Of a DNA stretch of 64,000 nt, positions 1-64,000 are shown in pieces. Numbering within the stretch: position 1 is the first letter of the stretch; every line of letters begins with the position of its first letter. The DNA is from a bacterium. GTDB taxonomy: Bacteria; Patescibacteriota; Saccharimonadia; CAILAD01; BJGX01. Both the position numbers and the translations under genes were made by a program. The stretch is from the NCBI GenBank assembly GCA_029778565.1, contig JAKOQC010000187.1, positions 2,615-66,614 of the forward strand. Reading direction: 5' to 3'. The notes under the pieces were generated by a model. The model made no database searches and was not told where the DNA came from. It saw only the letters and a list, made by a program, of their open reading frames with translations.

Positions 1-1
1 A

Positions 2-415
2 ACCAAGTATCGAAAAGCCCAGAAGGGTACCAACAAAGGCCTTGCTAATAGAGGTGCCAATATTGACTTTGGCCGCTATGGGCTAAAGAGTCTCGACAAT
101 GAACGTATCACCTCACGTCAAATCGAAGCAGCTCGTCGTGCTATGACTCGTTACGTAAAACGTGGTGGTAAAATCTGGATCCGTATTTTTCCTGATGTGC
201 CAGTTACCCGTAAGCCTGCCGAAGTAAGAATGGGTTCTGGTAAAGGTGCACTCGATCACTACGTGGCGAGAGTACAAGCTGGTAAGATTCTTTTTGAAAT
301 GGATGGTGTGGACGAACCTACTGCTAAAGAAGCTATGCGACTGGCTGCCATGAAATTACCTGTAAAAACCAAGTTTATGGTAAAAGCGCACTCAGGAGAA
401 ACCCATGAAGGCTAA
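2..415 (+). CDS. rplP: 50S ribosomal protein L16 (5'-truncated by window edge)
   Basis: Frame-2 translation from nt 2 gives [13 protein letters not shown]...[21 protein letters not shown]..., typical L16; sits at the head of the L29-S17-L14 series. Confidence 0.9.
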
Positions 416-608
416 AGAATTACACAATAAATCACAGAAAGAGTTGCAAAAAGACTTAGCTGATCTGCGCGAAAAATATGCGAAGACATTAATTGATATG
501 AGAACTAAAGAAGTAAAAAACGTAAAGACGCTTCATGGCATTAAGAAAGATATTGCCAGAGTATTAACTGTACTCAAAGAGCAAGAATTGCAAGGAGAAA
601 AGAAATGA
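405..608 (+). CDS. rpmC: 50S ribosomal protein L29
   Basis: 67 aa, K/E-rich helical protein in conserved position after L16. Confidence 0.85.
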
Positions 609-850
609 ATCGCGTACTAACCGGCACAGTAGTGTCAGATAAGATGGACAAAACCGTTGTTGTTGAAGTAGTTCGCAGCAAAACCCATCCAATTTATAAA
701 AAACGCTACTCGGTCACCACTAAATTTAAAGCTCACGACGAAAAAAATGCCTGCAAAGTAGGAGATAGTGTTGAGATAGTAGAAACTCGACCAATGAGCC
801 ATGATAAGCATTTTGCTGTCAGCAAAGTGTTAAGTAAGGTAGGAGCATAG
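605..850 (+). CDS. rpsQ: 30S ribosomal protein S17
   Basis: 81 aa; [18 protein letters not shown]...[19 protein letters not shown] matches S17; 4-nt overlap with rpmC. Confidence 0.9.
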
Positions 851-852
851 CT

Positions 853-1221
853 ATGATACAGGCTGAAACCCGATTACGAGTAGCTGATAATACTGGAGCA
901 AAAGAAATTGCTTGTATTAAGGTACTCGGCGGTAGTCGCCGTCGTTATGCCCGAGTGGGTGACATTATAGTGGCTTCGGTAAAGACCGCTACTCCAACTG
1001 GTACGGTAAAGAAAAAAGAAGTTGTACAAGCTGTAGTGGTTCGTACCACAAAGCAGATTGTACGCCGCGATGGTAGTGTGATTCGTTTTGACGAAAATGC
1101 TGCAGTTATTATTGATAAAGCCAAGCTACCACGAGGCACTCGCATTTTTGGTCCTGTCTGCCGTGAGTTGCGCGAAGCTGGTTATATGAAGATTATTTCA
1201 CTCGCACCGGAGGTACTCTAG
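853..1221 (+). CDS. rplN: 50S ribosomal protein L14
   Basis: 122 aa; [18 protein letters not shown]...[14 protein letters not shown] is the canonical L14. Confidence 0.95.
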
Positions 1222-1223
1222 CT

Positions 1224-1580
1224 ATGAAACTTCAGAAGAAAGATAAAGTAATGGTTATCTCGGGCCGCGATAAAGGTAAAACCGGTACTGTGAGTGTTGT
1301 TTTGCCAAAAACCAACCAGGTGATTGTGGAAGGCGTTAATGTTGCGAAACGACACACCAAGCCAAGCCAATCAAACCCTAAAGGTGGTATTGTTGAACTA
1401 ACCAAACCCATCTTGGCTGCAAAAGTTATGGTACTTGATCCTACCAGTGGCAAGCCAGCGAGAATTGGCTATAAAGTTGGTAAAGATGGTAATAAAGAGC
1501 GGATATTCAAGGTTTCGAAGTTTAAAAACACCAAGAATGCTACTAAGAAGCCGGTAGCCAAAAAAGGAGCAAACAAATGA
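1224..1580 (+). CDS. rplX: 50S ribosomal protein L24 (KOW)
   Basis: 118 aa; KKDKVMVISGRDKGKTGTV KOW motif; position after L14. Confidence 0.9.
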   Translation: MKLQKKDKVMVISGRDKGKTGTVSVVLPKTNQVIVEGVNVAKRHTKPSQSNPKGGIVELTKPILAAKVMVLDPTSGKPARIGYKVGKDGNKERIFKVSKFKNTKNATKKPVAKKGANK

Positions 1581-2125
1581 ATCGTTTAGCTCAAACTTAT
1601 CAGACTAAAGTACGTGGTGATTTGCAAACTCAGTTGGGGCTCGATAATGTTCACCAAATACCAAAAATTGAAAAAATTGTGGTAAATGTTGGTGTTGGTA
1701 AAGCTGTTGCAGATAGTAAGTATCTCGATATGGCAGTCGAAAACCTTACCGCTATTACTGGTCAAAAACCAGTAATTACCAAGGCTCGTCACTCAATCGC
1801 ATCATTTAAACTTCGCGAAGGTATGCCAATTGGTGCCAAAGTAACGTTGCGTGGTGAGTATATGTGGAACTTCTTAGACCGACTCATTTCTATTGTTATT
1901 CCTCGAATGCGCGATTTTCGTGGTTTATCAGTAAAAAGTTTCGATCCTCAAGGCAATTACAGTATTGGTTTTTCAGATCAGACAGTATTTCCAGAATTAA
2001 GCCAAGACGATAATGCCGCAGGAGGAAGTTTGCAAGTAACAATAACAACAAGTGCAAAAAACCCAGAACAAGCTGAAGCACTCTTACGGGGATTGGGTTT
2101 CCCACTTGAGAAAGGAACAAAGTAA
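1577..2125 (+). CDS. rplE: 50S ribosomal protein L5
   Basis: 182 aa; conserved L5 core ([23 protein letters not shown]...). Confidence 0.95.
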
Positions 2126-2394
2126 TGGCCAGAAAAGCACTTATAGAACGAGAAAAGAAAAGAGAAGCTATGGCTGCAAAATATGCTGCCAAGCGAGCTC
2201 AATTAAAAGCCGAAGGCGACTTAGAAGGTTTGGCCAAATTGCCACGCAATGCTAACCCTATTCGTCACCACAATCGCTGTGCACAAACTGGACGTAGCAA
2301 GGGTTATATACGAGACTTTGGCCTTTCTCGCATTACGTTCCGTGAGCAAGCCAGCAAGGGTAATATACCAGGTTTAACGAAGTCGAGTTGGTAG
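2125..2394 (+). CDS. rpsN: 30S ribosomal protein S14 (long, non-zinc form)
   Basis: 89 aa ending ...[11 protein letters not shown]; no CxxC motif; position between L5 and S8. Confidence 0.9.
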
Positions 2395-2404
2395 GAGAAT
2401 TATT

Positions 2405-2794
2405 ATGATGACAACAGATCCAATTGCAGATATGCTTACTCGAATCCGAAACGGATTGCATTCAGGTAAAGAAACCGTCTTGGTACCAAGTTCTAAGATG
2501 AAGCTTTCGATTGCCCAAATTCTTCTAAACGCTGGTTATATTTCTGATGTAAAAGAAGTTAAACAAGACAACTTCACTTACATTGCTCTTAAGCTAAATC
2601 AGCCCAAAAAACCAATCACTAAGTTACAACGAGTTTCTAAACCTGGGCGACGTATGTATACACCAAAAAGTGAAATTCCATCAGTCTTAGGTGGTCGTGG
2701 TATTGTTATTCTTTCTACCCCAGCTGGAGTTTTAACCGGTAGTGATGCACGCAAAAAAGGCGTGGGTGGCGAATTAATTTGTAAGGTATGGTAG
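2405..2794 (+). CDS. rpsH: 30S ribosomal protein S8
   Basis: 129 aa; MTTDPIADMLTRIRNG... S8 signature. Confidence 0.9.
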   Translation: MMTTDPIADMLTRIRNGLHSGKETVLVPSSKMKLSIAQILLNAGYISDVKEVKQDNFTYIALKLNQPKKPITKLQRVSKPGRRMYTPKSEIPSVLGGRGIVILSTPAGVLTGSDARKKGVGGELICKVW

Positions 2795-2798
2795 AGCT

Positions 2799-3362
2799 AT
2801 GAGTAGAATAGGCAAACAACCAATTGAATTACCAGAAAATGTTACTGTCACTATTGATGGTTTAAGTGTTAGTGTTGCTGGTCCTAAGGGCGAGCTAAAG
2901 CAAAAATTAATGAATGGTTTTGTAATTGAACAAAAAGAAACCCGTCTTGAACTAACGATTGCAGACAAAGAAAAAGAAGCCGAGCTTGGCCAGTATTATG
3001 GACTAATGCGCACACTGGTAGCTAATATGGTAGCCGGTGTTTCTGAAGGTTTTACTAAAGTATTAGAAGTAAATGGTGTTGGCTTTAGGGTAAACCTACA
3101 AGGTCAGAAACTCGAACTTAATCTTGGTTTTTCTCACCCGATTGTTTACACTGCACCAGAAGGAATAGAACTGGCAGTTGATCAAAACCAAAATACTATT
3201 ACTGTGAGTGGTATCGATAAACAACTTGTAGGTGAAGTTGCCGCTCAGATACGATCGTTTAAAAAGCCAGAACCATACAAAGGAAAAGGTATTAAATATC
3301 AGGGCGAGCACATTCGACGCAAAGCCGGTAAAGCTGCCGCCAAAGCCGGAGCAGGAGCATAA
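2799..3362 (+). CDS. rplF: 50S ribosomal protein L6
   Basis: 187 aa; MSRIGKQPIELPENVTVTIDG... two-domain L6. Confidence 0.9.
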   Translation: MSRIGKQPIELPENVTVTIDGLSVSVAGPKGELKQKLMNGFVIEQKETRLELTIADKEKEAELGQYYGLMRTLVANMVAGVSEGFTKVLEVNGVGFRVNLQGQKLELNLGFSHPIVYTAPEGIELAVDQNQNTITVSGIDKQLVGEVAAQIRSFKKPEPYKGKGIKYQGEHIRRKAGKAAAKAGAGA

Positions 3363-3366
3363 TACT

Positions 3367-3726
3367 ATGAATAAACAAGTTTTACTTCAAGACAGACGCA
3401 GACGAGCGAGAAACAGAGTACGCTCAACTATTAGCGGTACAAGCAAACGACCTCGTTTGAATGTGAGTATTAGCCTGGTTAATGTTACTGCTCAACTGAT
3501 AGATGATACTAAGGGTGTAACATTACTATCAGCTACATCAATAGGAAAAAAAGAAATGCACGGTAAAAATTTAACCGAAAAAGCCCACTTAGTAGCTGAG
3601 CTTATTGCAAAAGATGCTAAGACGAAAAAAATTAGTGAAGTTGTTTTTGACAGGGGCCCACGCAGTTATCATGGTCGAGTACAAGCATTTGCCGAAACAG
3701 CCCGTAAAAACGGATTAAAATTTTAA
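3367..3726 (+). CDS. rplR: 50S ribosomal protein L18
   Basis: The track ORF starts at 3232 and overlaps rplF. The internal ATG at 3367 gives MNKQVLLQDRRRRARNRVRS..., the usual L18 N-terminus. This start is 5 nt after the rplF stop. Confidence 0.85.
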   Translation: MNKQVLLQDRRRRARNRVRSTISGTSKRPRLNVSISLVNVTAQLIDDTKGVTLLSATSIGKKEMHGKNLTEKAHLVAELIAKDAKTKKISEVVFDRGPRSYHGRVQAFAETARKNGLKF

Positions 3727-3735
3727 AGGATATCT

Positions 3736-4266
3736 ATGAACGATAATAGACAAAATCAATTCCAAGCTGGCCGAGAGGCCTCAGAGTACGAAGAAAAGAT
3801 CTTAGCTCTTGATAGGGTTACACGTGTTGTAAAGGGTGGTCGTCGTTTCCGTTTTCGAGCAACTGCCGTAATTGGTGATGGTAAAGGAAAAGTAGGCGTT
3901 GGCGTTGGTAAGGGTGGTGATGCCCCTAGCTCGATTGTTAAAGCTGTGGCTAAGGCTAAGCGAGCGATGATAGAATTTCCTCTACAAGATACAACTATCC
4001 CACACGAAATCCAGGTAAGTTATGGTGGGGCAACCGTATTTATGAAACCAGCTGCTCCAGGTACTGGAGTAATTGCTGGCGGAACTGTCCGAGCGGTTTT
4101 AGAAGCTGCCGGCGTAAGTGATATTCTTACCAAATCACTCGGTTCGAGTAGTAAAATTAACAATGCCTATGCCACAATCGAAGCACTTAAACAGCTTCAG
4201 CAACCAACTTCTACAGTTGAAAAAGCACAGAAATCAGCTAAGAAAAAAGAAGGTAGTAACGTATGA
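3736..4266 (+). CDS. rpsE: 30S ribosomal protein S5
   Basis: 176 aa; dsRBD plus S5 C-terminal domain ([23 protein letters not shown]...). Confidence 0.9.
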
Positions 4267-4760
4267 AACTCCATGAATTAAGCATAGAAGCAAAACCTGC
4301 CAAACGCCGACGTGGTCGAGGTATCGCTGCTGGTCTTGGTAAAACCTCTGGTCGTGGAACCAAAGGACAAAATTCTCGTACTGGTGGTGGAGTAAAACTC
4401 GGATTCGAAGGTGGACAGACCAAATTTAGCATGCGCTTGCCAAAAAACCGAGGTTTTAAAGCGAAAAATCCTACAAATTACCAGATAGTTACAACCGATC
4501 AACTAGCTAAGATTGGTAAAGTTAGTGTAGGTGTTGATGATTTTGTTGCTGCTGGTATGGCTCGCAAAAACCAAAAAATCAAACTCTTGTTTGCCTCTAC
4601 GCCAGAAAAGAAATATACTGTTTCCGTAGATGCTGCAAGCCAGAAAGCTATTACTGCAGTAGAAAAAGCTGGTGGAAAAGTTGTATTGCCAGAAAAAAAA
4701 CCAGTAGCTACCAAACAAGCTCAAACTTCTACACAAGAGAGTAAAACAGCAAAAAATTAG
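4263..4760 (+). CDS. rplO: 50S ribosomal protein L15
   Basis: 165 aa; [36 protein letters not shown]... It follows rpsE directly with a 4-nt overlap, so no L30 gene lies between them. Confidence 0.9.
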
Positions 4761-4777
4761 ACAACTAAGGAGGATAT

Positions 4778-6094
4778 TTGAACCCACGGGTGCTGTCGCA
4801 GCTGTATAAGAACAAATCTTTACGCAACCGATTACTGGTAGTATTGGTAGTTTTGGCTGTATATAGTTTATTAGCTCACTTGCCAGTGCCAGTGCCAGAT
4901 ACCGCTAAATTACAAACTTTCTTATTACGTCTGTTTCAAAGCAATCCACTTCTTGGTTTTGCTAACTTATTTACTGGTGGTGCACTCTCTAGCTTCTCAA
5001 TATTACTCATGGGGCTAGGGCCTTACATTAATGCCTCGATTATTCTGCAGCTACTTGGTCAGGTGGTTCCGCAGTTAGAAGCGCTGCAAAAAGAGGGTGA
5101 AGCCGGTCGTCAAAAGCTTAATCACTACACACGTCTTCTAACTCTCCCTTTAGCACTTATTCAGTCGGTTGCAATGATAACTCTAGCCAGAACATTATCG
5201 GTACAAATTGCCGGTGTAGACCTTATTGGTAGCCCAAGCGCCCTACAATGGGTGCTAATGGTGTCCTCTATAACAGCTGGGAGTATGTTGCTCATGTGGC
5301 TGGGTGAGATTATTAGTGATAAAGGTATTGGTAACGGTATTAGTATTCTTATTCTTGCTGGTATCGTCTCAAATCTGCCTACTCAATTGGCTCAACAATT
5401 TAGTATTGCTTCTGCTGATTCGACTCGCGTTTTTTCACTTATTGGCTTCGCTATTTTTGCAGTTGCCATGGTTTTCTTTGTGGTGATGCTCAACGAAGGT
5501 CAGCGTAATATTCCAATCTCATATGCCAGGCGAGCTTCAGCTACGAGCCAATACGCCGGGGTAGATACACATCTACCTATAAAGCTTATTACTGCTGGTG
5601 TAATTCCAATTATCTTTGCTCTTGCATTTCTTTCGATTCCTGGCTTTCTTGGCCAGTTGTTAGCAAATGCAAAAACTGCTTGGGTGGCCAACGCTGCTCA
5701 CTTTATGCAGCAGAACTTTCAGGCTACAAAACCACTCTACACGGTAGTCTACTTTATTTTGGTGTTTGTGTTTACGTACTTTTACACCGCAGTGGTCTTT
5801 AAGCCGGCCGAAATTGCCGAAAACCTACAAAAACAGGGTGGATTTATTCCGGGTGTGCGACCAGGCAATGAAACTGCGCGTTATTTAAAAAAGATTATTA
5901 CCCGTTTGACGCTTTTTGGAGCCCTTTCGCTCGGTTTCTTGGCTATTCTGCCATTTATACTTGAAAGAGCCTTTAATACCTCTACAATCTTGAGTATAGG
6001 GGGCACAGGCTTACTGATTATCGTTTCGGTAATCATCGAAACCTTAAAACAGATAGAATCACATGCTCTCATGGCAACGTATGAAAATTATTAG
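4778..6094 (+). CDS. secY: preprotein translocase SecY
   Basis: 438 aa with 10 predicted TM segments. TTG start, preceded by AAGGAGG at about 4765-4771. Confidence 0.9.
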   Translation: MNPRVLSQLYKNKSLRNRLLVVLVVLAVYSLLAHLPVPVPDTAKLQTFLLRLFQSNPLLGFANLFTGGALSSFSILLMGLGPYINASIILQLLGQVVPQLEALQKEGEAGRQKLNHYTRLLTLPLALIQSVAMITLARTLSVQIAGVDLIGSPSALQWVLMVSSITAGSMLLMWLGEIISDKGIGNGISILILAGIVSNLPTQLAQQFSIASADSTRVFSLIGFAIFAVAMVFFVVMLNEGQRNIPISYARRASATSQYAGVDTHLPIKLITAGVIPIIFALAFLSIPGFLGQLLANAKTAWVANAAHFMQQNFQATKPLYTVVYFILVFVFTYFYTAVVFKPAEIAENLQKQGGFIPGVRPGNETARYLKKIITRLTLFGALSLGFLAILPFILERAFNTSTILSIGGTGLLIIVSVIIETLKQIESHALMATYENY

Positions 6095-6134
6095 TAAATA
6101 ATATGGGTTTTATGCGAGAAAATCGAAAAAAAGG

Positions 6135-6166
6135 CTTTACTTTTACAGATAGACCCTCTATAATAC
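6135..6166 (+). promoter_or_regulatory. putative sigma70-like internal promoter (TTTACT-N17-TATAAT) upstream of infA
   Basis: Hexamers read directly in the 92-nt secY-infA spacer. No adk/map are present here. Confidence 0.3.
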
Positions 6167-6186
6167 AAACCTGATACGCAATTCTC

Positions 6187-6417
6187 ATGAATCAAACAAA
6201 GGAAGACAAAGGTGTTATTGAAGTCGAGGGCGAAGTCTTAGAGGCTCTGCCCAATGCTACTTTTAAAGTTCGACTAGAAAACAATCATGAAATATTGGCT
6301 CATATCTCGGGCAAGATGCGTATGCATTACATCAAAATCTTACCGGGCGACACCGTAACGGTCGAAATGAGCCCATATGATTTAAACAAAGGCCGCATAA
6401 CATATCGGCATAAATAA
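6187..6417 (+). CDS. infA: translation initiation factor IF-1
   Basis: 76 aa; S1-like OB fold sequence [29 protein letters not shown]. Confidence 0.9.
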
Positions 6418-6429
6418 CGAAGGAAGTTC

Positions 6430-6543
6430 ATGAAAGTACGAGCTGGTGTAAAAAAAATGTGTGAAAAGTGCAAGATTATCCGTCGCAAAGGTCGAGTGAC
6501 GGTAATTTGTGATAACCCACGACATAAGCAGAGACAAGGGTAA
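6430..6543 (+). CDS. rpmJ: 50S ribosomal protein L36
   Basis: Translated by hand because it falls below the ORF-track cutoff. The product is [37 protein letters not shown] (37 aa) with the C-x2-C...C-x-H zinc ribbon. It sits between infA and rpsM. Confidence 0.8.
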
Positions 6544-6545
6544 AG

Positions 6546-6932
6546 ATGGCACGTATAGCAGGTACTAACATTCCAGAACAAAAACGTGTTGAGGTATCAC
6601 TAACCTACATTTATGGTATTGGTCTTTCAACTAGCCAAAAGATTTTAGAACAACTCAAGATTAATCCAGACACTCGCGTAAAAGATCTTAACGAAAAAGA
6701 ACTAGGCGCAATTCGAGAATATATCGACAAAAACCTAACTGTTGAAGCCGACCTTTCTCGTGTTGTTACCGGAAATATAAAGCGTTTAAAAGAAATTGGT
6801 GCCTATAGAGGCTTACGACACAAAGCTAGCCTGCCAGTACGAGGTCAACGTACCAAAACCAATGCCCGTACCAAGCGTGGTAAAAAAGTAACCGTTGGTT
6901 CAGGACGTAAAAAGGCAGCAGCTAAGACTTAA
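6546..6932 (+). CDS. rpsM: 30S ribosomal protein S13
   Basis: 128 aa; [26 protein letters not shown]. Confidence 0.9.
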
Positions 6933-6947
6933 GAGGAAAATTAACCT

Positions 6948-7340
6948 ATGGCAACTACATCAACCAAAACCCGAAGAAAGAAAACAAAGCGCAATCTACC
7001 TAAAGGTACATTGCATATTCAAGCAACGTTTAATAACACTATTGTAACTGTTACAGACGAAGCTGGTAATGTAGTGGCTTGGAAATCTTCAGGTTCGGTT
7101 GGTTTTAAGGGTAGCCGAAAGAGCACACCATATGCAGCTCAAATCGCTACCGAAAAAGTTTTAGAAAAAGCCAAAGAATTTGGCCTCAGCAAGATAGAAG
7201 TAATTGTTAAGGGTATTGGTTCTGGTCGTGACTCAGCTATTCGAGCACTTATGGCTTCAGGTATCGAAATTTCGGCCATTCGCGATGTTACCGGCCTTGC
7301 TCATAATGGTTGTCGACCAAGAAAGGCACGGAGAGTCTAA
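6948..7340 (+). CDS. rpsK: 30S ribosomal protein S11
   Basis: 130 aa; [18 protein letters not shown]...[11 protein letters not shown]. Confidence 0.9.
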
Positions 7341-7954
7341 TGGCACGAACACTTACTCCAGTTGGTAAACTCTCACGCCGCGAAGGCATCGAGCTTCACC
7401 CTAAAGCCGTAAAGATTATGACCCGTCGACCCTATGGCCCAGGGCAGCACGGACAAGGTCGCCGCAGTAAGCCAAGCGATTATGCCTTGCAGCTTCGAGA
7501 GAAGCAAAAAGTAAAACGCCTTTATGGTATCTTAGAAAAACAATTCCGTCGCTACGTTAACCAGGCCGAACGTATGCAGGGTGTAAGCGGCGAAAATCTC
7601 TTGCAGCTACTCGAACGACGTCTTGATAATGTAGTATATCGAGTTGGTTTAGCCCCCAGCCGCCAAGCAGCTCGACAATTAGTAACACACGCTCACATTA
7701 CCCTCAATGACAAAAAAGTGGACGTGCCATCAATTCTTGTTAAGCCGGGCGATAAAATCGCCGTTAAATCTAGCTCTCTGAAAAAACCATATTTTGTTTC
7801 GATTGCTGAAACACTTAATGCCAATAGCGTTGCAGCTAGCTGGCTGAAGTTTGACAGCAAGAAGATGAGTGCCGAAATCACTGGTTTGCCACTTCGCGAA
7901 GAAGTTGGTGTAGAGATACACGAACAATTAATTATTGAATATTATTCACGCTAA
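7340..7954 (+). CDS. rpsD: 30S ribosomal protein S4
   Basis: The track ORF starts at 7310 inside rpsK. The ATG at 7340 gives [16 protein letters not shown]..., the usual S4 N-terminus. Confidence 0.85.
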   Translation: MARTLTPVGKLSRREGIELHPKAVKIMTRRPYGPGQHGQGRRSKPSDYALQLREKQKVKRLYGILEKQFRRYVNQAERMQGVSGENLLQLLERRLDNVVYRVGLAPSRQAARQLVTHAHITLNDKKVDVPSILVKPGDKIAVKSSSLKKPYFVSIAETLNANSVAASWLKFDSKKMSAEITGLPLREEVGVEIHEQLIIEYYSR

Positions 7955-7977
7955 CATTAAGTAAAAGGAGCCCCACC

Positions 7978-8928
7978 GTGCTATACGATATCAACTTACC
8001 AGAAATAAAAGAAACTGAGAATGCAGCCAATGCATCGACCTTTGTGGTTGAGCCGCTGTTTCCTGGCTATGGTATGACTTTAGGTAACTCAATGCGCCGA
8101 GTTTTACTTTCGAGTCTTGCTGGTGCAGCTATTACAGCTGTTAAAATAGAAGGTGCAAGTCATGAATTTTCTACCATTTCTGGTGTTCGTGAAGATGTAA
8201 TCGAAATTATTCTTAATCTCAAGCAGATTCGCTTAAAAAGCACTCATGAAGAACCAGTAATGGTTACTCTAAAGAAAACCGGTAAGGGTGAAGTAACAGC
8301 TGGTGATATTTCGGTTCCTGCAGGCGTAGAAATTGCTAACCCAGATCTTGTTATTGCAAGTCTCGATAATTCAAAAAGTAAAATTGAGATGGAATTGCAA
8401 GTTGAACAGGGCCGAGGATACGCTCCTGTAGAAAACCGCGCTGCAGAGAAACTACCAGTAGGTATGATTGCGATTGATGCTATTTATACTCCAATTAAGC
8501 GTGTACGGTATTCAGTAGAAAACACCCGTGTTGGTCAGATGACCGATCTTGATAAACTTGTTTTAGAAGTTGAAACCGACGGTACAGTAAGCCCACGTGA
8601 TGCAGTTTCTGCTGCCGCCGAAGTACTTGTTGGTCATTTTCAGGTTCTTGCAGGACACGATGTAGTAAGTGTTGGTGCTTCTGGCATTGTTACTGCTGCC
8701 GAAAAGCAAGAAGCCGATATGGCACAGATTTCTATTGACGAAGTTAACTTTAGCCCACGAACCACCAATGCTTTAATGAATAATGATATTAAGACTATCA
8801 AAGACATTATGGATCTCAAGCCAGGTGAGCTTAAAGAGCTTAAAGGTTTTGGGCAAAAAGCTTTTGAAGAAGTGCTTGATAAACTCGAAGAGCTTGGTGT
8901 AAGTCGTAATGCAGGGGGCCAGGAGTAA
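7978..8928 (+). CDS. rpoA: DNA-directed RNA polymerase subunit alpha
   Basis: 316 aa with GTG start. NTD dimerisation region and a C-terminal domain (FSPRTTNALMNNDIKTIKD...). Confidence 0.9.
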   Translation: MLYDINLPEIKETENAANASTFVVEPLFPGYGMTLGNSMRRVLLSSLAGAAITAVKIEGASHEFSTISGVREDVIEIILNLKQIRLKSTHEEPVMVTLKKTGKGEVTAGDISVPAGVEIANPDLVIASLDNSKSKIEMELQVEQGRGYAPVENRAAEKLPVGMIAIDAIYTPIKRVRYSVENTRVGQMTDLDKLVLEVETDGTVSPRDAVSAAAEVLVGHFQVLAGHDVVSVGASGIVTAAEKQEADMAQISIDEVNFSPRTTNALMNNDIKTIKDIMDLKPGELKELKGFGQKAFEEVLDKLEELGVSRNAGGQE

Positions 8929-8934
8929 TACCTA

Positions 8935-9459
8935 ATGCATTTTCACGGTACAAAACTTAACCACAAGAAACTCTCGCGCACAGCTGGTGCTCGTCGAGCG
9001 CTTTTGCGTGGCTTGCTTGATAGTTTAATTTTGTACGAGCGAATTGAAACTACCGAAACCAAAGCGAAGGCGTTGGCCCCATACTTTGAAGCTCAAGTAA
9101 CCCGTGCTAAAAAACAAACTCTTGCTGCTTATCGACAGATTTTAGCCGAAACCATTAACCCAGTTGCAGCACAAAAATTATATTATGATTTGGTAAATGG
9201 ATTTAGTAGCCGACAGGGTGGATACACTAGAATTATTAAGACTGCTCCTCGACTTGGTGATGGTGCCAAAATGGCAGTTATTGAACTTGTTTTAGACGAA
9301 GGCTACAAGCCAAAAGAACAACCAAAACAAGAAGCAGATAGTACAACTGCTAAACCTACACAAGCAAAAAAACCAGCCAAGAAAGCCACTAAAGCTAAAG
9401 AAGCTGTAACAACCAAAATTACTACTGGGAAAAAAGCTAAAAAAGAGGCCAAGAAATGA
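8935..9459 (+). CDS. rplQ: 50S ribosomal protein L17 with Lys/Ala-rich C-terminal extension
   Basis: 174 aa. The L17 core ends near ...KMAVIELV and is followed by about 55 aa of K/A/T-rich tail. Confidence 0.85.
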   Translation: MHFHGTKLNHKKLSRTAGARRALLRGLLDSLILYERIETTETKAKALAPYFEAQVTRAKKQTLAAYRQILAETINPVAAQKLYYDLVNGFSSRQGGYTRIIKTAPRLGDGAKMAVIELVLDEGYKPKEQPKQEADSTTAKPTQAKKPAKKATKAKEAVTTKITTGKKAKKEAKK

Positions 9460-9893
9460 TAAAGACCTACTCACAAAAACCAGCCGAAGTAGACCAGAAA
9501 TGGTATATTATTGATGCCAAAAACCAAACTCTAGGACGACTAGCTACGCAAATTGCTACACTCTTAACCGGTAAAGACAAACCAAGCTATAGCCCACACG
9601 TAGTTGGTGGTGATGTGGTTGTGGTTATTAATGCAAAAAATATTGCAGTTACCGGTAAAAAATTAACCGATAAGATGTATTATCGCCACTCCGGATATCC
9701 GGGTGGTATTAAAGAAGAAAGTCTTGCAGAAGCTCTAGAAAAGCATCCAAATCGAGTTATTGAACATGCTGTGGCCGGTATGTTGCCTAAGAACAAATTG
9801 CAGGCAGTAATGTTAAAAAATCTTAAGGTTTATGCAGACGATCAGCATCCCCATGCCCCACAAAAACCAATTGAATTGAAACTGGAGAAATAA
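9456..9893 (+). CDS. rplM: 50S ribosomal protein L13
   Basis: 145 aa; KWYIIDAKNQTLGRLATQIA... Confidence 0.9.
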   Translation: MIKTYSQKPAEVDQKWYIIDAKNQTLGRLATQIATLLTGKDKPSYSPHVVGGDVVVVINAKNIAVTGKKLTDKMYYRHSGYPGGIKEESLAEALEKHPNRVIEHAVAGMLPKNKLQAVMLKNLKVYADDQHPHAPQKPIELKLEK

Positions 9894-9894
9894 G

Positions 9895-10302
9895 ATGGCA
9901 GAAGCAACTAAAGCAAAAAATTATTATCCTGGAGTAGGTCGCCGAAAAGAATCGGTAGCCACCGTTAGAGTAAGTAATGGTAAAGGAATTATTACCGTTA
10001 ATGACATGCCTGCCGAAAAATACTTTACTAATCCAACGTATCTTCAGACCATCAAATCAGCCCTAGTTTTACTTAATAAAGAAAAAACTCTCGATGTTTC
10101 TGTACGCGTAAGAGGTGGTGGTTCTACTGGTCAAGCAGAAGCTGTACGTCTCGGCATTGCCCGTGCACTTGTTGAAATGAGCGAAGATTTTCGTACTAGC
10201 TTACGCAAAGAAGGTCTCCTAACTCGCGATGCACGTGTAAAAGAACGCAAAAAATACGGACTTAAGAAAGCACGTAAAGCTCCACAATTTAGCAAACGAT
10301 AA
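9895..10302 (+). CDS. rpsI: 30S ribosomal protein S9
   Basis: 135 aa ending ...KKARKAPQFSKR. Confidence 0.9.
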   Translation: MAEATKAKNYYPGVGRRKESVATVRVSNGKGIITVNDMPAEKYFTNPTYLQTIKSALVLLNKEKTLDVSVRVRGGGSTGQAEAVRLGIARALVEMSEDFRTSLRKEGLLTRDARVKERKKYGLKKARKAPQFSKR

Positions 10303-10310
10303 CCTTACAA

Positions 10311-10345
10311 ATAACCTCTTCCTAAAAAAGAAGAGGTTATTTGTT
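10311..10345 (+). terminator. rho-independent terminator after rpsI
   Basis: Perfect inverted repeat AACCTCTTC ... GAAGAGGTT followed by a T-rich tract. Confidence 0.6.
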
Positions 10346-10392
10346 TTGAGCAAGTATACCCAAGATTATTTCGCTTGGGGTATAATAGGGCT

Positions 10393-11379
10393 ATGCTTAT
10401 TTCCAAAAAGACACTGTTTTGGCTGATAGTTATTATTATACTTATTTTTGGTACTTCTGTTGTAGTTTTGAGTATATTTGAAAATATTGCACCTTCTGAG
10501 GCGCTCTATCGGACAGTCTATATAAGTGTTTCTCATCATGATGCGTTTGATATGCAAGATTGGGTGGGTAGGGCAGTAGTAATTAGCCTGATTGTTTCGA
10601 GCCTGGTCATTATAGCCTATTTGCTCAAAACTATTGGAGAATATATCATTAATATAGGAGACGGTCTCAACCGTAATAAAGTAAAGGCGAAACTCGTAAA
10701 TATGAAAGATCACTACATTATTTGTGGACTCGGGAGAGTTGGGCATAATATTGCCAAAGAATTAGCACTAGAAGGAGTAAAATTTGTTGGTATTGATAGC
10801 GACCCAGAACGCGTTAAAGATGCAGTAGCGCGTGGCTACACGGCTTTTGTAGGTGATGCTACACAAGATGAGGTACTCAAAAAAGCTAAAGTCGACAAAG
10901 CCAGGGGTTTGGTAGCTAGTCTTGGCCAAGATTCTAATAATTTGTTTGTAACCCTCAGTGCGCGCCAACAAAACCCAGACCTATACATTGTTTCTCGCTC
11001 TAATCACAGTGAGAATGTGGCGCATATGCAGCGTGCAGGTGCCGATAAGGTGGCTCAGCCTAATCAAATTGGTGGTTTTCATATGGCAACCATGTTAACC
11101 CGCCCCGGGGTAGTTGATTATTTAGAGGTAATTAACAAAAATCATGCCGGCGAGTTAGAGGTAGAAGAAATAATTGTTGCTAAACACTCTAAAGTAGTTG
11201 GTGACAAACTTGGACAGCTCTTAAAAGAATCTGACTATAGCGTGACCGTGTTAGCGATTAATACAGTAGAGGGCAAGAGTATCGTTAGCCCTCCTGCTCA
11301 TACACGCATTAATGCAGGTGATAAATTAATTGTAATGGGTAAATCTAATCAGTTGGCTGGACTGGGTAAAATAATATAG
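10393..11379 (+). CDS. RCK/TrkA-domain membrane protein (two N-terminal TM helices, then TrkA-N and TrkA-C)
   Basis: Rossmann motif ICGLGRVGHNIAKEL...VGIDSD. No GYG selectivity filter was seen. The ATG at 10393 is preferred over the track's TTG at 10375. Confidence 0.65.
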   Translation: MLISKKTLFWLIVIIILIFGTSVVVLSIFENIAPSEALYRTVYISVSHHDAFDMQDWVGRAVVISLIVSSLVIIAYLLKTIGEYIINIGDGLNRNKVKAKLVNMKDHYIICGLGRVGHNIAKELALEGVKFVGIDSDPERVKDAVARGYTAFVGDATQDEVLKKAKVDKARGLVASLGQDSNNLFVTLSARQQNPDLYIVSRSNHSENVAHMQRAGADKVAQPNQIGGFHMATMLTRPGVVDYLEVINKNHAGELEVEEIIVAKHSKVVGDKLGQLLKESDYSVTVLAINTVEGKSIVSPPAHTRINAGDKLIVMGKSNQLAGLGKII

Positions 11380-11382
11380 ACC

Positions 11383-12279
11383 ATGAAGCAAGTTGAATAT
11401 TTAACGGGGGAAGTTGATTCTGGATTGCGTTTAGATGCGGTATTAGCCAGGAATTTTTCTGATATTTCTCGCTCTGCCTGGCAACAAAGCCTAAAATTGC
11501 ATCCGGCTGTTGTAGACAATCAGACCGTGAATGGTAGCTATAAAGTAAAGCCAAACCAAAGAATATTGGTTAATATACCAATCCTCAAAACAACCCAAAT
11601 TAGTCTAGTATCTCCAAAAGTAATACCCGACATTATCTACCAAGATGATGACGTTATTGTTATTAACAAACCAGCTGGTCTTATAACACACCCTACAGAC
11701 ACTCAACCAACTCTACCATCTGTGGCCGGTGCTTTTGCTGATAGTATTACAGATAGCGACCCTATGCGGCCTGGTATTGTTCACCGGCTAGATAAAGACA
11801 CGAGTGGGGTGATGATTTTGGCGCGTAATGAAGCAGCCAAAACATATTTGCAAAAACAGTTTCACGATCGCAAAGTGAGTAAACACTATATTGCTCTGGT
11901 ACAGGGCAGGCTCGAGCGACCCTCGGCCCGAATAGATCTTCCATTGAGAAAAAGTAATCAACGACCTAATACGATGCAGGTTCATGCTGGTGGTCGCACA
12001 GCGGTGAGCGAATACCATGTGACTGCAGAGTATACAAATGCAACCTTAGTCAATGTTACAATTCTGACTGGGCGAACACATCAAATTCGCGCTCACTTTG
12101 CGCATATTGGCCACCCCGTTGTTGGTGATACAAGATACGGTAAGCATTCTCGGCCAAACGGGCTTTCGCGTCAGTTTTTGCACGCTAGCAGCCTAGTGTT
12201 GGTGTTACCATCAGGAAAAACACAGACATTTACAAGCGATTTACCTATAGATTTAAAAAATTACTTAGAGCAACTATGA
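11383..12279 (+). CDS. RluA-family 23S rRNA pseudouridine synthase (RluD-like)
   Basis: S4-like N-terminus and the catalytic motif HRLDKDTSGVMILA. Confidence 0.8.
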   Translation: MKQVEYLTGEVDSGLRLDAVLARNFSDISRSAWQQSLKLHPAVVDNQTVNGSYKVKPNQRILVNIPILKTTQISLVSPKVIPDIIYQDDDVIVINKPAGLITHPTDTQPTLPSVAGAFADSITDSDPMRPGIVHRLDKDTSGVMILARNEAAKTYLQKQFHDRKVSKHYIALVQGRLERPSARIDLPLRKSNQRPNTMQVHAGGRTAVSEYHVTAEYTNATLVNVTILTGRTHQIRAHFAHIGHPVVGDTRYGKHSRPNGLSRQFLHASSLVLVLPSGKTQTFTSDLPIDLKNYLEQL

Positions 12280-13070
12280 ATACTATGTGGCCAACCAACT
12301 CCCAAGTAGGTAAACGATTAGATTTAGCAGCGCAGAATCCGGCACATGCCTATATCTTTAGTGGTCAGAAGGGGTATGGTGCGCGGGTTTTGGCAGATGT
12401 ATTTGCAGCCAAACTACTCAGTTTAGAATATGTTTCTTCTACCGCACCATTACACCACCCCAATATTGTTTATATAGCACCACAAGAAGGTAAGAAGAAA
12501 ATTAGCATTAGCCAGATTCATAGCCTTATTCATAATGCCTCGCAGACAAAGTTTAGCCAGAATCTGCCCAGAATTTTTATTATCGACAGGGCTGAGCAAC
12601 TTAGCCTAGAGGCGTCAACTGCCCTCTTAAAGACTCTAGAAGAACCAAGTTTGGGTACAATTTTTATTCTAACAACCTATAGTCTGCATAGCATATTACC
12701 AACAATTCGCTCTCGGGCTGTTACTATAACCCTCCCTAAGCTGAGTAATGCTGAAATGCAGCAATACCTAAGTAATAACTCGGCAATTTCAGAGCAAGAC
12801 TCCATAGATCAGTTTAAAAATAGTAGTGAAGAAGCTCGCCAATTTGCGACTGGTACAGTATCAGAAAAATTGGCCGTTGCCAAGCAGGTGGCAGAAAAGC
12901 AAGAAGCATCAGATTTTCTCGATAGGCTATGCTATACTTTACCCACAGAATCGTCTATACTTGTTAGAGCATTTAACCAAGAGAGGATAATGGAGGCCGA
13001 AAAACAAATCGGCTCTAATGTCAACCAACGTTTCGTACTCGAAAACTTGGCTCTGCAGTGGAGTAACTAG
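12276..13070 (+). CDS. holB: DNA polymerase III delta' subunit-like AAA+ protein
   Basis: Degenerate Walker A (YIFSGQKGYG), box VII-like motif ...IRSRA, and LLKTLEEP. Confidence 0.7.
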   Translation: MNTMWPTNSQVGKRLDLAAQNPAHAYIFSGQKGYGARVLADVFAAKLLSLEYVSSTAPLHHPNIVYIAPQEGKKKISISQIHSLIHNASQTKFSQNLPRIFIIDRAEQLSLEASTALLKTLEEPSLGTIFILTTYSLHSILPTIRSRAVTITLPKLSNAEMQQYLSNNSAISEQDSIDQFKNSSEEARQFATGTVSEKLAVAKQVAEKQEASDFLDRLCYTLPTESSILVRAFNQERIMEAEKQIGSNVNQRFVLENLALQWSN

Positions 13071-13071
13071 T

Positions 13072-13761
13072 ATGATTGCCGAAGTTATTATTATATTTCT
13101 TATCGCCGGAGTTACCCTTGGTGCAATTTTGTATCGTAAGAATGCCCTGGCTACCTTTTTAATTAACAACCTTTCGGCTACTCCACCCAGCCAAGACGTT
13201 GCACTTGATACTTTGCTTGAGATAGCAGGACGATATTATGCTGAAAAAAATTATCTTTCAGCAGAAAAAGCGTATCTTAAAGTGCTAAAAGTAGATCATA
13301 AGAATAGTCTGGCATATAGCCGACTAGGGTTTATATATTCGCATCTTGGCAATACCGATGATGCAATTGAGTGTTTTAAGATTGTTGCCGATACCTATCC
13401 AAACGCAGCTAGTTACCATAATCTAGCCATGATGTATTTTAAGAATCGGGATTTTGCTCATTCGGCCGAAGCCCTAGAAAAATCACTCAGTATGGAGGAA
13501 CACTTTAGCCGACTGATTAATCTAGCACGGATATACCGTGCCATGAACAAATATGACAAGCAAATAGAAACCCTAAAACGAGCACATGATATAGAACCAA
13601 ACAATATCGAGGCAATGCAACTTTTAGCCGAAGCCTACTTGCATGAAAAAGATGAAAAATCGGCTCGAGTGCTGTTTCGCAAAATTCTTAAGGTAGAACC
13701 AGACAATATGCGTGCCCGTGCTGGTTTACAACCTTCTAGACAATTGAAAAAAGCGCGTTAG
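13072..13761 (+). CDS. membrane-anchored TPR-repeat protein
   Basis: N-terminal TM helix followed by several 34-aa TPR-like repeats (AYSRLGFIYSHLGNTDDAIECFK...). ATG at 13072 preferred over the overlapping 13018. Confidence 0.55.
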   Translation: MIAEVIIIFLIAGVTLGAILYRKNALATFLINNLSATPPSQDVALDTLLEIAGRYYAEKNYLSAEKAYLKVLKVDHKNSLAYSRLGFIYSHLGNTDDAIECFKIVADTYPNAASYHNLAMMYFKNRDFAHSAEALEKSLSMEEHFSRLINLARIYRAMNKYDKQIETLKRAHDIEPNNIEAMQLLAEAYLHEKDEKSARVLFRKILKVEPDNMRARAGLQPSRQLKKAR

Positions 13762-13838
13762 TTTGCTAAGATATAATCTGATTTTAAGCTTTAAAAGCGT
13801 TTGCTTTAGATTTTAAAATTACTTTGTAACTTATATAT

Positions 13839-13925
13839 GCAGGGATACCGAAGTGGTCAAACGGGGCAGACTGTAAATCTGCTGGCTTTATGCCTTCGGG
13901 GGTTCGACTCCCTCTCCCTGCACCA
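13839..13925 (+). tRNA. tRNA-Tyr (anticodon GTA), long variable arm, CCA encoded
   Basis: Acceptor stem GCAGGGA/TCCCTGC. Anticodon loop CTGTAAA. Variable arm 13 nt. 3' end ...ACCA. Confidence 0.85.
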
Positions 13926-14000
<75 letters not shown>

Positions 14001-14075
14001 CGTCGATTTGTTGCTTTCACTTTCGTAGAACACCTAGCGGTATTCTGCTTCAGTTCTCACTACAAATCTCCTTAT

Positions 14076-14101
14076 CGAAAGAAAATCAGGATTTTCTTTC
14101 G
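14076..14101. repeat. perfect 11-bp inverted repeat (CGAAAGAAAAT cagg ATTTTCTTTCG) in the tRNA spacer
   Basis: Read directly. There is no flanking T-run, so it may be a processing or regulatory hairpin. Confidence 0.4.
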
Positions 14102-14205
14102 TAACAATTCAAATCTTTGGATTTGAATTGAAAAAGAGAAACACAGCGAAAGCTGATATAATAATTTTCAGAATTATTATGCAAGCTGGAGCTTTGTTTG
14201 GATGT

Positions 14206-14282
14206 GCCGGCGTAGCTCAATTGGTTAGAGCAGCTGTTTTGTAAACAGCAGGTTGCGGGTTCGAGTCCCATCGCCGGCTCCA
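14206..14282 (+). tRNA. tRNA-Thr (anticodon TGT), CCA encoded
   Basis: Acceptor GCCGGCG/CGCCGGC. Anticodon arm GCTGT-TTTGTAA-ACAGC. The T-stem has one C-A mismatch. Confidence 0.7.
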
Positions 14283-14300
14283 TAAAAATGTTATCTACTT

Positions 14301-14486
14301 ATGTGGGAAAAAATTGACTCTAGTCTGAATATTCTCCCAGAAAATAATCCACCAGCGTATTTGGCGGACTGTTTTTTGCGAGAAGACCCACGTGTTAGAT
14401 CTATGAGTCTAGTAGTGGGTTTGGCATTGATTGTAGCTAAGCTAACGGTAGTGTCATTAATAATACTTTTTGCGTTTTATAGATGA
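14301..14486 (+). CDS. small hypothetical membrane protein (61 aa)
   Basis: The ORF stop overlaps the next gene's ATG, and the C-terminus is hydrophobic. No homology was recognised. Confidence 0.3.
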   Translation: MWEKIDSSLNILPENNPPAYLADCFLREDPRVRSMSLVVGLALIVAKLTVVSLIILFAFYR

Positions 14487-14704
14487 GCAAAAGCAAACAA
14501 TCAAAACCAAAAGAGCTAGTGCTCGATACAAAAGACAAGAAGTTTGCCGGCGTTGCGGGTGGTATTGCCAAATATTTTGATGCCGACCCGGCTTTGGTAC
14601 GCGTAGTAGCAGTAATTTTAGTAATACTAACCGGAATTATTCCAGGAATAATTATCTATGGTGTATTTTATTTACTCATGAAAAACACCGACACAAAACA
14701 GTAG
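14483..14704 (+). CDS. PspC-domain membrane protein
   Basis: 73 aa. FAGVAGGIAKYFDADPALVRVVAVIL matches the PspC domain and is followed by a TM helix. Confidence 0.6.
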   Translation: MSKSKQSKPKELVLDTKDKKFAGVAGGIAKYFDADPALVRVVAVILVILTGIIPGIIIYGVFYLLMKNTDTKQ

Positions 14705-14706
14705 GC

Positions 14707-15123
14707 TTATTGGCTGAGATTACCAATATAGTAGTCTTTTAGCATTTCGTCAGCAGTTGGTGAATGGGACTTACCTCTACCACCCTGTGTATCAAAGGCC
14801 CTGGTGGCTTCTTTACCGCAATAAGGTATTATTTGTGAAACTCCACCCGGGTGGTCGGGAATAAATTTAGTTACATCATACACTTTGTTATTAATAAGCA
14901 GCCAACAGTTACTTTCTGATGAGTGTTTGGCAATCTCTGCGATGGTATAGGTTGTAGTAGTTTGGCTTGTGGAAGGTGTAGTAGACCCGCCAGTAGTATT
15001 GGTATCGATTGGTTTGGTAGCCGAATCAGACTCTTTTAGTTGTTTTTGTAAAAAGCCCAAGACAAATATTCCACCGAGAATGAGGGTACATATGGCTACA
15101 ACAACAAAAACGGTCTTTTTCAT
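14707..15123 (-). CDS. membrane-anchored cytochrome b5-like heme-binding protein
   Basis: N-terminal TM helix, Thr-rich linker, and a C-terminal cyt-b5 fold with the HPGG motif (KFIPDHPGGVSQI...ATRAFD). 4-nt overlap with the upstream gene. Confidence 0.7.
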   Translation of the reverse strand: MKKTVFVVVAICTLILGGIFVLGFLQKQLKESDSATKPIDTNTTGGSTTPSTSQTTTTYTIAEIAKHSSESNCWLLINNKVYDVTKFIPDHPGGVSQIIPYCGKEATRAFDTQGGRGKSHSPTADEMLKDYYIGNLSQ

Positions 15124-16403
15124 GATAAAGCAAACTCCTCAGATGTAATTAAGTTGTTATTAATGCCCGCACGGACAAAATCTTTACGCACAGTCTTCAT
15201 CATTGGTGGTGGCCCACATATCCAAATTGCAGCATGAGAGTCTTTTGTTTGCGCAGCTATACTACTGGCGCTAAACTGGGGTTGTTTTTCACTGTTAATA
15301 AGATGCAAGCGAAAATTTGTTTTTGTTTTTGCGATAGCTTTTAGCTCGTCTATAAAATATGCTTGAGACTCAGAGCGAAAACTATAATACAAATCAACAG
15401 TTTGATTGTTTAGAGCCTTTGCCATCGCAATAAACGGTGTTATGCCTATACCACCAGCTATCCAAACTTGGTGTGTATATTTATCAATATCACGTCCAAA
15501 CTCGCCGTAAGGCCCTTCTACACTAACAATATCTCCAGCCCGCACATTACTTAGTGCATTGGTGTAGTCACCAAGCTGTTTTATACCAAATTGAAGAGTT
15601 TTTTCACTCGGTATAGAAGTTAGGCTAAAGGGATGATATTGCTTAGGCAAATTACTATTATTAATCTTAATAAAAGCAAATTGTCCTGGCACATATTGCT
15701 TAATGCCATTATCTGAAGACAAGCTAAGCTTTATTATATCGGCTTCTTTTTTTGTCGACTGAACAGTATACTGCCAGCGTTTACGAAAACTTTTATGAAA
15801 AATAGAACGATAGCCAATAACAGTAAGTGCCAACAGCACCCAAATAGTGCCAAAAATAATCAGTGGAGTAGATTGGCTTATATCGCTGCCAGCTATAAAA
15901 AAGCCATGGTATGCACCCAAAAAGAAAACCAAGCCAATGATAATTTGCAGTTTTACAAACCATTCATGTTTGATGCTGATATATATACTAATTAACACTG
16001 CAATGTACACTATACCTAGTGTTGCTTCGCCGGCTAATTGCGGAAGATTTAGAGATGGTTTTAAGAATTGATACCCCTGAGCAAGAGAAATGGTTGAGTA
16101 CCGCAGGGTAATAAGGGTTGGGTGAATCAGTAAGAGCATAAATGCCCAACTGCCAGTTATGTGGTGCCAGCGGTATAGATTAGGTAGGCCGCCATAAATT
16201 TGCTCAAAGACTTTAAGTCTTGTACTGAGGAATATATTCCAACCAAATAGTGAGAAACCTGCAATAGCACAGAGCTTACCTAAGGTATTTAGTGTTTCAC
16301 CGGTAGTGGCAAATGCCAATGGTTGAGTTACAAGCCATAAACCAACAGGAAACAGCGCAACTATAAATGTAACAATAGTAGGTCGTATATTCCTTTTTTG
16401 CAT
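15120..16403 (-). CDS. NOX/ferric-reductase-like flavocytochrome (FRD transmembrane domain plus FAD/NAD(P)H-binding FNR-like domain)
   Basis: Six TM helices with His pairs (WHHITGSWAFMLLLIHP). HPFS FAD motif. GGIGITP NAD(P)H motif. C-terminal CGPPPM. Confidence 0.75.
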   Translation of the reverse strand: MQKRNIRPTIVTFIVALFPVGLWLVTQPLAFATTGETLNTLGKLCAIAGFSLFGWNIFLSTRLKVFEQIYGGLPNLYRWHHITGSWAFMLLLIHPTLITLRYSTISLAQGYQFLKPSLNLPQLAGEATLGIVYIAVLISIYISIKHEWFVKLQIIIGLVFFLGAYHGFFIAGSDISQSTPLIIFGTIWVLLALTVIGYRSIFHKSFRKRWQYTVQSTKKEADIIKLSLSSDNGIKQYVPGQFAFIKINNSNLPKQYHPFSLTSIPSEKTLQFGIKQLGDYTNALSNVRAGDIVSVEGPYGEFGRDIDKYTHQVWIAGGIGITPFIAMAKALNNQTVDLYYSFRSESQAYFIDELKAIAKTKTNFRLHLINSEKQPQFSASSIAAQTKDSHAAIWICGPPPMMKTVRKDFVRAGINNNLITSEEFALS

Positions 16404-16540
16404 GTAATATAATGATACCAGTATTTCGGTCCTTTTTTATAGTATTACTATGAATGCTGAAATATCGCTGAATGGTTAGCATAACTATAAATATTAATCA
16501 TTTTCTGATAAAATGAGCTAGTTCGACAGATAGAATATCG

Positions 16541-16586
16541 TTAGCCATTAAACCAATTACACTAAAGGGGTGTAGCTCAGTTGGCT
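16541..16586 (+). repeat. direct repeat copy A (leader plus first 21 nt of tRNA-Trp)
   Basis: 46 nt identical, bar one T/C, to 16667..16712: TTAGCCATTAAACCAAT(T/C)ACACTAAAGGGGTGTAGCTCAGTTGGCT. Confidence 0.8.
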
Positions 16587-16636
16587 GTCGAGCGTTAGTG
16601 AGCACAATAGATAATTCTAGTCGGTATCCGACGCTC
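16566..16636 (+). pseudogene. degenerate tRNA-Trp remnant
   Basis: Starts as tRNA-Trp (AGGGGTGTAGCTCAGTTGGCT) then diverges. The anticodon arm is replaced by an insertion and a GTCGG-tat-CCGAC hairpin, with no T-arm or CCA. Confidence 0.5.
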
Positions 16637-16666
16637 AAAGATAGAACATTCAAAAAACAAATATTA

Positions 16667-16712
16667 TTAGCCATTAAACCAATCACACTAAAGGGGTGTA
16701 GCTCAGTTGGCT
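16667..16712 (+). repeat. direct repeat copy B (leader plus 5' part of the intact tRNA-Trp)
   Basis: See copy A. Confidence 0.8.
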
Positions 16713-16768
16713 AGAGCGTCGGTCTCCAAAACCGAAGGCCGCGGGTTCGACTCCTGCCACCCCTGCCA
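16692..16768 (+). tRNA. tRNA-Trp (anticodon CCA), CCA encoded
   Basis: Acceptor AGGGGTG/CACCCCT. Loop CTCCAAA. T-arm GCGGGTTCGACTCCTGC. Confidence 0.85.
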
Positions 16769-18340
16769 TTGTGAAATTACAGCCGAAATAGCGGCTGTTT
16801 TCGCTTTTATAGAAGGGAATTCTTTAGTTCTAACCAACTCTAATTCTTTCTCCAGTGCGGGGTATGCTTTTGCGATTGGTACAAGCCATGGATGAGGTGT
16901 AATAGTAAGTTTTTTATCTTTTAGTTGTAATTCTGTGCCCAGTTCTAACATTATTTGTTTGCGCTTTGAGCTATCACCAAATTTGAAGTTTGAATGTGCG
17001 TGAGTGGCAAAATTAATGGCAGTTGTAGCAATATCCGCCCAATCTTTAGAGCGTTGCTCTGTATCTCTAAGCTTTATAGTTAATTGTTCAATCTTTTCTT
17101 CTAGTATTTCTTTCTTCTCAATAAATTTGGATTCTGTTATTAAATTGCGTGTTGCTAAGTCTATTAAGCTATCTAATTGGTTTTGGGCGGCCAATATGCT
17201 CTTATGTTGCATTTCATATATATCAGTTCTTTTATTTGATTCCTCACTATTTAATCTCTGGATTACCTTAAGAGCCCATTGTTCGAACTCTGGCAAAATA
17301 GTATACTCCGATAATATTTTCTCCATTTCTATTTCAAGTACAGATTCTTCAATAAATCTAGTTTGACTACAGTTGAGCTTTCGTTTTTTCCGAGTACAAT
17401 GGTAATACTTATAAGTCTTAAGTTTGTTACTTGATTTTATTAGCTTAGTTTTTTCTTCAGCGGTAATTGCACATCCACATTCTCCACATTTCATTAAACC
17501 TGAATAGGCGAAGTCATGGCTACTTGCTCTTGGCTTTCCTTTTTTACCCAGTATAATTTGCGCTCGATCGAATTCTTCTAAAGAAATCATAGCTTTGTGC
17601 TTGCCCTCGTAAACAACATCATTTCGCACAAGTTTGCCTGCATAAAATTGATTAGTAAAAATTTTGTAAACAGTGCTTAAGGCAATTGGTTTACCACCAC
17701 TTTTTCTGTGCTTTGGCGTAATGTAACCCCATTCATTTACAGCAATGTCCCAAATTTTATGCACGGGTAATTGATCAATTAATAAAAGATCCCACATTCT
17801 TCTTATAAGAGGGAACCTAACCTTATCAATGTCGGCCATTTTAGTTACTAGGTTATTTGTATATCCTTGAGGTACAAGGCCCGTAGGGCCTCCCAAGGAG
17901 AGTTTTGTGTCATTGCCGCGCTTTACATCCCTACTAAGCTTTGCAGACTCGTATTGCCCCTGCGAAAGTGCCATTTGTAACATCCAAATGCCTTCTGGTG
18001 AGTTATCAAAATGGTAAGAACAAAATTTGAGATCTTTGATAATTGATTTTCTAACCCTAGATGTTATTCGGGCTGCATCTACTTCGTTACGAGATAAGCG
18101 ATTAGGGTGCCATGCAATAATAGCATCGGCTTCGCCATTATCAATAACCTCTAGCATTTGGTAAAAATCATCTCTAACATCTTCTGTAAACGCAGATTTG
18201 TGTTCCTCAAAGTGTTTTACAATGTGTAAATCAGAAAACTGCTCTTGTATCTTTTGTTTTTGCGCATATGTAGATAGAACCTGTCTTTCAGGATCTTCTG
18301 TTGATTTGCGCGTATAAGCTATGTATCGTAGTTTTTTCAT
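16703..18340 (-). CDS. large serine recombinase (resolvase/invertase catalytic domain, recombinase domain, zinc ribbon, coiled coil)
   Basis: N-terminal YTRKSTEDPERQ with the Ser nucleophile. Central recombinase domain. CGECGC...YYHCTRKK zinc ribbon. The start is taken at MKKLRYIAYTRKST (18340). The 3' end runs antisense across tRNA-Trp. Confidence 0.85.
   Translation of the reverse strand: MKKLRYIAYTRKSTEDPERQVLSTYAQKQKIQEQFSDLHIVKHFEEHKSAFTEDVRDDFYQMLEVIDNGEADAIIAWHPNRLSRNEVDAARITSRVRKSIIKDLKFCSYHFDNSPEGIWMLQMALSQGQYESAKLSRDVKRGNDTKLSLGGPTGLVPQGYTNNLVTKMADIDKVRFPLIRRMWDLLLIDQLPVHKIWDIAVNEWGYITPKHRKSGGKPIALSTVYKIFTNQFYAGKLVRNDVVYEGKHKAMISLEEFDRAQIILGKKGKPRASSHDFAYSGLMKCGECGCAITAEEKTKLIKSSNKLKTYKYYHCTRKKRKLNCSQTRFIEESVLEIEMEKILSEYTILPEFEQWALKVIQRLNSEESNKRTDIYEMQHKSILAAQNQLDSLIDLATRNLITESKFIEKKEILEEKIEQLTIKLRDTEQRSKDWADIATTAINFATHAHSNFKFGDSSKRKQIMLELGTELQLKDKKLTITPHPWLVPIAKAYPALEKELELVRTKEFPSIKAKTAAISAVISQWQGWQESNPRPSVLETDALAN
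16778..16810 (+). terminator. hairpin (ACAGCCG-aaata-GCGGCTGT) plus T-tract after tRNA-Trp
   Basis: Read directly. A near-identical stem recurs at 20486. Confidence 0.5.
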
Positions 18341-18481
18341 TGTTATACCAAAATGGACGGCTCTGGTAGATCCAATCACATACTGAAACAGCTGTTTACT
18401 GGCAGAGCCGCCCATTAAGGCAGCAAAAAAGCCGTTTCAATGTATTATGTTTTGGATCTACATAACCATTATCCTCCTATG

Positions 18482-18613
18482 TTATTCATTTATCAATTCG
18501 ATCATCCTAATCATATGTTCAGCCTGCTCATTTGCTTCCTGCAAAGATAGAACAGTGCCATATTCTCTATAGTGTATGTCTATGTATTTCTCTAATTCTT
18601 CGTCCGTTAACAT
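18482..18613 (-). CDS. hypothetical 43-aa protein (MLTDEELEKYIDIHYREYGTVLSLQEANEQAEHMIRMIELINE)
   Basis: Hand-translated. Its ATG lies 2 nt after the stop of the upstream RHH gene. It is acidic and helical, so a recombination directionality factor is one possibility. Confidence 0.3.
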   Translation of the reverse strand: MLTDEELEKYIDIHYREYGTVLSLQEANEQAEHMIRMIELINE

Positions 18614-18615
18614 TG

Positions 18616-18783
18616 TTATTCTCCAGTGTCATCGTTTGCGTATATATCTAAGTTATTAACATCGATATAATTTGCTACAAGTTCATTAATAATTTGTGTC
18701 ATAGAAACATTCGTATTAGCTGAATGTATTTTTAATATTCTATGTAGCTCTGTATTTAACCTAGCGTATTTGCTCTTTTTCAT
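18616..18783 (-). CDS. ribbon-helix-helix (CopG/Arc-like) DNA-binding protein, 55 aa
   Basis: Hand-translated: MKKSKYARLNTELHRILKIHSANTNVSMTQIINELVANYIDVNNLDIYANDDTGE. A basic beta-strand is followed by two helices. RBS GGAGAAAG lies 6 nt upstream. Confidence 0.5.
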   Translation of the reverse strand: MKKSKYARLNTELHRILKIHSANTNVSMTQIINELVANYIDVNNLDIYANDDTGE

Positions 18784-18799
18784 TGTTCTTTCTCCTTAC

Positions 18800-19035
18800 A
18801 GTGTTTATTTGTTGTGCCTAATAGCTCCACTGAGTAGCTACCCTCCCTTCTCTCCAATCCCTCTGCCCGAATGCGGGTGTCTAGTGCCTGCCCTATCAAA
18901 AGGTGATAGTTCCTGCCAGTACCCATTCGGTATAGAGTAAATTGTCGGTTGGTCGGTTCGTAGTCCCTGGAATTAACCACCTGCTACGACTCAGGCCCGA
19001 AGCGATTACTCGCTCTATAACCTAGTATGTATAGG
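18800..19035. other. GC-rich, hairpin-dense non-coding block (candidate structured RNA or long leader)
   Basis: Clearly higher G+C than its flanks. Several perfect local hairpins (CCCG-aatg-CGGG; CTATCA-aaagg-TGATAG; AGCGA-ttact-CGCT). No convincing ORF. Lies upstream of the RHH gene on the minus strand. Confidence 0.25.
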
Positions 19036-19244
19036 GCTTGACAAGTTGTTAGGTTAATTTGGAAGAAAATTAATAAATAGTAAAAATACCTTTATAAAGG
19101 CAAAATAAATACACATAAGCCTCTAACTGTCAGTTTTTTTTTTATGTTAATTTATATCTGTTAAGATATAAAAAGTAGTAATTATATATGTTCTAAAAAG
19201 CATATATTTTACAGAGTGAAAGGGTACTAATAGGTGTACTAGGA

Positions 19245-19273
19245 GAATAAAAAAAGCCCCCAGTAGGGGCTAG
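19245..19273 (-). terminator. rho-independent terminator for the 19317..20033 gene
   Basis: AGCCCC-cagta-GGGGCT stem with an A8 tract on the plus strand (T-run on the minus strand). Confidence 0.6.
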
Positions 19274-19316
19274 CAAAATTTATTGACTGGACTATTAGAT
19301 CAACCTACATCAATGG

Positions 19317-20033
19317 CTAGTTCTTAACATAGAAGTCCATAAGTTTTCCACCGCGATATCTTAAGTCCATATTAACGCTATCCGCTGGCCAGACTTCGTA
19401 ATTGATGATGTAATGGCCTGCTACAGGAAAATCTAAAGCCCCACCACAAACTGGCACGCCAGCGTCTGGATAAACTGTAGGGTTTGCCGAGAAACTACCA
19501 CCAGGTATCGAGAAGGTTCCATCTGGACCAGCAGTTATGGAACAATCCTTTAGTGGTAGAAATGTGCCTGTTACATTATCCTTAGCGACTATAGATAGTA
19601 CTAGGCCTGCAGGCAGAGGGCAGGGATTGCTCGCTGTTCCACAGGTTGTTATATTCTTCTGGTAAATATAAACTCCCCAATTTGTTACTTTTGGAGCTGG
19701 GGCGGAAGGTGATGGCTGTGCCTGATTACCACCCTTATTTGAACTAGTACTTGCAGAGCCTGTATTTGAACCCGTACTAGAACTAGGATTGGTGCTATTT
19801 GGATCTGGGTTATTAGCTAATAATGATTTGTCTTGAGAATTATTAGAAGTATCACCTCCAGATTTGTTTTCTGCATTCTGCTTATTGATAGAGGCGTGAG
19901 TATGATTTCGTCTAGCGTAAATTGCGCCAGTAGTTAATAATGCGGCTACTGACACCAACCCTATAAAAGCGAGCGACGATAAAATAAGATGACCTTTTGC
20001 AGAAACAATGACCTTACTAATAAATGTTTTCAT
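19317..20033 (-). CDS. membrane-anchored hypothetical protein with S/T/N/G-rich linker and Cys-containing C-terminal domain
   Basis: N-terminal TM helix, about 80 aa of low-complexity linker, then a domain of about 120 aa with 6 Cys. No family recognised. Confidence 0.55.
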   Translation of the reverse strand: MKTFISKVIVSAKGHLILSSLAFIGLVSVAALLTTGAIYARRNHTHASINKQNAENKSGGDTSNNSQDKSLLANNPDPNSTNPSSSTGSNTGSASTSSNKGGNQAQPSPSAPAPKVTNWGVYIYQKNITTCGTASNPCPLPAGLVLSIVAKDNVTGTFLPLKDCSITAGPDGTFSIPGGSFSANPTVYPDAGVPVCGGALDFPVAGHYIINYEVWPADSVNMDLRYRGGKLMDFYVKN

Positions 20034-20280
20034 GTTAGTTGAATCTTGCTCTATTTCTTATTATTTGTCAATATACGTACTCCTTCTATGCCTTGTTAAT
20101 AACCAGTTGACAAGTGTGCTAAAATAACATACAATCTTGATGATATAAAAATCAAAACATCCCTCAAGGATGTTTTTTATATTCAAACAAGAATAAATTA
20201 GTTGTACAATAATGTTTACATACGTAGTATTACGCTGTAATATATAAGCATAAGCATATAAGCTTACTGGCAGGTGATAC

Positions 20281-20310
20281 AAAAAAAGCCCCTAATAGGG
20301 GCTTTTTTTG
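20281..20310. terminator. bidirectional hairpin A7-AGCCCC-taat-AGGGGCT-T7
   Basis: Read directly. Same stem family as 19255. No obvious gene ends here. Confidence 0.4.
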
Positions 20311-20319
20311 TTAAGAAGA

Positions 20320-20348
20320 TTGTAAGCATATCCGAAATGTGATATTAT
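20320..20348 (+). promoter_or_regulatory. sigma70-like promoter TTGTAA-N17-TATTAT upstream of the tRNA-like gene
   Basis: Hexamers and 17-nt spacer read directly. The hexamers end about 35 nt before the tRNA 5' end. Confidence 0.4.
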
Positions 20349-20383
20349 GGTTCCAATCTTGTGGTATCTGGCGTCTCATTGGG

Positions 20384-20459
20384 GCGTTAGTACAGCGGCA
20401 GTACAGGTAGCTTTATCACCTGCCAGACAGGAGTTCGAATCTCCTACGCTCCACCAAGT
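20384..20459 (+). tRNA. non-canonical tRNA-like gene (76 nt, CCA encoded, aberrant anticodon arm)
   Basis: Acceptor GGGGCGT/ACGCTCC. D-arm GTAC-agcggca-GTAC. T-arm AGGAG-ttcgaat-CTCCT. The only good anticodon-region helix (CAGGT/ACCTG) encloses a 9-nt loop AGCTTTATC and collides with the D-stem, so no 7-nt loop with a standard anticodon can be drawn. Confidence 0.5.
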
Positions 20460-20485
20460 GGGGCCGCCCAGACTCACGAGGTAGC

Positions 20486-20512
20486 AAACAGCCGCGAAAG
20501 CGGCTGTTTTGC
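20486..20512 (+). terminator. terminator hairpin AAACAGCCGC-gaaa-GCGGCTGTTT plus T-run
   Basis: Read directly. Paralogous to the hairpin after tRNA-Trp. Confidence 0.55.
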
Positions 20513-20621
20513 ATATAAAAGTATAATTGCTATAAAATTATGTCTACCAATCAGATTGGCCTATTGTTAAGGTTCTATGTGTGCCTTATAATCTACATAT
20601 AACAAATTTAATTTTTATCCA

Positions 20622-21269
20622 ATGATATATTGTACTAACTGTGGTAAACAGATTGATGATGATAGTAAATTTTGCCCTTTTTGTGGTGCCGCGGTAGTAG
20701 AAAATGAACAGGCAGACGTAGAAGATAACACTCAACAGAATAGTCCGCTTTGGGATAAGTTTGTCGAGATTAGAGATGCCAAGGGTGAGAAGCGAGAGAA
20801 ATACCTAAACTTTATTCCAGATGCCACCTGGACAGTTATGAAAAACATGCGTGAGAACGTATTAGACGAGCTGAAACAGGCATATCCTGAAGAAATCGGC
20901 AATTTGCCTTATAAAGACGTAGAAATTATTCTTAGCTTCTTCTCAATTGCCCAAAGAGATGGATATATAGTAAAACTATCAAACAGGCTTCTCAAAGACT
21001 CAAGAATCAAAAAAGCCAAAGACTTAACCGTAGACCATCTTGTCTCTCGTTGGCAGAGAGAGCTTGATATGGATGTTGAAAAAGTTACTGAGCCAGAAGA
21101 GCTAAACATATTGAATCTTATTAGTGTGTTTGATATTGACCAAGTTCTAGAGGACGAGAAAATAAAAGAACTTCCAAATAAAGTTATTGAGTCAATCAAA
21201 ACGGACTTTTATAAACTGACTTACTGGGGGTTCATTTTGGCACTTGTTGAGGAGAAACTTCAAAAATGA
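20622..21269 (+). CDS. zinc-ribbon-domain protein (N-terminal CxxCG...CPFCG), cytoplasmic
   Basis: 215 aa. First of four translationally coupled genes with ATGA overlaps. Confidence 0.55.
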   Translation: MIYCTNCGKQIDDDSKFCPFCGAAVVENEQADVEDNTQQNSPLWDKFVEIRDAKGEKREKYLNFIPDATWTVMKNMRENVLDELKQAYPEEIGNLPYKDVEIILSFFSIAQRDGYIVKLSNRLLKDSRIKKAKDLTVDHLVSRWQRELDMDVEKVTEPEELNILNLISVFDIDQVLEDEKIKELPNKVIESIKTDFYKLTYWGFILALVEEKLQK

Positions 21270-21868
21270 CATCAAAGTATTGTCCAAAGTGTGGTGCTAA
21301 ACTTGCACCTGGTGCAAAGTTTTGTGCTAAATGTGGGCATCCAGTTAAGCAAGAGGAAACAAACGTCGTAAAAAAAGAGCCAGAAGACACCAAGTCAGTT
21401 GCTAGTTCCACGGATAGTACCCAGAATAAGTATGAAGGTGTAAATGGCTGGCTGTTGTTATATACAATTGGTCTAGTAGCAGGCATTGGATTCAGTATCT
21501 TTAACTTTATATCTTATGTTGCATTGGCATTAAAGTTTGACGTAAATGCTGAGGGTGCGAGTGTCGTTATTGGAATATACCTTATACTTGGTTTTGGTTT
21601 CGCAATTTTGCTTGCTATCCAAAGCATTGCACTAGTTCAAATTATCCGTAGGAAGAAGTCAGCTAAGATTTTTGTAGTAATATCATTGGTTTACGGTTTT
21701 CTATTATATCTTGCTGATGCTGGGATTGCGGGCTGGGCGTACGAGCTTGCAAAAGAGACCGCTCCATCTGACCTTTATGGTGGTGCGGGAAGAGCATTTT
21801 TCGCTTTAGCTATTTGGCTACCTTACTTCTTGGTTTCGAAACGAGTTAAACAAACCCTAGTAAAATGA
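21266..21868 (+). CDS. zinc-ribbon-domain membrane protein
   Basis: 200 aa. N-terminal CPKCG...CAKCG followed by 4 to 5 TM helices. Confidence 0.55.
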   Translation: MTSKYCPKCGAKLAPGAKFCAKCGHPVKQEETNVVKKEPEDTKSVASSTDSTQNKYEGVNGWLLLYTIGLVAGIGFSIFNFISYVALALKFDVNAEGASVVIGIYLILGFGFAILLAIQSIALVQIIRRKKSAKIFVVISLVYGFLLYLADAGIAGWAYELAKETAPSDLYGGAGRAFFALAIWLPYFLVSKRVKQTLVK

Positions 21869-22479
21869 AAAAATGTGGTCACTGTGGGGCAGAAAACCCC
21901 GATTCTGCCAAATTCTGCAAGAAATGTGGCGAGTCTCTGGATGATGCTGTAGAGGGTGAGATTGTTGATGCCCCAAAAGCAATAAAGAAAGAGAGCAAAG
22001 TAAAGACCATCTTTGAAGGTATAGGCGGCTTCCTGATTATGTTGGTTGTCTTTGCGGCACTAATTTTTCTAATCTTTGCATTTATAAAAGGTGCAACTTT
22101 CCTTAGTGAAAAGCTGTTGCCGATTCTAGTAAAAATAGTTATTCCACTTTTAATAATAGAGTTATGTGTTGTTTTACCTTTAGCCTTATCAAAAAAACTA
22201 AAAGGTACAGCGGGAGTAATCGTTTATATTGGCTCATATGTATATGGCTTAACAGCATGGTTAATAGGCTTTATTGTGACCTTATACTATTGGGGAGTTT
22301 TCTGGGTGATAGTCGGCCTTTTCATAGCTGGAATTGGGGTAGCGCCTTTTGGGATAGTGGCAGGAGGCCTTAATGGCCAGTGGGCAGTAGTATTTAACTT
22401 AATTGTACTAATTGTGTTAACCTACGGCTCCAGAATGCTTGGTGCGAAGCTAGCCGAAGATGCTGACGAAGGTGTATGA
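21865..22479 (+). CDS. zinc-ribbon-domain membrane protein
   Basis: 204 aa. N-terminal CGHCG...CKKCG followed by multiple TM helices. Confidence 0.55.
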   Translation: MKKCGHCGAENPDSAKFCKKCGESLDDAVEGEIVDAPKAIKKESKVKTIFEGIGGFLIMLVVFAALIFLIFAFIKGATFLSEKLLPILVKIVIPLLIIELCVVLPLALSKKLKGTAGVIVYIGSYVYGLTAWLIGFIVTLYYWGVFWVIVGLFIAGIGVAPFGIVAGGLNGQWAVVFNLIVLIVLTYGSRMLGAKLAEDADEGV

Positions 22480-22775
22480 AGAAGACAGACACAACTCTTT
22501 GGGTATCTATTGGAATAATTGCATCTGTAATTGTTATTATCTTTGTTGTCGTTATTCTAGTAATTGCGAGCAAAGGGTCAAGTACTGATTCGATAACCGA
22601 TACTTGTTCAAATCCACAAATTAAGGGCAACATTAGCAAATCTGGTGAAAAAATCTATCACAAGCCTGGTGATATGTATTACTCACAAACCGAGATAAAC
22701 GAAAGTGCTGGTGAAAAAATGTTTTGTACTGAAAAAGACGCCCAAGACGCTGGCTGGCGACATTCTAAGATTTAA
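22476..22775 (+). CDS. small membrane-anchored protein with conserved C-terminal module (GNISKSGEKIYHKPGDMYY...FCTEKDAQDAGWR)
   Basis: 99 aa: TM helix plus a 60-aa domain. From memory, the motif resembles a short module found at the C-termini of some Firmicutes secreted nucleases. This is unverified. Confidence 0.45.
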   Translation: MKKTDTTLWVSIGIIASVIVIIFVVVILVIASKGSSTDSITDTCSNPQIKGNISKSGEKIYHKPGDMYYSQTEINESAGEKMFCTEKDAQDAGWRHSKI

Positions 22776-22839
22776 GAAATAAAAACATTAGACTATTTTT
22801 TGGTATACTAATGTTAATAATACTTATCTAGGAGAGTGT

Positions 22840-23760
22840 ATGGATAAAGAAAACCATAAGTTAGAAAAGGCTGAAGATAAACAAGTAAAACTAGATGAAC
22901 AGGGGAATAAGTCTGAAGATGGAATTGATAAACTTCAAACGAAACCATGGTATAAAAAAACCTGGGTAATAATACTAGCCTTGGTATTATTTTTCCCGTT
23001 AGGCCTTTTGCTGACTTGGCTATCCGATTGGAAATTATCAATGAAAATACTCGCAACTGGTATAGTGATTGTCTTATTTTCACTACTTATTTACTCAAGC
23101 ATCACAGCAAAACCTCTTATTACAGTTAATAGTCCGAATAATGGTCAAGAAATAGAAACAGAAAGTATTGATATTACTGGTAACGTCAATCCCGCTTGGT
23201 CCAAGCTCCAAGTTAACGATATGAACGTAGAATTAAAACCCGATGGTACGTTTAGTTCCAATGTTAAATTGCAACAGGGACAAAATACAATCAAATTATC
23301 AGCAATAAACTCTGGTAAGACAACAGAGTTAACAGTAGGGGTTAAACGATTAACTGCTGCAGAAATCGCAGCTCGAAAAGTTGCTGAAACTCCAAAACAA
23401 GCAACCCCAACTCCCACAGAAAAAGAACTAAGCTACAGCGTAATCAGTGAAAATAAACGAGGAACCTTAAATCGAGTAGAGGTTTATACTACGGAAACAT
23501 CAGATGACAGATTGATTAAACTAAATGATAAACTATTAGATCAATATAAACCTGGCCTAACCATACTATATATTGATTACTTTAATGATAAAACGGTTGC
23601 AAGCGATTATTTTAGTAAGCAAAACGACCCGAATATTAGTGAAGCAGAGAAGGATCAACTCTATACACATTACATTGCTAACTTGGTCTATAATACTAAT
23701 AGTGGGTTAAAAGAATTAGTTAGACAGGGTGATAATCAGAAAGTATTGAAAACATACTAA
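22840..23760 (+). CDS. membrane-anchored hypothetical protein with Ig-like beta domain
   Basis: 306 aa. Basic N-terminus, two TM helices, then a beta-rich segment (ITVNSPNNGQEIETESIDITGNV...) and an alpha/beta C-terminal domain. Confidence 0.5.
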   Translation: MDKENHKLEKAEDKQVKLDEQGNKSEDGIDKLQTKPWYKKTWVIILALVLFFPLGLLLTWLSDWKLSMKILATGIVIVLFSLLIYSSITAKPLITVNSPNNGQEIETESIDITGNVNPAWSKLQVNDMNVELKPDGTFSSNVKLQQGQNTIKLSAINSGKTTELTVGVKRLTAAEIAARKVAETPKQATPTPTEKELSYSVISENKRGTLNRVEVYTTETSDDRLIKLNDKLLDQYKPGLTILYIDYFNDKTVASDYFSKQNDPNISEAEKDQLYTHYIANLVYNTNSGLKELVRQGDNQKVLKTY

Positions 23761-23849
23761 GCCAGTACTTGTGGCTTTGTTAGTATAATTGCGTTTCTAA
23801 CTTCTTCTATAGTGCCCTGCCAAAGTACTAAAGTACTTATGCTTAAATC

Positions 23850-24356
23850 ATGAAAAATAATACAACGGTTAAATGCCCAAGTTGCGGGAAAGAAGTAATT
23901 GGCCTCGAGCGTGAGGTTCGTACTGTATATCCAGACGATGCTGCAGAGATTATCAAAGATGACCCAGACAGCAAAAAGATTGAAACGTGGGGCCCAGATT
24001 TTATACGTCTCGGCAAACAACGCTACTTTGTACGCGTTATGTTACCAGTAAAATTAGATGTTGGTCATGAGTTTAGGTTTGGCGTTTGGATGGAGGTTGG
24101 TCAAGAGACAATTACTGATTTAAAAAAGGTCTGGAATAGCTCTGAATATGTAAAGGTTAGCTTTGAAGGAATACTTGCAAACGCTGTTCCCCCATGGGGA
24201 GATACAATCCTTGGTGCTGAATGTAAGGCAGAAGTTCGTGATGCTAAAAGTGTACCCTTTATTAAATCTTCTAATAATTTAGAGCTTTCAGAAATACTAA
24301 GCAAGCCTACGTCAGTTCATGAAATAGAAACAGTTATAGCGGATGTTTGGAAATAA
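23850..24356 (+). CDS. DUF2199-like protein (N-terminal CPSCG zinc knuckle)
   Basis: 168 aa. The pattern VKCPSCGKE...RFGVWMEV recalls the DUF2199 family. Assigned from memory. Confidence 0.45.
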   Translation: MKNNTTVKCPSCGKEVIGLEREVRTVYPDDAAEIIKDDPDSKKIETWGPDFIRLGKQRYFVRVMLPVKLDVGHEFRFGVWMEVGQETITDLKKVWNSSEYVKVSFEGILANAVPPWGDTILGAECKAEVRDAKSVPFIKSSNNLELSEILSKPTSVHEIETVIADVWK

Positions 24357-24505
24357 TTCCTAAACTGTTAAAATACATATAGTAGTCCTAATATTGTCCA
24401 AAACGCCGTTCCAAGATAAAACCAGCATATGCCTGGTTTTTTATTACTTTTATGGCAATAAATTGCAAACAAAAATATGTTAAGATATAAGTTAATATAA
24501 GCTTT

Positions 24506-25564
24506 ATGAAACAAAAGAAGAATACAGATAGTTCTACAATAACTAGGTTATGTATTGTAATAAGTTGTTTTGTGTTGGCAGCTGTAAGCTTTTCGGTTTG
24601 GTACCAGCGCAATACTCAATTGGCAACATATAATTTAGTACAGTCAAAAATTAGTGAGCTCGAGGCACTACAAAAAGAAAACGAATTACAAACTGTTGAT
24701 ACACAAAAGCTACATCAGCAAGCAGAAACTGCCAAACAACAGATAAATAAGTTTGATTTTATTGCATCGTATCGAAATCTAGAACAATTAAAAAGCCTAA
24801 CCACTACCGATCAAGCTTTGCTTGATGAGGCAATATATAAACGCCAGGCCGAAGAGGCTGCACAGGCAGCCCTGGCCAAAAAAAGAGAAAGTGCGGTTGC
24901 TGCCAGCGGTAGCACCAATCAGCCGGGAACATTTGTACTGCCAATAGTTATGTATCATAAGCCACCAGCTAATTTTGCCGAACAAATGGAGGTGCTTAAG
25001 AATAAAGGCTATACAACGGTCCATATGAATGATGTAGCCAGTTTTATTGCTGGTCGAGCAAAACTACCACCAAAAGCTGCGGTTATTACATTTGATGATG
25101 GCTTTGCGGTGCAAAAAGATGTGATGGGTATATTACAAAAGAACAATCAAAAGGCTACACTTTATCTTATTGAAGGGGGTGGCATGAGCCATTATTGTAT
25201 TGGTCTTTTACGCAAAAACACTGCCTGTGGTGATGCTTATCTGTCTGTTCAGGATGTAAAGAATATGTTGAGTTCTAACTTGATCGAAATTGGTGACCAC
25301 ACCGTCGACCATCCCAACATGGCAGCGTTATCTCAGGCTGATCAACAGTTTCAGATAATAACCAACAAAGCTTTTTTAGAACAGACATTTGGGGTGCCAA
25401 TTACCACCTTTGCTTATCCATATGGTAATTATAATGGCACAACTGTTCGCTTACTGAAACAAGATGGGTTTTTGACAGCAGTAACAACCCAACCCGGTGT
25501 AGTACAAAGCTTTGATGAGCCATTATTGTTACGAAGAATACGTTCGACACTAGAGCTTCCCTAG
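24506..25564 (+). CDS. polysaccharide deacetylase (NodB homology domain) with N-terminal TM and coiled coil
   Basis: TFDDG, HTVDHP and FAYPYG motifs. Confidence 0.75.
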   Translation: MKQKKNTDSSTITRLCIVISCFVLAAVSFSVWYQRNTQLATYNLVQSKISELEALQKENELQTVDTQKLHQQAETAKQQINKFDFIASYRNLEQLKSLTTTDQALLDEAIYKRQAEEAAQAALAKKRESAVAASGSTNQPGTFVLPIVMYHKPPANFAEQMEVLKNKGYTTVHMNDVASFIAGRAKLPPKAAVITFDDGFAVQKDVMGILQKNNQKATLYLIEGGGMSHYCIGLLRKNTACGDAYLSVQDVKNMLSSNLIEIGDHTVDHPNMAALSQADQQFQIITNKAFLEQTFGVPITTFAYPYGNYNGTTVRLLKQDGFLTAVTTQPGVVQSFDEPLLLRRIRSTLELP

Positions 25565-25606
25565 ACAAGCGGTTAACCAACTTTCCCTTATGATATAATT
25601 ATACTT

Positions 25607-26284
25607 ATGCTTAAGACAGAGGGCCTGAAAAAGATTTATCATATGGGCGAGGTTATTGTACCGGCGCTGAATAATGTCTTTTTAGAGGTAGAAGATGGTG
25701 AAATGCTTTGTATTATGGGTAAATCTGGTTCTGGCAAGAGTACTTTGCTCCATATGCTTGGGCTGATTGATTCACCTACTAAGGGAAAGGTACTTTTTAA
25801 AGACCAAGATGTTAGTAAATTGTCTGAGTCTCGACGGTCTAAGATTCGTTTAAGTCAGATGGGCTTTGTGTTTCAGGAATATGCCTTGTTACCAGAGCTA
25901 ACAGCTGTAGAAAATGTGTATTTGCCAGCTAAAATGTTAGGTCGTTGGCCAAGTGAGTATCAAGACAGAGCCGCAACCTTGCTCGAATCGCTAGGTCTGC
26001 TCGATAGAATGCACCATCGCCCTCGTGAGCTTTCGGGCGGACAGCAGCAACGCGTGGCGATTGCTCGAGCAATGGTAAACAAACCCGAAATAATCTTTGC
26101 TGACGAACCAACTGCAAACTTAGATACAGCATCGGGTAAACAAGTAATGGATGCTCTGCGTTGGCTTAATGAGCAATTTGGTACTACAATCGTGTTTGTT
26201 TCTCACGATGCCGAAGATAAACTTTATGCCAAACGTGTTATTTATCTCTATGACGGCAAACTTTCAGAAGAGGAAGAAGATTAG
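25607..26284 (+). CDS. ABC transporter ATP-binding protein (MacB/LolD-type)
   Basis: Walker A GKSGSGKST, signature LSGGQQQRVAIARA, Walker B FADEPTANLD. Confidence 0.9.
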   Translation: MLKTEGLKKIYHMGEVIVPALNNVFLEVEDGEMLCIMGKSGSGKSTLLHMLGLIDSPTKGKVLFKDQDVSKLSESRRSKIRLSQMGFVFQEYALLPELTAVENVYLPAKMLGRWPSEYQDRAATLLESLGLLDRMHHRPRELSGGQQQRVAIARAMVNKPEIIFADEPTANLDTASGKQVMDALRWLNEQFGTTIVFVSHDAEDKLYAKRVIYLYDGKLSEEEED

Positions 26285-26286
26285 CT

Positions 26287-27492
26287 ATGCGAACCTTGCA
26301 AGTTGCATTGTTTATAGCTAGTAGATCTATCTTTCGGGGAAATTTTTGGCTTGGTGTAATGACAATTCTTATGATGGTATTGGTGTATCTAAATCTGCTG
26401 TTTGCACCATCATTATTACAGGGTGTAATTTTTCAGATGAACTCAAAATTACGTGATACGTTAGTGGGAGATATTACTGTAGAGAGCTCAACGCCCGGAG
26501 AGCTCATCTCTAACTCTTCTAAATTAGTTGATCAAATAACAACTATTGAAGGAGTAGATGCGGTAACTCAATCACGCACTCTCTCGGCCCAACTGCAACT
26601 CGCAAGCGAAAGAGGAACAGCAGAAGTATCGGGTATTGATGTTGAAAGCTTTAAAGATGTCTATTCTATTCCTAAATATATGATAGAAGGGAGTTTTTTA
26701 ACGCCCGGTGATAAAGACCAGATAGTACTTGGTGCGCAAATTGCCGGTGCTGGTAAGGCCAAGCTCGAACTGTACTCAGATAGCTTAAAAAATGCTCACG
26801 CAGGGGATGTGGTGACAGTAAAATTTGCCAATGGCGTAACTAAAAACTATACGGTAAAGGGTATTTATCAAACCGAGTTTGTACAGGCAGACTTAAAAAC
26901 ACTTATTACCGCCAGTGAGTTTACCCAGGTAATGCCAAGCAGTGTAGACAAAGCTAGTGCAATAAATGTAAAGCTCAAGCCAGGCGCTAATCAAGATAAA
27001 GTAAACCAACAAATACTCGCACTAAACTCAAATATTAAGACACGAACCTGGCAAGAGAGAGCCGGCTTTGTACAGAGCTATACCGAAAGTATACAGGTAA
27101 TTAATAAAATCTTGCGTGCAGTGGCTTTAGTAGTTGGTTTCTTAACAATCTTTATTATTACCTATGTCGATGTGGTAAACAAAAAGCGTCAAATTGGTAT
27201 AGAGAGGGCTATTGGTATTTCACCCCCAACGATTATTTTGGCTTATGAGCTTAGAGCATTGTTTTATACGTTTGTTGGCGCAGTAATTGGTGCAGTGCTG
27301 TTTATTACCGTAGTAGTTCCATTAGAGGCACGCTATCCATTCCATTTTCCTTTAGGGAATGTGTATTTAGATGTAAATACAGGCTTTATGATACGCAATG
27401 TGTTAATTTTATTACTCGTAAGTGTAGCGAGTGCCACGTTACCAGCCTGGCGAGCGGTATATGGAAAAATAGTTGAAGCCATCTGGGGATAG
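26287..27492 (+). CDS. ABC transporter permease, FtsX/MacB-like (4 TM, large periplasmic domain)
   Basis: 401 aa. One TM helix, a periplasmic domain of about 230 aa, then three TM helices. Follows the ATPase after a 2-nt gap. Confidence 0.8.
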   Translation: MRTLQVALFIASRSIFRGNFWLGVMTILMMVLVYLNLLFAPSLLQGVIFQMNSKLRDTLVGDITVESSTPGELISNSSKLVDQITTIEGVDAVTQSRTLSAQLQLASERGTAEVSGIDVESFKDVYSIPKYMIEGSFLTPGDKDQIVLGAQIAGAGKAKLELYSDSLKNAHAGDVVTVKFANGVTKNYTVKGIYQTEFVQADLKTLITASEFTQVMPSSVDKASAINVKLKPGANQDKVNQQILALNSNIKTRTWQERAGFVQSYTESIQVINKILRAVALVVGFLTIFIITYVDVVNKKRQIGIERAIGISPPTIILAYELRALFYTFVGAVIGAVLFITVVVPLEARYPFHFPLGNVYLDVNTGFMIRNVLILLLVSVASATLPAWRAVYGKIVEAIWG

Positions 27493-27516
27493 GAACCCAC
27501 GTGTTACAATACTTGC

Positions 27517-28119
27517 ATGCAAGAAAGCCAAGCCAATAACAAATCTTCTCAAAATCGATATTTTGTCGAGCTTATTGCTCGCGCACAAGACGGCGATGAA
27601 GATGCTTTTGAGGAGCTCTATAATGAATATTTTACTCGGCTATATCGATATGTTTTGATACGAGTTGGTAGTGACGACGAAGCAGACGATATTACCCAGT
27701 TGGTGTTTCTAAAGTTTTACAAAAATCTTACCAATTGGCGCGACCAGGGCTATGATCCTTCGGCATACCTCTACACCATAGCAAGGAGTGTAATTGCAGA
27801 CTATTTTCGCTCGAAAGCACGTAAGGGCAAGAAAGTAGAAAGTTCTGATGCGGTTTTGGAAATTATTGCTGATCCGTCACAAAATTTACAGGCCGGCGTT
27901 ATATCTAATGAAGAGAAGGCGAATTTATATACAGCCCTTCAGCAACTTCCCGAAAACTATCAAGAAGCATTGCTTTTGCGCTACATGGAAAATCTATCAA
28001 GCAAAGAAATAGCACAAATAATTGGCAAAAGTGATGTAGCTACGCGAAAATTGCTCAGTCGTGCTGTAGCAGCATTAACAGAAATAATGCAATTACAAAG
28101 CAAGGAAAATGAAGTATGA
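27517..28119 (+). CDS. ECF-type sigma-70 factor
   Basis: Region 2 (FEELYNEYFTRLYRYV) and region 4 HTH (LSSKEIAQIIGKSDVATRKLLSRA). Confidence 0.8.
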   Translation: MQESQANNKSSQNRYFVELIARAQDGDEDAFEELYNEYFTRLYRYVLIRVGSDDEADDITQLVFLKFYKNLTNWRDQGYDPSAYLYTIARSVIADYFRSKARKGKKVESSDAVLEIIADPSQNLQAGVISNEEKANLYTALQQLPENYQEALLLRYMENLSSKEIAQIIGKSDVATRKLLSRAVAALTEIMQLQSKENEV

Positions 28120-28592
28120 AGTCAACACAAGAAGATAGGGCCGAACAAAACGCACAACAATTGCGAGAGTTTTCTCGTATCTCGCCCAATAAGCGCTCTC
28201 TATTGCGAGATATTGTTAACTCAGCCCCAAGTAATATTAGTCGAGATAACCGACTAGACAATTATTTTGCCGCCGAAAATGAGCAACCTCAAACGACTGG
28301 TTTAGCCAAACGACCATTGTTTCGAGCGTATGCCGGTATAGCAGTAGCTCTGGTGTTGGTTGTTGGCGGTAGTATAGTTTGGTTTGGTCGACAAAGCAGA
28401 ACTTCAGACACACAAAATCAGTCATCACAAGTTGCGGCAAATGGTAAGGTAGCCAATGCTATTAATGCAATTACTCAGCAGGCACAAACAGAATTACAAA
28501 CGGCTCAAACTGCAACTATAGACACTGCAAATTTGGATGCAGTTAATACACAGCTTGGGCAAATGCAGGAGGCAGTAAATGAAAAATTTTAG
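28116..28592 (+). CDS. putative anti-sigma factor (single-pass membrane protein)
   Basis: Coupled by a 4-nt overlap to the ECF sigma. Cytoplasmic N-terminus, one TM helix, Q/T-rich ectodomain. Confidence 0.4.
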   Translation: MKSTQEDRAEQNAQQLREFSRISPNKRSLLRDIVNSAPSNISRDNRLDNYFAAENEQPQTTGLAKRPLFRAYAGIAVALVLVVGGSIVWFGRQSRTSDTQNQSSQVAANGKVANAINAITQQAQTELQTAQTATIDTANLDAVNTQLGQMQEAVNEKF

Positions 28593-29367
28593 TAAAAAAT
28601 TAGTAACCAGTATAGTGACTATTCTAATTACTTTATCTAGCGGTATGACTGCTGCACTACCCGTAAGGGCTGCTAATTCCGAAACCATTCCCGCTGCGCC
28701 ACTGTTTTGCAGTAGTCTAAATACTATTGGTTCACAGATAGAATTAAAACTAAATAACGTTTCTAAACAGTCGCTACCAAATATATATGATCCCACACGT
28801 TTGTCTAACCGTCATTCTGCTATAAAAAAAGAGCTGGCAGAAAAACGTGCGCAGTGGGATAACCAACGAGATGAGCAGTACAACAAGATGTTATCGTTAG
28901 CACAAAATGATGCACAAAAAGCCGCTATTGAGTCATTTAAAACAAGCGTAGAGACTGCAATACTTGTGAGACGTAATAGTGTAGACAATGCAATTAGTGT
29001 ATATTTTAGTCAGACGTCAGATGAGTTAAGTAGTGAGTCTACACAACCCACTAAAGATCGCCAAGATTTTATAACTGCTGTTAAAAATGCTATAACTACT
29101 GCTCAGTCAGATTGTCAAACTAACAAGCCAGCCAGTGAAATTCGTTCGACATTTCAGACGAATCTTTCAGCTGCTCGTACTCGGCTTCAAACCTCAAGAC
29201 AAAATATAGGTGAGATTAAGACACAACTCGAAAATATTCGTAAGCAAGAGGTGCAGAGTATCAATGAAGCAGTTACTGTGTTTCAAGAAAGTATGACTAA
29301 GGCTCGCCAAACACTTATAGATGAATTAAAAAAATCAGGGGCTAACACGGACCAGTTTGCTATTTAA
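28579..29367 (+). CDS. secreted hypothetical protein (signal peptide, helical, Q/S/T-rich)
   Basis: Signal peptide ...ALPVRA-AN. No recognisable domain. Confidence 0.45.
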   Translation: MKNFSKKLVTSIVTILITLSSGMTAALPVRAANSETIPAAPLFCSSLNTIGSQIELKLNNVSKQSLPNIYDPTRLSNRHSAIKKELAEKRAQWDNQRDEQYNKMLSLAQNDAQKAAIESFKTSVETAILVRRNSVDNAISVYFSQTSDELSSESTQPTKDRQDFITAVKNAITTAQSDCQTNKPASEIRSTFQTNLSAARTRLQTSRQNIGEIKTQLENIRKQEVQSINEAVTVFQESMTKARQTLIDELKKSGANTDQFAI

Positions 29368-29412
29368 ATCTGATAACCGGCATAATTTTGTTTTTTACGC
29401 TACAATAAGGAT

Positions 29413-29976
29413 ATGAAGAACCGTATTGTGATTGGAATAGCTGGTCATCCCTCTGGAGGAAAGGATACTGTTGCACGGTATTTAGTAAAAAAATATGGCT
29501 TTGTACATATTTCTACAAGCGATATTTTGCGCCAATATATAAAAGATCATCAATTAGGTGATCTCAGTCGCGAAAATATGAACAAGGTTGTTACAAAACT
29601 GCGCCAGCAATTTGGGACCGATTTTTTAGTACGCGACATTTTAGATACTAATAAAGATAGTAAGCTGGTTTTGAGCGGATTGCGCAGTAGTGGAGAAGCC
29701 AAGGCTATTATTGCTGTTGGTGGAATTTTGGTAGCGGTGGATGCCAGCTTACAAGTTCGGTATAAACGGGCGCTGCAACGGGGTAGAATTGGTGAGAACA
29801 TTAGCTTTGATGAATTTGTAAAAGAACAAGAAAAAGAAGATAATCCTCATAATCCAAATGCACCAAGTGTTGCATCAGTAACTTCGGTAGCACAAGAACA
29901 TATCGATAATTCTAGTACTCGGGCGCATACGCACGCACAGGTTGATGCATTAATGAAGCGTTTAAACATTTCATAA
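29413..29976 (+). CDS. P-loop kinase of the dephospho-CoA-kinase/adenylate-kinase-like (archaeal UPF0200-type) family
   Basis: IGIAGHPSGGKDTVARYL P-loop and overall pattern resemble archaeal UPF0200 proteins. Assigned from memory. Confidence 0.5.
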   Translation: MKNRIVIGIAGHPSGGKDTVARYLVKKYGFVHISTSDILRQYIKDHQLGDLSRENMNKVVTKLRQQFGTDFLVRDILDTNKDSKLVLSGLRSSGEAKAIIAVGGILVAVDASLQVRYKRALQRGRIGENISFDEFVKEQEKEDNPHNPNAPSVASVTSVAQEHIDNSSTRAHTHAQVDALMKRLNIS

Positions 29977-30028
29977 ACAGGTTCCTCACTTGCTTCTATA
30001 GTGCTAATGGTTATACTAGGTAGTAAGT

Positions 30029-31348
30029 ATGAAACCCCAAAATAATTCAATACTGCGAATTTATGGCATATTTATTGCTGTATCGATAATTTGTTTTGGG
30101 GGAATAATTGCAGGATTTGTATTTCAGAGCCAAGTAATTTTTTGGCTGTCATTATTGTTTTTCGCAACACTGGGGATTGTGCGCATACTTATTATTATTC
30201 ATTCCTTACAATTAGCCAACAAAAACCAAGAGCAGCGTAACAATAACCTCAGTAAAGAACAGGCACAGCTACAAGCTCTTATAAATAGTCTAGGAGAGGC
30301 AATCTTAGCGGTTAATACAAGTGGCGAGGTTACGTTGTTTAACGCTGCAGCACTAGAACTGATTGACTCGCACACAGAGCTTATAGGTAAAAAAATCAAT
30401 TCGGTTTTTCCCCTAATTGATAGTAAAAACCAGCCAGCGGATGTACTCGATTCGGTAATGACAGCAGGCAAAATTAGTGTACGTGATGATTTACGTGTGG
30501 TGCTACCCAAGGCAGATCCAATCGAAGTGTATACCATGGTTACACCAATTAATCAGTCTGGTGAGATAGTTGGGGCAATTATTCTGGCGCGCGATGTTTC
30601 GCAACAAAAGTCATTACAAGCCCAAAAAGACGAATTCTTAAGCGTGGTTAGCCACGAATTACGCACACCAGTAGCGATAGTTGAGGCTGATTTGTCTACA
30701 GTACTTTTACCGGGGTATGCCGATTTACCAGAAAAAGCGAAAAAACTCCTTCATTCTGCAGCTCAGAATATTACGTATCTTTCGGGGCTGTTACAAGATA
30801 TTTCCGATCTTTCTCATGCGGAGCGACATATGTTGGATGTTGAATTACAAACTGTTGACATCCAAAAACTTGCCAAAGAGTTAGCTGATGATTTTTCTAC
30901 TCGCGCTCAAAAAGCCAAGCTCGAATTTAAACTTGATATTGATCCAAATACACCATCAATCGTTAGTTCGACGCAGAGAATTACTGAGATTATTGTTAAC
31001 TTTTTGACCAATGCTATTAAGTATAGTAGCGGAGTTGGAAAAACAGTTACATTACATGTAGGGCCATCTAACCAACTCCCGGGTGGAGTGGTTGTTGAAG
31101 TGAAAGATGAGGGTTTGGGTATTTCAGAGGCTGATCAAGCCAAATTATTTACCAAATTCTTTCGATCTAGCAGTGACGCCGTACAGGCAATAAAAGGTAC
31201 CGGTATGGGGCTATATATTACCACTCAGCAGGCGAAAAAAATTGGTGGAGAAATACACCTAGAAAGTCAGCTAGGAAAAGGAAGTACGTTTTACCTCGTA
31301 TTACCAAGCAAGGTACCGGCTAACCTCATTAGTAGGACGATGAGTTAA
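30029..31348 (+). CDS. sensor histidine kinase (2 TM, PAS, HisKA, HATPase_c)
   Basis: H-box VSHELRTPV. G-boxes KDEGLGIS and GTGMGLYI. Confidence 0.8.
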   Translation: MKPQNNSILRIYGIFIAVSIICFGGIIAGFVFQSQVIFWLSLLFFATLGIVRILIIIHSLQLANKNQEQRNNNLSKEQAQLQALINSLGEAILAVNTSGEVTLFNAAALELIDSHTELIGKKINSVFPLIDSKNQPADVLDSVMTAGKISVRDDLRVVLPKADPIEVYTMVTPINQSGEIVGAIILARDVSQQKSLQAQKDEFLSVVSHELRTPVAIVEADLSTVLLPGYADLPEKAKKLLHSAAQNITYLSGLLQDISDLSHAERHMLDVELQTVDIQKLAKELADDFSTRAQKAKLEFKLDIDPNTPSIVSSTQRITEIIVNFLTNAIKYSSGVGKTVTLHVGPSNQLPGGVVVEVKDEGLGISEADQAKLFTKFFRSSSDAVQAIKGTGMGLYITTQQAKKIGGEIHLESQLGKGSTFYLVLPSKVPANLISRTMS

Positions 31349-33360
31349 AATGCCTCGGTTCTATTTTGCCAACGTGGTTTTAAGAGTTCATACTCTATCA
31401 TAGAACCAAAAAGTAGTAATAACTCTATGGTGCAGCCCAGCGGAAACAGGAGAGTAGAGACAATGCTCTGCCGAGAAGAGATCGTAATAATTAATCGATT
31501 AATATAACTTAATAAAACTGCAGCCGCTAGAATAAATACACCCTCATACATACCAAATATTAAGAGTATAACAAGCAGCAGGGTGGGTAATACAAATGCA
31601 ATAAAGCCGCCCAAAAGCAAACACACCGTAAGTGGCATAGAAAAATGTAGAGCTGGGTAAAATCGGCGAAGATTACCACTGACAATCAAACGACTACTGG
31701 CATGATTCTGACTCGTAGCTACATCAGACCCAAGATAAAAACCGGTATCGAGTTTTTTCATTTTAGCTGCCGCAGCTAGATCAAAATCTTCTAAAGGACT
31801 CTTGCGAACTAGAGAGAATCCTCCCATGGCTTCAATGCTCGAGCGTAAAAAAGCTACCAAGCTCGAGCTAGCATTGGCGACTTTCGGATGGGTACGGGCA
31901 AGTAGGGCAGAAGGATATGCTCCAAGCATAAAGAAATGATTTTGACTAAGGATAAGTTGTTGGCCAAGACTCTTGTTTTGATCTGCCGGCAAGACCGAAA
32001 CCAAACTTTTCTTTTGTTCATTAATAAGTCCTACCAAAATAGAGAGAGCTTTTGGTAGAAGTACAGTATCTGCAGAAATTAAGACTATTACTTCACCACT
32101 AGCCTTTTCTAGTAACGCCTCGGCAGCCCAAGAGTGGATTGTCCAGCCTGGCTTGCGAGGTGGAATATCAATAATTTGCAAACGGGGGTCTTGAAATCCT
32201 TCAAGTATTTTTGCGGTATTATCACTCGAGCCAAGATCGGCCATAATAATTTCAAAGTTAGGATAATCTTGTCCTACTGCTGCAAGCAAAGTAGAAGATA
32301 TATTATCTGCTTGGTTGTAGGTGTAGGCAAGAATAGATACCATGGGGAGTTCGCTGTGCGGTTTGGTTTTTGGCCGGCGGAATTTTACTAAATTATATAT
32401 AGTAAGAACTAATTGGAGTATAAACAAACAGAGCAAAAAGCCACCAAAAAGAGTTATATATTTATCACTCACATTAAAGGGGTCATAGACATATAAGAGT
32501 AGTTGAGATAAAAAGAATCCAACCAAAATATTAAGCCACATAAAATTCTTCCACGCTCTCCGAAATTGCATACTGTGGGCATCAGATCGGAACTTATAAA
32601 AAAAGCTCATATTTAGTGCATAGAGCGAGAGAAAGATAGCGGCAACAAGGCCATAAGGGAAATATGCAATAGCTACAATAAGACAGGTTAGAACGTAGAG
32701 CCAAAAGCTGTAACGGGTTGTTCTTTTAGCACCCATTACCGTGGCAATTGAGGCAATATTGGCAGCTCTATCTGGCTTGATATCTTGAATAGAACCCATC
32801 GCTTGCGATGCCATACCCCATAACATAAAGGCTATAATTGCTGGCCAATACATATTGGTTGTATTACCATACAGCAATCCAAAGATGAGCGGGCTTACAA
32901 AATGCAAAGCAGAGTTAATAGAATCTAAAAACGGAATTTCTTTAAACCTGAATGGTTTGGCAGAGTAGGTAAAACAAAAAAGAACAGTTAAGCCCAACAT
33001 TATTCTGGCGACGTTGCTGCTTGAATACAGCAAGTAACCAAGAAATGGAATATTCGCTGCAGCTATTACCAGCCACAGGGCTTGATGTTTTTTCTTATCA
33101 ACCAGACCTCCTTCGACAGAATTTTTCCGTGGATTTTTAATATCCGATTCGTAGTCATATATATCATTGATACCATAGAGTAGTAAATTGTAAGCAAACA
33201 AAAAATAGAGTGTGCCAAGAATAAATTCAAGATTGATAGTTCTGGCCGCCAGTAAATATCCAACCGCAAATGGTGCAGCAGTATTTATCCAGCTAACCGG
33301 ACGACTGGTAGCAAAAATCTCACGTATGGTAAGCTGAGAGTTATTTTTTTCGCTCTTCAT
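31345..33360 (-). CDS. fusion protein: UbiA-family prenyltransferase (lycopene elongase CrtEb-like) plus family-2 glycosyltransferase (CrtX-like) plus C-terminal TM helices
   Basis: N-terminal 290 aa carries NDIYDYESD (NDxxDxxxD) and DIKPD, with about 8 TM helices. Residues 340-560 show GT2 motifs (VSILAYTYNQ...EIIMADLGSSDNT). It is last in the crtYe-crtYf-crtEb order. Confidence 0.6.
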   Translation of the reverse strand: MKSEKNNSQLTIREIFATSRPVSWINTAAPFAVGYLLAARTINLEFILGTLYFLFAYNLLLYGINDIYDYESDIKNPRKNSVEGGLVDKKKHQALWLVIAAANIPFLGYLLYSSSNVARIMLGLTVLFCFTYSAKPFRFKEIPFLDSINSALHFVSPLIFGLLYGNTTNMYWPAIIAFMLWGMASQAMGSIQDIKPDRAANIASIATVMGAKRTTRYSFWLYVLTCLIVAIAYFPYGLVAAIFLSLYALNMSFFYKFRSDAHSMQFRRAWKNFMWLNILVGFFLSQLLLYVYDPFNVSDKYITLFGGFLLCLFILQLVLTIYNLVKFRRPKTKPHSELPMVSILAYTYNQADNISSTLLAAVGQDYPNFEIIMADLGSSDNTAKILEGFQDPRLQIIDIPPRKPGWTIHSWAAEALLEKASGEVIVLISADTVLLPKALSILVGLINEQKKSLVSVLPADQNKSLGQQLILSQNHFFMLGAYPSALLARTHPKVANASSSLVAFLRSSIEAMGGFSLVRKSPLEDFDLAAAAKMKKLDTGFYLGSDVATSQNHASSRLIVSGNLRRFYPALHFSMPLTVCLLLGGFIAFVLPTLLLVILLIFGMYEGVFILAAAVLLSYINRLIITISSRQSIVSTLLFPLGCTIELLLLFGSMIEYELLKPRWQNRTEAF

Positions 33361-33646
33361 TTTGTATAAATCTTTCCAGTAAGGCCGGGCCTAGTAAAAC
33401 AACGACCAACAAATAGCCAAAGTCTTCGATTGGTATCGAGCCAATTCGAATGCCCAAAACCAAGTTCTTATTATACTCTACAATTGGTAATGCAGTCAGG
33501 TAAGTATCGAAAATCAGCATTGCGATTGTTAGTATCAGCACTAATAACAACAAAACATTTCGCTTGGGTAGTTGAAGTTTTAGCAATAAAAAAAGTGATA
33601 CAGAAAAGAGTAGAAGAATAATAATAAGACTACTATATTTAAACAT
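33341..33646 (-). CDS. lycopene cyclase-domain protein (heterodimeric CrtYf/CrtYd-like subunit)
   Basis: 101 aa, three TM helices, and the PxE(D/E) motif IPIEDFGY. Confidence 0.55.
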   Translation of the reverse strand: MFKYSSLIIILLLFSVSLFLLLKLQLPKRNVLLLLVLILTIAMLIFDTYLTALPIVEYNKNLVLGIRIGSIPIEDFGYLLVVVLLGPALLERFIQNEERKK

Positions 33647-33974
33647 TACTACCTTTCTGCTGTAGGCTTATCAAGCGATAAACTATTAAGGTTACATAAC
33701 TTAATAAGAAAAGGAAAACCAGCTCTTCTATTGGTAGGTTTGGCGAGATAATATGTAACCCAGTTACATAGCGTTGATTGGTGAAAAAAATGTCCAGTTT
33801 TATACCGGCTATGTCGGCCAAAAGGAGAATAGTAATGAGAATAAGAATGGTTTTTATGGCAGCTTTGGCGTGATAAAAGAATACAAGTTTGTATTTGGCA
33901 TCAGCGAAAAATAATCCACATACCCCGACTAACAAAAAGACAAGATAAAACCAATGTCTAGAGACAATATTCAT
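33639..33974 (-). CDS. lycopene cyclase-domain protein (heterodimeric CrtYe/CrtYc-like subunit)
   Basis: 111 aa, three TM helices, and the motif LPIEELVFLFL. Confidence 0.55.
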   Translation of the reverse strand: MNIVSRHWFYLVFLLVGVCGLFFADAKYKLVFFYHAKAAIKTILILITILLLADIAGIKLDIFFTNQRYVTGLHIISPNLPIEELVFLFLLSYVTLIVYRLISLQQKGSNV

Positions 33975-34028
33975 ATTAGTAATTATACGCTACCTAACTT
34001 TGTATAAGAGACGTGTTATGATAATTAA

Positions 34029-35516
34029 ATGAAAAAATCGGTTGCTATTATAGGTGGAGGTATAGGTGGGCTGTGCACTGCTGCACGCCTGCTTAAGAAC
34101 GGCTATGAGGTTACTATTTATGAAAAAGAAGACAAGGTGGGTGGCCGAGCCCATAGAATAGAAAAAGATGGTTACATCTTTGATACTGGACCGACACTGT
34201 TAATGATGACAGATGTACTTTACGATACCTTTGCCTATTGTGGCAAAAATTTTGATGACTATATTACACTGCTACAGCTCGAGCCGAATTACCGCGTAGC
34301 GTTTGGAGATAAAAGTACAATAACTGTCAGTAGTAATTTACCAAAATTTCAGGCAGAACTTGCTAAGTTTGATCCAAAAGCACCAGAACAATTTTTGCGC
34401 TTTTTTTCTGATATAGCCGAAATGTATCGAATTTCACGTGCTGACTTTATCGATAAAAATTTTAATTATATAACCGACTTTCTCAATCTTCGCTCGGGTA
34501 CTCAGCTCTTACGAAAACGTGGTTTATCAAAACTCTACCCATTCGTTTCGCGCTATTTTACCGATGAGCGTTTGCGACAATTATTTAGTTTTCAGAGCAT
34601 GTATCTTGGCGTGAGTCCATATGAGGCACCAGCAATTTATTCAATAGTGAGCTATATGGAAACCGGCCTGGGCATTTGGTACCCGAAAGGCGGTATGTAC
34701 TCGCTTAGTCTAGCATTACAAAAGCTAGTAAAAGATTTGGGAGGCAAGATAGAACTTACATCGCCAGTGAAACAGGTATGTATAGAAAACAAACGAGCGG
34801 TTGGTGTAGAACTAGAGACAGGTAAAATACAAAAAACCGATATTGTAATAGCCAATGCCGATCTGATTTATGCGTATAAAAATCTTATTCCTGCTAGCGC
34901 ACGTAAAAAAATGCCAGATACTCGTCTGGATAACTACAAACAAGCTAGTTCGGCGCTATTGTTCTACTGGGGTGTAGATGATGAATGCAAGGATATGTTG
35001 CATCATAATGTTTATCTGTGCAAAGATTTCAAGGCTAATCTAGAGGAAATTCTAACACAAAAGGTATTACCCAAAAACCCATCTTTTTATACATATATAC
35101 CAACCAAGACCGACCCCAGTCTGGCGCCAAAAGGCAAACAAGTATTTTATGTTTTAGTACCTGTACCTAATTTAGAGAGTAATGTTAATTGGGAAAAAGG
35201 GATCGCTAGAATTCGTAAACAAGTGTTGGCGCGTTTAAAGAGCGAATTTAACCTTGATATTGCAAATAAAATTACCACCGAAACCATCTTTACCCCCGAA
35301 GATTTTGCCCAGAAATTTAATCTCAGTAATGGTTCGGCGTTTGGATTGAGCCACCATTTCTTTCAATCGGGTGCTTTTCGCCCTCTTAACTTTAGTAAAG
35401 AGATAGCCGATATGTACTTTGTGGGTGCCAGTACATACCCCGGAGGCGGCATTCCAATGGTTACACTTAGCGCTAAGCTTGTAACAGAAAGAATTCTAAG
35501 CGATAATGGTCATTAA
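34029..35516 (+). CDS. crtI: phytoene desaturase
   Basis: FAD dinucleotide fold VAIIGGGIGGLCTAARL and CrtI-family length and pattern. Divergent from the crtY operon. Confidence 0.85.
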   Translation: MKKSVAIIGGGIGGLCTAARLLKNGYEVTIYEKEDKVGGRAHRIEKDGYIFDTGPTLLMMTDVLYDTFAYCGKNFDDYITLLQLEPNYRVAFGDKSTITVSSNLPKFQAELAKFDPKAPEQFLRFFSDIAEMYRISRADFIDKNFNYITDFLNLRSGTQLLRKRGLSKLYPFVSRYFTDERLRQLFSFQSMYLGVSPYEAPAIYSIVSYMETGLGIWYPKGGMYSLSLALQKLVKDLGGKIELTSPVKQVCIENKRAVGVELETGKIQKTDIVIANADLIYAYKNLIPASARKKMPDTRLDNYKQASSALLFYWGVDDECKDMLHHNVYLCKDFKANLEEILTQKVLPKNPSFYTYIPTKTDPSLAPKGKQVFYVLVPVPNLESNVNWEKGIARIRKQVLARLKSEFNLDIANKITTETIFTPEDFAQKFNLSNGSAFGLSHHFFQSGAFRPLNFSKEIADMYFVGASTYPGGGIPMVTLSAKLVTERILSDNGH

Positions 35517-35522
35517 TAAATT

Positions 35523-36599
35523 ATGGTAGATAAAAACTTAGTTGAGTTTATTGGCTATGTAAAAGACGAGACAGACAAACGTCTGGAGGAGATTTTTAAT
35601 ACTAAAATAGCTCGTGCTGCCGAGTTAGACAGTGAATATAAAAAATTATTGATCGAAACAAAAAAGCAAGTTTTACGTGGTGGTAAACGCTTACGGCCAG
35701 CCCTGGCTGTACTGGGCTACAAAATTGCCGGTGGCAAAAAAGTAGAGACCATGATTGATGCTGCTGTTGCCCTCGAGATTTTTCATAACTATTTGTTAAT
35801 ACATGACGATTTTATGGATAGAGATGACAGACGTCATGGTGGCCCCAATATTACCGGTGTATATAAGAAAAAACTCCAAAAAGTTGTTCAGCCGAGTAAC
35901 TTACAGCACATTGCTGACAGCCAAGCAATTCTAGCTGGTGATATTTGTTGCGGACTTAGTTATGAGGTTATAACCCAGACAGATTTTGACGCAGAGAGTA
36001 AGTTGCGTGCGGTTGATCGATTAAACCAGGCAGTTTTTGAAGTAGCCGCCGGCCAACAGCTCGATATTTTGGCAAGCTTTATGCAAAAAGTTTCAATGCG
36101 TCATATTCTTAAAATTAACTATTACAAAACAGCTGGCTATTCAGTAATAATGCCATTACAGTTTGGGGCAATTATGGCAGGTAATGGTAGTAAACTCCAT
36201 CCAATTATTGAAGAATATGGAGAGGGAGTAGGGATTGGGTATCAATTAGTTGATGACGTTATTGGAATGTTTGGGAGTGAAAGAGTAATAGGTAAGCCGG
36301 TAATTTCTGATTTGCGTGAAGGCAAACAAACATTGTTGTATTTTTATGGCATGGCACTCAGTGACGATACGCAAAAAGCATTTCTAGAAAAGTCTTTCCG
36401 TAACCCGAATGCGAATATGGCTATGCTAAAACAGGTTCGCGCTATTTTAGAAGATAATGGTGCTAAGGCTAAGACGCTTTTGCTAGCCAAATCTAAAGCC
36501 GATGAGGCCACGAAAATAGCACCCAAACTAACTAGCAATCCAGAGCTACAAAAGCTTCTTATCTCGTTTGCTAATTATTGTGTCGAGCGAAATTATTGA
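35523..36599 (+). CDS. crtE: polyprenyl (geranylgeranyl) diphosphate synthase
   Basis: First DDxxD (IHDDFMDRDD) and second (LVDDVIG) aspartate-rich motifs. Confidence 0.85.
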   Translation: MVDKNLVEFIGYVKDETDKRLEEIFNTKIARAAELDSEYKKLLIETKKQVLRGGKRLRPALAVLGYKIAGGKKVETMIDAAVALEIFHNYLLIHDDFMDRDDRRHGGPNITGVYKKKLQKVVQPSNLQHIADSQAILAGDICCGLSYEVITQTDFDAESKLRAVDRLNQAVFEVAAGQQLDILASFMQKVSMRHILKINYYKTAGYSVIMPLQFGAIMAGNGSKLHPIIEEYGEGVGIGYQLVDDVIGMFGSERVIGKPVISDLREGKQTLLYFYGMALSDDTQKAFLEKSFRNPNANMAMLKQVRAILEDNGAKAKTLLLAKSKADEATKIAPKLTSNPELQKLLISFANYCVERNY

Positions 36600-36600
36600 T

Positions 36601-37440
36601 ATGGACAACCAAAAAGTTTACAACCAGCTAGCCTATCAGACCAGCGGGCGAGTTACGGCTGCGTATTCTACATCGTTTTCTCTGGCTATAACCTTGGTAG
36701 ACAAATCTATGAGAGCGCATATTTATGCAGTATATGGCCTCGTTCGGCTGGCTGATGAAATAGTCGATAGTTTTCGTCCTCACGATGCACGACAATTACT
36801 CGAAAAACTTGAGCATGAATTATATGCTGCCTTAGATAGCGGGTATAGTACTAATCTCCTTATTCATTCATTTGCGAAGACTGCCAAAGCTTATCACTTC
36901 GAGCTTGGTCTCATTCGAGCATTTTTTGCAAGTATGCGTATGGATCTTACCAAAACAGAGTATACCCAAAAAGAATACCAAGACTATATTTATGGATCGG
37001 CCGAGGTAATTGGGCTTATGTGTCTGCATATTTTTACTGATAATGATAGTAAGCTGTATTCCAAGCTTCAACCATCTGCGCGGGCACTAGGTTCAGCATT
37101 TCAAAAAATTAATTTTTTGCGAGACATGGCTGCCGATCATAATCAGCTAGGGCGAATGTATTTTCCTGGAGTTAACTTTAAAACTATGAGCAATACTGAC
37201 AAACGAGCAATAGTTAGCGACATATCGCGAGATATTCAAAAAGCCAGACGTGGCTTGATAGGTTTGCCAAAAACAAGTCGCTATGGAGTATTGTTGGCGC
37301 TCTATTACTATGAAGCCTTAATAAAGAAGCTCGAGAGCAATTCAATAGAAATTATTAAGGCTAAACGCCTTCGCATAGCAAGTCTACACAAGCTTTGGCT
37401 ATATTCTTTAGTTCGGATACAAAAAGTCTTTAATATCTAA
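36601..37440 (+). CDS. crtB: phytoene synthase
   Basis: Squalene/phytoene synthase motifs YAVYGLVRLADEIVD and RDMAADHNQLGRMYFP. ATG at 36601 preferred over the overlapping 36568. Confidence 0.8.
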   Translation: MDNQKVYNQLAYQTSGRVTAAYSTSFSLAITLVDKSMRAHIYAVYGLVRLADEIVDSFRPHDARQLLEKLEHELYAALDSGYSTNLLIHSFAKTAKAYHFELGLIRAFFASMRMDLTKTEYTQKEYQDYIYGSAEVIGLMCLHIFTDNDSKLYSKLQPSARALGSAFQKINFLRDMAADHNQLGRMYFPGVNFKTMSNTDKRAIVSDISRDIQKARRGLIGLPKTSRYGVLLALYYYEALIKKLESNSIEIIKAKRLRIASLHKLWLYSLVRIQKVFNI

Positions 37441-37461
37441 GAAACCGAGTATAATGTAGCT

Positions 37462-38808
37462 ATGAAAACCCCTCATTCTGATGAAGAAATAATTGTGGAC
37501 GGTATTCGTTATAATGTTGCTAACGGTAAGGTAATAGAAGATCAGAATGTGCGTCAACAGGGGCGTGGTCTAGACAGTATACACAAGCAACAGGTTAGTG
37601 TTTCGTCTGCTAGACAAAATGGGCCAGTTAGGCTTACTGATAGAGCTGCAATTATTGATTTGCCACAACGTAGACGCAAAAAAACACAGCGAGCTAAAAA
37701 GGCTATCTCCGTAGATGCGACCGGGCCAAGTTATGCTAATTACTTTGTCAGCGCACTTTTGCCTCGTAGTTTTTCGTCAGCAGCTTGGATATTTAGTGTG
37801 TTACGGGGAATATCTAGTCCGCTCGCCTGGTTACTAATTGCATTACCAATTTTTATCTTACAGACCCAAAATCTTGTTAATGAAAACATCAATCAACTCC
37901 TAGACCGCACTCATCAATTAACCCAAAATGGGGTGGTTTTTCATGCAACCGGGGCCATTATTTTTGCAGTGGTAGTATCGGCCGTTATTCTATTTGTTCG
38001 TGTTGTTTGTAATGCAATCGCACTCCATTTACGTATTACAACGCTTTCTGGTAAGCCAGCACGATTATGGCCAGCCACTAAGTTAGTTTTTCATAATAGT
38101 CTCAAGATGTTATTTCATGGCAGTATACAGATCTTATTGCTCAGCCTGGTTAGTTTACTAGCACTGATAAGTATTTTCTGGGCAGTGTTTATACCACATG
38201 GTCACACACTGACTGTTTTTTCTCCATATATCGTAGGAATGATTGTTTTTGTTTGGATAGCAATACTGTGTTTGCTTCATGCTAAGCACTGGTTACAGTC
38301 TGCAATACTCAGTAGTAGTTTACAGACTAAGTCAATTCAGCAACGAAGTTGGCAAGCGGTAACAGCTTATCCACTACGAGGCGGAATTCTTGCTGCAAGT
38401 AGTGTATTATTATCTTTCGGTATTATTGTTTATGGTGTATGGGCAGCACTCAAAGCTATTAATTGGCTAAGTCGAGCTACTGTACCTTCGAATACTCGAT
38501 TTATTTTATTGATGAGTAGTATATTTATTGGGGTAGTACTGGTGGGGTATATTCAGCAAACTCTCTGGAGCGCCTACGCCAGTTGGCTAAATACGCGCTA
38601 CACTCCAAGCTTATTTGTTTTAGCGACAGAGTCAAACATTAAGAAAACTACCTGGTGGCCTATATGGGTATCAACCTATCTTTTTGTTATGTTACTTTCT
38701 CTCTTTGCGTTGGGTATATTATTTGTTTTACCCACAATTAATGTCTGGGCAGTAACACTTTCTCAGAAAATACCGACCAAGATTGAAATTCCGCGGGTGA
38801 ATAGATAA
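37462..38808 (+). CDS. hypothetical polytopic membrane protein (R/Q-rich cytoplasmic N-terminus, about 10 TM helices)
   Basis: No recognised family. Directly downstream of crtB. Confidence 0.5.
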   Translation: MKTPHSDEEIIVDGIRYNVANGKVIEDQNVRQQGRGLDSIHKQQVSVSSARQNGPVRLTDRAAIIDLPQRRRKKTQRAKKAISVDATGPSYANYFVSALLPRSFSSAAWIFSVLRGISSPLAWLLIALPIFILQTQNLVNENINQLLDRTHQLTQNGVVFHATGAIIFAVVVSAVILFVRVVCNAIALHLRITTLSGKPARLWPATKLVFHNSLKMLFHGSIQILLLSLVSLLALISIFWAVFIPHGHTLTVFSPYIVGMIVFVWIAILCLLHAKHWLQSAILSSSLQTKSIQQRSWQAVTAYPLRGGILAASSVLLSFGIIVYGVWAALKAINWLSRATVPSNTRFILLMSSIFIGVVLVGYIQQTLWSAYASWLNTRYTPSLFVLATESNIKKTTWWPIWVSTYLFVMLLSLFALGILFVLPTINVWAVTLSQKIPTKIEIPRVNR

Positions 38809-38825
38809 CGAATAGAAAAATTGGG

Positions 38826-38855
38826 TTGACAAATAAGGACTATTTAGGCTACAAT
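38826..38855 (+). promoter_or_regulatory. putative promoter TTGACA-N18-TACAAT for secE-nusG-rplK-rplA
   Basis: Hexamers read directly in the 120-nt spacer. Confidence 0.3.
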
Positions 38856-38928
38856 AACAGGGTAGAAAGCCACCGAACACCGGGCTTTTTTAAATTACAC
38901 GCAATTTCTTGATATAATATAAACAAGT

Positions 38929-39117
38929 ATGAAAAAGTTTACCGATTATTTAACTGCGTCTTGGGCAGAACTTCGTAAAGTAGTTTGGCCTAGTCGCAAG
39001 CAAGCTATCCAGCTGACAGGTGCTGTTATTATTGGCGCTTTCTTAATCGGTATATACCTTACAGTATTCGGGTATATTTATCAGTCTATATTGCAAAAAT
39101 TGTTATTTAAATCATAA
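38929..39117 (+). CDS. secE: preprotein translocase SecE
   Basis: 62 aa, single TM helix, upstream of nusG. Confidence 0.8.
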   Translation: MKKFTDYLTASWAELRKVVWPSRKQAIQLTGAVIIGAFLIGIYLTVFGYIYQSILQKLLFKS

Positions 39118-39133
39118 AGAACAAAGGGACCCC

Positions 39134-39673
39134 ATGAAAAGCTCAAACAAGCAAGCAAATTGGTATGTTATTCACACCTACTCAGGCTATGAAGACCAAG
39201 TTGCTGATCAACTAAAACAGCGTATCGAGTCGATGGATATGCAAGATAAGATTTTTAGTATTACCGTACCAAAAGAAAAGCAAATAGAAATTAAAAATGG
39301 TAAGCGTCGTACCGTAGAGCGCAAAATCTTTCCAGGTTACATCTTAGTAGAAATGATTGTTACCGAAGATAGTTGGTTCGTAGTGCGTAACACTCCTAAC
39401 GTAACCGGCTTTGTTGGTACCTCTACAACTCCGTCGCCACTAAGCGATGAAGAAGTAGCAGCTATCCAGAAACGTATGGGTATAGAAGAGCCTAAGTTTA
39501 GTATCGACTTTTCTATTGGAGAATTGGTAAATATTACCGATGGACCATTTAAGGGCTTTGATGGTACCGTTAACGAAATAGATGAGCAAAAAGGTAAGAT
39601 TAAGGTGTTGGTGAGTATGTTTGGCCGTGAAACCCCTGTAGAACTCGACTCACTTCAAGTAAACAAATTGTAA
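39134..39673 (+). CDS. nusG: transcription termination/antitermination factor NusG
   Basis: NGN domain (WYVIHTYSGYEDQV) and KOW (GELVNITDGPFKGFDGTV). Confidence 0.9.
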   Translation: MKSSNKQANWYVIHTYSGYEDQVADQLKQRIESMDMQDKIFSITVPKEKQIEIKNGKRRTVERKIFPGYILVEMIVTEDSWFVVRNTPNVTGFVGTSTTPSPLSDEEVAAIQKRMGIEEPKFSIDFSIGELVNITDGPFKGFDGTVNEIDEQKGKIKVLVSMFGRETPVELDSLQVNKL

Positions 39674-39681
39674 TAATAACA

Positions 39682-39752
39682 CGTGGGACCCGCTTAAAAA
39701 TGCCGGGGCTAGTACCACAAAGGAGATAATTATGGCAGAAGCAAAAAAAGCA
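39682..39752 (+). repeat. leader repeat 1 (about 71 nt; includes SD and first 7 codons of rplK)
   Basis: CGTGGGACCCGCTTAAAAATGCCGGGGCTAGTACCACAAAGGAGATAATTATGGCAGAAGCAAAAAAAGC. Confidence 0.75.
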
Positions 39753-40166
39753 ATCGCAAAAGTAAAGATGGTATTACCAGGTGGAGGTGCAACACCTGCG
39801 CCACCAGTTGGCTCTAACTTGGGTCAACACGGGGTAAACATGATGGATTTTATTAATCCATTTAATGAGCAAACTCAAGATAGAAAAGGTCAACCAACAC
39901 CAGTATTGGTAACAATTTACGAAGATAAGTCGATGACCTTTGTTATTAAAGGTACCCCTGCAAAAGTACTTATTAAAGAAGCCCTAAAGCTGAAAAAAGG
40001 TTCTGGTGTACCGAATAAAGAAAAGGTCGGTAAACTAACCGATGCACAACTTACCCAAATTGCCGAAGCAAAAATGGCCGATCTTAATGCCAACGACATT
40101 GAAGCCGCCAAGAAGATCATTGCTGGCACCGCTCGTGCGATGGGTGTAGAAGTAGAGAAAAAATAA
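39732..40166 (+). CDS. rplK: 50S ribosomal protein L11
   Basis: 144 aa; PGGGATPAPPVGSNLGQHGVN. Confidence 0.9.
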   Translation: MAEAKKAIAKVKMVLPGGGATPAPPVGSNLGQHGVNMMDFINPFNEQTQDRKGQPTPVLVTIYEDKSMTFVIKGTPAKVLIKEALKLKKGSGVPNKEKVGKLTDAQLTQIAEAKMADLNANDIEAAKKIIAGTARAMGVEVEKK

Positions 40167-40175
40167 TCTAACAAG

Positions 40176-40246
40176 CGTGGGACCCTCCTAAAAAGGTTGG
40201 GGTTAGTACCACAAAGGAGATAGTTATGGCAGAAGCAAAAAAAGCT
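40176..40246 (+). repeat. leader repeat 2 (about 71 nt; includes SD and first 7 codons of rplA)
   Basis: CGTGGGACCCTCCTAAAAAGGTTGGGGTTAGTACCACAAAGGAGATAGTTATGGCAGAAGCAAAAAAAGC. About 85% identical to repeat 1. Confidence 0.75.
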
Positions 40247-41167
40247 AAAACCGAAGAAGTAGCTGAAAAAGCTGAAGACAAAAAAGTTATAGCAAAGTCA
40301 AAAGTTAAACCAACCGAGGTATTGGCCAAGGCTGGCAAACGCAGTAAAAAAGTGCAAGAAGCAGAAGCAGAAAAAGCAGCCAAAGAAGCAAAAAAGGCTG
40401 AAGGTAAAGTAAAAACTGCTGCCGAAGCCGAAAAACCAAAGCCAGTACAAAAACCTCACGTGGTACGGTACAGCAAGAATCAAAAAGCTGCTCGTGAGCT
40501 ATTAGAAAAAGATAAACTCTATTCTCTTAACGAAGCTGTAGAGCTATTACCAAAGCTTTCTAAAGTAAAATTTGACGCCACTGCTGAGTTGCACGCAACG
40601 CTTAACATTGACCCTAAACAAGCCGACCAAATGGTACGGGCTGCTGCTGCTCTGCCAGCAGGTACTGGTAAGACTGTACGCGTTGCCGTACTGGCCGGCG
40701 ATAAAGATTCTGCCGACGCTAAAAAAGCTGGTGCCGATATAAGCGATGCCGCTGAGCTACTCAGTGCTATTAGTAAAGGCAAATTCGACTTTGATATTTT
40801 AGTAGCCACACCAGAAAAAATGCCAGAACTTGGTCGCTATGCTAAAACTCTCGGACCAAAAGGCTTAATGCCATCACCAAAAAGCAATACAGTTACCGCC
40901 AAGCCGGCCGAAGTAATTGCCGAAATTAAAAAAGGTCGAGTAGAGCTGAAGAATGATCCGAACGGAATTGTACATGTAAGCTTTGGTAAACTAAGTTTTT
41001 CTAGCAAAGACTTGCTTGCCAATCTTAAATCTGTTTTGGCAGCCTTGCAAAATGCTCGCCCAACCGGTGTAAAAGGTGTCTATATTAAATCTCTCTTCGT
41101 TACTTCATCTATGAGTCCATCAATTAAACTTGATGTTACTGAGGCTATTAAAGAAGCCAAAAGCTAA
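40226..41167 (+). CDS. rplA: 50S ribosomal protein L1 with about 80-aa K/A/E-rich N-terminal extension
   Basis: 313 aa. The L1 core begins near ...ARELLEKDKLYSLNEAVELLPKL. The N-terminus is low-complexity (AEKAEDKKVIAKSKVKPTE...). Confidence 0.85.
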   Translation: MAEAKKAKTEEVAEKAEDKKVIAKSKVKPTEVLAKAGKRSKKVQEAEAEKAAKEAKKAEGKVKTAAEAEKPKPVQKPHVVRYSKNQKAARELLEKDKLYSLNEAVELLPKLSKVKFDATAELHATLNIDPKQADQMVRAAAALPAGTGKTVRVAVLAGDKDSADAKKAGADISDAAELLSAISKGKFDFDILVATPEKMPELGRYAKTLGPKGLMPSPKSNTVTAKPAEVIAEIKKGRVELKNDPNGIVHVSFGKLSFSSKDLLANLKSVLAALQNARPTGVKGVYIKSLFVTSSMSPSIKLDVTEAIKEAKS

Positions 41168-41187
41168 GAGTAAAAATAATACAAAAA

Positions 41188-41218
41188 AACAGCCCAATCT
41201 TTGGGGCTGTTTTTTTGT
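41188..41218 (+). terminator. rho-independent terminator after rplA
   Basis: ACAGCCC-aatcttt-GGGGCTGT plus T7. Confidence 0.55.
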
Positions 41219-41286
41219 TATGCTTGGTAGTTACTTGTTTTGTTTGCTAAGCTAGTAAAGACCTCGTACCTTACCAAGGAGCCAAA

Positions 41287-41904
41287 ATGGCTATCGAAGC
41301 AGGAATTTTTAGTAATGGTTCATGTTTTGATCAACGATATATTCCAGATTTTGAACAGCTAGCAAGACTTGTTGCACATATGAAAGGTATTGGCCTTAGA
41401 ATTGTTCTTACATCAGGGTCGTTCGACTTCTTTCATCTTGGTCACGCCTTTTATCTAGAGAAGGCACGGGAACAGGGTGATGTGTTGATCGTTGGTGTTG
41501 ATAGTGATGCAAAAATCGCCCGCAAGAAGGGACCAAATCGGCCACTATATCCTCAGGATGAGCGTTTGCAAATTCTTGTTCGTCAACGATCTGTTGATAT
41601 TGTTACTCTTAAAGAAGCTACTGACGAAAAATGGGTATTGATTAAAACGCTTAAGCCTGATGTTTTGGTTGCTACACAAGAAACATACACCGATGCTGAG
41701 ATAGAAGAACTTCAGCAATATTGTGGCGAGGTAAAGGTTTTGGAGCCTCAAGCCCAAACTTCTACTAGTAAGCGACTGCGAGATCTTAATCTGGAGCTTG
41801 CGAGTGACATTGGTGAGCGTCTTGCAGAGCGAATCCCTGGCTTGCTCCAAGAAGTCCTCGACGAGGCAGTTGGCCGTCATGACAAGCCAAAGGTGAATCC
41901 ATGA
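41287..41904 (+). CDS. cytidylyltransferase-like nucleotidyltransferase (RfaE domain II / TagD family, HxGH)
   Basis: GSFDFFHLGH motif and IVGVDSDAKIARKKGPNRPLYPQDER. Confidence 0.6.
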   Translation: MAIEAGIFSNGSCFDQRYIPDFEQLARLVAHMKGIGLRIVLTSGSFDFFHLGHAFYLEKAREQGDVLIVGVDSDAKIARKKGPNRPLYPQDERLQILVRQRSVDIVTLKEATDEKWVLIKTLKPDVLVATQETYTDAEIEELQQYCGEVKVLEPQAQTSTSKRLRDLNLELASDIGERLAERIPGLLQEVLDEAVGRHDKPKVNP

Positions 41905-42740
41905 GTACTGTATTGGTTCTATATATGCCAGTTATTCATGAAACCTACCTAGAGTTAATTGATAGCCAACGTTGGGATGAGATATTTATTATCGAAAATA
42001 GTTTGGCAATTGAGCTTGTAGATAGTCTCCGCAAAGACCTTCGTGCTCTTAATGCAGAGACAGTAAAGTCGATATTGGTCCGTCGCGATGGTGCTCGACC
42101 TGCATTTGTAGTGTCTGGGGCCACGGCAATTTTTGATCAATCGACACAATTTGTTTTGCCCGATGAAGATGTAAGTCATGCTTTTGCAAAGAGATTTTTA
42201 CATGGCAGAGAAGTAGAGTTTAGAAATGTGTTTTTGCGATACGATAGAAAACGAACTACCGAACCGTTTGAGCCAAACCCAGATGAGGTTATCACAACCG
42301 ATCAGTTTGCTCGAGACATGATAGCTCGTTGTGATGAACTGGCAACCAAAAGCCCCGACTGGTGGCGTCAAATTGGTGGTCTTATTGTTAAAGAAGGCAA
42401 GATCATAGAAGAGCTACAAATGTTTAACGAGGCCAAACCGTTTGGTATGGTACCATACGAACTTGGTGATCCACGTAGTAACTTTAAGAAGGGTCTTCAT
42501 CCAGACTTGACCCTGGTATTGCATGTCGAACAGGGCCTGGTAAGTGAGGCTGCCCGACTGGGGATTGCTCTCGAAGGCGCGGATCTCTATGTGAGTACTT
42601 TTCCGTGCCCTTGGTGCGCCACAGCTGTGGCCTATAGTGGTATTGGTAGAGTCTATTACCGTGATGGCTATGCTATGCTCGATGGAGAAGAGATTCTCAA
42701 GAGCAACGGTGTCGAGCTCATTCGCGTTGTGGAGCCATAA
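41901..42740 (+). CDS. CMP/dCMP-deaminase-domain protein with about 140-aa unassigned N-terminal domain
   Basis: The C-terminal half carries the zinc motifs HVEQ and PCPWC. 4-nt overlap with the upstream gene. Confidence 0.6.
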   Translation: MSTVLVLYMPVIHETYLELIDSQRWDEIFIIENSLAIELVDSLRKDLRALNAETVKSILVRRDGARPAFVVSGATAIFDQSTQFVLPDEDVSHAFAKRFLHGREVEFRNVFLRYDRKRTTEPFEPNPDEVITTDQFARDMIARCDELATKSPDWWRQIGGLIVKEGKIIEELQMFNEAKPFGMVPYELGDPRSNFKKGLHPDLTLVLHVEQGLVSEAARLGIALEGADLYVSTFPCPWCATAVAYSGIGRVYYRDGYAMLDGEEILKSNGVELIRVVEP

Positions 42741-42751
42741 AAATACCCCGA

Positions 42752-43735
42752 TCAATCGAATTGATCGGGGCTTTTGTTATCTTGAGGTACAGAACTCATT
42801 TTGAATCTAACTGGTGTGTGATTGGGATTATCGACATCACCAACTTTAATGTGCGCATGCAGATGTGCAACGCTGCCACCAGTGCGGCTCATGTCGCCAA
42901 AACGCATACCAAGGGCACCATAGTCTAGGCCGTAACTATGTATTACCCAAGAAATCATCAGTCCAAAGTCGGTTTTGGCGGCTAGACTAAGTTCATCGAA
43001 ATTTTCAACATGACTTTTTGGAATAAGCAGTAAATCTTCAATAGTGCCCTTATAAGGGTTATCATTTTTAGTTACTATCCAGTGTGGTGATTGATTTGCA
43101 ATTGGGTTCTGATGGTACCAAGCCAGCCACTGTGGACAGAAAGGGCAGATACCATCATTCAGAATCTCTTCCATATACCCGGCTTGGTTGTCGAACCGGG
43201 CAGCTGGTAAGTATAGGAGCGGCGGTGAGGGTGGATATTCACTTGCCGGGCTGTAACGTAGAAATACATACTCCAGACCACTTACGTCATCTTTTTGGAT
43301 ATTACCAGCTTCTGTAACAATCCAGTCGCTGGGCGAAGTAAACGGAAAAACGGCATCACCGTTTTCAATATGAGTATTTACCAGAGTTAGCTCAATAGCG
43401 TCTACCACACCAGCATCAAATGCTGCCTGGTAGATTTGCTGCCCACCAATAATGAAAATCGGTTTGTTCCAGTCAGAGGCAACTTCAAGTGCTTTCTCGA
43501 AGTTACTGACCGTCCAAACATCTTCTGGTGCTGTAGCAAGAGAACTTGAGACCACAATATTTACTCTATTAGGCAAAGGTTTGCCAATACTTTCATAGGT
43601 CTTGCGACCCATAATAACAACATTACCAGTCGTTAACTCTTTAAACCTCTTAAGATCGGCAGGTATATGCCAAGGAATCTGTCCGTCTTTACCGATTACG
43701 CGATTACGGCTGCGGGCCGCGATTACGGTAATCAT
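42752..43735 (-). CDS. folA: dihydrofolate reductase fused to a C-terminal HIT (histidine-triad) domain
   Basis: Residues 1-160 form a typical DHFR (MITVIAARSRNRVIGKDGQIPWHIPADLKRFKELT...). Residues 170-327 carry CPFC and the triad HLHAHI. Confidence 0.75.
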   Translation of the reverse strand: MITVIAARSRNRVIGKDGQIPWHIPADLKRFKELTTGNVVIMGRKTYESIGKPLPNRVNIVVSSSLATAPEDVWTVSNFEKALEVASDWNKPIFIIGGQQIYQAAFDAGVVDAIELTLVNTHIENGDAVFPFTSPSDWIVTEAGNIQKDDVSGLEYVFLRYSPASEYPPSPPLLYLPAARFDNQAGYMEEILNDGICPFCPQWLAWYHQNPIANQSPHWIVTKNDNPYKGTIEDLLLIPKSHVENFDELSLAAKTDFGLMISWVIHSYGLDYGALGMRFGDMSRTGGSVAHLHAHIKVGDVDNPNHTPVRFKMSSVPQDNKSPDQFD

Positions 43736-44691
43736 GGCAACACCGGAATTTCGCTAATTGGCTCATGCGGATCATAATCGGAGAGTACAAACAGCTCTCC
43801 ATGTAGTTTATGAATCGCATCGGAATCGTGTGGCACAGGTGGGCTCCATTCGAAGACATCGGGGCCGAAATGTATAGTCGGTAAACGTCGAGGTTCGCGC
43901 TCTAACATCTGCTCGACATACTTCATTTGCCCTTCGTAAATATGTGCATCGACGATGTAGTGAATATATTCGCCTGGCTCGAAGCCAGTAATATCACAAA
44001 GCAGTAGCATGAGAGCAGCATATTGCACCAAGTTAGATGGCACACCAATCGGCACATCACCGCTACGTTGCTTCATGTGCAGATTGAGCTTGCCATTGAG
44101 AATTCGCACTTGCACCCAGCCATGACACGGGGCAATAGTAGCTTTGTTAACTCTACCAGAATCACGCGCTAGCCCAGCACTATGCCAGGGGCTAACCACA
44201 TGTGTTCTGTCATTTGGAAATTCACTAATTTGCTGTACTAAATGGGCAAACTGATTATATGGGGTACCATCAAAGTCTGGCCAATCATGAAACATTGGTC
44301 CATAACTGGCAGGACCAATATCACCGGTGGGCAAGCCACGCTTGCTGCACTTGGCCTCGGTACCCCAATCACCCCACCAGGTAACACCCCAGCGTTCGAA
44401 ATCTTCGATGGTATGTACACCATTTATCATAGCGCCAAGCTCGTTGATAGCTTTGCGCCAAAAAGCAATTTTACGTTCGGTAATAAGTGGAAATCCATCA
44501 CGCAAAATATCAAAGCGCATTTGTACACCAAGCAGTGTTTTAGCACGCTCACCTTGGCGGGTAACCTCGCTCCACTGACCTCGATCCATAATTGCTGCTA
44601 AGACATCTCTGTATTGTGTATTTGGTTCACGTTCTTCATAGGGCAAATAATCGAGCTTTAGGTATCCCATGCAAGAAACCCTTTCTGTCAA
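43732..44691 (-). CDS. thyA: thymidylate synthase ThyA-family enzyme (divergent, 319 aa)
   Basis: Catalytic APCH. QRSGDVPIGVPSNLVQYA corresponds to QRSCDVFLGLPFNIASYA in E. coli ThyA, with the Asn retained. DAHIY. Several insertions. 4-nt overlap with folA. Confidence 0.75.
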   Translation of the reverse strand: MTERVSCMGYLKLDYLPYEEREPNTQYRDVLAAIMDRGQWSEVTRQGERAKTLLGVQMRFDILRDGFPLITERKIAFWRKAINELGAMINGVHTIEDFERWGVTWWGDWGTEAKCSKRGLPTGDIGPASYGPMFHDWPDFDGTPYNQFAHLVQQISEFPNDRTHVVSPWHSAGLARDSGRVNKATIAPCHGWVQVRILNGKLNLHMKQRSGDVPIGVPSNLVQYAALMLLLCDITGFEPGEYIHYIVDAHIYEGQMKYVEQMLEREPRRLPTIHFGPDVFEWSPPVPHDSDAIHKLHGELFVLSDYDPHEPISEIPVLP

Positions 44692-44786
44692 AGACCACCT
44701 CTGTAGGTCTGCTCGATTGTACTATATAGACCACAAACCTGTAAAGTGATAGAATTGTGCCAGCACCTACTAAAATGTGAGGGAAC

Positions 44787-45269
44787 ATGACCGATACTCA
44801 AATAGTTCCAGTGGTCTCGTGGGATGAAATTCAAAAATTCTTGCCAAGAATTCAAATGGGTGTAAGTGGTGAAGCAATAATGCCGGTTTTCGTACAAGAT
44901 CTTACATTGAGCTTTGATCTAGATAGACAAGAATTTGTACTAAGTCGGGATAGGTTTGGTTATTTGCCGGCTGATGAAGTTCGTCGTAATGACATTCATC
45001 AGCTTGAAGTAGGATTAACAAAATTTCTGATTCAGTATTACCAAGGCGAGCTCGAAGCTGCTGTACGGGCTGCAACATATCAAATGTTTTTGCAGCTTTG
45101 TAAGCAGATTCCTTACCCTCAAGGCTGCCAATGTGGAAATTATCCCCATGGCCAGGCACTCGACTGTCACGTGCATATGGATAATCCGTGCCACTTCTTT
45201 GGCGACTTCAACTTCACCTGCACCTGCGACGAGCAGAAAGAGGCCAAAAATGCCGCACATTCATCCTGA
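44787..45269 (+). CDS. hypothetical protein with C-terminal Cys/His cluster
   Basis: 160 aa with C-x-C...C-H-x-H...C-H...C-x-C near the C-terminus. No family recognised. Confidence 0.4.
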   Translation: MTDTQIVPVVSWDEIQKFLPRIQMGVSGEAIMPVFVQDLTLSFDLDRQEFVLSRDRFGYLPADEVRRNDIHQLEVGLTKFLIQYYQGELEAAVRAATYQMFLQLCKQIPYPQGCQCGNYPHGQALDCHVHMDNPCHFFGDFNFTCTCDEQKEAKNAAHSS

Positions 45270-45747
45270 GCTTGATTTTTGCGCCGTAACTTACATTGTG
45301 AATGATAACAAAGTGTTGCTATGTCATCACATCAAACTTGGGGTCTGGGTTCCGCCAGGTGGGCATGTTGAACCTGGTGAAACCATTGATGCTGCCCGTG
45401 ACCGAGAAATCAAAGAAGAGACTGGGCTCGATGTCACCATCATCGGGCCAAAACCAGGCTTTGTAATTGCAGGTATGGAGTCGCTAGTGGCACCGCGTTA
45501 CACTGATGTGCACCCAATTGCTTGCGAGTTTCCTAATCACCGCCACCAGGCATTTGTGTACTTTGGCACAGTCGATGTGCGTAACGAAGTTTTGCAAGAA
45601 GACGAGCACCATGAACTACGCTGGTTTTCTATGCACGATCTCGAGCGCTATCATGACCCAGAAGCGCCGATTCCAGACAATGTTTCTTGGTATGCAAGCG
45701 TTGCCCTCGAAGAGCTGGGGTACCATGGGGCGACGAGGATTTTTTAG
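45250..45747 (+). CDS. NUDIX hydrolase
   Basis: Nudix box GGHVEPGETIDAARDREIKEETGL. Start taken at MPHIHPE (45250). Confidence 0.75.
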   Translation: MPHIHPELDFCAVTYIVNDNKVLLCHHIKLGVWVPPGGHVEPGETIDAARDREIKEETGLDVTIIGPKPGFVIAGMESLVAPRYTDVHPIACEFPNHRHQAFVYFGTVDVRNEVLQEDEHHELRWFSMHDLERYHDPEAPIPDNVSWYASVALEELGYHGATRIF

Positions 45748-45787
45748 CCAGATAGGCAACTATCTGGTTTTTTTATATAATAAAGCT

Positions 45788-47023
45788 ATGAATCAAATTC
45801 AAAAACTTACGGACACCGAAAACGAGCGGCAAAAAAGTACTCTAAATTTAATTGCGTCAGAAAATTATCCAAGCCCCAAGGCTTTGACTCTCCTTGGCTC
45901 TATTTGGAATGATAAGTATGCCGAGGGTTATCCTGGTAAACGCTATTACGCAGGTAATGTAAATGCCGACAGTCTCGAAGAATTTGTTCAGGCTAAGGCA
46001 CTAGAAGTGTTTAATGCCCGAGAAGATTATGGTGTAAATGTACAGGTACTCTCTGGTAGTCCTGCGAATGCAATGGTGTATTTTACTGTTTTAGAACCTG
46101 GTGATACAGTACTTAGCCTTAATTTGAATAGTGGTGGACATCTTAGTCATCTGCATACCACTAGCAGCTACGTAAAATTCTTTAAGCACTTTACCTATAG
46201 CTTGCGTGGAGGTAAGTTACACGAAGCTGAGTTCGAACAAGCCCTAAAAGAGCATAAACCGCGTTTGGTAGTGATTGGTTATAGTAGCTATCCAGCCCAA
46301 TACGAATTTACACGACTGTGCCAGTTGGCTCATGCATATGGGGCGCTTGTTTTGGCCGACATTAGCCATATCGCTGGGCTCGTAGCTGCCGGTCAGCACT
46401 CTTCGCCATTTCATAGTGGTGCTAGCGGAGCAGATTTTGTAACTACTACTACTCACAAAACTTTGCGAGGACCTCGTTCTGCACTAGTGTTTGCCAAAAA
46501 AGAGTATATGCCAGCAGTAAATAAAACTGTATTTCCCGGAACAAGTGGGGGTCCGCACCTTAATCAAATAGCTGCAGTTGGCCAGAGTCTACTAGAGGTA
46601 TTGGGCGAGGAAACTTATCCCGATAAAACCCCATTTAATGAATATATACAAGATGTTTTAAAAAATGCCAAAGCCCTCGAGTCTGGACTGAAACAGGCTG
46701 GTGTGCATGTAACTATACCGACTGCAACCCACTTGGTATTGGCTAAATTACCAGAAGAAGTAGATAGCCTTACCTTGCAAAACGATCTCGAAGAGGTGGG
46801 AATTATTACTAATCGCAATGCAATACCTGGTGATGAAAAATCTCCCTGGCGACCAGGCGGTCTGCGACTTGGTAGTGCTGCACTTACTTCTAGAGGAATG
46901 AAGCATGATGACTTTTTAATGCTTGGTGAAGCTATAGGGAGCTTTATTATGGGTAAAAAAGATAAGGCAGAACTTAGCATTGTTACAAAAGACCTACAGA
47001 AAAGCCTGAAGTGGTATTATTAA
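45788..47023 (+). CDS. glyA: serine hydroxymethyltransferase
   Basis: 411 aa; YAEGYPGKRYYAG and TTTTHKTLRGPR (PLP lysine). Start at 45788. Confidence 0.9.
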   Translation: MNQIQKLTDTENERQKSTLNLIASENYPSPKALTLLGSIWNDKYAEGYPGKRYYAGNVNADSLEEFVQAKALEVFNAREDYGVNVQVLSGSPANAMVYFTVLEPGDTVLSLNLNSGGHLSHLHTTSSYVKFFKHFTYSLRGGKLHEAEFEQALKEHKPRLVVIGYSSYPAQYEFTRLCQLAHAYGALVLADISHIAGLVAAGQHSSPFHSGASGADFVTTTTHKTLRGPRSALVFAKKEYMPAVNKTVFPGTSGGPHLNQIAAVGQSLLEVLGEETYPDKTPFNEYIQDVLKNAKALESGLKQAGVHVTIPTATHLVLAKLPEEVDSLTLQNDLEEVGIITNRNAIPGDEKSPWRPGGLRLGSAALTSRGMKHDDFLMLGEAIGSFIMGKKDKAELSIVTKDLQKSLKWYY

Positions 47024-47207
47024 TTGAATAATACCCCAAAAGCTGCTATAAATAAGATTGCACCTTTAGTATAAACACACAGAGGAGAGTGCAATGCAGT
47101 GGAGATACATGTGGAAAGAAGTTGTCTGCGATCTCTTTGCTGGTGAATGGAAGTTGTGGAGTTGGCGATAAGCCACGTCACGAATTCGGCTCACGAGGGA
47201 GGAGTTA

Positions 47208-47624
47208 ATGAGCACAAAAGGCTCTGTATACGTAGCAGGTAAAGTTGGTGCTGGCACTGATGGAGTAAAGTACCTTCTCGCAGACTTGCGTAATCTTGGG
47301 TATGAAGTAACGTACGATTGGACCGATGCTTCTGGGGTTAAAAAGCCCTACCTTGCAAATGCAGCGAGGAATCGACCGTTTGCCGAAAATATGCTGCAGG
47401 GTGCTCACGACTGTGACATCTTTATTTTACTGGTGGCAGATAACCAACTCGGTGCACTTATCGAGCTTGGTATTGCCCTTGGCTCTTCATTAGAACGAAA
47501 AAATTTTCGGGCCTTTATTGTAACCGAAGGCATGGAGACATATCGCGAATCGATATTCTATTGCCTCGATTCCGTCACAATCGTTCATTCTCTAGATGAG
47601 TTAATGGCTTTGCTCAAAGATTAG
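47208..47624 (+). CDS. nucleoside 2-deoxyribosyltransferase-like (NDT/SLOG-fold) protein
   Basis: 138 aa; VYVAGKV...CDIFILLVADNQLGALIELGIALG fits the NDT family. Confidence 0.5.
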   Translation: MSTKGSVYVAGKVGAGTDGVKYLLADLRNLGYEVTYDWTDASGVKKPYLANAARNRPFAENMLQGAHDCDIFILLVADNQLGALIELGIALGSSLERKNFRAFIVTEGMETYRESIFYCLDSVTIVHSLDELMALLKD

Positions 47625-47640
47625 TCTTTGAGTTTTTTTA

Positions 47641-47669
47641 TTGACTAAATCTCTAATATTTGCTATTAT
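47641..47669 (+). promoter_or_regulatory. sigma70-like promoter TTGACT-N17-TATTAT ahead of the rplJ leader
   Basis: Hexamers read directly. Confidence 0.4.
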
Positions 47670-47828
47670 TACTACTGATTACCAAAGACTGTAGCTGTGT
47701 AAAACACTTAATTTGCTGCAAGAGGTTACGATCAATATAGATTGTTTACAAACCAGAGGTCTTTGGCATGTGTCCAAAGATTTTTTGTTTGGTAATCAAG
47801 TACATTAACTAAATAAGGTGTTATACAT
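47670..47828 (+). promoter_or_regulatory. rplJ leader with attenuator-like hairpin (TCTTTGG-catgtgt-CCAAAGA-T6)
   Basis: 160-nt untranslated leader with a strong hairpin plus U-run about 45 nt before rplJ. Consistent with L10-leader autoregulation. Confidence 0.35.
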
Positions 47829-48365
47829 ATGGCAAAAACACGAGAGCAGAAAGAACAGGCTGTTAGCTCGCTAACAGAGGCTTTTTCTGCAAGTAAACTT
47901 GCTGTGTTAACAGATTACCGTGGCTTGAATGTACCAGAAATTTCTGCGTTGCGTGCCAACTTGCGCGAAGCAGGCATTCCATTTACGGTAGCCAAAAACA
48001 CACTGGTAAAAATAGCGCTTGTCAATGCCGATAAGAAGGTAGAAGACACCTCAGTCCTAGTAGGTCCGGTAGCAATTGCTTTTGGCCCTGACGAAGTTGA
48101 GGCCGCACGAATCGTTTTTGAATATGCCAAAACGAATCCTGCCCTAGAAATACTTGGTGCCATCGACGAAAGCGGTAACGTATTAAGTACCGAAGACGTT
48201 GTAGCCCTAGCCAAACTACCAAGTCGCGAACAATTGCTAGCACAAGTAGTTGGTACAATTGCCGCTCCACTAAGTGGATTTGTACGAGTGCTCAATGGTA
48301 ATGTTTCGGGCTTAGTCTATGCATTACAGGCTGTGGCAGATAAAAAAGCACAAGAAGCTAGTTAA
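47829..48365 (+). CDS. rplJ: 50S ribosomal protein L10
   Basis: 178 aa. Confidence 0.9.
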   Translation: MAKTREQKEQAVSSLTEAFSASKLAVLTDYRGLNVPEISALRANLREAGIPFTVAKNTLVKIALVNADKKVEDTSVLVGPVAIAFGPDEVEAARIVFEYAKTNPALEILGAIDESGNVLSTEDVVALAKLPSREQLLAQVVGTIAAPLSGFVRVLNGNVSGLVYALQAVADKKAQEAS

Positions 48366-48396
48366 AAATTATTAAGATACTCTAAGGAGAATAAAA

Positions 48397-48870
48397 ATGG
48401 CAGAAGAAACTGCAAAACCAGAAGTAAAAGAAGAAGCACCAGCTGTAGAAGCTGCTGCAGAAACAACTGAAGACAAAAAAGAAGTACCTGCTAAGTTTAA
48501 AAGCTTGGTAGACGAAATTGATAAACTCAGCGTGCTCGATCTTTCAGAATTCGTTAGTGTTTTAGAAGATCACTATGGCGTTAGCGCTGCTGCTCCAGTA
48601 GCTGTTGCTGCTGCAGGTGCTGCTGCTGGCGGTGGCGAAGAAGCTGCCGAAGAAGGCAAGAGTAGCTATAACATTATGCTAACTGCAGCTGGTGATAAGA
48701 AGATTGATGTAATTAAGGCTGTTCGAGAAATCTCTGGCCTTGGTTTAGCCGAAAGTAAAGAAGTAGTTGACGGTGCTCCTAAGATGGTAAAAGAAGATGT
48801 TCCAGCCGAAGAAGCTGAAGCAGCCAAAAAGACCCTCGAAGAAGCCGGTGCTACTGTAGAACTTCAATAA
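48397..48870 (+). CDS. rplL: 50S ribosomal protein L7/L12 with about 30-aa acidic N-terminal extension
   Basis: 157 aa. C-terminal domain [24 protein letters not shown]. Confidence 0.9.
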
Positions 48871-48889
48871 TTTCATTCATTTGAATGCA

Positions 48890-48918
48890 AAAAGACCCTA
48901 AGAAGGGTCTTTTTGTTT
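48890..48918 (+). terminator. rho-independent terminator after rplL
   Basis: AAGACCCT-aaga-AGGGTCTT plus T-run. Confidence 0.65.
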
Positions 48919-48999
48919 GGCTTTTGTTTTATGTTTTGTTACAATAAAGGCAAGTAATTTTGAGTAATTTTAGTAAAAATACAAAAAGGGGCTTTAAAA

Positions 49000-49569
49000 A
49001 TGAACAAAAAAGACGAAGAAAAATTACAAGCACTCTCAGACCAGATGCATGCAGCGCAAGAGAGCTTGCAGCAAGTAACAGAAATGTTAAAACAAATGGG
49101 GTTAAATGCCAAAGATCTACCAGCTCCGCGCGAAGATGGCGCTCCTTCTGTTGGTGTAAGTGTGCCACGGGCTGCAGATACCGCCGATACTGTTGCGGGT
49201 AAGATTATAGAAGGGCATTTTGATGGTCAGAATATGATTGGCCCAGATGGCAAAACCTACCCGGTGCCAGCTAACTATGCTTCTAAATCAAAGCTTGTTG
49301 AAGGCGACTTACTTAAGCTAACCATTGCTGTAGATGGGAGCTTTATCTATAAGCAAATTGGCCCTGTCGAACGTAAAAAACTTATTTCTAAAATTGGTTT
49401 GGATAATGGTCAGTATGTTGCTATAGTGGGCGATCATCACTATAGAGTTCTTTATGCGAGCGTAACGTATTTTAAAGCCCAAGTAGGCGATGAAGTGACT
49501 ATAGTAGTTCCAGCTACTGGTGGAGATGAAGCTAATTGGGCAGCTATAGAAGCTGTTATTGGCTCTTAG
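49000..49569 (+). CDS. hypothetical protein (coiled-coil N-terminus, beta-rich C-terminus)
   Basis: 189 aa. No family recognised. Confidence 0.45.
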   Translation: MNKKDEEKLQALSDQMHAAQESLQQVTEMLKQMGLNAKDLPAPREDGAPSVGVSVPRAADTADTVAGKIIEGHFDGQNMIGPDGKTYPVPANYASKSKLVEGDLLKLTIAVDGSFIYKQIGPVERKKLISKIGLDNGQYVAIVGDHHYRVLYASVTYFKAQVGDEVTIVVPATGGDEANWAAIEAVIGS

Positions 49570-49730
49570 CTTATAGCCTTTGTTTAGAGCGAATCACTTC
49601 GTTGAATTCTGTACGAACAAAATCTCACGAGTGATAGGTAGAATTGCCAAAATCTAAAATCAAAAAACCTATAATCAAGCTAAGCGCGTAGTATAATAAA
49701 TGAATAGATAAAAAGAGGGGATAGTTTTTT

Positions 49731-51170
49731 GTGTCGCAATTAGCTTTGTATCGCAAATATCGTTCTGGCGACCTAAGCGATGTGGTGGGTCAGAAACATA
49801 TTACACAAACCTTAGACGCTGCACTAAAGCAGGGTAAACTCTCACATGCTTATCTTTTTACTGGTCCGAGAGGAGTAGGTAAGACCTCGGTGGCACGTAT
49901 TTTGGCCCGAGCTATTAATGGGCTTGATAAATTAGATGATAATCCTAACTATTTAGACATAATCGAAATAGATGCAGCCAGTAATAGAGGTATCGATGAG
50001 ATTCGAGCTTTGCGTGAAAAAGTGGCAGTGGCACCGGCAAAACTACAATACAAAGTCTATATTATTGATGAAGCCCATATGCTTACCCGCGAAGCTTTTA
50101 ATGCGTTACTAAAAACCCTCGAAGAGCCACCTGCCCATGTCGTGTTTATTTTGGCAACTACTGAAGCACATAAATTACCCCAAACTATTATTTCACGCAC
50201 CCAGCGGTATGATTTTCATGCTATAAGCGAAGATGAAATTGTTGCTCGTCTAAAGTACATTGCCGCGCAAGAAAAGATACAGATTACCGAACCTGCCTTG
50301 CGGTTAGTTGCACAAATGGCAAATGGCGGAATGCGTGATGCAGTTAGTCTGCTTGATCAGCTTTCCGTACTGACAGAAAAAATCGATGAGAAAATTACTA
50401 GTCAGTTTTTGGGGTTAGCCCTTAGCTCTGAGCTTGGTGAGGTATTAGATTTAGCTTGGCAAAACAAGCCCGAATTGGCATTACAAAAAGTATCAGCAAT
50501 AACTGTGAATGGCGTTGCTCCTGGTGAGCTAATTTTGCAGTTACAGCGCATGGCACGAGAACACTTGATAGCAGAAGTGCAAAAACCGGCCAATCAGAAA
50601 AAGATTCAGTTTTACACTAACGCACTCGAGGTACTGCATACCGCCATGAATCAGCTAATCTATACAGCTAACAGTGCTATTCCGCTAGAACTCGCGATTG
50701 TAAAAATGGGTTACAATCTTAATTCTACACAGGCCAAACCAGCACAGTCGGCGGCTAAAGCCCCACAGACTATCAGCCAGACTCACGCAGCCAGCCAAAC
50801 AGTGTTGCCAGAGCAAAAATCAGCCTCAACGACAACGAATACCGATGCAGTTGCACTGTGTGATAAAGCCCTGAGCGCAATTAAAGAACATAACAATTCA
50901 CTGTATGCTCTCTTACGCTCGGGCGGGGCACATGTAGAGGGCAATAAACTCTTGGTAAATTGCCGATTTGCATTTCACCAAAATCGTATCGAAGAACACC
51001 ACAACCGAGCTTTAATAGAAAAAGTTATGAGCAAAACATTTAATAGAACCATTCAGCTGAGTTGCAGTTTAGATAATAAGCCAGAAGTAGCACCAAAAGC
51101 AGATGCCAGTAGTGAGCTGGTAAACTCGGCAATGGCAATACTTGGTGGGGAGCTTGTTGATGGCCAATAA
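49731..51170 (+). CDS. dnaX: DNA polymerase III subunit gamma/tau
   Basis: GTG start. Walker A GPRGVGKTS, plus IIDEAHML and ISRTQRYDF. Confidence 0.85.
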   Translation: MSQLALYRKYRSGDLSDVVGQKHITQTLDAALKQGKLSHAYLFTGPRGVGKTSVARILARAINGLDKLDDNPNYLDIIEIDAASNRGIDEIRALREKVAVAPAKLQYKVYIIDEAHMLTREAFNALLKTLEEPPAHVVFILATTEAHKLPQTIISRTQRYDFHAISEDEIVARLKYIAAQEKIQITEPALRLVAQMANGGMRDAVSLLDQLSVLTEKIDEKITSQFLGLALSSELGEVLDLAWQNKPELALQKVSAITVNGVAPGELILQLQRMAREHLIAEVQKPANQKKIQFYTNALEVLHTAMNQLIYTANSAIPLELAIVKMGYNLNSTQAKPAQSAAKAPQTISQTHAASQTVLPEQKSASTTTNTDAVALCDKALSAIKEHNNSLYALLRSGGAHVEGNKLLVNCRFAFHQNRIEEHHNRALIEKVMSKTFNRTIQLSCSLDNKPEVAPKADASSELVNSAMAILGGELVDGQ

Positions 51171-52509
51171 TACTACTACCAATCGGGCCGACAAACTACC
51201 ACCACAAAATGTAGAGGCCGAGCAAAGCGTGTTAGGATCGCTACTTATAGATAAAGACGCCATTATTAAAGTAGCTGATATTGTATCGAGCGAAGATTTT
51301 TATATTACTAAGAATGGTCAGATATTTGAAACTGTTCTTGGTCTTTACGAACGAAGAGAACCAATAGATGTAGTTACACTTTCTGATGCGCTGGCCAAGA
51401 AAAAGATTCTCAAGCAAATTGGTGGTGCCAGTTATTTAACCGATTTAGCTAATGGAGTTCCGAGTAGTGCCCATGCCGCACAATATGCCAAGATTGTAGC
51501 CGACAAAGCAACTTTGCGCCGACTCATAGAGGCTGCCAATTCTATTAACAACCTTGCTTACGAAGAAACAGCTGCTCTTGATAGTGTGCTTGATGAAGCT
51601 GAGCAAAATTTATTTGGCGTGAGCCAAAAACACCTTAAGCAAAACTTTACTCCAATTTCTGATGTGTTAACCGAAAGCTTTGAGCGCCTCGATGGTTTGC
51701 ATAAAGACAAGCAAACACTTCGAGGTGTACCTACAGGCTATAAGAGTTTGGATAATTTGCTGGCCGGGTTACAAAAATCAGATTTAATTATCTTGGCAGC
51801 ACGTCCTAGTATGGGTAAAACGAGCTTTGCTCTAAATATTGCTCAACACGTTGCTACCAAAGAGGGGATACCTGTGGGGATTTTTAGTTTAGAAATGAGT
51901 AAAGAGCAGCTCATTGACCGGCTATTATCATCAGAAGCAGGCATAGATAGCTGGAAGTTACGCACAGGCAACCTAGAAGATAGGGATTTCGAAAAAATTA
52001 ATAAAGCTATGGGGGTATTGGCTGATGCACCTATTTTTATTGATGACTCGCCCATGGCGAATGTTATGGAGATGCGTACCAAAGCACGTCGTCTACAGTC
52101 TGAACACGATCTTGGTTTGATTGTGATTGACTATTTGCAGCTAATGAGTGGTCGAAATAGTGGAGGCGACAACAGGGTACAAGAGATTTCTGAAATCTCT
52201 CGTGGACTGAAAGGTTTAGCTCGTGAAATTAATGTACCCGTTATTGCACTTTCTCAGCTAAGCCGTACGGTAGAAATGCGTTCACCTAAAATACCGCAGC
52301 TTTCTGACTTACGTGAATCGGGTAGTATTGAGCAAGATGCAGATGTAGTAATGTTTATTTATCGTGAAGATTATTATGAAAAAGATTCTGAGAGAAAAAA
52401 TATTGCAGATATCTTAGTAAAAAAACATCGTAATGGTCCAACAGGCGAAGTAGAACTGTTCTTTGTACCAGAGCAAATGTTATTTAAGAATCTCGATAAA
52501 ACACATTAA
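51160..52509 (+). CDS. dnaB: replicative DNA helicase DnaB
   Basis: Walker A ARPSMGKTSFALN, plus IVIDYLQLM and RESGSIEQDAD. Confidence 0.9.
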   Translation: MANNTTTNRADKLPPQNVEAEQSVLGSLLIDKDAIIKVADIVSSEDFYITKNGQIFETVLGLYERREPIDVVTLSDALAKKKILKQIGGASYLTDLANGVPSSAHAAQYAKIVADKATLRRLIEAANSINNLAYEETAALDSVLDEAEQNLFGVSQKHLKQNFTPISDVLTESFERLDGLHKDKQTLRGVPTGYKSLDNLLAGLQKSDLIILAARPSMGKTSFALNIAQHVATKEGIPVGIFSLEMSKEQLIDRLLSSEAGIDSWKLRTGNLEDRDFEKINKAMGVLADAPIFIDDSPMANVMEMRTKARRLQSEHDLGLIVIDYLQLMSGRNSGGDNRVQEISEISRGLKGLAREINVPVIALSQLSRTVEMRSPKIPQLSDLRESGSIEQDADVVMFIYREDYYEKDSERKNIADILVKKHRNGPTGEVELFFVPEQMLFKNLDKTH

Positions 52510-52563
52510 TTTCGCCTCAGCTAGACGCAGACAGGTATTTTTGGGTATACTAGCATAAGTACT

Positions 52564-53100
52564 ATGAGCAACAAGACACCCCAGAAACCCAAACACAATG
52601 AGGCAATGCAGGTTGGCCGATTTGGATTAGTAGGAATACTGAATACCGTTGTAGATTTTGTTGTTTTAAACATCTTGGCAGCAACGGTTTTACCAAAGAG
52701 TCTAGTGCTAGGGTCGGTAACAATTTTTGGCACAAATTATACTGTTACTGGTCTGATAGTGGCAGGGTTGATTTCTGGAACTATTGCGATGATTAATAGT
52801 TTTATTTTCAATATGCGTTTTACTTTTCGAGCGCGTAAGGTAGATGCCTTGCATGCCACGTACTTCTTTGTGCTGACAATGATTGGTGTGTATGTTTTTC
52901 GCCCCATCTTGTTAAAGTTCTTCACTGATGTCTGGACGTGGCCAGTACTTACGGCTGACCATATCTCTACCTTCTTACATCTGCCACTTAGCCAGCTATT
53001 CGTAGAGCGTAATGTAGCACTTGCCGTAACTATTCTCTTGGTGTTGGTGTATAATTATTTGGTATACAAATATATCGTCTTTACCAAAGATAATAAATGA
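52564..53100 (+). CDS. GtrA-family membrane protein (polyprenol-P-sugar flippase-like)
   Basis: 178 aa, 4 TM helices; RFGLVGILNTVVDFVVLNIL. Confidence 0.65.
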   Translation: MSNKTPQKPKHNEAMQVGRFGLVGILNTVVDFVVLNILAATVLPKSLVLGSVTIFGTNYTVTGLIVAGLISGTIAMINSFIFNMRFTFRARKVDALHATYFFVLTMIGVYVFRPILLKFFTDVWTWPVLTADHISTFLHLPLSQLFVERNVALAVTILLVLVYNYLVYKYIVFTKDNK

Positions 53101-54659
53101 AATCTAAATCTTCGCCATTTCTGACATTCTTCCGCTCACATGCAGGCCTTCTGCTTTTAATTGCTGTACTCCTCATAGCTACGGTATTTCGTCTGTATCA
53201 CCTCAATACCTTACCACCCGGTCTTCATCCTGATGAGGCTGCGAATGGGCTCGATATTGTGCAGCGTATATTTCACCACGACTGGCGAGTAATTTATGCA
53301 ACTAATGGGCCGAGAGAAGCGCTGTTCTTTTATTTGCAAGCACTATTTGTATGGGCGCTCGGTAATTCAATCTTTGCGCTCAGACTAGCACCGGCATTAC
53401 TGAGTATTGCAACAGTGGTGATGGTATATCTTTATACTAAAGATTGGTTTGGCCGACGTACTGGATTACTCGCAGCTTTCTTAATTGCTGTAAATCCTTG
53501 GGTGGTTACAATAGGAAGAGATGGTTTTAGGGCTGGAATGACGCCCCTTATTATAGCTGCAGTTGCCTTTCTTGGGGGGAGAGCATATACCCGCCAAAAA
53601 GTAGGGTATTTTATTGCTGCCGGAGCTGTGTTTGGTCTTGGATTTTATACCTACACAGCGTTTTTAATGTTCTCACTGGTGCCGATTGGGGGCCTCGGCT
53701 ATCTGGCAATTCGCAATCGTGCTTGGTTAAAGACAAATTGGAAAAATCTACTTATTTCTGCTGCAGTTGCCCTAGTAGTACTATTGCCACTTGGTATAAC
53801 TATTGTTCGCAACCCTGGTGCCTCTACTGCCCGAGCTGGTGGCACTAGCTTCTTAAATAAAGACCTCAATGGTGGTAAACCGGTGCAGACATTATTTATT
53901 GGCGCTGGCAAAACACTCATGCAATATAATTTTGTTGGCGATCAGAATAGCCGCCATAATCTACCTGGTGAACCATTAGTGAATACGTTTGTGGGTATTA
54001 TGCTAATTCTTGGGTTGCTCGTAGCTTTTAGTAGGATTGGCAGAGCCAAATATGCTGCAGTAATTGCAATGTTTTTTGTAATGATGTTTCCAGCGATTCT
54101 TACCGCCGAAGGCTTACCTCATGCCTTGCGTAGTATTGGTACGGCCGCCAGCGTATTTACTCTAGCTGCTATCGGTATAGATTATCTATTAACTCGTTGG
54201 TATAAAACATTTCCTATTAACGCCCCTGCTCGCTCGGCAGGCGCAATAATGATCGCCCTGTTGCTGTTTCTTACCCTCGTGCAGGGATGGCGCCAATATT
54301 TTGTTGCTTGGGCACAAGACCCAGCCACTTATCAGGCTTACAGTGAAAATATGGTGCAAATTGGTAGGTATGTACTTCTTAGTGGTAAGAATAAGACCAA
54401 CTATATTATTGCCGGTGGTTACGAAACTATGCCGGCTGAATATTTACTTGCTAATAAACAGTCGTATACGCTACTCGATAAGAATGGTTTACAAAGCTTA
54501 CCTTTGCAGGCTTCACCACAGCTATATGTATTCCCAGCTGGCGATAATAGTGGCGGCATAATTGAAGTTTTAAAAGCAAAATATCCCAACGGAACCCTAA
54601 CGCCACATTATTCGAGCTTTAATAATGCATTGCTATTTTATAGTTTTGAGGTACAGTAA
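53097..54659 (+). CDS. GT-C fold membrane glycosyltransferase (ArnT/PMT-like)
   Basis: 520 aa, more than 10 TM helices, first-loop motif LHPDEAANG. Confidence 0.6.
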   Translation: MKSKSSPFLTFFRSHAGLLLLIAVLLIATVFRLYHLNTLPPGLHPDEAANGLDIVQRIFHHDWRVIYATNGPREALFFYLQALFVWALGNSIFALRLAPALLSIATVVMVYLYTKDWFGRRTGLLAAFLIAVNPWVVTIGRDGFRAGMTPLIIAAVAFLGGRAYTRQKVGYFIAAGAVFGLGFYTYTAFLMFSLVPIGGLGYLAIRNRAWLKTNWKNLLISAAVALVVLLPLGITIVRNPGASTARAGGTSFLNKDLNGGKPVQTLFIGAGKTLMQYNFVGDQNSRHNLPGEPLVNTFVGIMLILGLLVAFSRIGRAKYAAVIAMFFVMMFPAILTAEGLPHALRSIGTAASVFTLAAIGIDYLLTRWYKTFPINAPARSAGAIMIALLLFLTLVQGWRQYFVAWAQDPATYQAYSENMVQIGRYVLLSGKNKTNYIIAGGYETMPAEYLLANKQSYTLLDKNGLQSLPLQASPQLYVFPAGDNSGGIIEVLKAKYPNGTLTPHYSSFNNALLFYSFEVQ

Positions 54660-55444
54660 TGTCGGTTGTAGAGAAAACGTCATCACAACCTGATTTAACG
54701 ATTGTCATTCCTGCATATAAAGAAGCTAAACGAATTGGTCCGACATTAGAGAAACTCGCCGAGTTTTTGCACAGTTACTCACCAAGTGTGGAAGTGATTG
54801 TAGTAGATAGAGGTAGTAGTGATGATACTCAAAAAGTAGCGATGAGTTATGCTAAAAAATTCAAATGGTTTTCTGTGCTTGACATTGGTCCCCAAACTGG
54901 CAAAAAGTCATATAAAGGAGAACAGGTAAAGAAAGGTATGTTGGCAGCCCAGGGTGAGTATGTGATGTTTATGGATGCCGATTTAGCTACACCGCTAAAA
55001 TATCTTAATACTGTCGAAAGCCTGATGAAGAAAAAGCAGGCGGTGGGAATATGTGTCAGAAATTTACATAGCAGCCACAAAGGGTTGAGAAAACTCATCT
55101 CATCAAGCGGAAACTTCTTGGTTCAATTAATGATTCTACCGGGTATTAATGACACCCAGTGCGGATTTAAAGTATTTTCGAATGAAGCTACCAAAAAGAT
55201 TTTTCCTTTACAAACTCTTAAGGGCTGGGGATTTGATATGGAAGTTTTAGCTATTGCTCGTCAACAAGGCTATCAGATAGAACAGTTTGATGTGCCGGAC
55301 TGGCAAGATGTAGAGGAGGGTAGTAAGGTTTCGGGTGGTAGTAAATTCTCAGCAGCCAAAGCTGCTCTACAAACTTTGCCAGACGTTTTTCATATTAAAT
55401 GGGGTTTAATTCGTGGTCGTTACAAAAAAGCTCCCCAATCATAA
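54659..55444 (+). CDS. polyprenol-phosphate glycosyltransferase (GT2; GtrB/ArnC/DPM1-like)
   Basis: IVIPAYKEA...VEVIVVDRGSSDDT and FMDADL. Confidence 0.8.
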   Translation: MSVVEKTSSQPDLTIVIPAYKEAKRIGPTLEKLAEFLHSYSPSVEVIVVDRGSSDDTQKVAMSYAKKFKWFSVLDIGPQTGKKSYKGEQVKKGMLAAQGEYVMFMDADLATPLKYLNTVESLMKKKQAVGICVRNLHSSHKGLRKLISSSGNFLVQLMILPGINDTQCGFKVFSNEATKKIFPLQTLKGWGFDMEVLAIARQQGYQIEQFDVPDWQDVEEGSKVSGGSKFSAAKAALQTLPDVFHIKWGLIRGRYKKAPQS

Positions 55445-56885
55445 GTGGTTGTGGCTAGTTTTAGTCACAATACTCGGCGGAATTATTCGACTAAGTTTTA
55501 TTGCTAAATCAAGTATTTGGCACGACGAAGGCTTTTCTATAATGCTTGCTAAGCGATCAACCCAAGAGATATGGGTTGGTTCGGCAAGAGATGTTCATCC
55601 ACCATTGTATTACGAGCTACTACATATTTGGATGAAACTGTTTGGTAGTAGCGAAGTAGCCATTCGAAGTCTTAGCACACTCGCAGGTGTGTTGATAATT
55701 CCTTTAGGGTACGTAATTGTAAAGAAGATTGCTGGTTTGCGAGCGGCAGTTTTGGCAAGCTTTGTACTAGCACTAGCTCCTTTTCTAATTCGCTATAGCC
55801 AAGAGGCTCGTATGTATGGTCTACTTGGTTTATTCTTACTCTTGGCATTGTATGCGGTAATGCAGATTGCAGAGAGACCCAAACGCACCTGGCCGTATGT
55901 GCTCTACGTCGCAACAATTGCGGCCGGTCTTTACACACACTACTTTACAGTATTGGCGGTGTTAGCTTTTTGGCTGTATTTTGTATTACTCGACAAACCA
56001 AAGACTAGGCAGATAGGGAAAACTATTTGGCTTTCACTGCGGTGGTGGTTGGCCAATCTTGCCGCAGTAGTGTTGTTTTTGCCCTGGGTGCCAAACCTAC
56101 TAGCACAATTACGTCGCGGGCAAGGTCTGAGTTGGTTACCACCAGCTACCTTACGCACTCTTCCAGATACTATTTGGCAGTTCTTTAGTTTTACCGATGG
56201 GAGAGCATTATTTGTTTTACTCTATTGGCTGGTTCCATTAATAGTACTTGTGGCTGGTGTTTACATTTGGCTGCGTGACAAAACTGAGCATAAATTTTCA
56301 CGGCTGTTAGTACTATACAGCTTTTTGCCAATTGCAATTGGGCTCTTAATATCAATCAAAAAACCAATCTTTCACGAACGTTACTTTGCCTTTGCTGCTA
56401 TTGGTATCTATTTAATTCTGGTTGTGGCTCTCGATTGGCTAGCAGGTAAGCGCACATGGTTGTTTGCGGTATTATCTAGCTTAATAGTACTTATTGAATG
56501 TATTGGTGTACGTAATGTTTATTTTCAGGCTAATCACCAAATGGGTAATGCAATGCAGACACTTAACCAAGGCTATCGAACAGGTGATGTATTGGTAGCC
56601 GGAGAATTATATGTCTATTTTGATGGTAGCTATTATAATACTACTGGCCAAACGATGTATCTCTATACCGCTGGTATGCCACCAAATGGATATGGCGAGT
56701 CGGGACTTTTATACAATAAAAATGTTTATCTAAACTCATTTACTTCTATACCTGCTGGCAGTAGGCTGTGGTTAATCGGTAAGACTGGCGACCATGCTTA
56801 TTACAATTCAATTCCCGCCAATTGGAAGCTTTTAGAAGAAAAAATAGCCGGGTATAGCGAGGTACGTCTGTATCAGGTACAATAG
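55413..56885 (+). CDS. second GT-C fold membrane glycosyltransferase (ArnT/PMT-like)
   Basis: 490 aa, more than 10 TM helices, motif IWHDEGFS. The start is uncertain; the 55413 ATG overlaps the previous gene by 32 nt. Confidence 0.55.
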   Translation: MVVTKKLPNHKWLWLVLVTILGGIIRLSFIAKSSIWHDEGFSIMLAKRSTQEIWVGSARDVHPPLYYELLHIWMKLFGSSEVAIRSLSTLAGVLIIPLGYVIVKKIAGLRAAVLASFVLALAPFLIRYSQEARMYGLLGLFLLLALYAVMQIAERPKRTWPYVLYVATIAAGLYTHYFTVLAVLAFWLYFVLLDKPKTRQIGKTIWLSLRWWLANLAAVVLFLPWVPNLLAQLRRGQGLSWLPPATLRTLPDTIWQFFSFTDGRALFVLLYWLVPLIVLVAGVYIWLRDKTEHKFSRLLVLYSFLPIAIGLLISIKKPIFHERYFAFAAIGIYLILVVALDWLAGKRTWLFAVLSSLIVLIECIGVRNVYFQANHQMGNAMQTLNQGYRTGDVLVAGELYVYFDGSYYNTTGQTMYLYTAGMPPNGYGESGLLYNKNVYLNSFTSIPAGSRLWLIGKTGDHAYYNSIPANWKLLEEKIAGYSEVRLYQVQ

Positions 56886-56978
56886 GGGTATTGAACATTA
56901 TTGCCCTAGCCAAACCACCCTACACAGGGTAAGAAATAGTGTTCTAAATATTCTTTAGATAACAAGAGGAGAGAAACT

Positions 56979-57287
56979 ATGTCAATGATGGATAAAGCTA
57001 AATTAGCCGGTAAGGCTATGAAGCTACAAAAAGAATTAAAACGCATGCAGATAGAAGCCGAAGCGGGTGATGGAGACGTGAAAGTTACTGCCGGTCTCAG
57101 TATTGGTCAAGCGAGCATGAATGTCGAAATTCGCTCAATCGAGTTTTCTGAAAGTGTTACCGACGACACCGATAGACTCGAAAGATTACTTATTTCGGCT
57201 ATCAATCAGGCCAACAAAGAATTAATGGCCGAAGCTACTACCAAGATGCAAGAAATTGCTGGTAATCTCAATATACCTGGAATGTAA
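56979..57287 (+). CDS. ybaB: YbaB/EbfC nucleoid-associated protein
   Basis: 102 aa, typical YbaB, located upstream of recR. Confidence 0.85.
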   Translation: MSMMDKAKLAGKAMKLQKELKRMQIEAEAGDGDVKVTAGLSIGQASMNVEIRSIEFSESVTDDTDRLERLLISAINQANKELMAEATTKMQEIAGNLNIPGM

Positions 57288-57310
57288 AAGAATCCTTTGG
57301 AGGGGAAGCG

Positions 57311-57910
57311 TTGAATTCAGATGTTTTACCAGAGAGTGTTTCGAATCTTATCGAAGAATTCTCTAAGTTGCCATCAATTGGTCCAAAATCGGCCGAGCGA
57401 TTGGTATTTTATTTGCTTAAACATGATGGCAACAAAGAACTTGGCCAAGCAGCAATCGATCTAAAAGAGGGCTTGGTGCGTTGTAGTATTTGTCAGAATT
57501 TTTCTACCGAACATATTTGTAAGCTGTGTGCCAACCCAAGTCGTGACCCTAAACTAATCTGTGTAGTAGCTCAGCCACTCGATATTGTTGCTATAGAAAA
57601 AACTGGCCTCTACCGAGGCAGGTATCATGTCTTGCACGGTGTTATTAGCCCTATCGACGGTATTGGCCCGGAAGATATTGAGATAGAAAGCTTGCTAAGT
57701 AGAGTAGAAAGTGAAAAACCTGATGAAATTATTTTGGCAACTAACCCAAATTTAGAAGGCGAGACTACCGCACTGTATATCTTAAAAAAACTGCAAGACA
57801 ATTCGGTAAAAGTGACAAAATTAGCCCATGGCCTGCCTATGGGTAGCGACGTAGAATATGCCGATCAAATGACCCTGGGCCGTGCCCTCGATAATAGACA
57901 GGCCTTTTAG
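57311..57910 (+). CDS. recR: recombination protein RecR
   Basis: HhH, C4 zinc finger CSICQNF...CKLCAN, and Toprim. Confidence 0.9.
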   Translation: MNSDVLPESVSNLIEEFSKLPSIGPKSAERLVFYLLKHDGNKELGQAAIDLKEGLVRCSICQNFSTEHICKLCANPSRDPKLICVVAQPLDIVAIEKTGLYRGRYHVLHGVISPIDGIGPEDIEIESLLSRVESEKPDEIILATNPNLEGETTALYILKKLQDNSVKVTKLAHGLPMGSDVEYADQMTLGRALDNRQAF

Positions 57911-57944
57911 ATATTTTGCTGCTTATCAGGTATAATAAGCAGAT

Positions 57945-58478
57945 ATGAAATTCAAAAAAGACATTTTAATGATCGATTTCGAGACGACAGATGGTCGCCC
58001 CGCGTTTGCCAAGCCGATTCAGCTAGCAGCAATTTTACTCGACAAAGATACCCTAAAAGAAAAGAAAGATTTCTCTACATATATTCAGCAAGATCTCACT
58101 AAAGCTGACCCTCGTAGCTTGCAAATTCATGGTATTACCCAGGATGATCTAAAAGATGCACCAGATCAAAAAGAAGTAATGCAACGATTTTTAGATCACT
58201 TTGGCACCGATGTTTTCTTAAGTTGCTGGACCACATTACTCGATGCGCGTATGCTCGAAGATATGCTGGCCTCAATTGGGAAAGATTTTATGACGTATGA
58301 TTATCATATTCTCGATGTCTGGGCTATTGCCTATGCCGAGCTAGTTAAACAGGGTAAAGGAAACATTTCTAATTCGGTTCATACCTTTGCCGAGTTTGGC
58401 TTGCCACCGAGAGGCCACCACGATGCGCTCGAAGACTGCCGCCACGCGGCTGAAGTATTACGCAAAATTATGCTCTAA
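57945..58478 (+). CDS. DEDDh 3'-5' exonuclease (DnaQ/RNase T-like)
   Basis: Exo I LMIDFETT and Exo III HHDALED. Confidence 0.7.
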   Translation: MKFKKDILMIDFETTDGRPAFAKPIQLAAILLDKDTLKEKKDFSTYIQQDLTKADPRSLQIHGITQDDLKDAPDQKEVMQRFLDHFGTDVFLSCWTTLLDARMLEDMLASIGKDFMTYDYHILDVWAIAYAELVKQGKGNISNSVHTFAEFGLPPRGHHDALEDCRHAAEVLRKIML

Positions 58479-58535
58479 GAAAATTATTACAATCACGCAC
58501 CAGTCGTCGTGATATGATACATATAAGGAAACCCC

Positions 58536-59915
58536 ATGTTAAGACTATATAATGCTCTTACTAAGAGTAAAAAACTATTCAAGCCAATAAAAGCCAAACA
58601 CGTTACCATGTATAGTTGTGGTCCTACCGTATACGACCATGCCCATATTGGTAATTTGCGAGCGTATATTTTTGCCGATACACTGCAGCGAGTGTTACGA
58701 GTAATAGAGGGTTATACTGTTGACTGGGTAATGAACATTACCGATGTTGATGACAAAATGATTGCCAGAATTCAACGTGATTACCCTAAAGAGGATCCGA
58801 ATATGGCGCTTGGTATTCTGGCCGACAAATATACCGATATTTTCGTAGATGATATCGAAAAAGTAGGCATTCATCGAGCCGACATAGCTAAGCTACCAAG
58901 GGCGACTGACCATATAAAAGGTATGCAAGCGCTTATTACCAAATTGCTACGCGAAAAGATAGCCTATGAGAGCGATGGCAGCTTTTACTTTAGTCTCGAT
59001 GCGTATAAAAAATCGGGCAAAAAATATGGAGTATTGGTAGATTTAGATTATCAGGCCAAAGCTAGGGTAACGGACGATCAAGACCAAAAAGAAGGGGTGG
59101 CCGATTTTGTACTCTGGAAAGCTGAAAAGAAGGGTGAGCCATTTTGGGATTTTGACTATCTTGGTAAAAATTATCCGGGTCGACCTGGCTGGCATATAGA
59201 ATGCTCGGTAATGAGTACCCAGTATTTAGGGCAAGTATTTGATATCCATACAGGTGGGGTAGACTTAAAGTTTCCACATCACGAAAACGAGATTGCGCAG
59301 TGTGGTGGGCACCAGGCGAACTTTTTTGTGCATAACGAGCATTTGCAAGTACAAAGTAAGAAGATGAGTAAAAGTCTTGGTAATATTACCAAACTATCAG
59401 ATATAACAGATCCACTGGCATTTCGTCTGCTTTGCTTGCAAGCGCATTACCGCAGCCAAATGGACTTTTCTGCGGACGCCTTGCAGTCAGCTCATGAGAG
59501 ACTGAACAATTTGCGCGCTTATGCCGATCAATTAGTGCTGGCGAGCGAGCATCAGCTACCAGCTGTGGATGAGTCTGGTATAACATCGCAATTTTGGCAA
59601 ATCTTTAGCGCGAGTCTCGAAGACGACCTCAATACTTCTGCTGCACTCGCAGCACTGGCAGCAATAGAGGGCAAGGTATTTAGTCGTCAAACCCTTGAGT
59701 TACTTCAAAAGGTAGATGCTGTGCTTGGTTTGCAATTAATAAACGAAGTATCAATTAGTTCAGAAGCGCGAGCCACGCTTGCAGATTATCAAAACGCTCG
59801 CGAAGCTAAAGAATATGTAGCATCAGATAAATTGCGCGAAGAGTTAAAGACAAAATATTTGTTGCAAGTTTCTGATACACCCTACGGACCTTTGGTACAT
59901 AGAGTTCGCAAATAA
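58536..59915 (+). CDS. cysS: cysteine--tRNA ligase
   Basis: HIGN (HIGNLRAY) and KMSKS (KMSKSLGN). Confidence 0.9.
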   Translation: MLRLYNALTKSKKLFKPIKAKHVTMYSCGPTVYDHAHIGNLRAYIFADTLQRVLRVIEGYTVDWVMNITDVDDKMIARIQRDYPKEDPNMALGILADKYTDIFVDDIEKVGIHRADIAKLPRATDHIKGMQALITKLLREKIAYESDGSFYFSLDAYKKSGKKYGVLVDLDYQAKARVTDDQDQKEGVADFVLWKAEKKGEPFWDFDYLGKNYPGRPGWHIECSVMSTQYLGQVFDIHTGGVDLKFPHHENEIAQCGGHQANFFVHNEHLQVQSKKMSKSLGNITKLSDITDPLAFRLLCLQAHYRSQMDFSADALQSAHERLNNLRAYADQLVLASEHQLPAVDESGITSQFWQIFSASLEDDLNTSAALAALAAIEGKVFSRQTLELLQKVDAVLGLQLINEVSISSEARATLADYQNAREAKEYVASDKLREELKTKYLLQVSDTPYGPLVHRVRK

Positions 59916-59954
59916 AAAGAAAACCACCCAAATTACTTTGAGTGGTAGGTAGGC

Positions 59955-60347
59955 CTAACGTTGGCGATAACGTCGGCAGGAACTAATTCCGATATGAAAA
60001 GAAGAAAACCACAGCAGGTTAGCTTCGACAATATGAGCACAAGAAGGCACAACTTCTACGAGAACGAGTTGTGGTAAGTGCTCGGTAAGCTCATCGAACA
60101 TTCTGCACGAAAAAGAGGTGCTAATATGTACAAAGTCTCTGTCGGGAGGAATTCTATCCAAAGACTGTTCAGTAGGTGTCCACATATACATTTGCTTCTT
60201 TGGTGAACGTTCTGTGGGAATAATGATTCGCTCTTCCCCGAGCGAATATTTTCCTCTGCTACGTCCCATACAGATAGAACATGTCCGTTTCAGGACTGGT
60301 TCGAAGAAATGAGTTTCACACATTTCTTCAGATTCAACCAGGCTCAT
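59955..60347 (-). CDS. hypothetical Cys-rich protein (130 aa)
   Basis: Longest ORF in a locally GC-rich segment. Eight Cys in total. No family recognised. Confidence 0.35.
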   Translation of the reverse strand: MSLVESEEMCETHFFEPVLKRTCSICMGRSRGKYSLGEERIIIPTERSPKKQMYMWTPTEQSLDRIPPDRDFVHISTSFSCRMFDELTEHLPQLVLVEVVPSCAHIVEANLLWFSSFHIGISSCRRYRQR

Positions 60348-60416
60348 TCATGTCTCCTGAATCTGTCAGTGAACCTAGATATATTAACATATTTAAATAT
60401 TAATGTAAATATAATT

Positions 60417-60446
60417 AAAAACCCCAATCTTTCGATTGGGGTAAAT
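60417..60446 (-). terminator. rho-independent terminator (CCCCAATC-tttc-GATTGGGG) for the small zinc-finger gene
   Basis: Read directly. A-run on the plus strand gives a T-run on the minus strand. Confidence 0.5.
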
Positions 60447-60599
60447 TCAACCCTTGCCAGAGCCCTTGCACTTCTGGCACTTGCCAGAACCGTTGCAGTG
60501 GCTGCAGTTTCTGGCAGCCGGGGTGTAGAAGATGCCCTTGCCGCCGCAGTTGTCACACTTTCCAGTGCCATCACACTTCTCACATGCATGGTATGCCAT
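60447..60599 (-). CDS. 50-aa peptide composed of four CxxCxGxG repeats (DnaJ CR-type zinc-finger-like)
   Basis: Hand-translated: MAYHACEKCDGTGKCDNCGGKGIFYTPAARNCSHCNGSGKCQKCKGSGKG. GC-rich codons. Terminator immediately downstream. Confidence 0.4.
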   Translation of the reverse strand: MAYHACEKCDGTGKCDNCGGKGIFYTPAARNCSHCNGSGKCQKCKGSGKG

Positions 60600-60618
60600 G
60601 TTTCCGTTCCTTTTCAGC

Positions 60619-60636
60619 TAGGTGGGGTGGGTGGGT
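60619..60636 (+). other. G-tract element GGTGGGGTGGGTGGGTTT (potential G-quadruplex)
   Basis: Four G-runs of 2 to 4 separated by single T. Read directly. Confidence 0.3.
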
Positions 60637-60813
60637 TTCTGGTGTAGCGCTTATAGCGCCATCTTAGGCCAAACCAACAAAAGCAAATCCAGAGAATTCC
60701 GCCGATAATATTACTCATCGTCGGGCAGGTCTCTAAACCGTTTGCGCACAGGCGATAAGACCAGAGCAAACAAGAGAACCACAAAAACAATAAAGAGTAG
60801 TATAGAATACCAA

Positions 60814-60936
60814 CTACTCATCACTCTCAACCTTTTCCTTCTTACGAGGAATTCTTACGTCACTACGGATTGCAATCCAGACAGCCGGAATAACCATCAG
60901 CCAGACCACAATCATAATTACACGGGCCTCAATCAT
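60814..60936 (-). CDS. 40-aa hydrophobic micro-protein (MIEARVIMIVVWLMVIPAVWIAIRSD...)
   Basis: Hand-translated. Its ATG overlaps the upstream stop as ATGA. Two further overlapping micro-ORFs of 36 aa and 18 aa follow. Confidence 0.3.
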   Translation of the reverse strand: MIEARVIMIVVWLMVIPAVWIAIRSDVRIPRKKEKVESDE

Positions 60937-61247
60937 CTTTGCCGCCTTCGCTCTCTTTGGTACTCTTGTTCGGCTACAATCAGGTCAACATCAAGATCGA
61001 TAGCCCTCACTACATCATCCTTAGCCGCTTCGCGATCAAACCGGCCACCAGGCGTAATAGGTTTAGTATTGTTGCCAATGTAACTAAACCAAATGTTGCA
61101 TGCAGATCCTTCACCAAGCTGTACATGGCCAAGCTCCATACCAACTTCGCTAAGGTAGCGACAAGTTCTTGGGGTGTTCAACCAATAAGGCTCATTATGA
61201 ACAGCAGGAGCAAATTCGTAATCAGGTGTATCTGGTGTACTCGACAT
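60933..61247 (-). CDS. hypothetical soluble protein (about 104 aa)
   Basis: Start taken at MSSTPDTPD with GGAGGG upstream. No family recognised. GC-rich. Confidence 0.4.
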   Translation of the reverse strand: MSSTPDTPDYEFAPAVHNEPYWLNTPRTCRYLSEVGMELGHVQLGEGSACNIWFSYIGNNTKPITPGGRFDREAAKDDVVRAIDLDVDLIVAEQEYQRERRRQR

Positions 61248-61353
61248 CAACCCTCCAATATGTGAGGTGCAAAAACTAGGCATAATTATACAAAAAAAAT
61301 ATTAATCTGACAAGTTTTATTACTCAAATTACTATAAGCGGTATAATATAGGT

Positions 61354-62574
61354 ATGCATAAGATAAAACTATCTAATACTGAGCATATAGATAATTACAA
61401 AAAACTCCTTCCAGCAGAAGATATCGATAGTTTATATTCTCTAGCCGCCAAACTAAAAGGTAAGAAAATTGTCGAGATTAATGCGACGAGTTTTGGTGGA
61501 GGAGTAGCCGAGTTGCTACGTAGCCAAATACCGCTTATGCGAGAGCTCGGTCTAGATATTGATTGGTATGTATTACCAGCCAACGATCAGTTTTTTAATA
61601 TCACCAAGCAACTGCACAACTGTTTACAGGGAATATGCCCGCTTCACCCAAATGTCGATATAGAATATTACCAAGCCTACTTAGATGATGTTGCCAAGAA
61701 CCTACCCGAGGCCGACATATATATATTGCACGATCCACAAACACTTGGTCTCGCACAACATTTACAAAATAAAAAAGTAATTTGGCGCTGTCACATCGAT
61801 CTCACTGCCGCCGAAGACTCTACGCACAACTGGCTAACACAACATTATCAATACTTCTCTAAAGTTATTTTCTCGCTCGAATCGTATATGGCTGGTATAG
61901 AAAAAAACAAGGCAGCTATTGTCTACCCAGCTATTGACCCATTTAGCAAAAAAAATTACCTACTCAGCGACCAAGAGTGTCAAAAAATTATTACCCAGCA
62001 CCCTATCGATATAAATAAGCCATATATATTACAAGTTTCTCGATTTGATAAGTTTAAAAATCCACTCGGGGTGTTACATATATTTTCTGAGCTACAAAAA
62101 CAAATGCCAGAGATGCAATGTATATTAATGGGAAACTATGCCACTGACGACCCCGAGGGCCAAGAGTATTATAAATCGGTGCATAAGCTAGCAAAACAGA
62201 TTGATCCTTATAATATTCATATTATTGTGCAAACTGACGATATAACCATTAATGCTTTTCAGCGTCGGGCGGCCGCAGTTATACAAAACTCTAACAAAGA
62301 AGGGTTTGGCTTGACCGTTACTGAAGCTCTCTGGAAACAGAAAATCGTGTTTTCTCGGCCGGTGGGTGGCATAACATTGCAGATACTTAACAATAAAACA
62401 GGCTATTATCTGGTGGATGAAGATAGTCTATCGGCCAACGAAATTGTTAAGGTTTTAAGAGGTGGTGAAAAACATTCAGCAATAGTTACTCGTGCTGGTC
62501 ATGAGTTAGTAAAAAAGAAATTTATTACCCCAATAATGGTACGAGATTATTTACGTGCCTACACGTCTATCTAG
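61354..62574 (+). CDS. GT4-family glycosyltransferase, trehalose-synthase (TreT)-like
   Basis: N-terminal INATSFGGGVAELL and a C-terminal GT-B domain (EGFGLTVTEA). Confidence 0.65.
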   Translation: MHKIKLSNTEHIDNYKKLLPAEDIDSLYSLAAKLKGKKIVEINATSFGGGVAELLRSQIPLMRELGLDIDWYVLPANDQFFNITKQLHNCLQGICPLHPNVDIEYYQAYLDDVAKNLPEADIYILHDPQTLGLAQHLQNKKVIWRCHIDLTAAEDSTHNWLTQHYQYFSKVIFSLESYMAGIEKNKAAIVYPAIDPFSKKNYLLSDQECQKIITQHPIDINKPYILQVSRFDKFKNPLGVLHIFSELQKQMPEMQCILMGNYATDDPEGQEYYKSVHKLAKQIDPYNIHIIVQTDDITINAFQRRAAAVIQNSNKEGFGLTVTEALWKQKIVFSRPVGGITLQILNNKTGYYLVDEDSLSANEIVKVLRGGEKHSAIVTRAGHELVKKKFITPIMVRDYLRAYTSI

Positions 62575-62749
62575 ACACAGCAGTAGAGACGCAACCACTA
62601 GTATTTTTAGCTAGGATATGCTATATTAAGGGCACTAGAAAGCCGCCATAGAAAGCTAGTTTAATATTAATAAGTCAGTGCAAAAGAGGAGCGGCAGACT
62701 TTTAACAGTTTACCTCTAGCCAAGACAGAAGAAAAAGGTAAATAGTTAG

Positions 62750-63007
62750 ATGTCAAAAAAATTATTTGTAGGAAATCTTTCTTACGGAGTTACCGACGAA
62801 TCATTAAAAGAATTTTTTGAAGGTGTTGGTACCGTAGAATCAGCCAAAGTAATAACTGATCGCGAAACTGGCCGCTCACGTGGCTTTGGTTTTGTAGAAA
62901 TGAGCAACGAAGATGAAGCTAAAAAAGCTATCGATGAGCTCAACGAAAAAGAACTAGACGGACGCGCTATTAGCGTTAACGAAGCTCGACCACAAGAAGA
63001 ACGCTAA
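62750..63007 (+). CDS. RRM-type RNA-binding protein
   Basis: RNP-2 KLFVGNL and RNP-1 RGFGFVEM. Confidence 0.85.
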   Translation: MSKKLFVGNLSYGVTDESLKEFFEGVGTVESAKVITDRETGRSRGFGFVEMSNEDEAKKAIDELNEKELDGRAISVNEARPQEER

Positions 63008-63030
63008 AAAGCTTTCTTTCTTATTAAAAA

Positions 63031-63056
63031 ACCGACTGTTAAAAGTCGGTTTTTTA
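63031..63056. terminator. bidirectional terminator ACCGACT-gttaaa-AGTCGGT flanked by A and T runs
   Basis: Lies between convergent genes. Confidence 0.65.
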
Positions 63057-63063
63057 GTACTAA

Positions 63064-63483
63064 TTATTTTTTCTTTTTACCAAGCTTTTCTTGAAGTTCT
63101 TTAATACTTGGTTTTGGTTCGTCTAAGACTTCTAGCCTCATTGATTGACGCGAAAACCCAATTTGCAACATACCAATGGGAGAGCCAGGAATAAGCCAAA
63201 ATGTTGAGTAGGCAAAACTTTTACGAAAAACCCTGCCTAAGCGATACGCCACCGCAACAGAATAAACCGCTCCTACACCCGGAGTAAGAGAGAGTGCAAA
63301 CCAACTTTGTGGTAAACGTAATACCCTAATTAAGCAAGCAAAATTATACATAGGCACTATGGCATGCCAGGCCGGTTCTCCAAGCTTACGAAAAACCATG
63401 CTTAAGCCAAGTGCATAACAGAGGTAGAGAAAAATAGCGATAATAATAACAGCTATACTGGCATTAATAAGGGCTTGGATCAT
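63064..63483 (-). CDS. hypothetical membrane protein (3 to 4 TM, K-rich C-terminus)
   Basis: 139 aa. No confident family. Confidence 0.5.
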   Translation of the reverse strand: MIQALINASIAVIIIAIFLYLCYALGLSMVFRKLGEPAWHAIVPMYNFACLIRVLRLPQSWFALSLTPGVGAVYSVAVAYRLGRVFRKSFAYSTFWLIPGSPIGMLQIGFSRQSMRLEVLDEPKPSIKELQEKLGKKKK

Positions 63484-63529
63484 GTATTAATAGTAGCACA
63501 AGCAGAGGGTAATGGTGATTTAAACAATA

Positions 63530-63558
63530 TTGATAACCAGATAAAAGAGAGGTATAAT
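63530..63558 (+). promoter_or_regulatory. sigma70-like promoter TTGATA-N17-TATAAT for tRNA-Gln
   Basis: Hexamers read directly. The -10 ends 10 nt before the tRNA. Confidence 0.45.
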
Positions 63559-63568
63559 ATAGCCTTAT

Positions 63569-63643
63569 TGGGGAGTGGCCAAGTGGTAAGGCAGCGGCTT
63601 TTGGTGCCGCCATTCGGGGGTTCGAATCCCTCCTCCCCAGCCA
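63569..63643 (+). tRNA. tRNA-Gln (anticodon TTG), CCA encoded
   Basis: Acceptor TGGGGAG/CTCCCCA. Loop TTTTGGT. Closely resembles E. coli tRNA-Gln in its D-arm GCCAAGTGGTAAGGC. Confidence 0.85.
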
Positions 63644-63650
63644 ACAAAAG

Positions 63651-63673
63651 AGACCTAGTAAGGTCTTTTTTGT
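63651..63673 (+). terminator. terminator AGACCT-agta-AGGTCT-T6
   Basis: Read directly. Confidence 0.6.
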
Positions 63674-63704
63674 TATACTACATACAGAAAGAACGATTTA
63701 GACT

Positions 63705-64000
63705 ATGAACCCGACTGAACAAATAGACAATTTAATAACATCACTAAAAGACTGGCGTGGACCAATGCTTGCCAAGTTTCGCCAACTTATTCACGAAGCT
63801 GACCCTGATGTTGTAGAAGAGTGGAAATATATGGGTTCGCCTTGCTGGTATCATAATGGCAAATTAATTTCTGTTGGTAATGCTTTTAAGACGAGCGTTA
63901 AAATAGGTTTCTTATACGGCGCTAGCCTGTCAGACCCAGAAAAAGTGTTTAATGATGAACTCGCTGGAAACCAACGCCGAGCTATTAAACTTTTTGAAGG
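63705..64000 (+). CDS. hypothetical protein, 3'-truncated by window edge (possibly DUF1801-like)
   Basis: Open frame from the ATG at 63705 to the window end: MNPTEQIDNLITSLKDWRGPMLAKFRQLIHEADPDVVEEWKYMGSPCWYHNGKL... Confidence 0.4.
   Translation, partial: MNPTEQIDNLITSLKDWRGPMLAKFRQLIHEADPDVVEEWKYMGSPCWYHNGKLISVGNAFKTSVKIGFLYGASLSDPEKVFNDELAGNQRRAIKLFE

Follow-up and report, generated by a model that had tools for sequence, protein, structure and literature searches.

Could a chain of overlapping micro-ORFs and a Cys-rich peptide, squeezed between cysS and a glycosyltransferase gene of a Saccharimonadia bacterium, constitute a genuine operon, and if so, is it a foreign islet or a part of the native genome? 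The question arises from a preliminary description of this stretch (64,000 nucleotides, hereafter the window), in which the arrangement was likened to RiPP precursor, metal-handling or small membrane-complex loci, and a foreign origin was suggested from the composition. The islet does lie between cysS (58536-59915, plus strand) and a TreT/GT4 glycosyltransferase gene (61354-62574, plus strand), with all of its ORFs, namely p104, microA, microB, microC, c50 and p130, encoded on the minus strand. The neighbouring genes encode CysRS, RNase T, RecR, YbaB, a TreT-type glycosyltransferase, an RRM protein and a DUF5684 protein. Judging from the sequences of its relatives, the module is a conserved but unannotated operon, and we tentatively favour the reading that the region represents a lineage-specific membrane microprotein complex with a DnaJ-type zinc finger, encoded by a vertically inherited operon of a Saccharimonadia subclade.

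Gene Layout and Expression Signals

The operon unit runs in the order p104, microA (40 aa), microB (36 aa), microC (34 aa) and a 50-aa peptide with four CxxCxGxG motifs (c50), and is bounded by one conserved promoter and one terminator, while the gene of the 130-aa protein (p130) appears to have a separate promoter. The operon promoter (61285-61313, minus strand) consists of TTGTCA, a 17-nt spacer and TATAAT, with a TG right before the -10 box, and agrees with the consensus at 11 of 12 positions. Both promoter and leader are conserved across four loci, and alignment with L085, L148 and L151 shows no change in the -35 CTTG or in the GTATAAT. At or just past the likely transcription start lies a leader box, AGTTTTTGCACCT (61265-61277, minus strand), which is invariant or nearly so in the four orthologous leaders despite the saturation of synonymous sites, and which has no second exact copy within the window. 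The ACCUC of the box is able to pair with the Shine-Dalgarno (SD) sequence, and folding sets ACCUC opposite GGAGG with z-scores that are not significant; the leader hairpins are no more stable than shuffled sequence, and an Rfam search of the region for structured RNA returned sub-threshold noise and no family at threshold.

The first gene, p104 (60933-61247, minus strand), encodes a soluble 104-aa protein and is preceded by a GGAGGG SD site. The database gene call gives it 116 aa with a start upstream of the -10 box, but the homologues align with the 104-aa start. The stop/start junctions within the operon are overlaps, first ATGA, where the microA start overlaps the p104 stop, and then GATGAGTAG / GATGAGTAA. 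An intrinsic terminator (60421-60442, minus strand), with a 9-bp stem, a 4-nt loop and a T-run, ends the operon, and comparable hairpins are located 3' of the zinc-finger gene in L085, L151, L152 and L006. The 130-aa gene follows a promoter-like site (60381-60409, minus strand; TTTACA, a 17-nt spacer, TAATAT, with TG) that is identified by its consensus match only, and a further terminator hairpin (59923-59946, minus strand; 10-bp stem, T-run) separates the convergent p130 and cysS genes.

Three Membrane Microproteins

Each of the three micro-ORFs encodes a predicted single-pass membrane microprotein. For microA (60814-60936, minus strand; 40 aa), the Kyte-Doolittle (KD) hydropathy over a 17-residue window is 2.77, and the C-terminal flank carries charges of +6/-3; its orthologues in L085, L148, L151, L145 and L152 are 33-40 aa long, agree with it in position and overlap, and share an (S/T)D.R motif after the helix. 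The second, microB (60711-60821, minus strand; 36 aa; KD 3.41), has the tail motif PVRKRFRDLPDDE, and the motif P[VL]RKRF..LP..DE is kept in L085, L148 and L144, and as a variant in L151. The third, microC (60614-60718, minus strand), has the sequence MSNIIGGILWICFCWFGLRWRYKRYTRNPPTPPS, which is composed of a helix, RWRYKRY and a Pro/Thr linker, and its L085 orthologue has the same helix and RYKRY. The coordinates bear out the 104-aa protein, the first two micro-ORFs with their overlaps and the 50-aa peptide with its terminator as they had been described. The third hydrophobic micro-ORF, whose helix is likewise conserved, is 34 aa long rather than the 18 aa given earlier. The G-tract (60621-60635) that had been listed as a separate element is coding sequence inside microC, the antisense of the codons N-P-P-T-P-P in the Pro/Thr linker, and it is absent from the L085 orthologue.

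Every helix is preceded by 0-2 charged residues and has 2-6 Lys/Arg among the 15 residues that follow it, which would place the Cys-rich part in the reducing cytoplasm. Since synonymous sites are saturated, dN/dS is not computable and pN versus pS is given instead: 0.35 vs 0.89 for microC, 0.41 vs 0.92 for microB and 0.51 vs 0.90 for microA. Conservation of the micro-ORFs at the protein level, proposed earlier as a check, is thus found in relatives, with pN well below pS. The other check, a longer plus-strand gene spanning the region, turned up no plus-strand gene with homologues, and the antisense ORF of 92/112 aa is not conserved in L085.

Distribution and Fusions among Relatives

A search for the same islet in other genomes, also proposed earlier, located the module on no fewer than seven further Saccharimonadia contigs, with cysS almost always as its neighbour. 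The order p104, microA, microB, (microC), zinc finger recurs in L085, L148, L151, L145, L144 and L152, while L086/L087 have it in reduced form. Across the loci, micro-ORF length and overlaps are maintained, as are the hydrophobic helix and the tail motifs. Because ORFs, order, overlaps and motifs all recur in diverged relatives, the ORFs are more than chance, and the listed ORFs are genuine genes; the same pattern supports translational coupling of the micro-proteins and the Cys-rich peptide. In L085 (CysS 86% identical), L148, L151, L152 and L086, the module has the RRM/TreT genes on one side and cysS on the other; the more distant L005, whose CysS is 60% identical, lacks it. The c50 type is replaced by another kind of Cys peptide in L148 and L151.

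In several relatives the zinc finger is fused in frame to a helix. The L085 locus contains a single in-frame ORF of 87 aa that joins microC to the zinc finger; microB is the fused partner in L086 and L152 (77 and 75 aa, respectively), where the helix and PVR(K/R)RF are retained; and L145 has a helix-zinc finger fusion of 82 aa. Such in-frame fusions thus occur in four lineages, and the only partner to which the zinc finger of relatives is fused is a transmembrane helix. The fusions to microB and microC point to a cytoplasmic, membrane-tethered zinc finger, and the series of separate, microB-fused and microC-fused forms is an argument for joint action of the DnaJ-type zinc finger and the microproteins at the membrane. 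We therefore consider that the peptide probably acts at the membrane, and the suggestion of a small membrane-complex locus has gained from the conserved single-pass helices and from the fusions. The tether is not obligatory, since L006 and L141 have the zinc-finger peptide without micro-ORFs or p104.

In the window, the microC and c50 frames differ, and the junction between the two genes is identical across four independent assemblies. A programmed frameshift joining microC to c50 was considered and ruled out by a TAG in the c50 frame, upstream of the c50 ATG and after the C-tract.

The Zinc-Finger Peptide

The 50-aa peptide c50 (60447-60599, minus strand) contains four exact CxxCxGxG motifs with 8 Cys (16% of its residues). 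The motifs start at residues 6, 15, 32 and 41, so that the repeats cover residues 6-48, and a conserved central loop, GIFYTPAARNC, lies amid them. Its identity is 86% to the peptide of L085, the closest relative, and 50% to that of L006. With pN of 0.12 vs pS of 0.76, c50 is under strong purifying selection over its whole length.

The peptide is predicted to be a zinc finger of the DnaJ cysteine-rich-domain type that binds two zinc ions. The central cysteine-rich domain of DnaJ (PF00684) has four CxxCxGxG motifs and binds two zinc ions, and c50 resembles it in having four exact motifs, in two pairs with a loop between them. This domain is the second-best Pfam match of c50 (20.0 bits vs a threshold of 32.7, not reached; relatives 14.6-16.6 bits), and DnaJ models are its top NCBIfam matches, also sub-threshold. 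In contrast to DnaJ, c50 stands alone as an ORF of 50 residues that has a start, stop and terminator to itself, without J-domain, G/F region or C-terminal client-binding domains, and is membrane-tethered in relatives. Its motif starts are spaced by 9, 17 and 9 residues, compared with 17, 22 and 14 in E. coli DnaJ, and because of this much tighter spacing its fold may differ from that of DnaJ.

The best Pfam match is DUF7895 (PF25433), with 22.9 bits against a gathering threshold of 27 bits that is not reached; the L085 fusion scores 21.7 bits. Together with widespread uncharacterised peptides of 45-100 aa with four CxxCxGxG motifs, DUF7895 falls into the same size class and has the same motif pattern as c50. 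Two unrelated stand-alone peptides of other metagenome contigs (27.3 and 28.9 bits) just exceed the threshold, whereas c50 does not. What sets the c50 group apart from the other such peptides is its own loop, G(I/V)FYTPAA(K/R)xCSHC, and the operon context of p104 and micro-helices, which surrounds none of the other peptides examined. A literature search returned nothing on DUF7895 or on comparable modules in Saccharibacteria.

As functional analogues of a zinc finger associated with a membrane, the chloroplast proteins LQY1, PSA2 and BSD2/ZnJ2, which are assembly or repair chaperones, come closest. Like c50, they are small, and a DnaJ-type Cys-rich zinc finger is their only recognisable part. 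However, they belong to a different kingdom and compartment, homology to c50 is not detectable beyond the motif, and c50 has no BSD2_CRD match. Unlike in the chloroplast proteins, the anchor here can be a separate polypeptide of 34-36 aa, and the operon adds the microproteins and p104.

Anti-TRAP (RtpA) of Bacillus offers another comparison, being a protein of ~50 residues with DnaJ-type CxxCxGxG zinc motifs that acts by protein binding; it has two motifs and one zinc ion per chain. Matches to it are weak (E 0.047-0.22), the scores are far below the cut-offs (12.0 bits vs 32 for PF15777, 13.8 vs 65 for NF058604), and the context of anti-TRAP is missing here, with no trp or T-box.

The p104 Family

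By exhaustive HMMER search, p104 has eight relatives of ~100 aa each (E 2e-32 to 2e-6). In alignment A1, residues W22, G36, L39, G40, G45, W53, F54, E73, A75, K76 and V79 are invariant, and among the module loci p104 varies between 30 and 55% identity. The protein is the founder of a small unannotated family. Its AF2 model (pLDDT 86) consists of four strands and a long C-terminal helix, and the homologues close that helix with basic tails (RRRQR, GKQR, GRRR, GKRR). No fold match was found in PDB or BFVD; the p104 and p130 families gave no hit, or E 1.4, against PDB sequence profiles; and no DNA-/RNA-binding or sigma-like domain was found in p104. As it is without a recognisable fold relative, any role for p104 is a guess. 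The p86 protein of L086 aligns to p104 with an hhalign probability of 33%, and P0012, a 1466-aa repeat protein that was hit by p104, was treated as spurious. As in the preliminary description, the six products match no recognised family: in scans of Pfam, NCBIfam, PADLOC and PHROGs, neither they nor their relatives scored above the threshold of any family, and PADLOC gave no match at E ≤ 1 for the six products and two relatives.

Proposed Mechanism and Alternative Explanations

These comparisons show that the genes are real and conserved, that one promoter drives five translationally coupled ones (p104, microA, microB, microC and c50), and that fusions occur; from them we infer a topology, zinc binding, complex formation and a chaperone or adaptor activity as follows. 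Upon insertion, each micro-helix would leave a very short N-terminus on the outside, and its tail, first basic and then acidic, would face the cytoplasm, the compartment in which c50 may fold around two zinc ions. The helices could hold c50 at the inner face of the membrane, non-covalently here and covalently in the fused genes. At this site, c50 would bind other proteins, as a holdase or adaptor module of the DnaJ cysteine-rich-domain type. The p104 protein, with its long C-terminal helix and basic tail, may be its partner or client, and docking could take place at the acidic tails of the microproteins.

An unlikely, though not far-fetched, alternative is a regulatory sequestration switch, in which p104 is a regulator with a basic helix that the membrane-held zinc finger would bind and keep inactive, freeing it upon a change in zinc or thiol status, much as anti-TRAP acts on TRAP or zinc-binding anti-sigma (ZAS) factors act on a sigma factor. 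Consistent with this, the gene of a regulator-like protein comes first and that of a membrane-anchored Zn/Cys protein follows, p104 homologues carry a basic tail on the long helix, the conserved leader box suggests that the operon itself is regulated, and both c50 (E 0.047) and the type-2 peptide (E 0.002) weakly resemble anti-TRAP. However, p104 lacks a DNA-/RNA-binding or sigma-like domain, the anti-TRAP and ZAS thresholds are not reached, there is no extracytoplasmic sensor domain, and the peptide also occurs without p104, in L006 and L141. A broader and more speculative form, to which we give somewhat less credence, holds that the three co-translated helices of 34-40 residues, the zinc-finger peptide and p104, with its unassigned fold, assemble into a hitherto undescribed membrane machine of a CPR lineage, a thiol- or zinc-sensitive switch controlling p104, that anchor and finger repeatedly fuse and split, and that the adjacency to cysS is a functional link to cysteine or zinc supply.

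It is improbable that the peptide is a zinc or thiol buffer linked to the adjacent cysS, serving to store or supply zinc or to signal how much cysteine is available. CysRS, the cysS product, needs zinc, the peptide is rich in Cys, and in 7 of 8 loci the zinc-finger gene adjoins the cysS 3' end or lies within one or two genes of it, though the surrounding genes vary. Against this, the CxxCxGxG motifs in DnaJ are structural rather than exchangeable zinc sites, and the module is not co-transcribed with cysS, as it converges on that gene with its own promoter and terminator. Plain synteny among related small genomes can also account for the adjacency. The earlier suggestion of metal handling found no transporter or metallothionein match to sustain it.

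Much the same fate befell the foreign origin, whether the islet is taken as a phage lysis or holin-like cassette, a toxin-antitoxin pair or another mobile module, and a recent acquisition is now very improbable, being already largely refuted. The islet is indeed richer in G+C, but the rise, while real, is modest (0.448, at the 93rd percentile of the window, whose mean is 0.408 with an sd of 0.023), with a peak of 0.53 over the Cys/Gly-rich c50; the tetranucleotide distance is at the 94th percentile. The codon comparison gave a divided result: GC3 is high in c50 (0.69) and the micro-ORFs (0.46-0.51, with 35-40 codons each), but that of p104 (0.36) and p130 (0.39) is inside the genome range of 0.34 ± 0.035, and the excess in c50 is common to its orthologues. 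Small proteins with a helix and a charged tail are superficially holin-like, and the module is missing in L005; however, it occupies the same site in relatives with CysS at most 86% identical and p104 down to 30-55% identity. There is no integrase or transposase ORF, no endolysin or lysin gene and no flanking tRNA, the nearest (Gln) being 2.3 kb off beyond three genes; repeats are short and imperfect only, without meaningful terminal ones; and there is no PHROG match (none below E 0.03), nor any PADLOC, viral-contig or phage-record match.

A RiPP precursor, that is, a ribosomal Cys-rich peptide that is modified and exported, is scarcely credible: the peptide is short and Cys-rich, and a similar one follows a radical-SAM gene on an unrelated metagenome contig, L132, but the ~5 kb flanking the module on each side contain no gene for a radical-SAM enzyme, LanM, YcaO, a peptidase or an exporter, the repeats fill the peptide so that there is no leader-and-core layout, purifying selection is strong along its whole length, and in relatives it is a domain of a membrane protein whose N-terminal extension anchors it in the membrane and bears its positive charges towards the Cys-rich part. 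Finally, it is hardly conceivable that the micro-ORFs are chance open frames in an untranslated region or spacer, with p104 and perhaps the peptide as the only genes: gene callers do mark only p104 and the 40-aa ORF (microA) in the operon, and the SD sites ahead of microC are weak, but five to six loci with saturated synonymous sites still share the frame, the length of 33-40 aa, the overlap with the preceding stop, the hydrophobic core and the tail motifs, and the in-frame fusions to the zinc finger exist.

The lineage-specific membrane microprotein complex is thus the reading that we retain, and the locus illustrates a systematic failure to call conserved genes of 34-50 codons, or to call them correctly, in CPR/Patescibacteria genomes. 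A word-indexed protein search returned nothing for c50, which is absent from a database of 5.8 billion protein sequences because gene callers annotate an antisense ORF of 92 aa in its place. Since the module is confined to a narrow clade and has no assigned function, its immediate impact is moderate.

The Adjacent 130-aa Protein

The locus defines two unannotated families, p104 and p130, and most lineage-specific genes here are without function. The word-indexed search with these two proteins returned only the query itself or one homologue. The separately transcribed p130 (59955-60347, minus strand; 130 aa) is the ORF described previously, with 6 rather than 8 Cys. Its membership of the module is uncertain, since it adjoins the module in some genomes only, and it is missing where the zinc-finger gene abuts cysS (L151, L152, L086 and L006). 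Pfam and profile searches gave no family match, and its AF2 model is poor (pLDDT 58). Orthologues occur as P0003 (57%) and in L085 and L148, and the C-terminal domain is conserved. The protein also has an N-terminal site, C-x2-H-x9-C-x2-C, in which C10, H13, C23 and C26 are invariant in four orthologues, so that three of the six Cys (C10, C23 and C26) are conserved.

Organization of the operon

Between the cysS gene (58536-59915, + strand; tRNA-synt_1e, E 6e-88) and the TreT/GT4 glycosyltransferase gene (61354-62574, +), the minus strand of the window carries an operon with a near-consensus promoter, TTGTCA-17-TATAAT (61313-61285). Its first product, p104 (60933-61247), has a GGAGGG Shine-Dalgarno (SD) site and is followed by three micro-ORFs, that is, microA (40 aa, 60814-60936), whose start and the p104 stop share the sequence ATGA, microB (36 aa, 60711-60821, overlap GATGAGTAG) and microC (60614-60718, overlap GATGAGTAA). 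The preliminary description gave microC 18 aa, but its actual length is 34 aa, and the G-tract described there as a separate element (60621-60635) is the antisense of N-P-P-T-P-P codons in this ORF. The 50-aa peptide c50 (60447-60599), preceded by AAGGAA, starts 17 nt past microC, and a stem-loop with a T-run (60442-60421) terminates the operon.

A 13-nt leader box, AGTTTTTGYACCT, is kept across four loci, as is the operon promoter. Written as AGTTTTTG(C/T)ACCT, the box lies directly 3' of the -10 TATAAT and is conserved despite the change-saturated neighbouring coding sequence (61265-61277 on the minus strand of the window; 2167-2179, 1764-1777, 2761-2773 and about 262 in the related contigs L085, L148, L151 and L144, respectively). 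Its ACCU(C) is able to pair with the SD site, and the leader hairpins are no more stable than shuffled sequence.

The adjoining gene p130 (59955-60347, -) follows a second promoter-like site (60409-60381, -) located between it and the operon terminator, and shares a terminator at its 3' end with the convergent cysS. The protein contains six Cys, not eight as previously counted; its C-x2-H-x9-C-x2-C site is invariant and the C-terminal domain is conserved. No family match was found and the predicted structure is poor. It is uncertain whether p130 is part of the module, because it has its own promoter and half of the loci lack it.

Conservation of the genes

The ORFs are genes. In the comparison of the window with L085, where synonymous sites are saturated (pS 0.71-0.92), pN is below pS for every ORF, with values of 0.12 for c50, 0.26 for p130, 0.27 for p104, 0.35 for microC, 0.41 for microB and 0.51 for microA. 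The c50 peptide changes at about the rate of CysS, each being 86% identical. Automatic gene calling gives instead a 92-aa plus-strand ORF antisense to c50 (60309-60647; 2983-3261 in the strain variant L001), and therefore c50 is absent from the 5.8-billion-sequence protein database. This antisense ORF is not conserved in L085. Both microB and microC were likewise missed by gene calling. That the micro-ORFs are spurious is unlikely, since pN is below pS and relatives keep their length, the way each start overlaps the stop before it, a strongly hydrophobic core of 17 residues and the tail motifs, which are (S/T)D.R for microA and P[VL]RKRF..LP..DE for microB.

Both micro-ORF junctions (60814-60821 and 60711-60718) carry an identical 9-mer, GATGAGTA(G/A), which encodes '...DE stop' in one frame and 'MS...' in the other; the first junction of L085 reads GATGAATGA. 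The micro-ORFs also have a common layout of a short N-terminus, a helix and a basic, then acidic tail. The common 9-mer and layout suggest that they may be old tandem duplicates.

The module in relatives

The source is a Saccharimonadia genome, and its CysS is 65% and 60% identical to those of the nearest species representatives. The same locus occurs in four independent metagenome assemblies, three of them essentially identical and one a strain variant. Word-indexed protein searches returned almost no matches; when HMMER was run exhaustively, p104 gave eight relatives, each about 100 aa long (E 2e-32 to 2e-6), which align end to end with invariant W22, G36, L39, G40, G45, W53, F54, E73, A75, K76 and V79. 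The module has a narrow distribution; the 1.84 billion proteins searched contain nine clusters at the 50% identity level. For p104, the predicted structure is confident (pLDDT 86) and consists of a sheet of four strands and then a 30-residue helix whose end is basic; no fold relative was found in PDB or BFVD, and no family match.

The contigs of the p104 relatives each carry the same module. L085 (CysS 86% identical) has p104, 37 aa, 39 aa, an 87-aa helix plus zinc finger, a terminator, p130 and cysS; L148 has p100, 40 aa, 35 aa, a 61-aa Cys peptide, p132, DUF5684 and cysS; L151 has p96, 39 aa, 36 aa, a 59-aa Cys peptide, a terminator and cysS; L152 has p101, 39 aa, a 75-aa helix plus zinc finger, a terminator and cysS; L145 has p97, 33 aa, an 82-aa helix plus zinc finger and a sortase; and L144 has p101, a 70-aa membrane protein and 33 aa before the contig end. 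In addition, L086 and L087 contain a divergent 86-aa protein (hhalign against the p104 family, L086: 33% probability), a helix plus zinc finger of 77 and 69 aa, respectively, and cysS, while L006 has only two Cys peptides beside cysS. A type-2 Cys peptide of roughly 60 aa with seven Cys and one His (MAEICxDSSHxGTKSCWTCKGTG...CxxCNG..VCKxC) stands in for c50 in L148 (2336-2521) and L151 (3325-3504), and lies beside a c50-type peptide in L006 (9599-9778, -).

The module is absent in L005, where cysS adjoins the RRM gene directly, so that its gain or loss took place within the class, though at no recent date. Since DUF5684, TreT and p130 shift place or are absent among relatives, these genomes are variable in the stretch from RRM to cysS. 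Downstream in the window are a DUF5684 membrane-protein gene (63064-63483, -) and a tRNA-Gln (UUG) gene (63569-63643, +).

A putative membrane-tethered zinc finger

The c50 peptide contains four exact CxxCxGxG motifs and scores below threshold against DUF7895 (22.9 of 27 bits), the DnaJ central domain (20.0 of 32.7 bits) and anti-TRAP. Four lineages have an in-frame fusion of the zinc-finger peptide and a micro-helix, which is microC in L085 (helix and RYKRY), microB in L086 and L152 (helix and PVR(K/R)RF), and a helix of uncertain type in L145. In the window, microC and c50 are separate. All assemblies show the same junction, and the two genes are in different frames, with a TAG in the c50 frame ahead of its ATG; the split can therefore be explained neither by misassembly nor by programmed frameshifting. 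The tethering of the zinc finger by micro-helices is supported by these data, as are the gene status of the ORFs and the operon structure.

Charges are nearly absent ahead of each helix, and the 15 residues that follow it contain 2-6 Lys/Arg. By the positive-inside rule, the tails and zinc finger would therefore be cytoplasmic, which suits zinc-binding thiols. The best-supported reading is a membrane-tethered zinc-finger complex with p104, for which we infer topology, zinc binding, complex formation and activity. The products of the operon would assemble on the cytoplasmic side of the membrane into a small complex, with a DnaJ-type finger carrying two zinc ions tethered by one to three micro-helices and with p104 as partner or client of the finger. 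Similar fingers in DnaJ, chloroplast LQY1, PSA2 and BSD2/ZnJ2 bind proteins as holdases or assembly factors, some of them showing disulfide-isomerase activity (PMC5818400), and by analogy an activity of this kind is the most likely one here.

The main rival is an anti-TRAP- or anti-sigma-like switch that sequesters p104, and this reading is less likely than the one above. Zinc buffering for CysRS and a RiPP precursor are both unlikely. Stand-alone DnaJ-type zinc-finger proteins are already known; what is new is the operon context, the p104 and p130 families, the conserved micro-helices with their tail motifs and the fusion/fission series.

Stand-alone peptides of 45-100 aa with four CxxCxGxG are common in unrelated metagenome contigs (L088-L143; GC 35-65%), and two unrelated ones score just above the DUF7895 threshold. 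A human-gut group has a lipoprotein-type signal (MRKKIVLLFVAILSLAFCSCEE...), the peptide of L132 lies 3' of a radical-SAM-like gene (CNWNCFYC motif), and those of L141 and L145 adjoin a sortase gene.

Composition and strain variation

The compositional rise noticed earlier is present, with islet GC of 0.448 against 0.408 ± 0.023 (93rd percentile) and tetranucleotide distance at the 94th percentile. However, the larger genes are not atypical, as GC3 of p104 (0.36) and p130 (0.39) is inside the long-ORF range of 0.34 ± 0.035. Most of the excess lies in c50 (GC3 0.69; Lys AAG 7/7 vs. 31% genome-wide; Gly GGC 7/10), and GC3 is likewise raised in the orthologous zinc-finger genes of L085, L086, L145 and L006 (0.51-0.65 vs. 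0.28-0.40 for their cysS). The excess is therefore more likely a property of the gene than a mark of recent transfer; it could stem from high expression, RNA structure or antisense constraints. No mobility genes, flanking tRNA or meaningful repeats were found at the locus, and no viral, phage, PHROG or PADLOC matches for the module. The region is thus not a foreign islet, contrary to the reading first drawn from its composition, and a mobile cassette is unlikely.

The window and L001 show 32 differences, 27 of which fall within a 1-kb tract (60942-61947) spanning p104 together with the 5' half of TreT, with four amino-acid changes in p104 and eight in TreT; the remaining 8.2 kb has only five changes, all synonymous. 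This clustering resembles the effect of a tract imported by recombination or of diversifying selection acting locally. In the L001 TreT gene (1055-2276; window 61947), an A-run is longer by one A, and the gene is thereby split into ORFs of 221 and 167 aa, which could reflect phase variation, a pseudogene or an assembly error.
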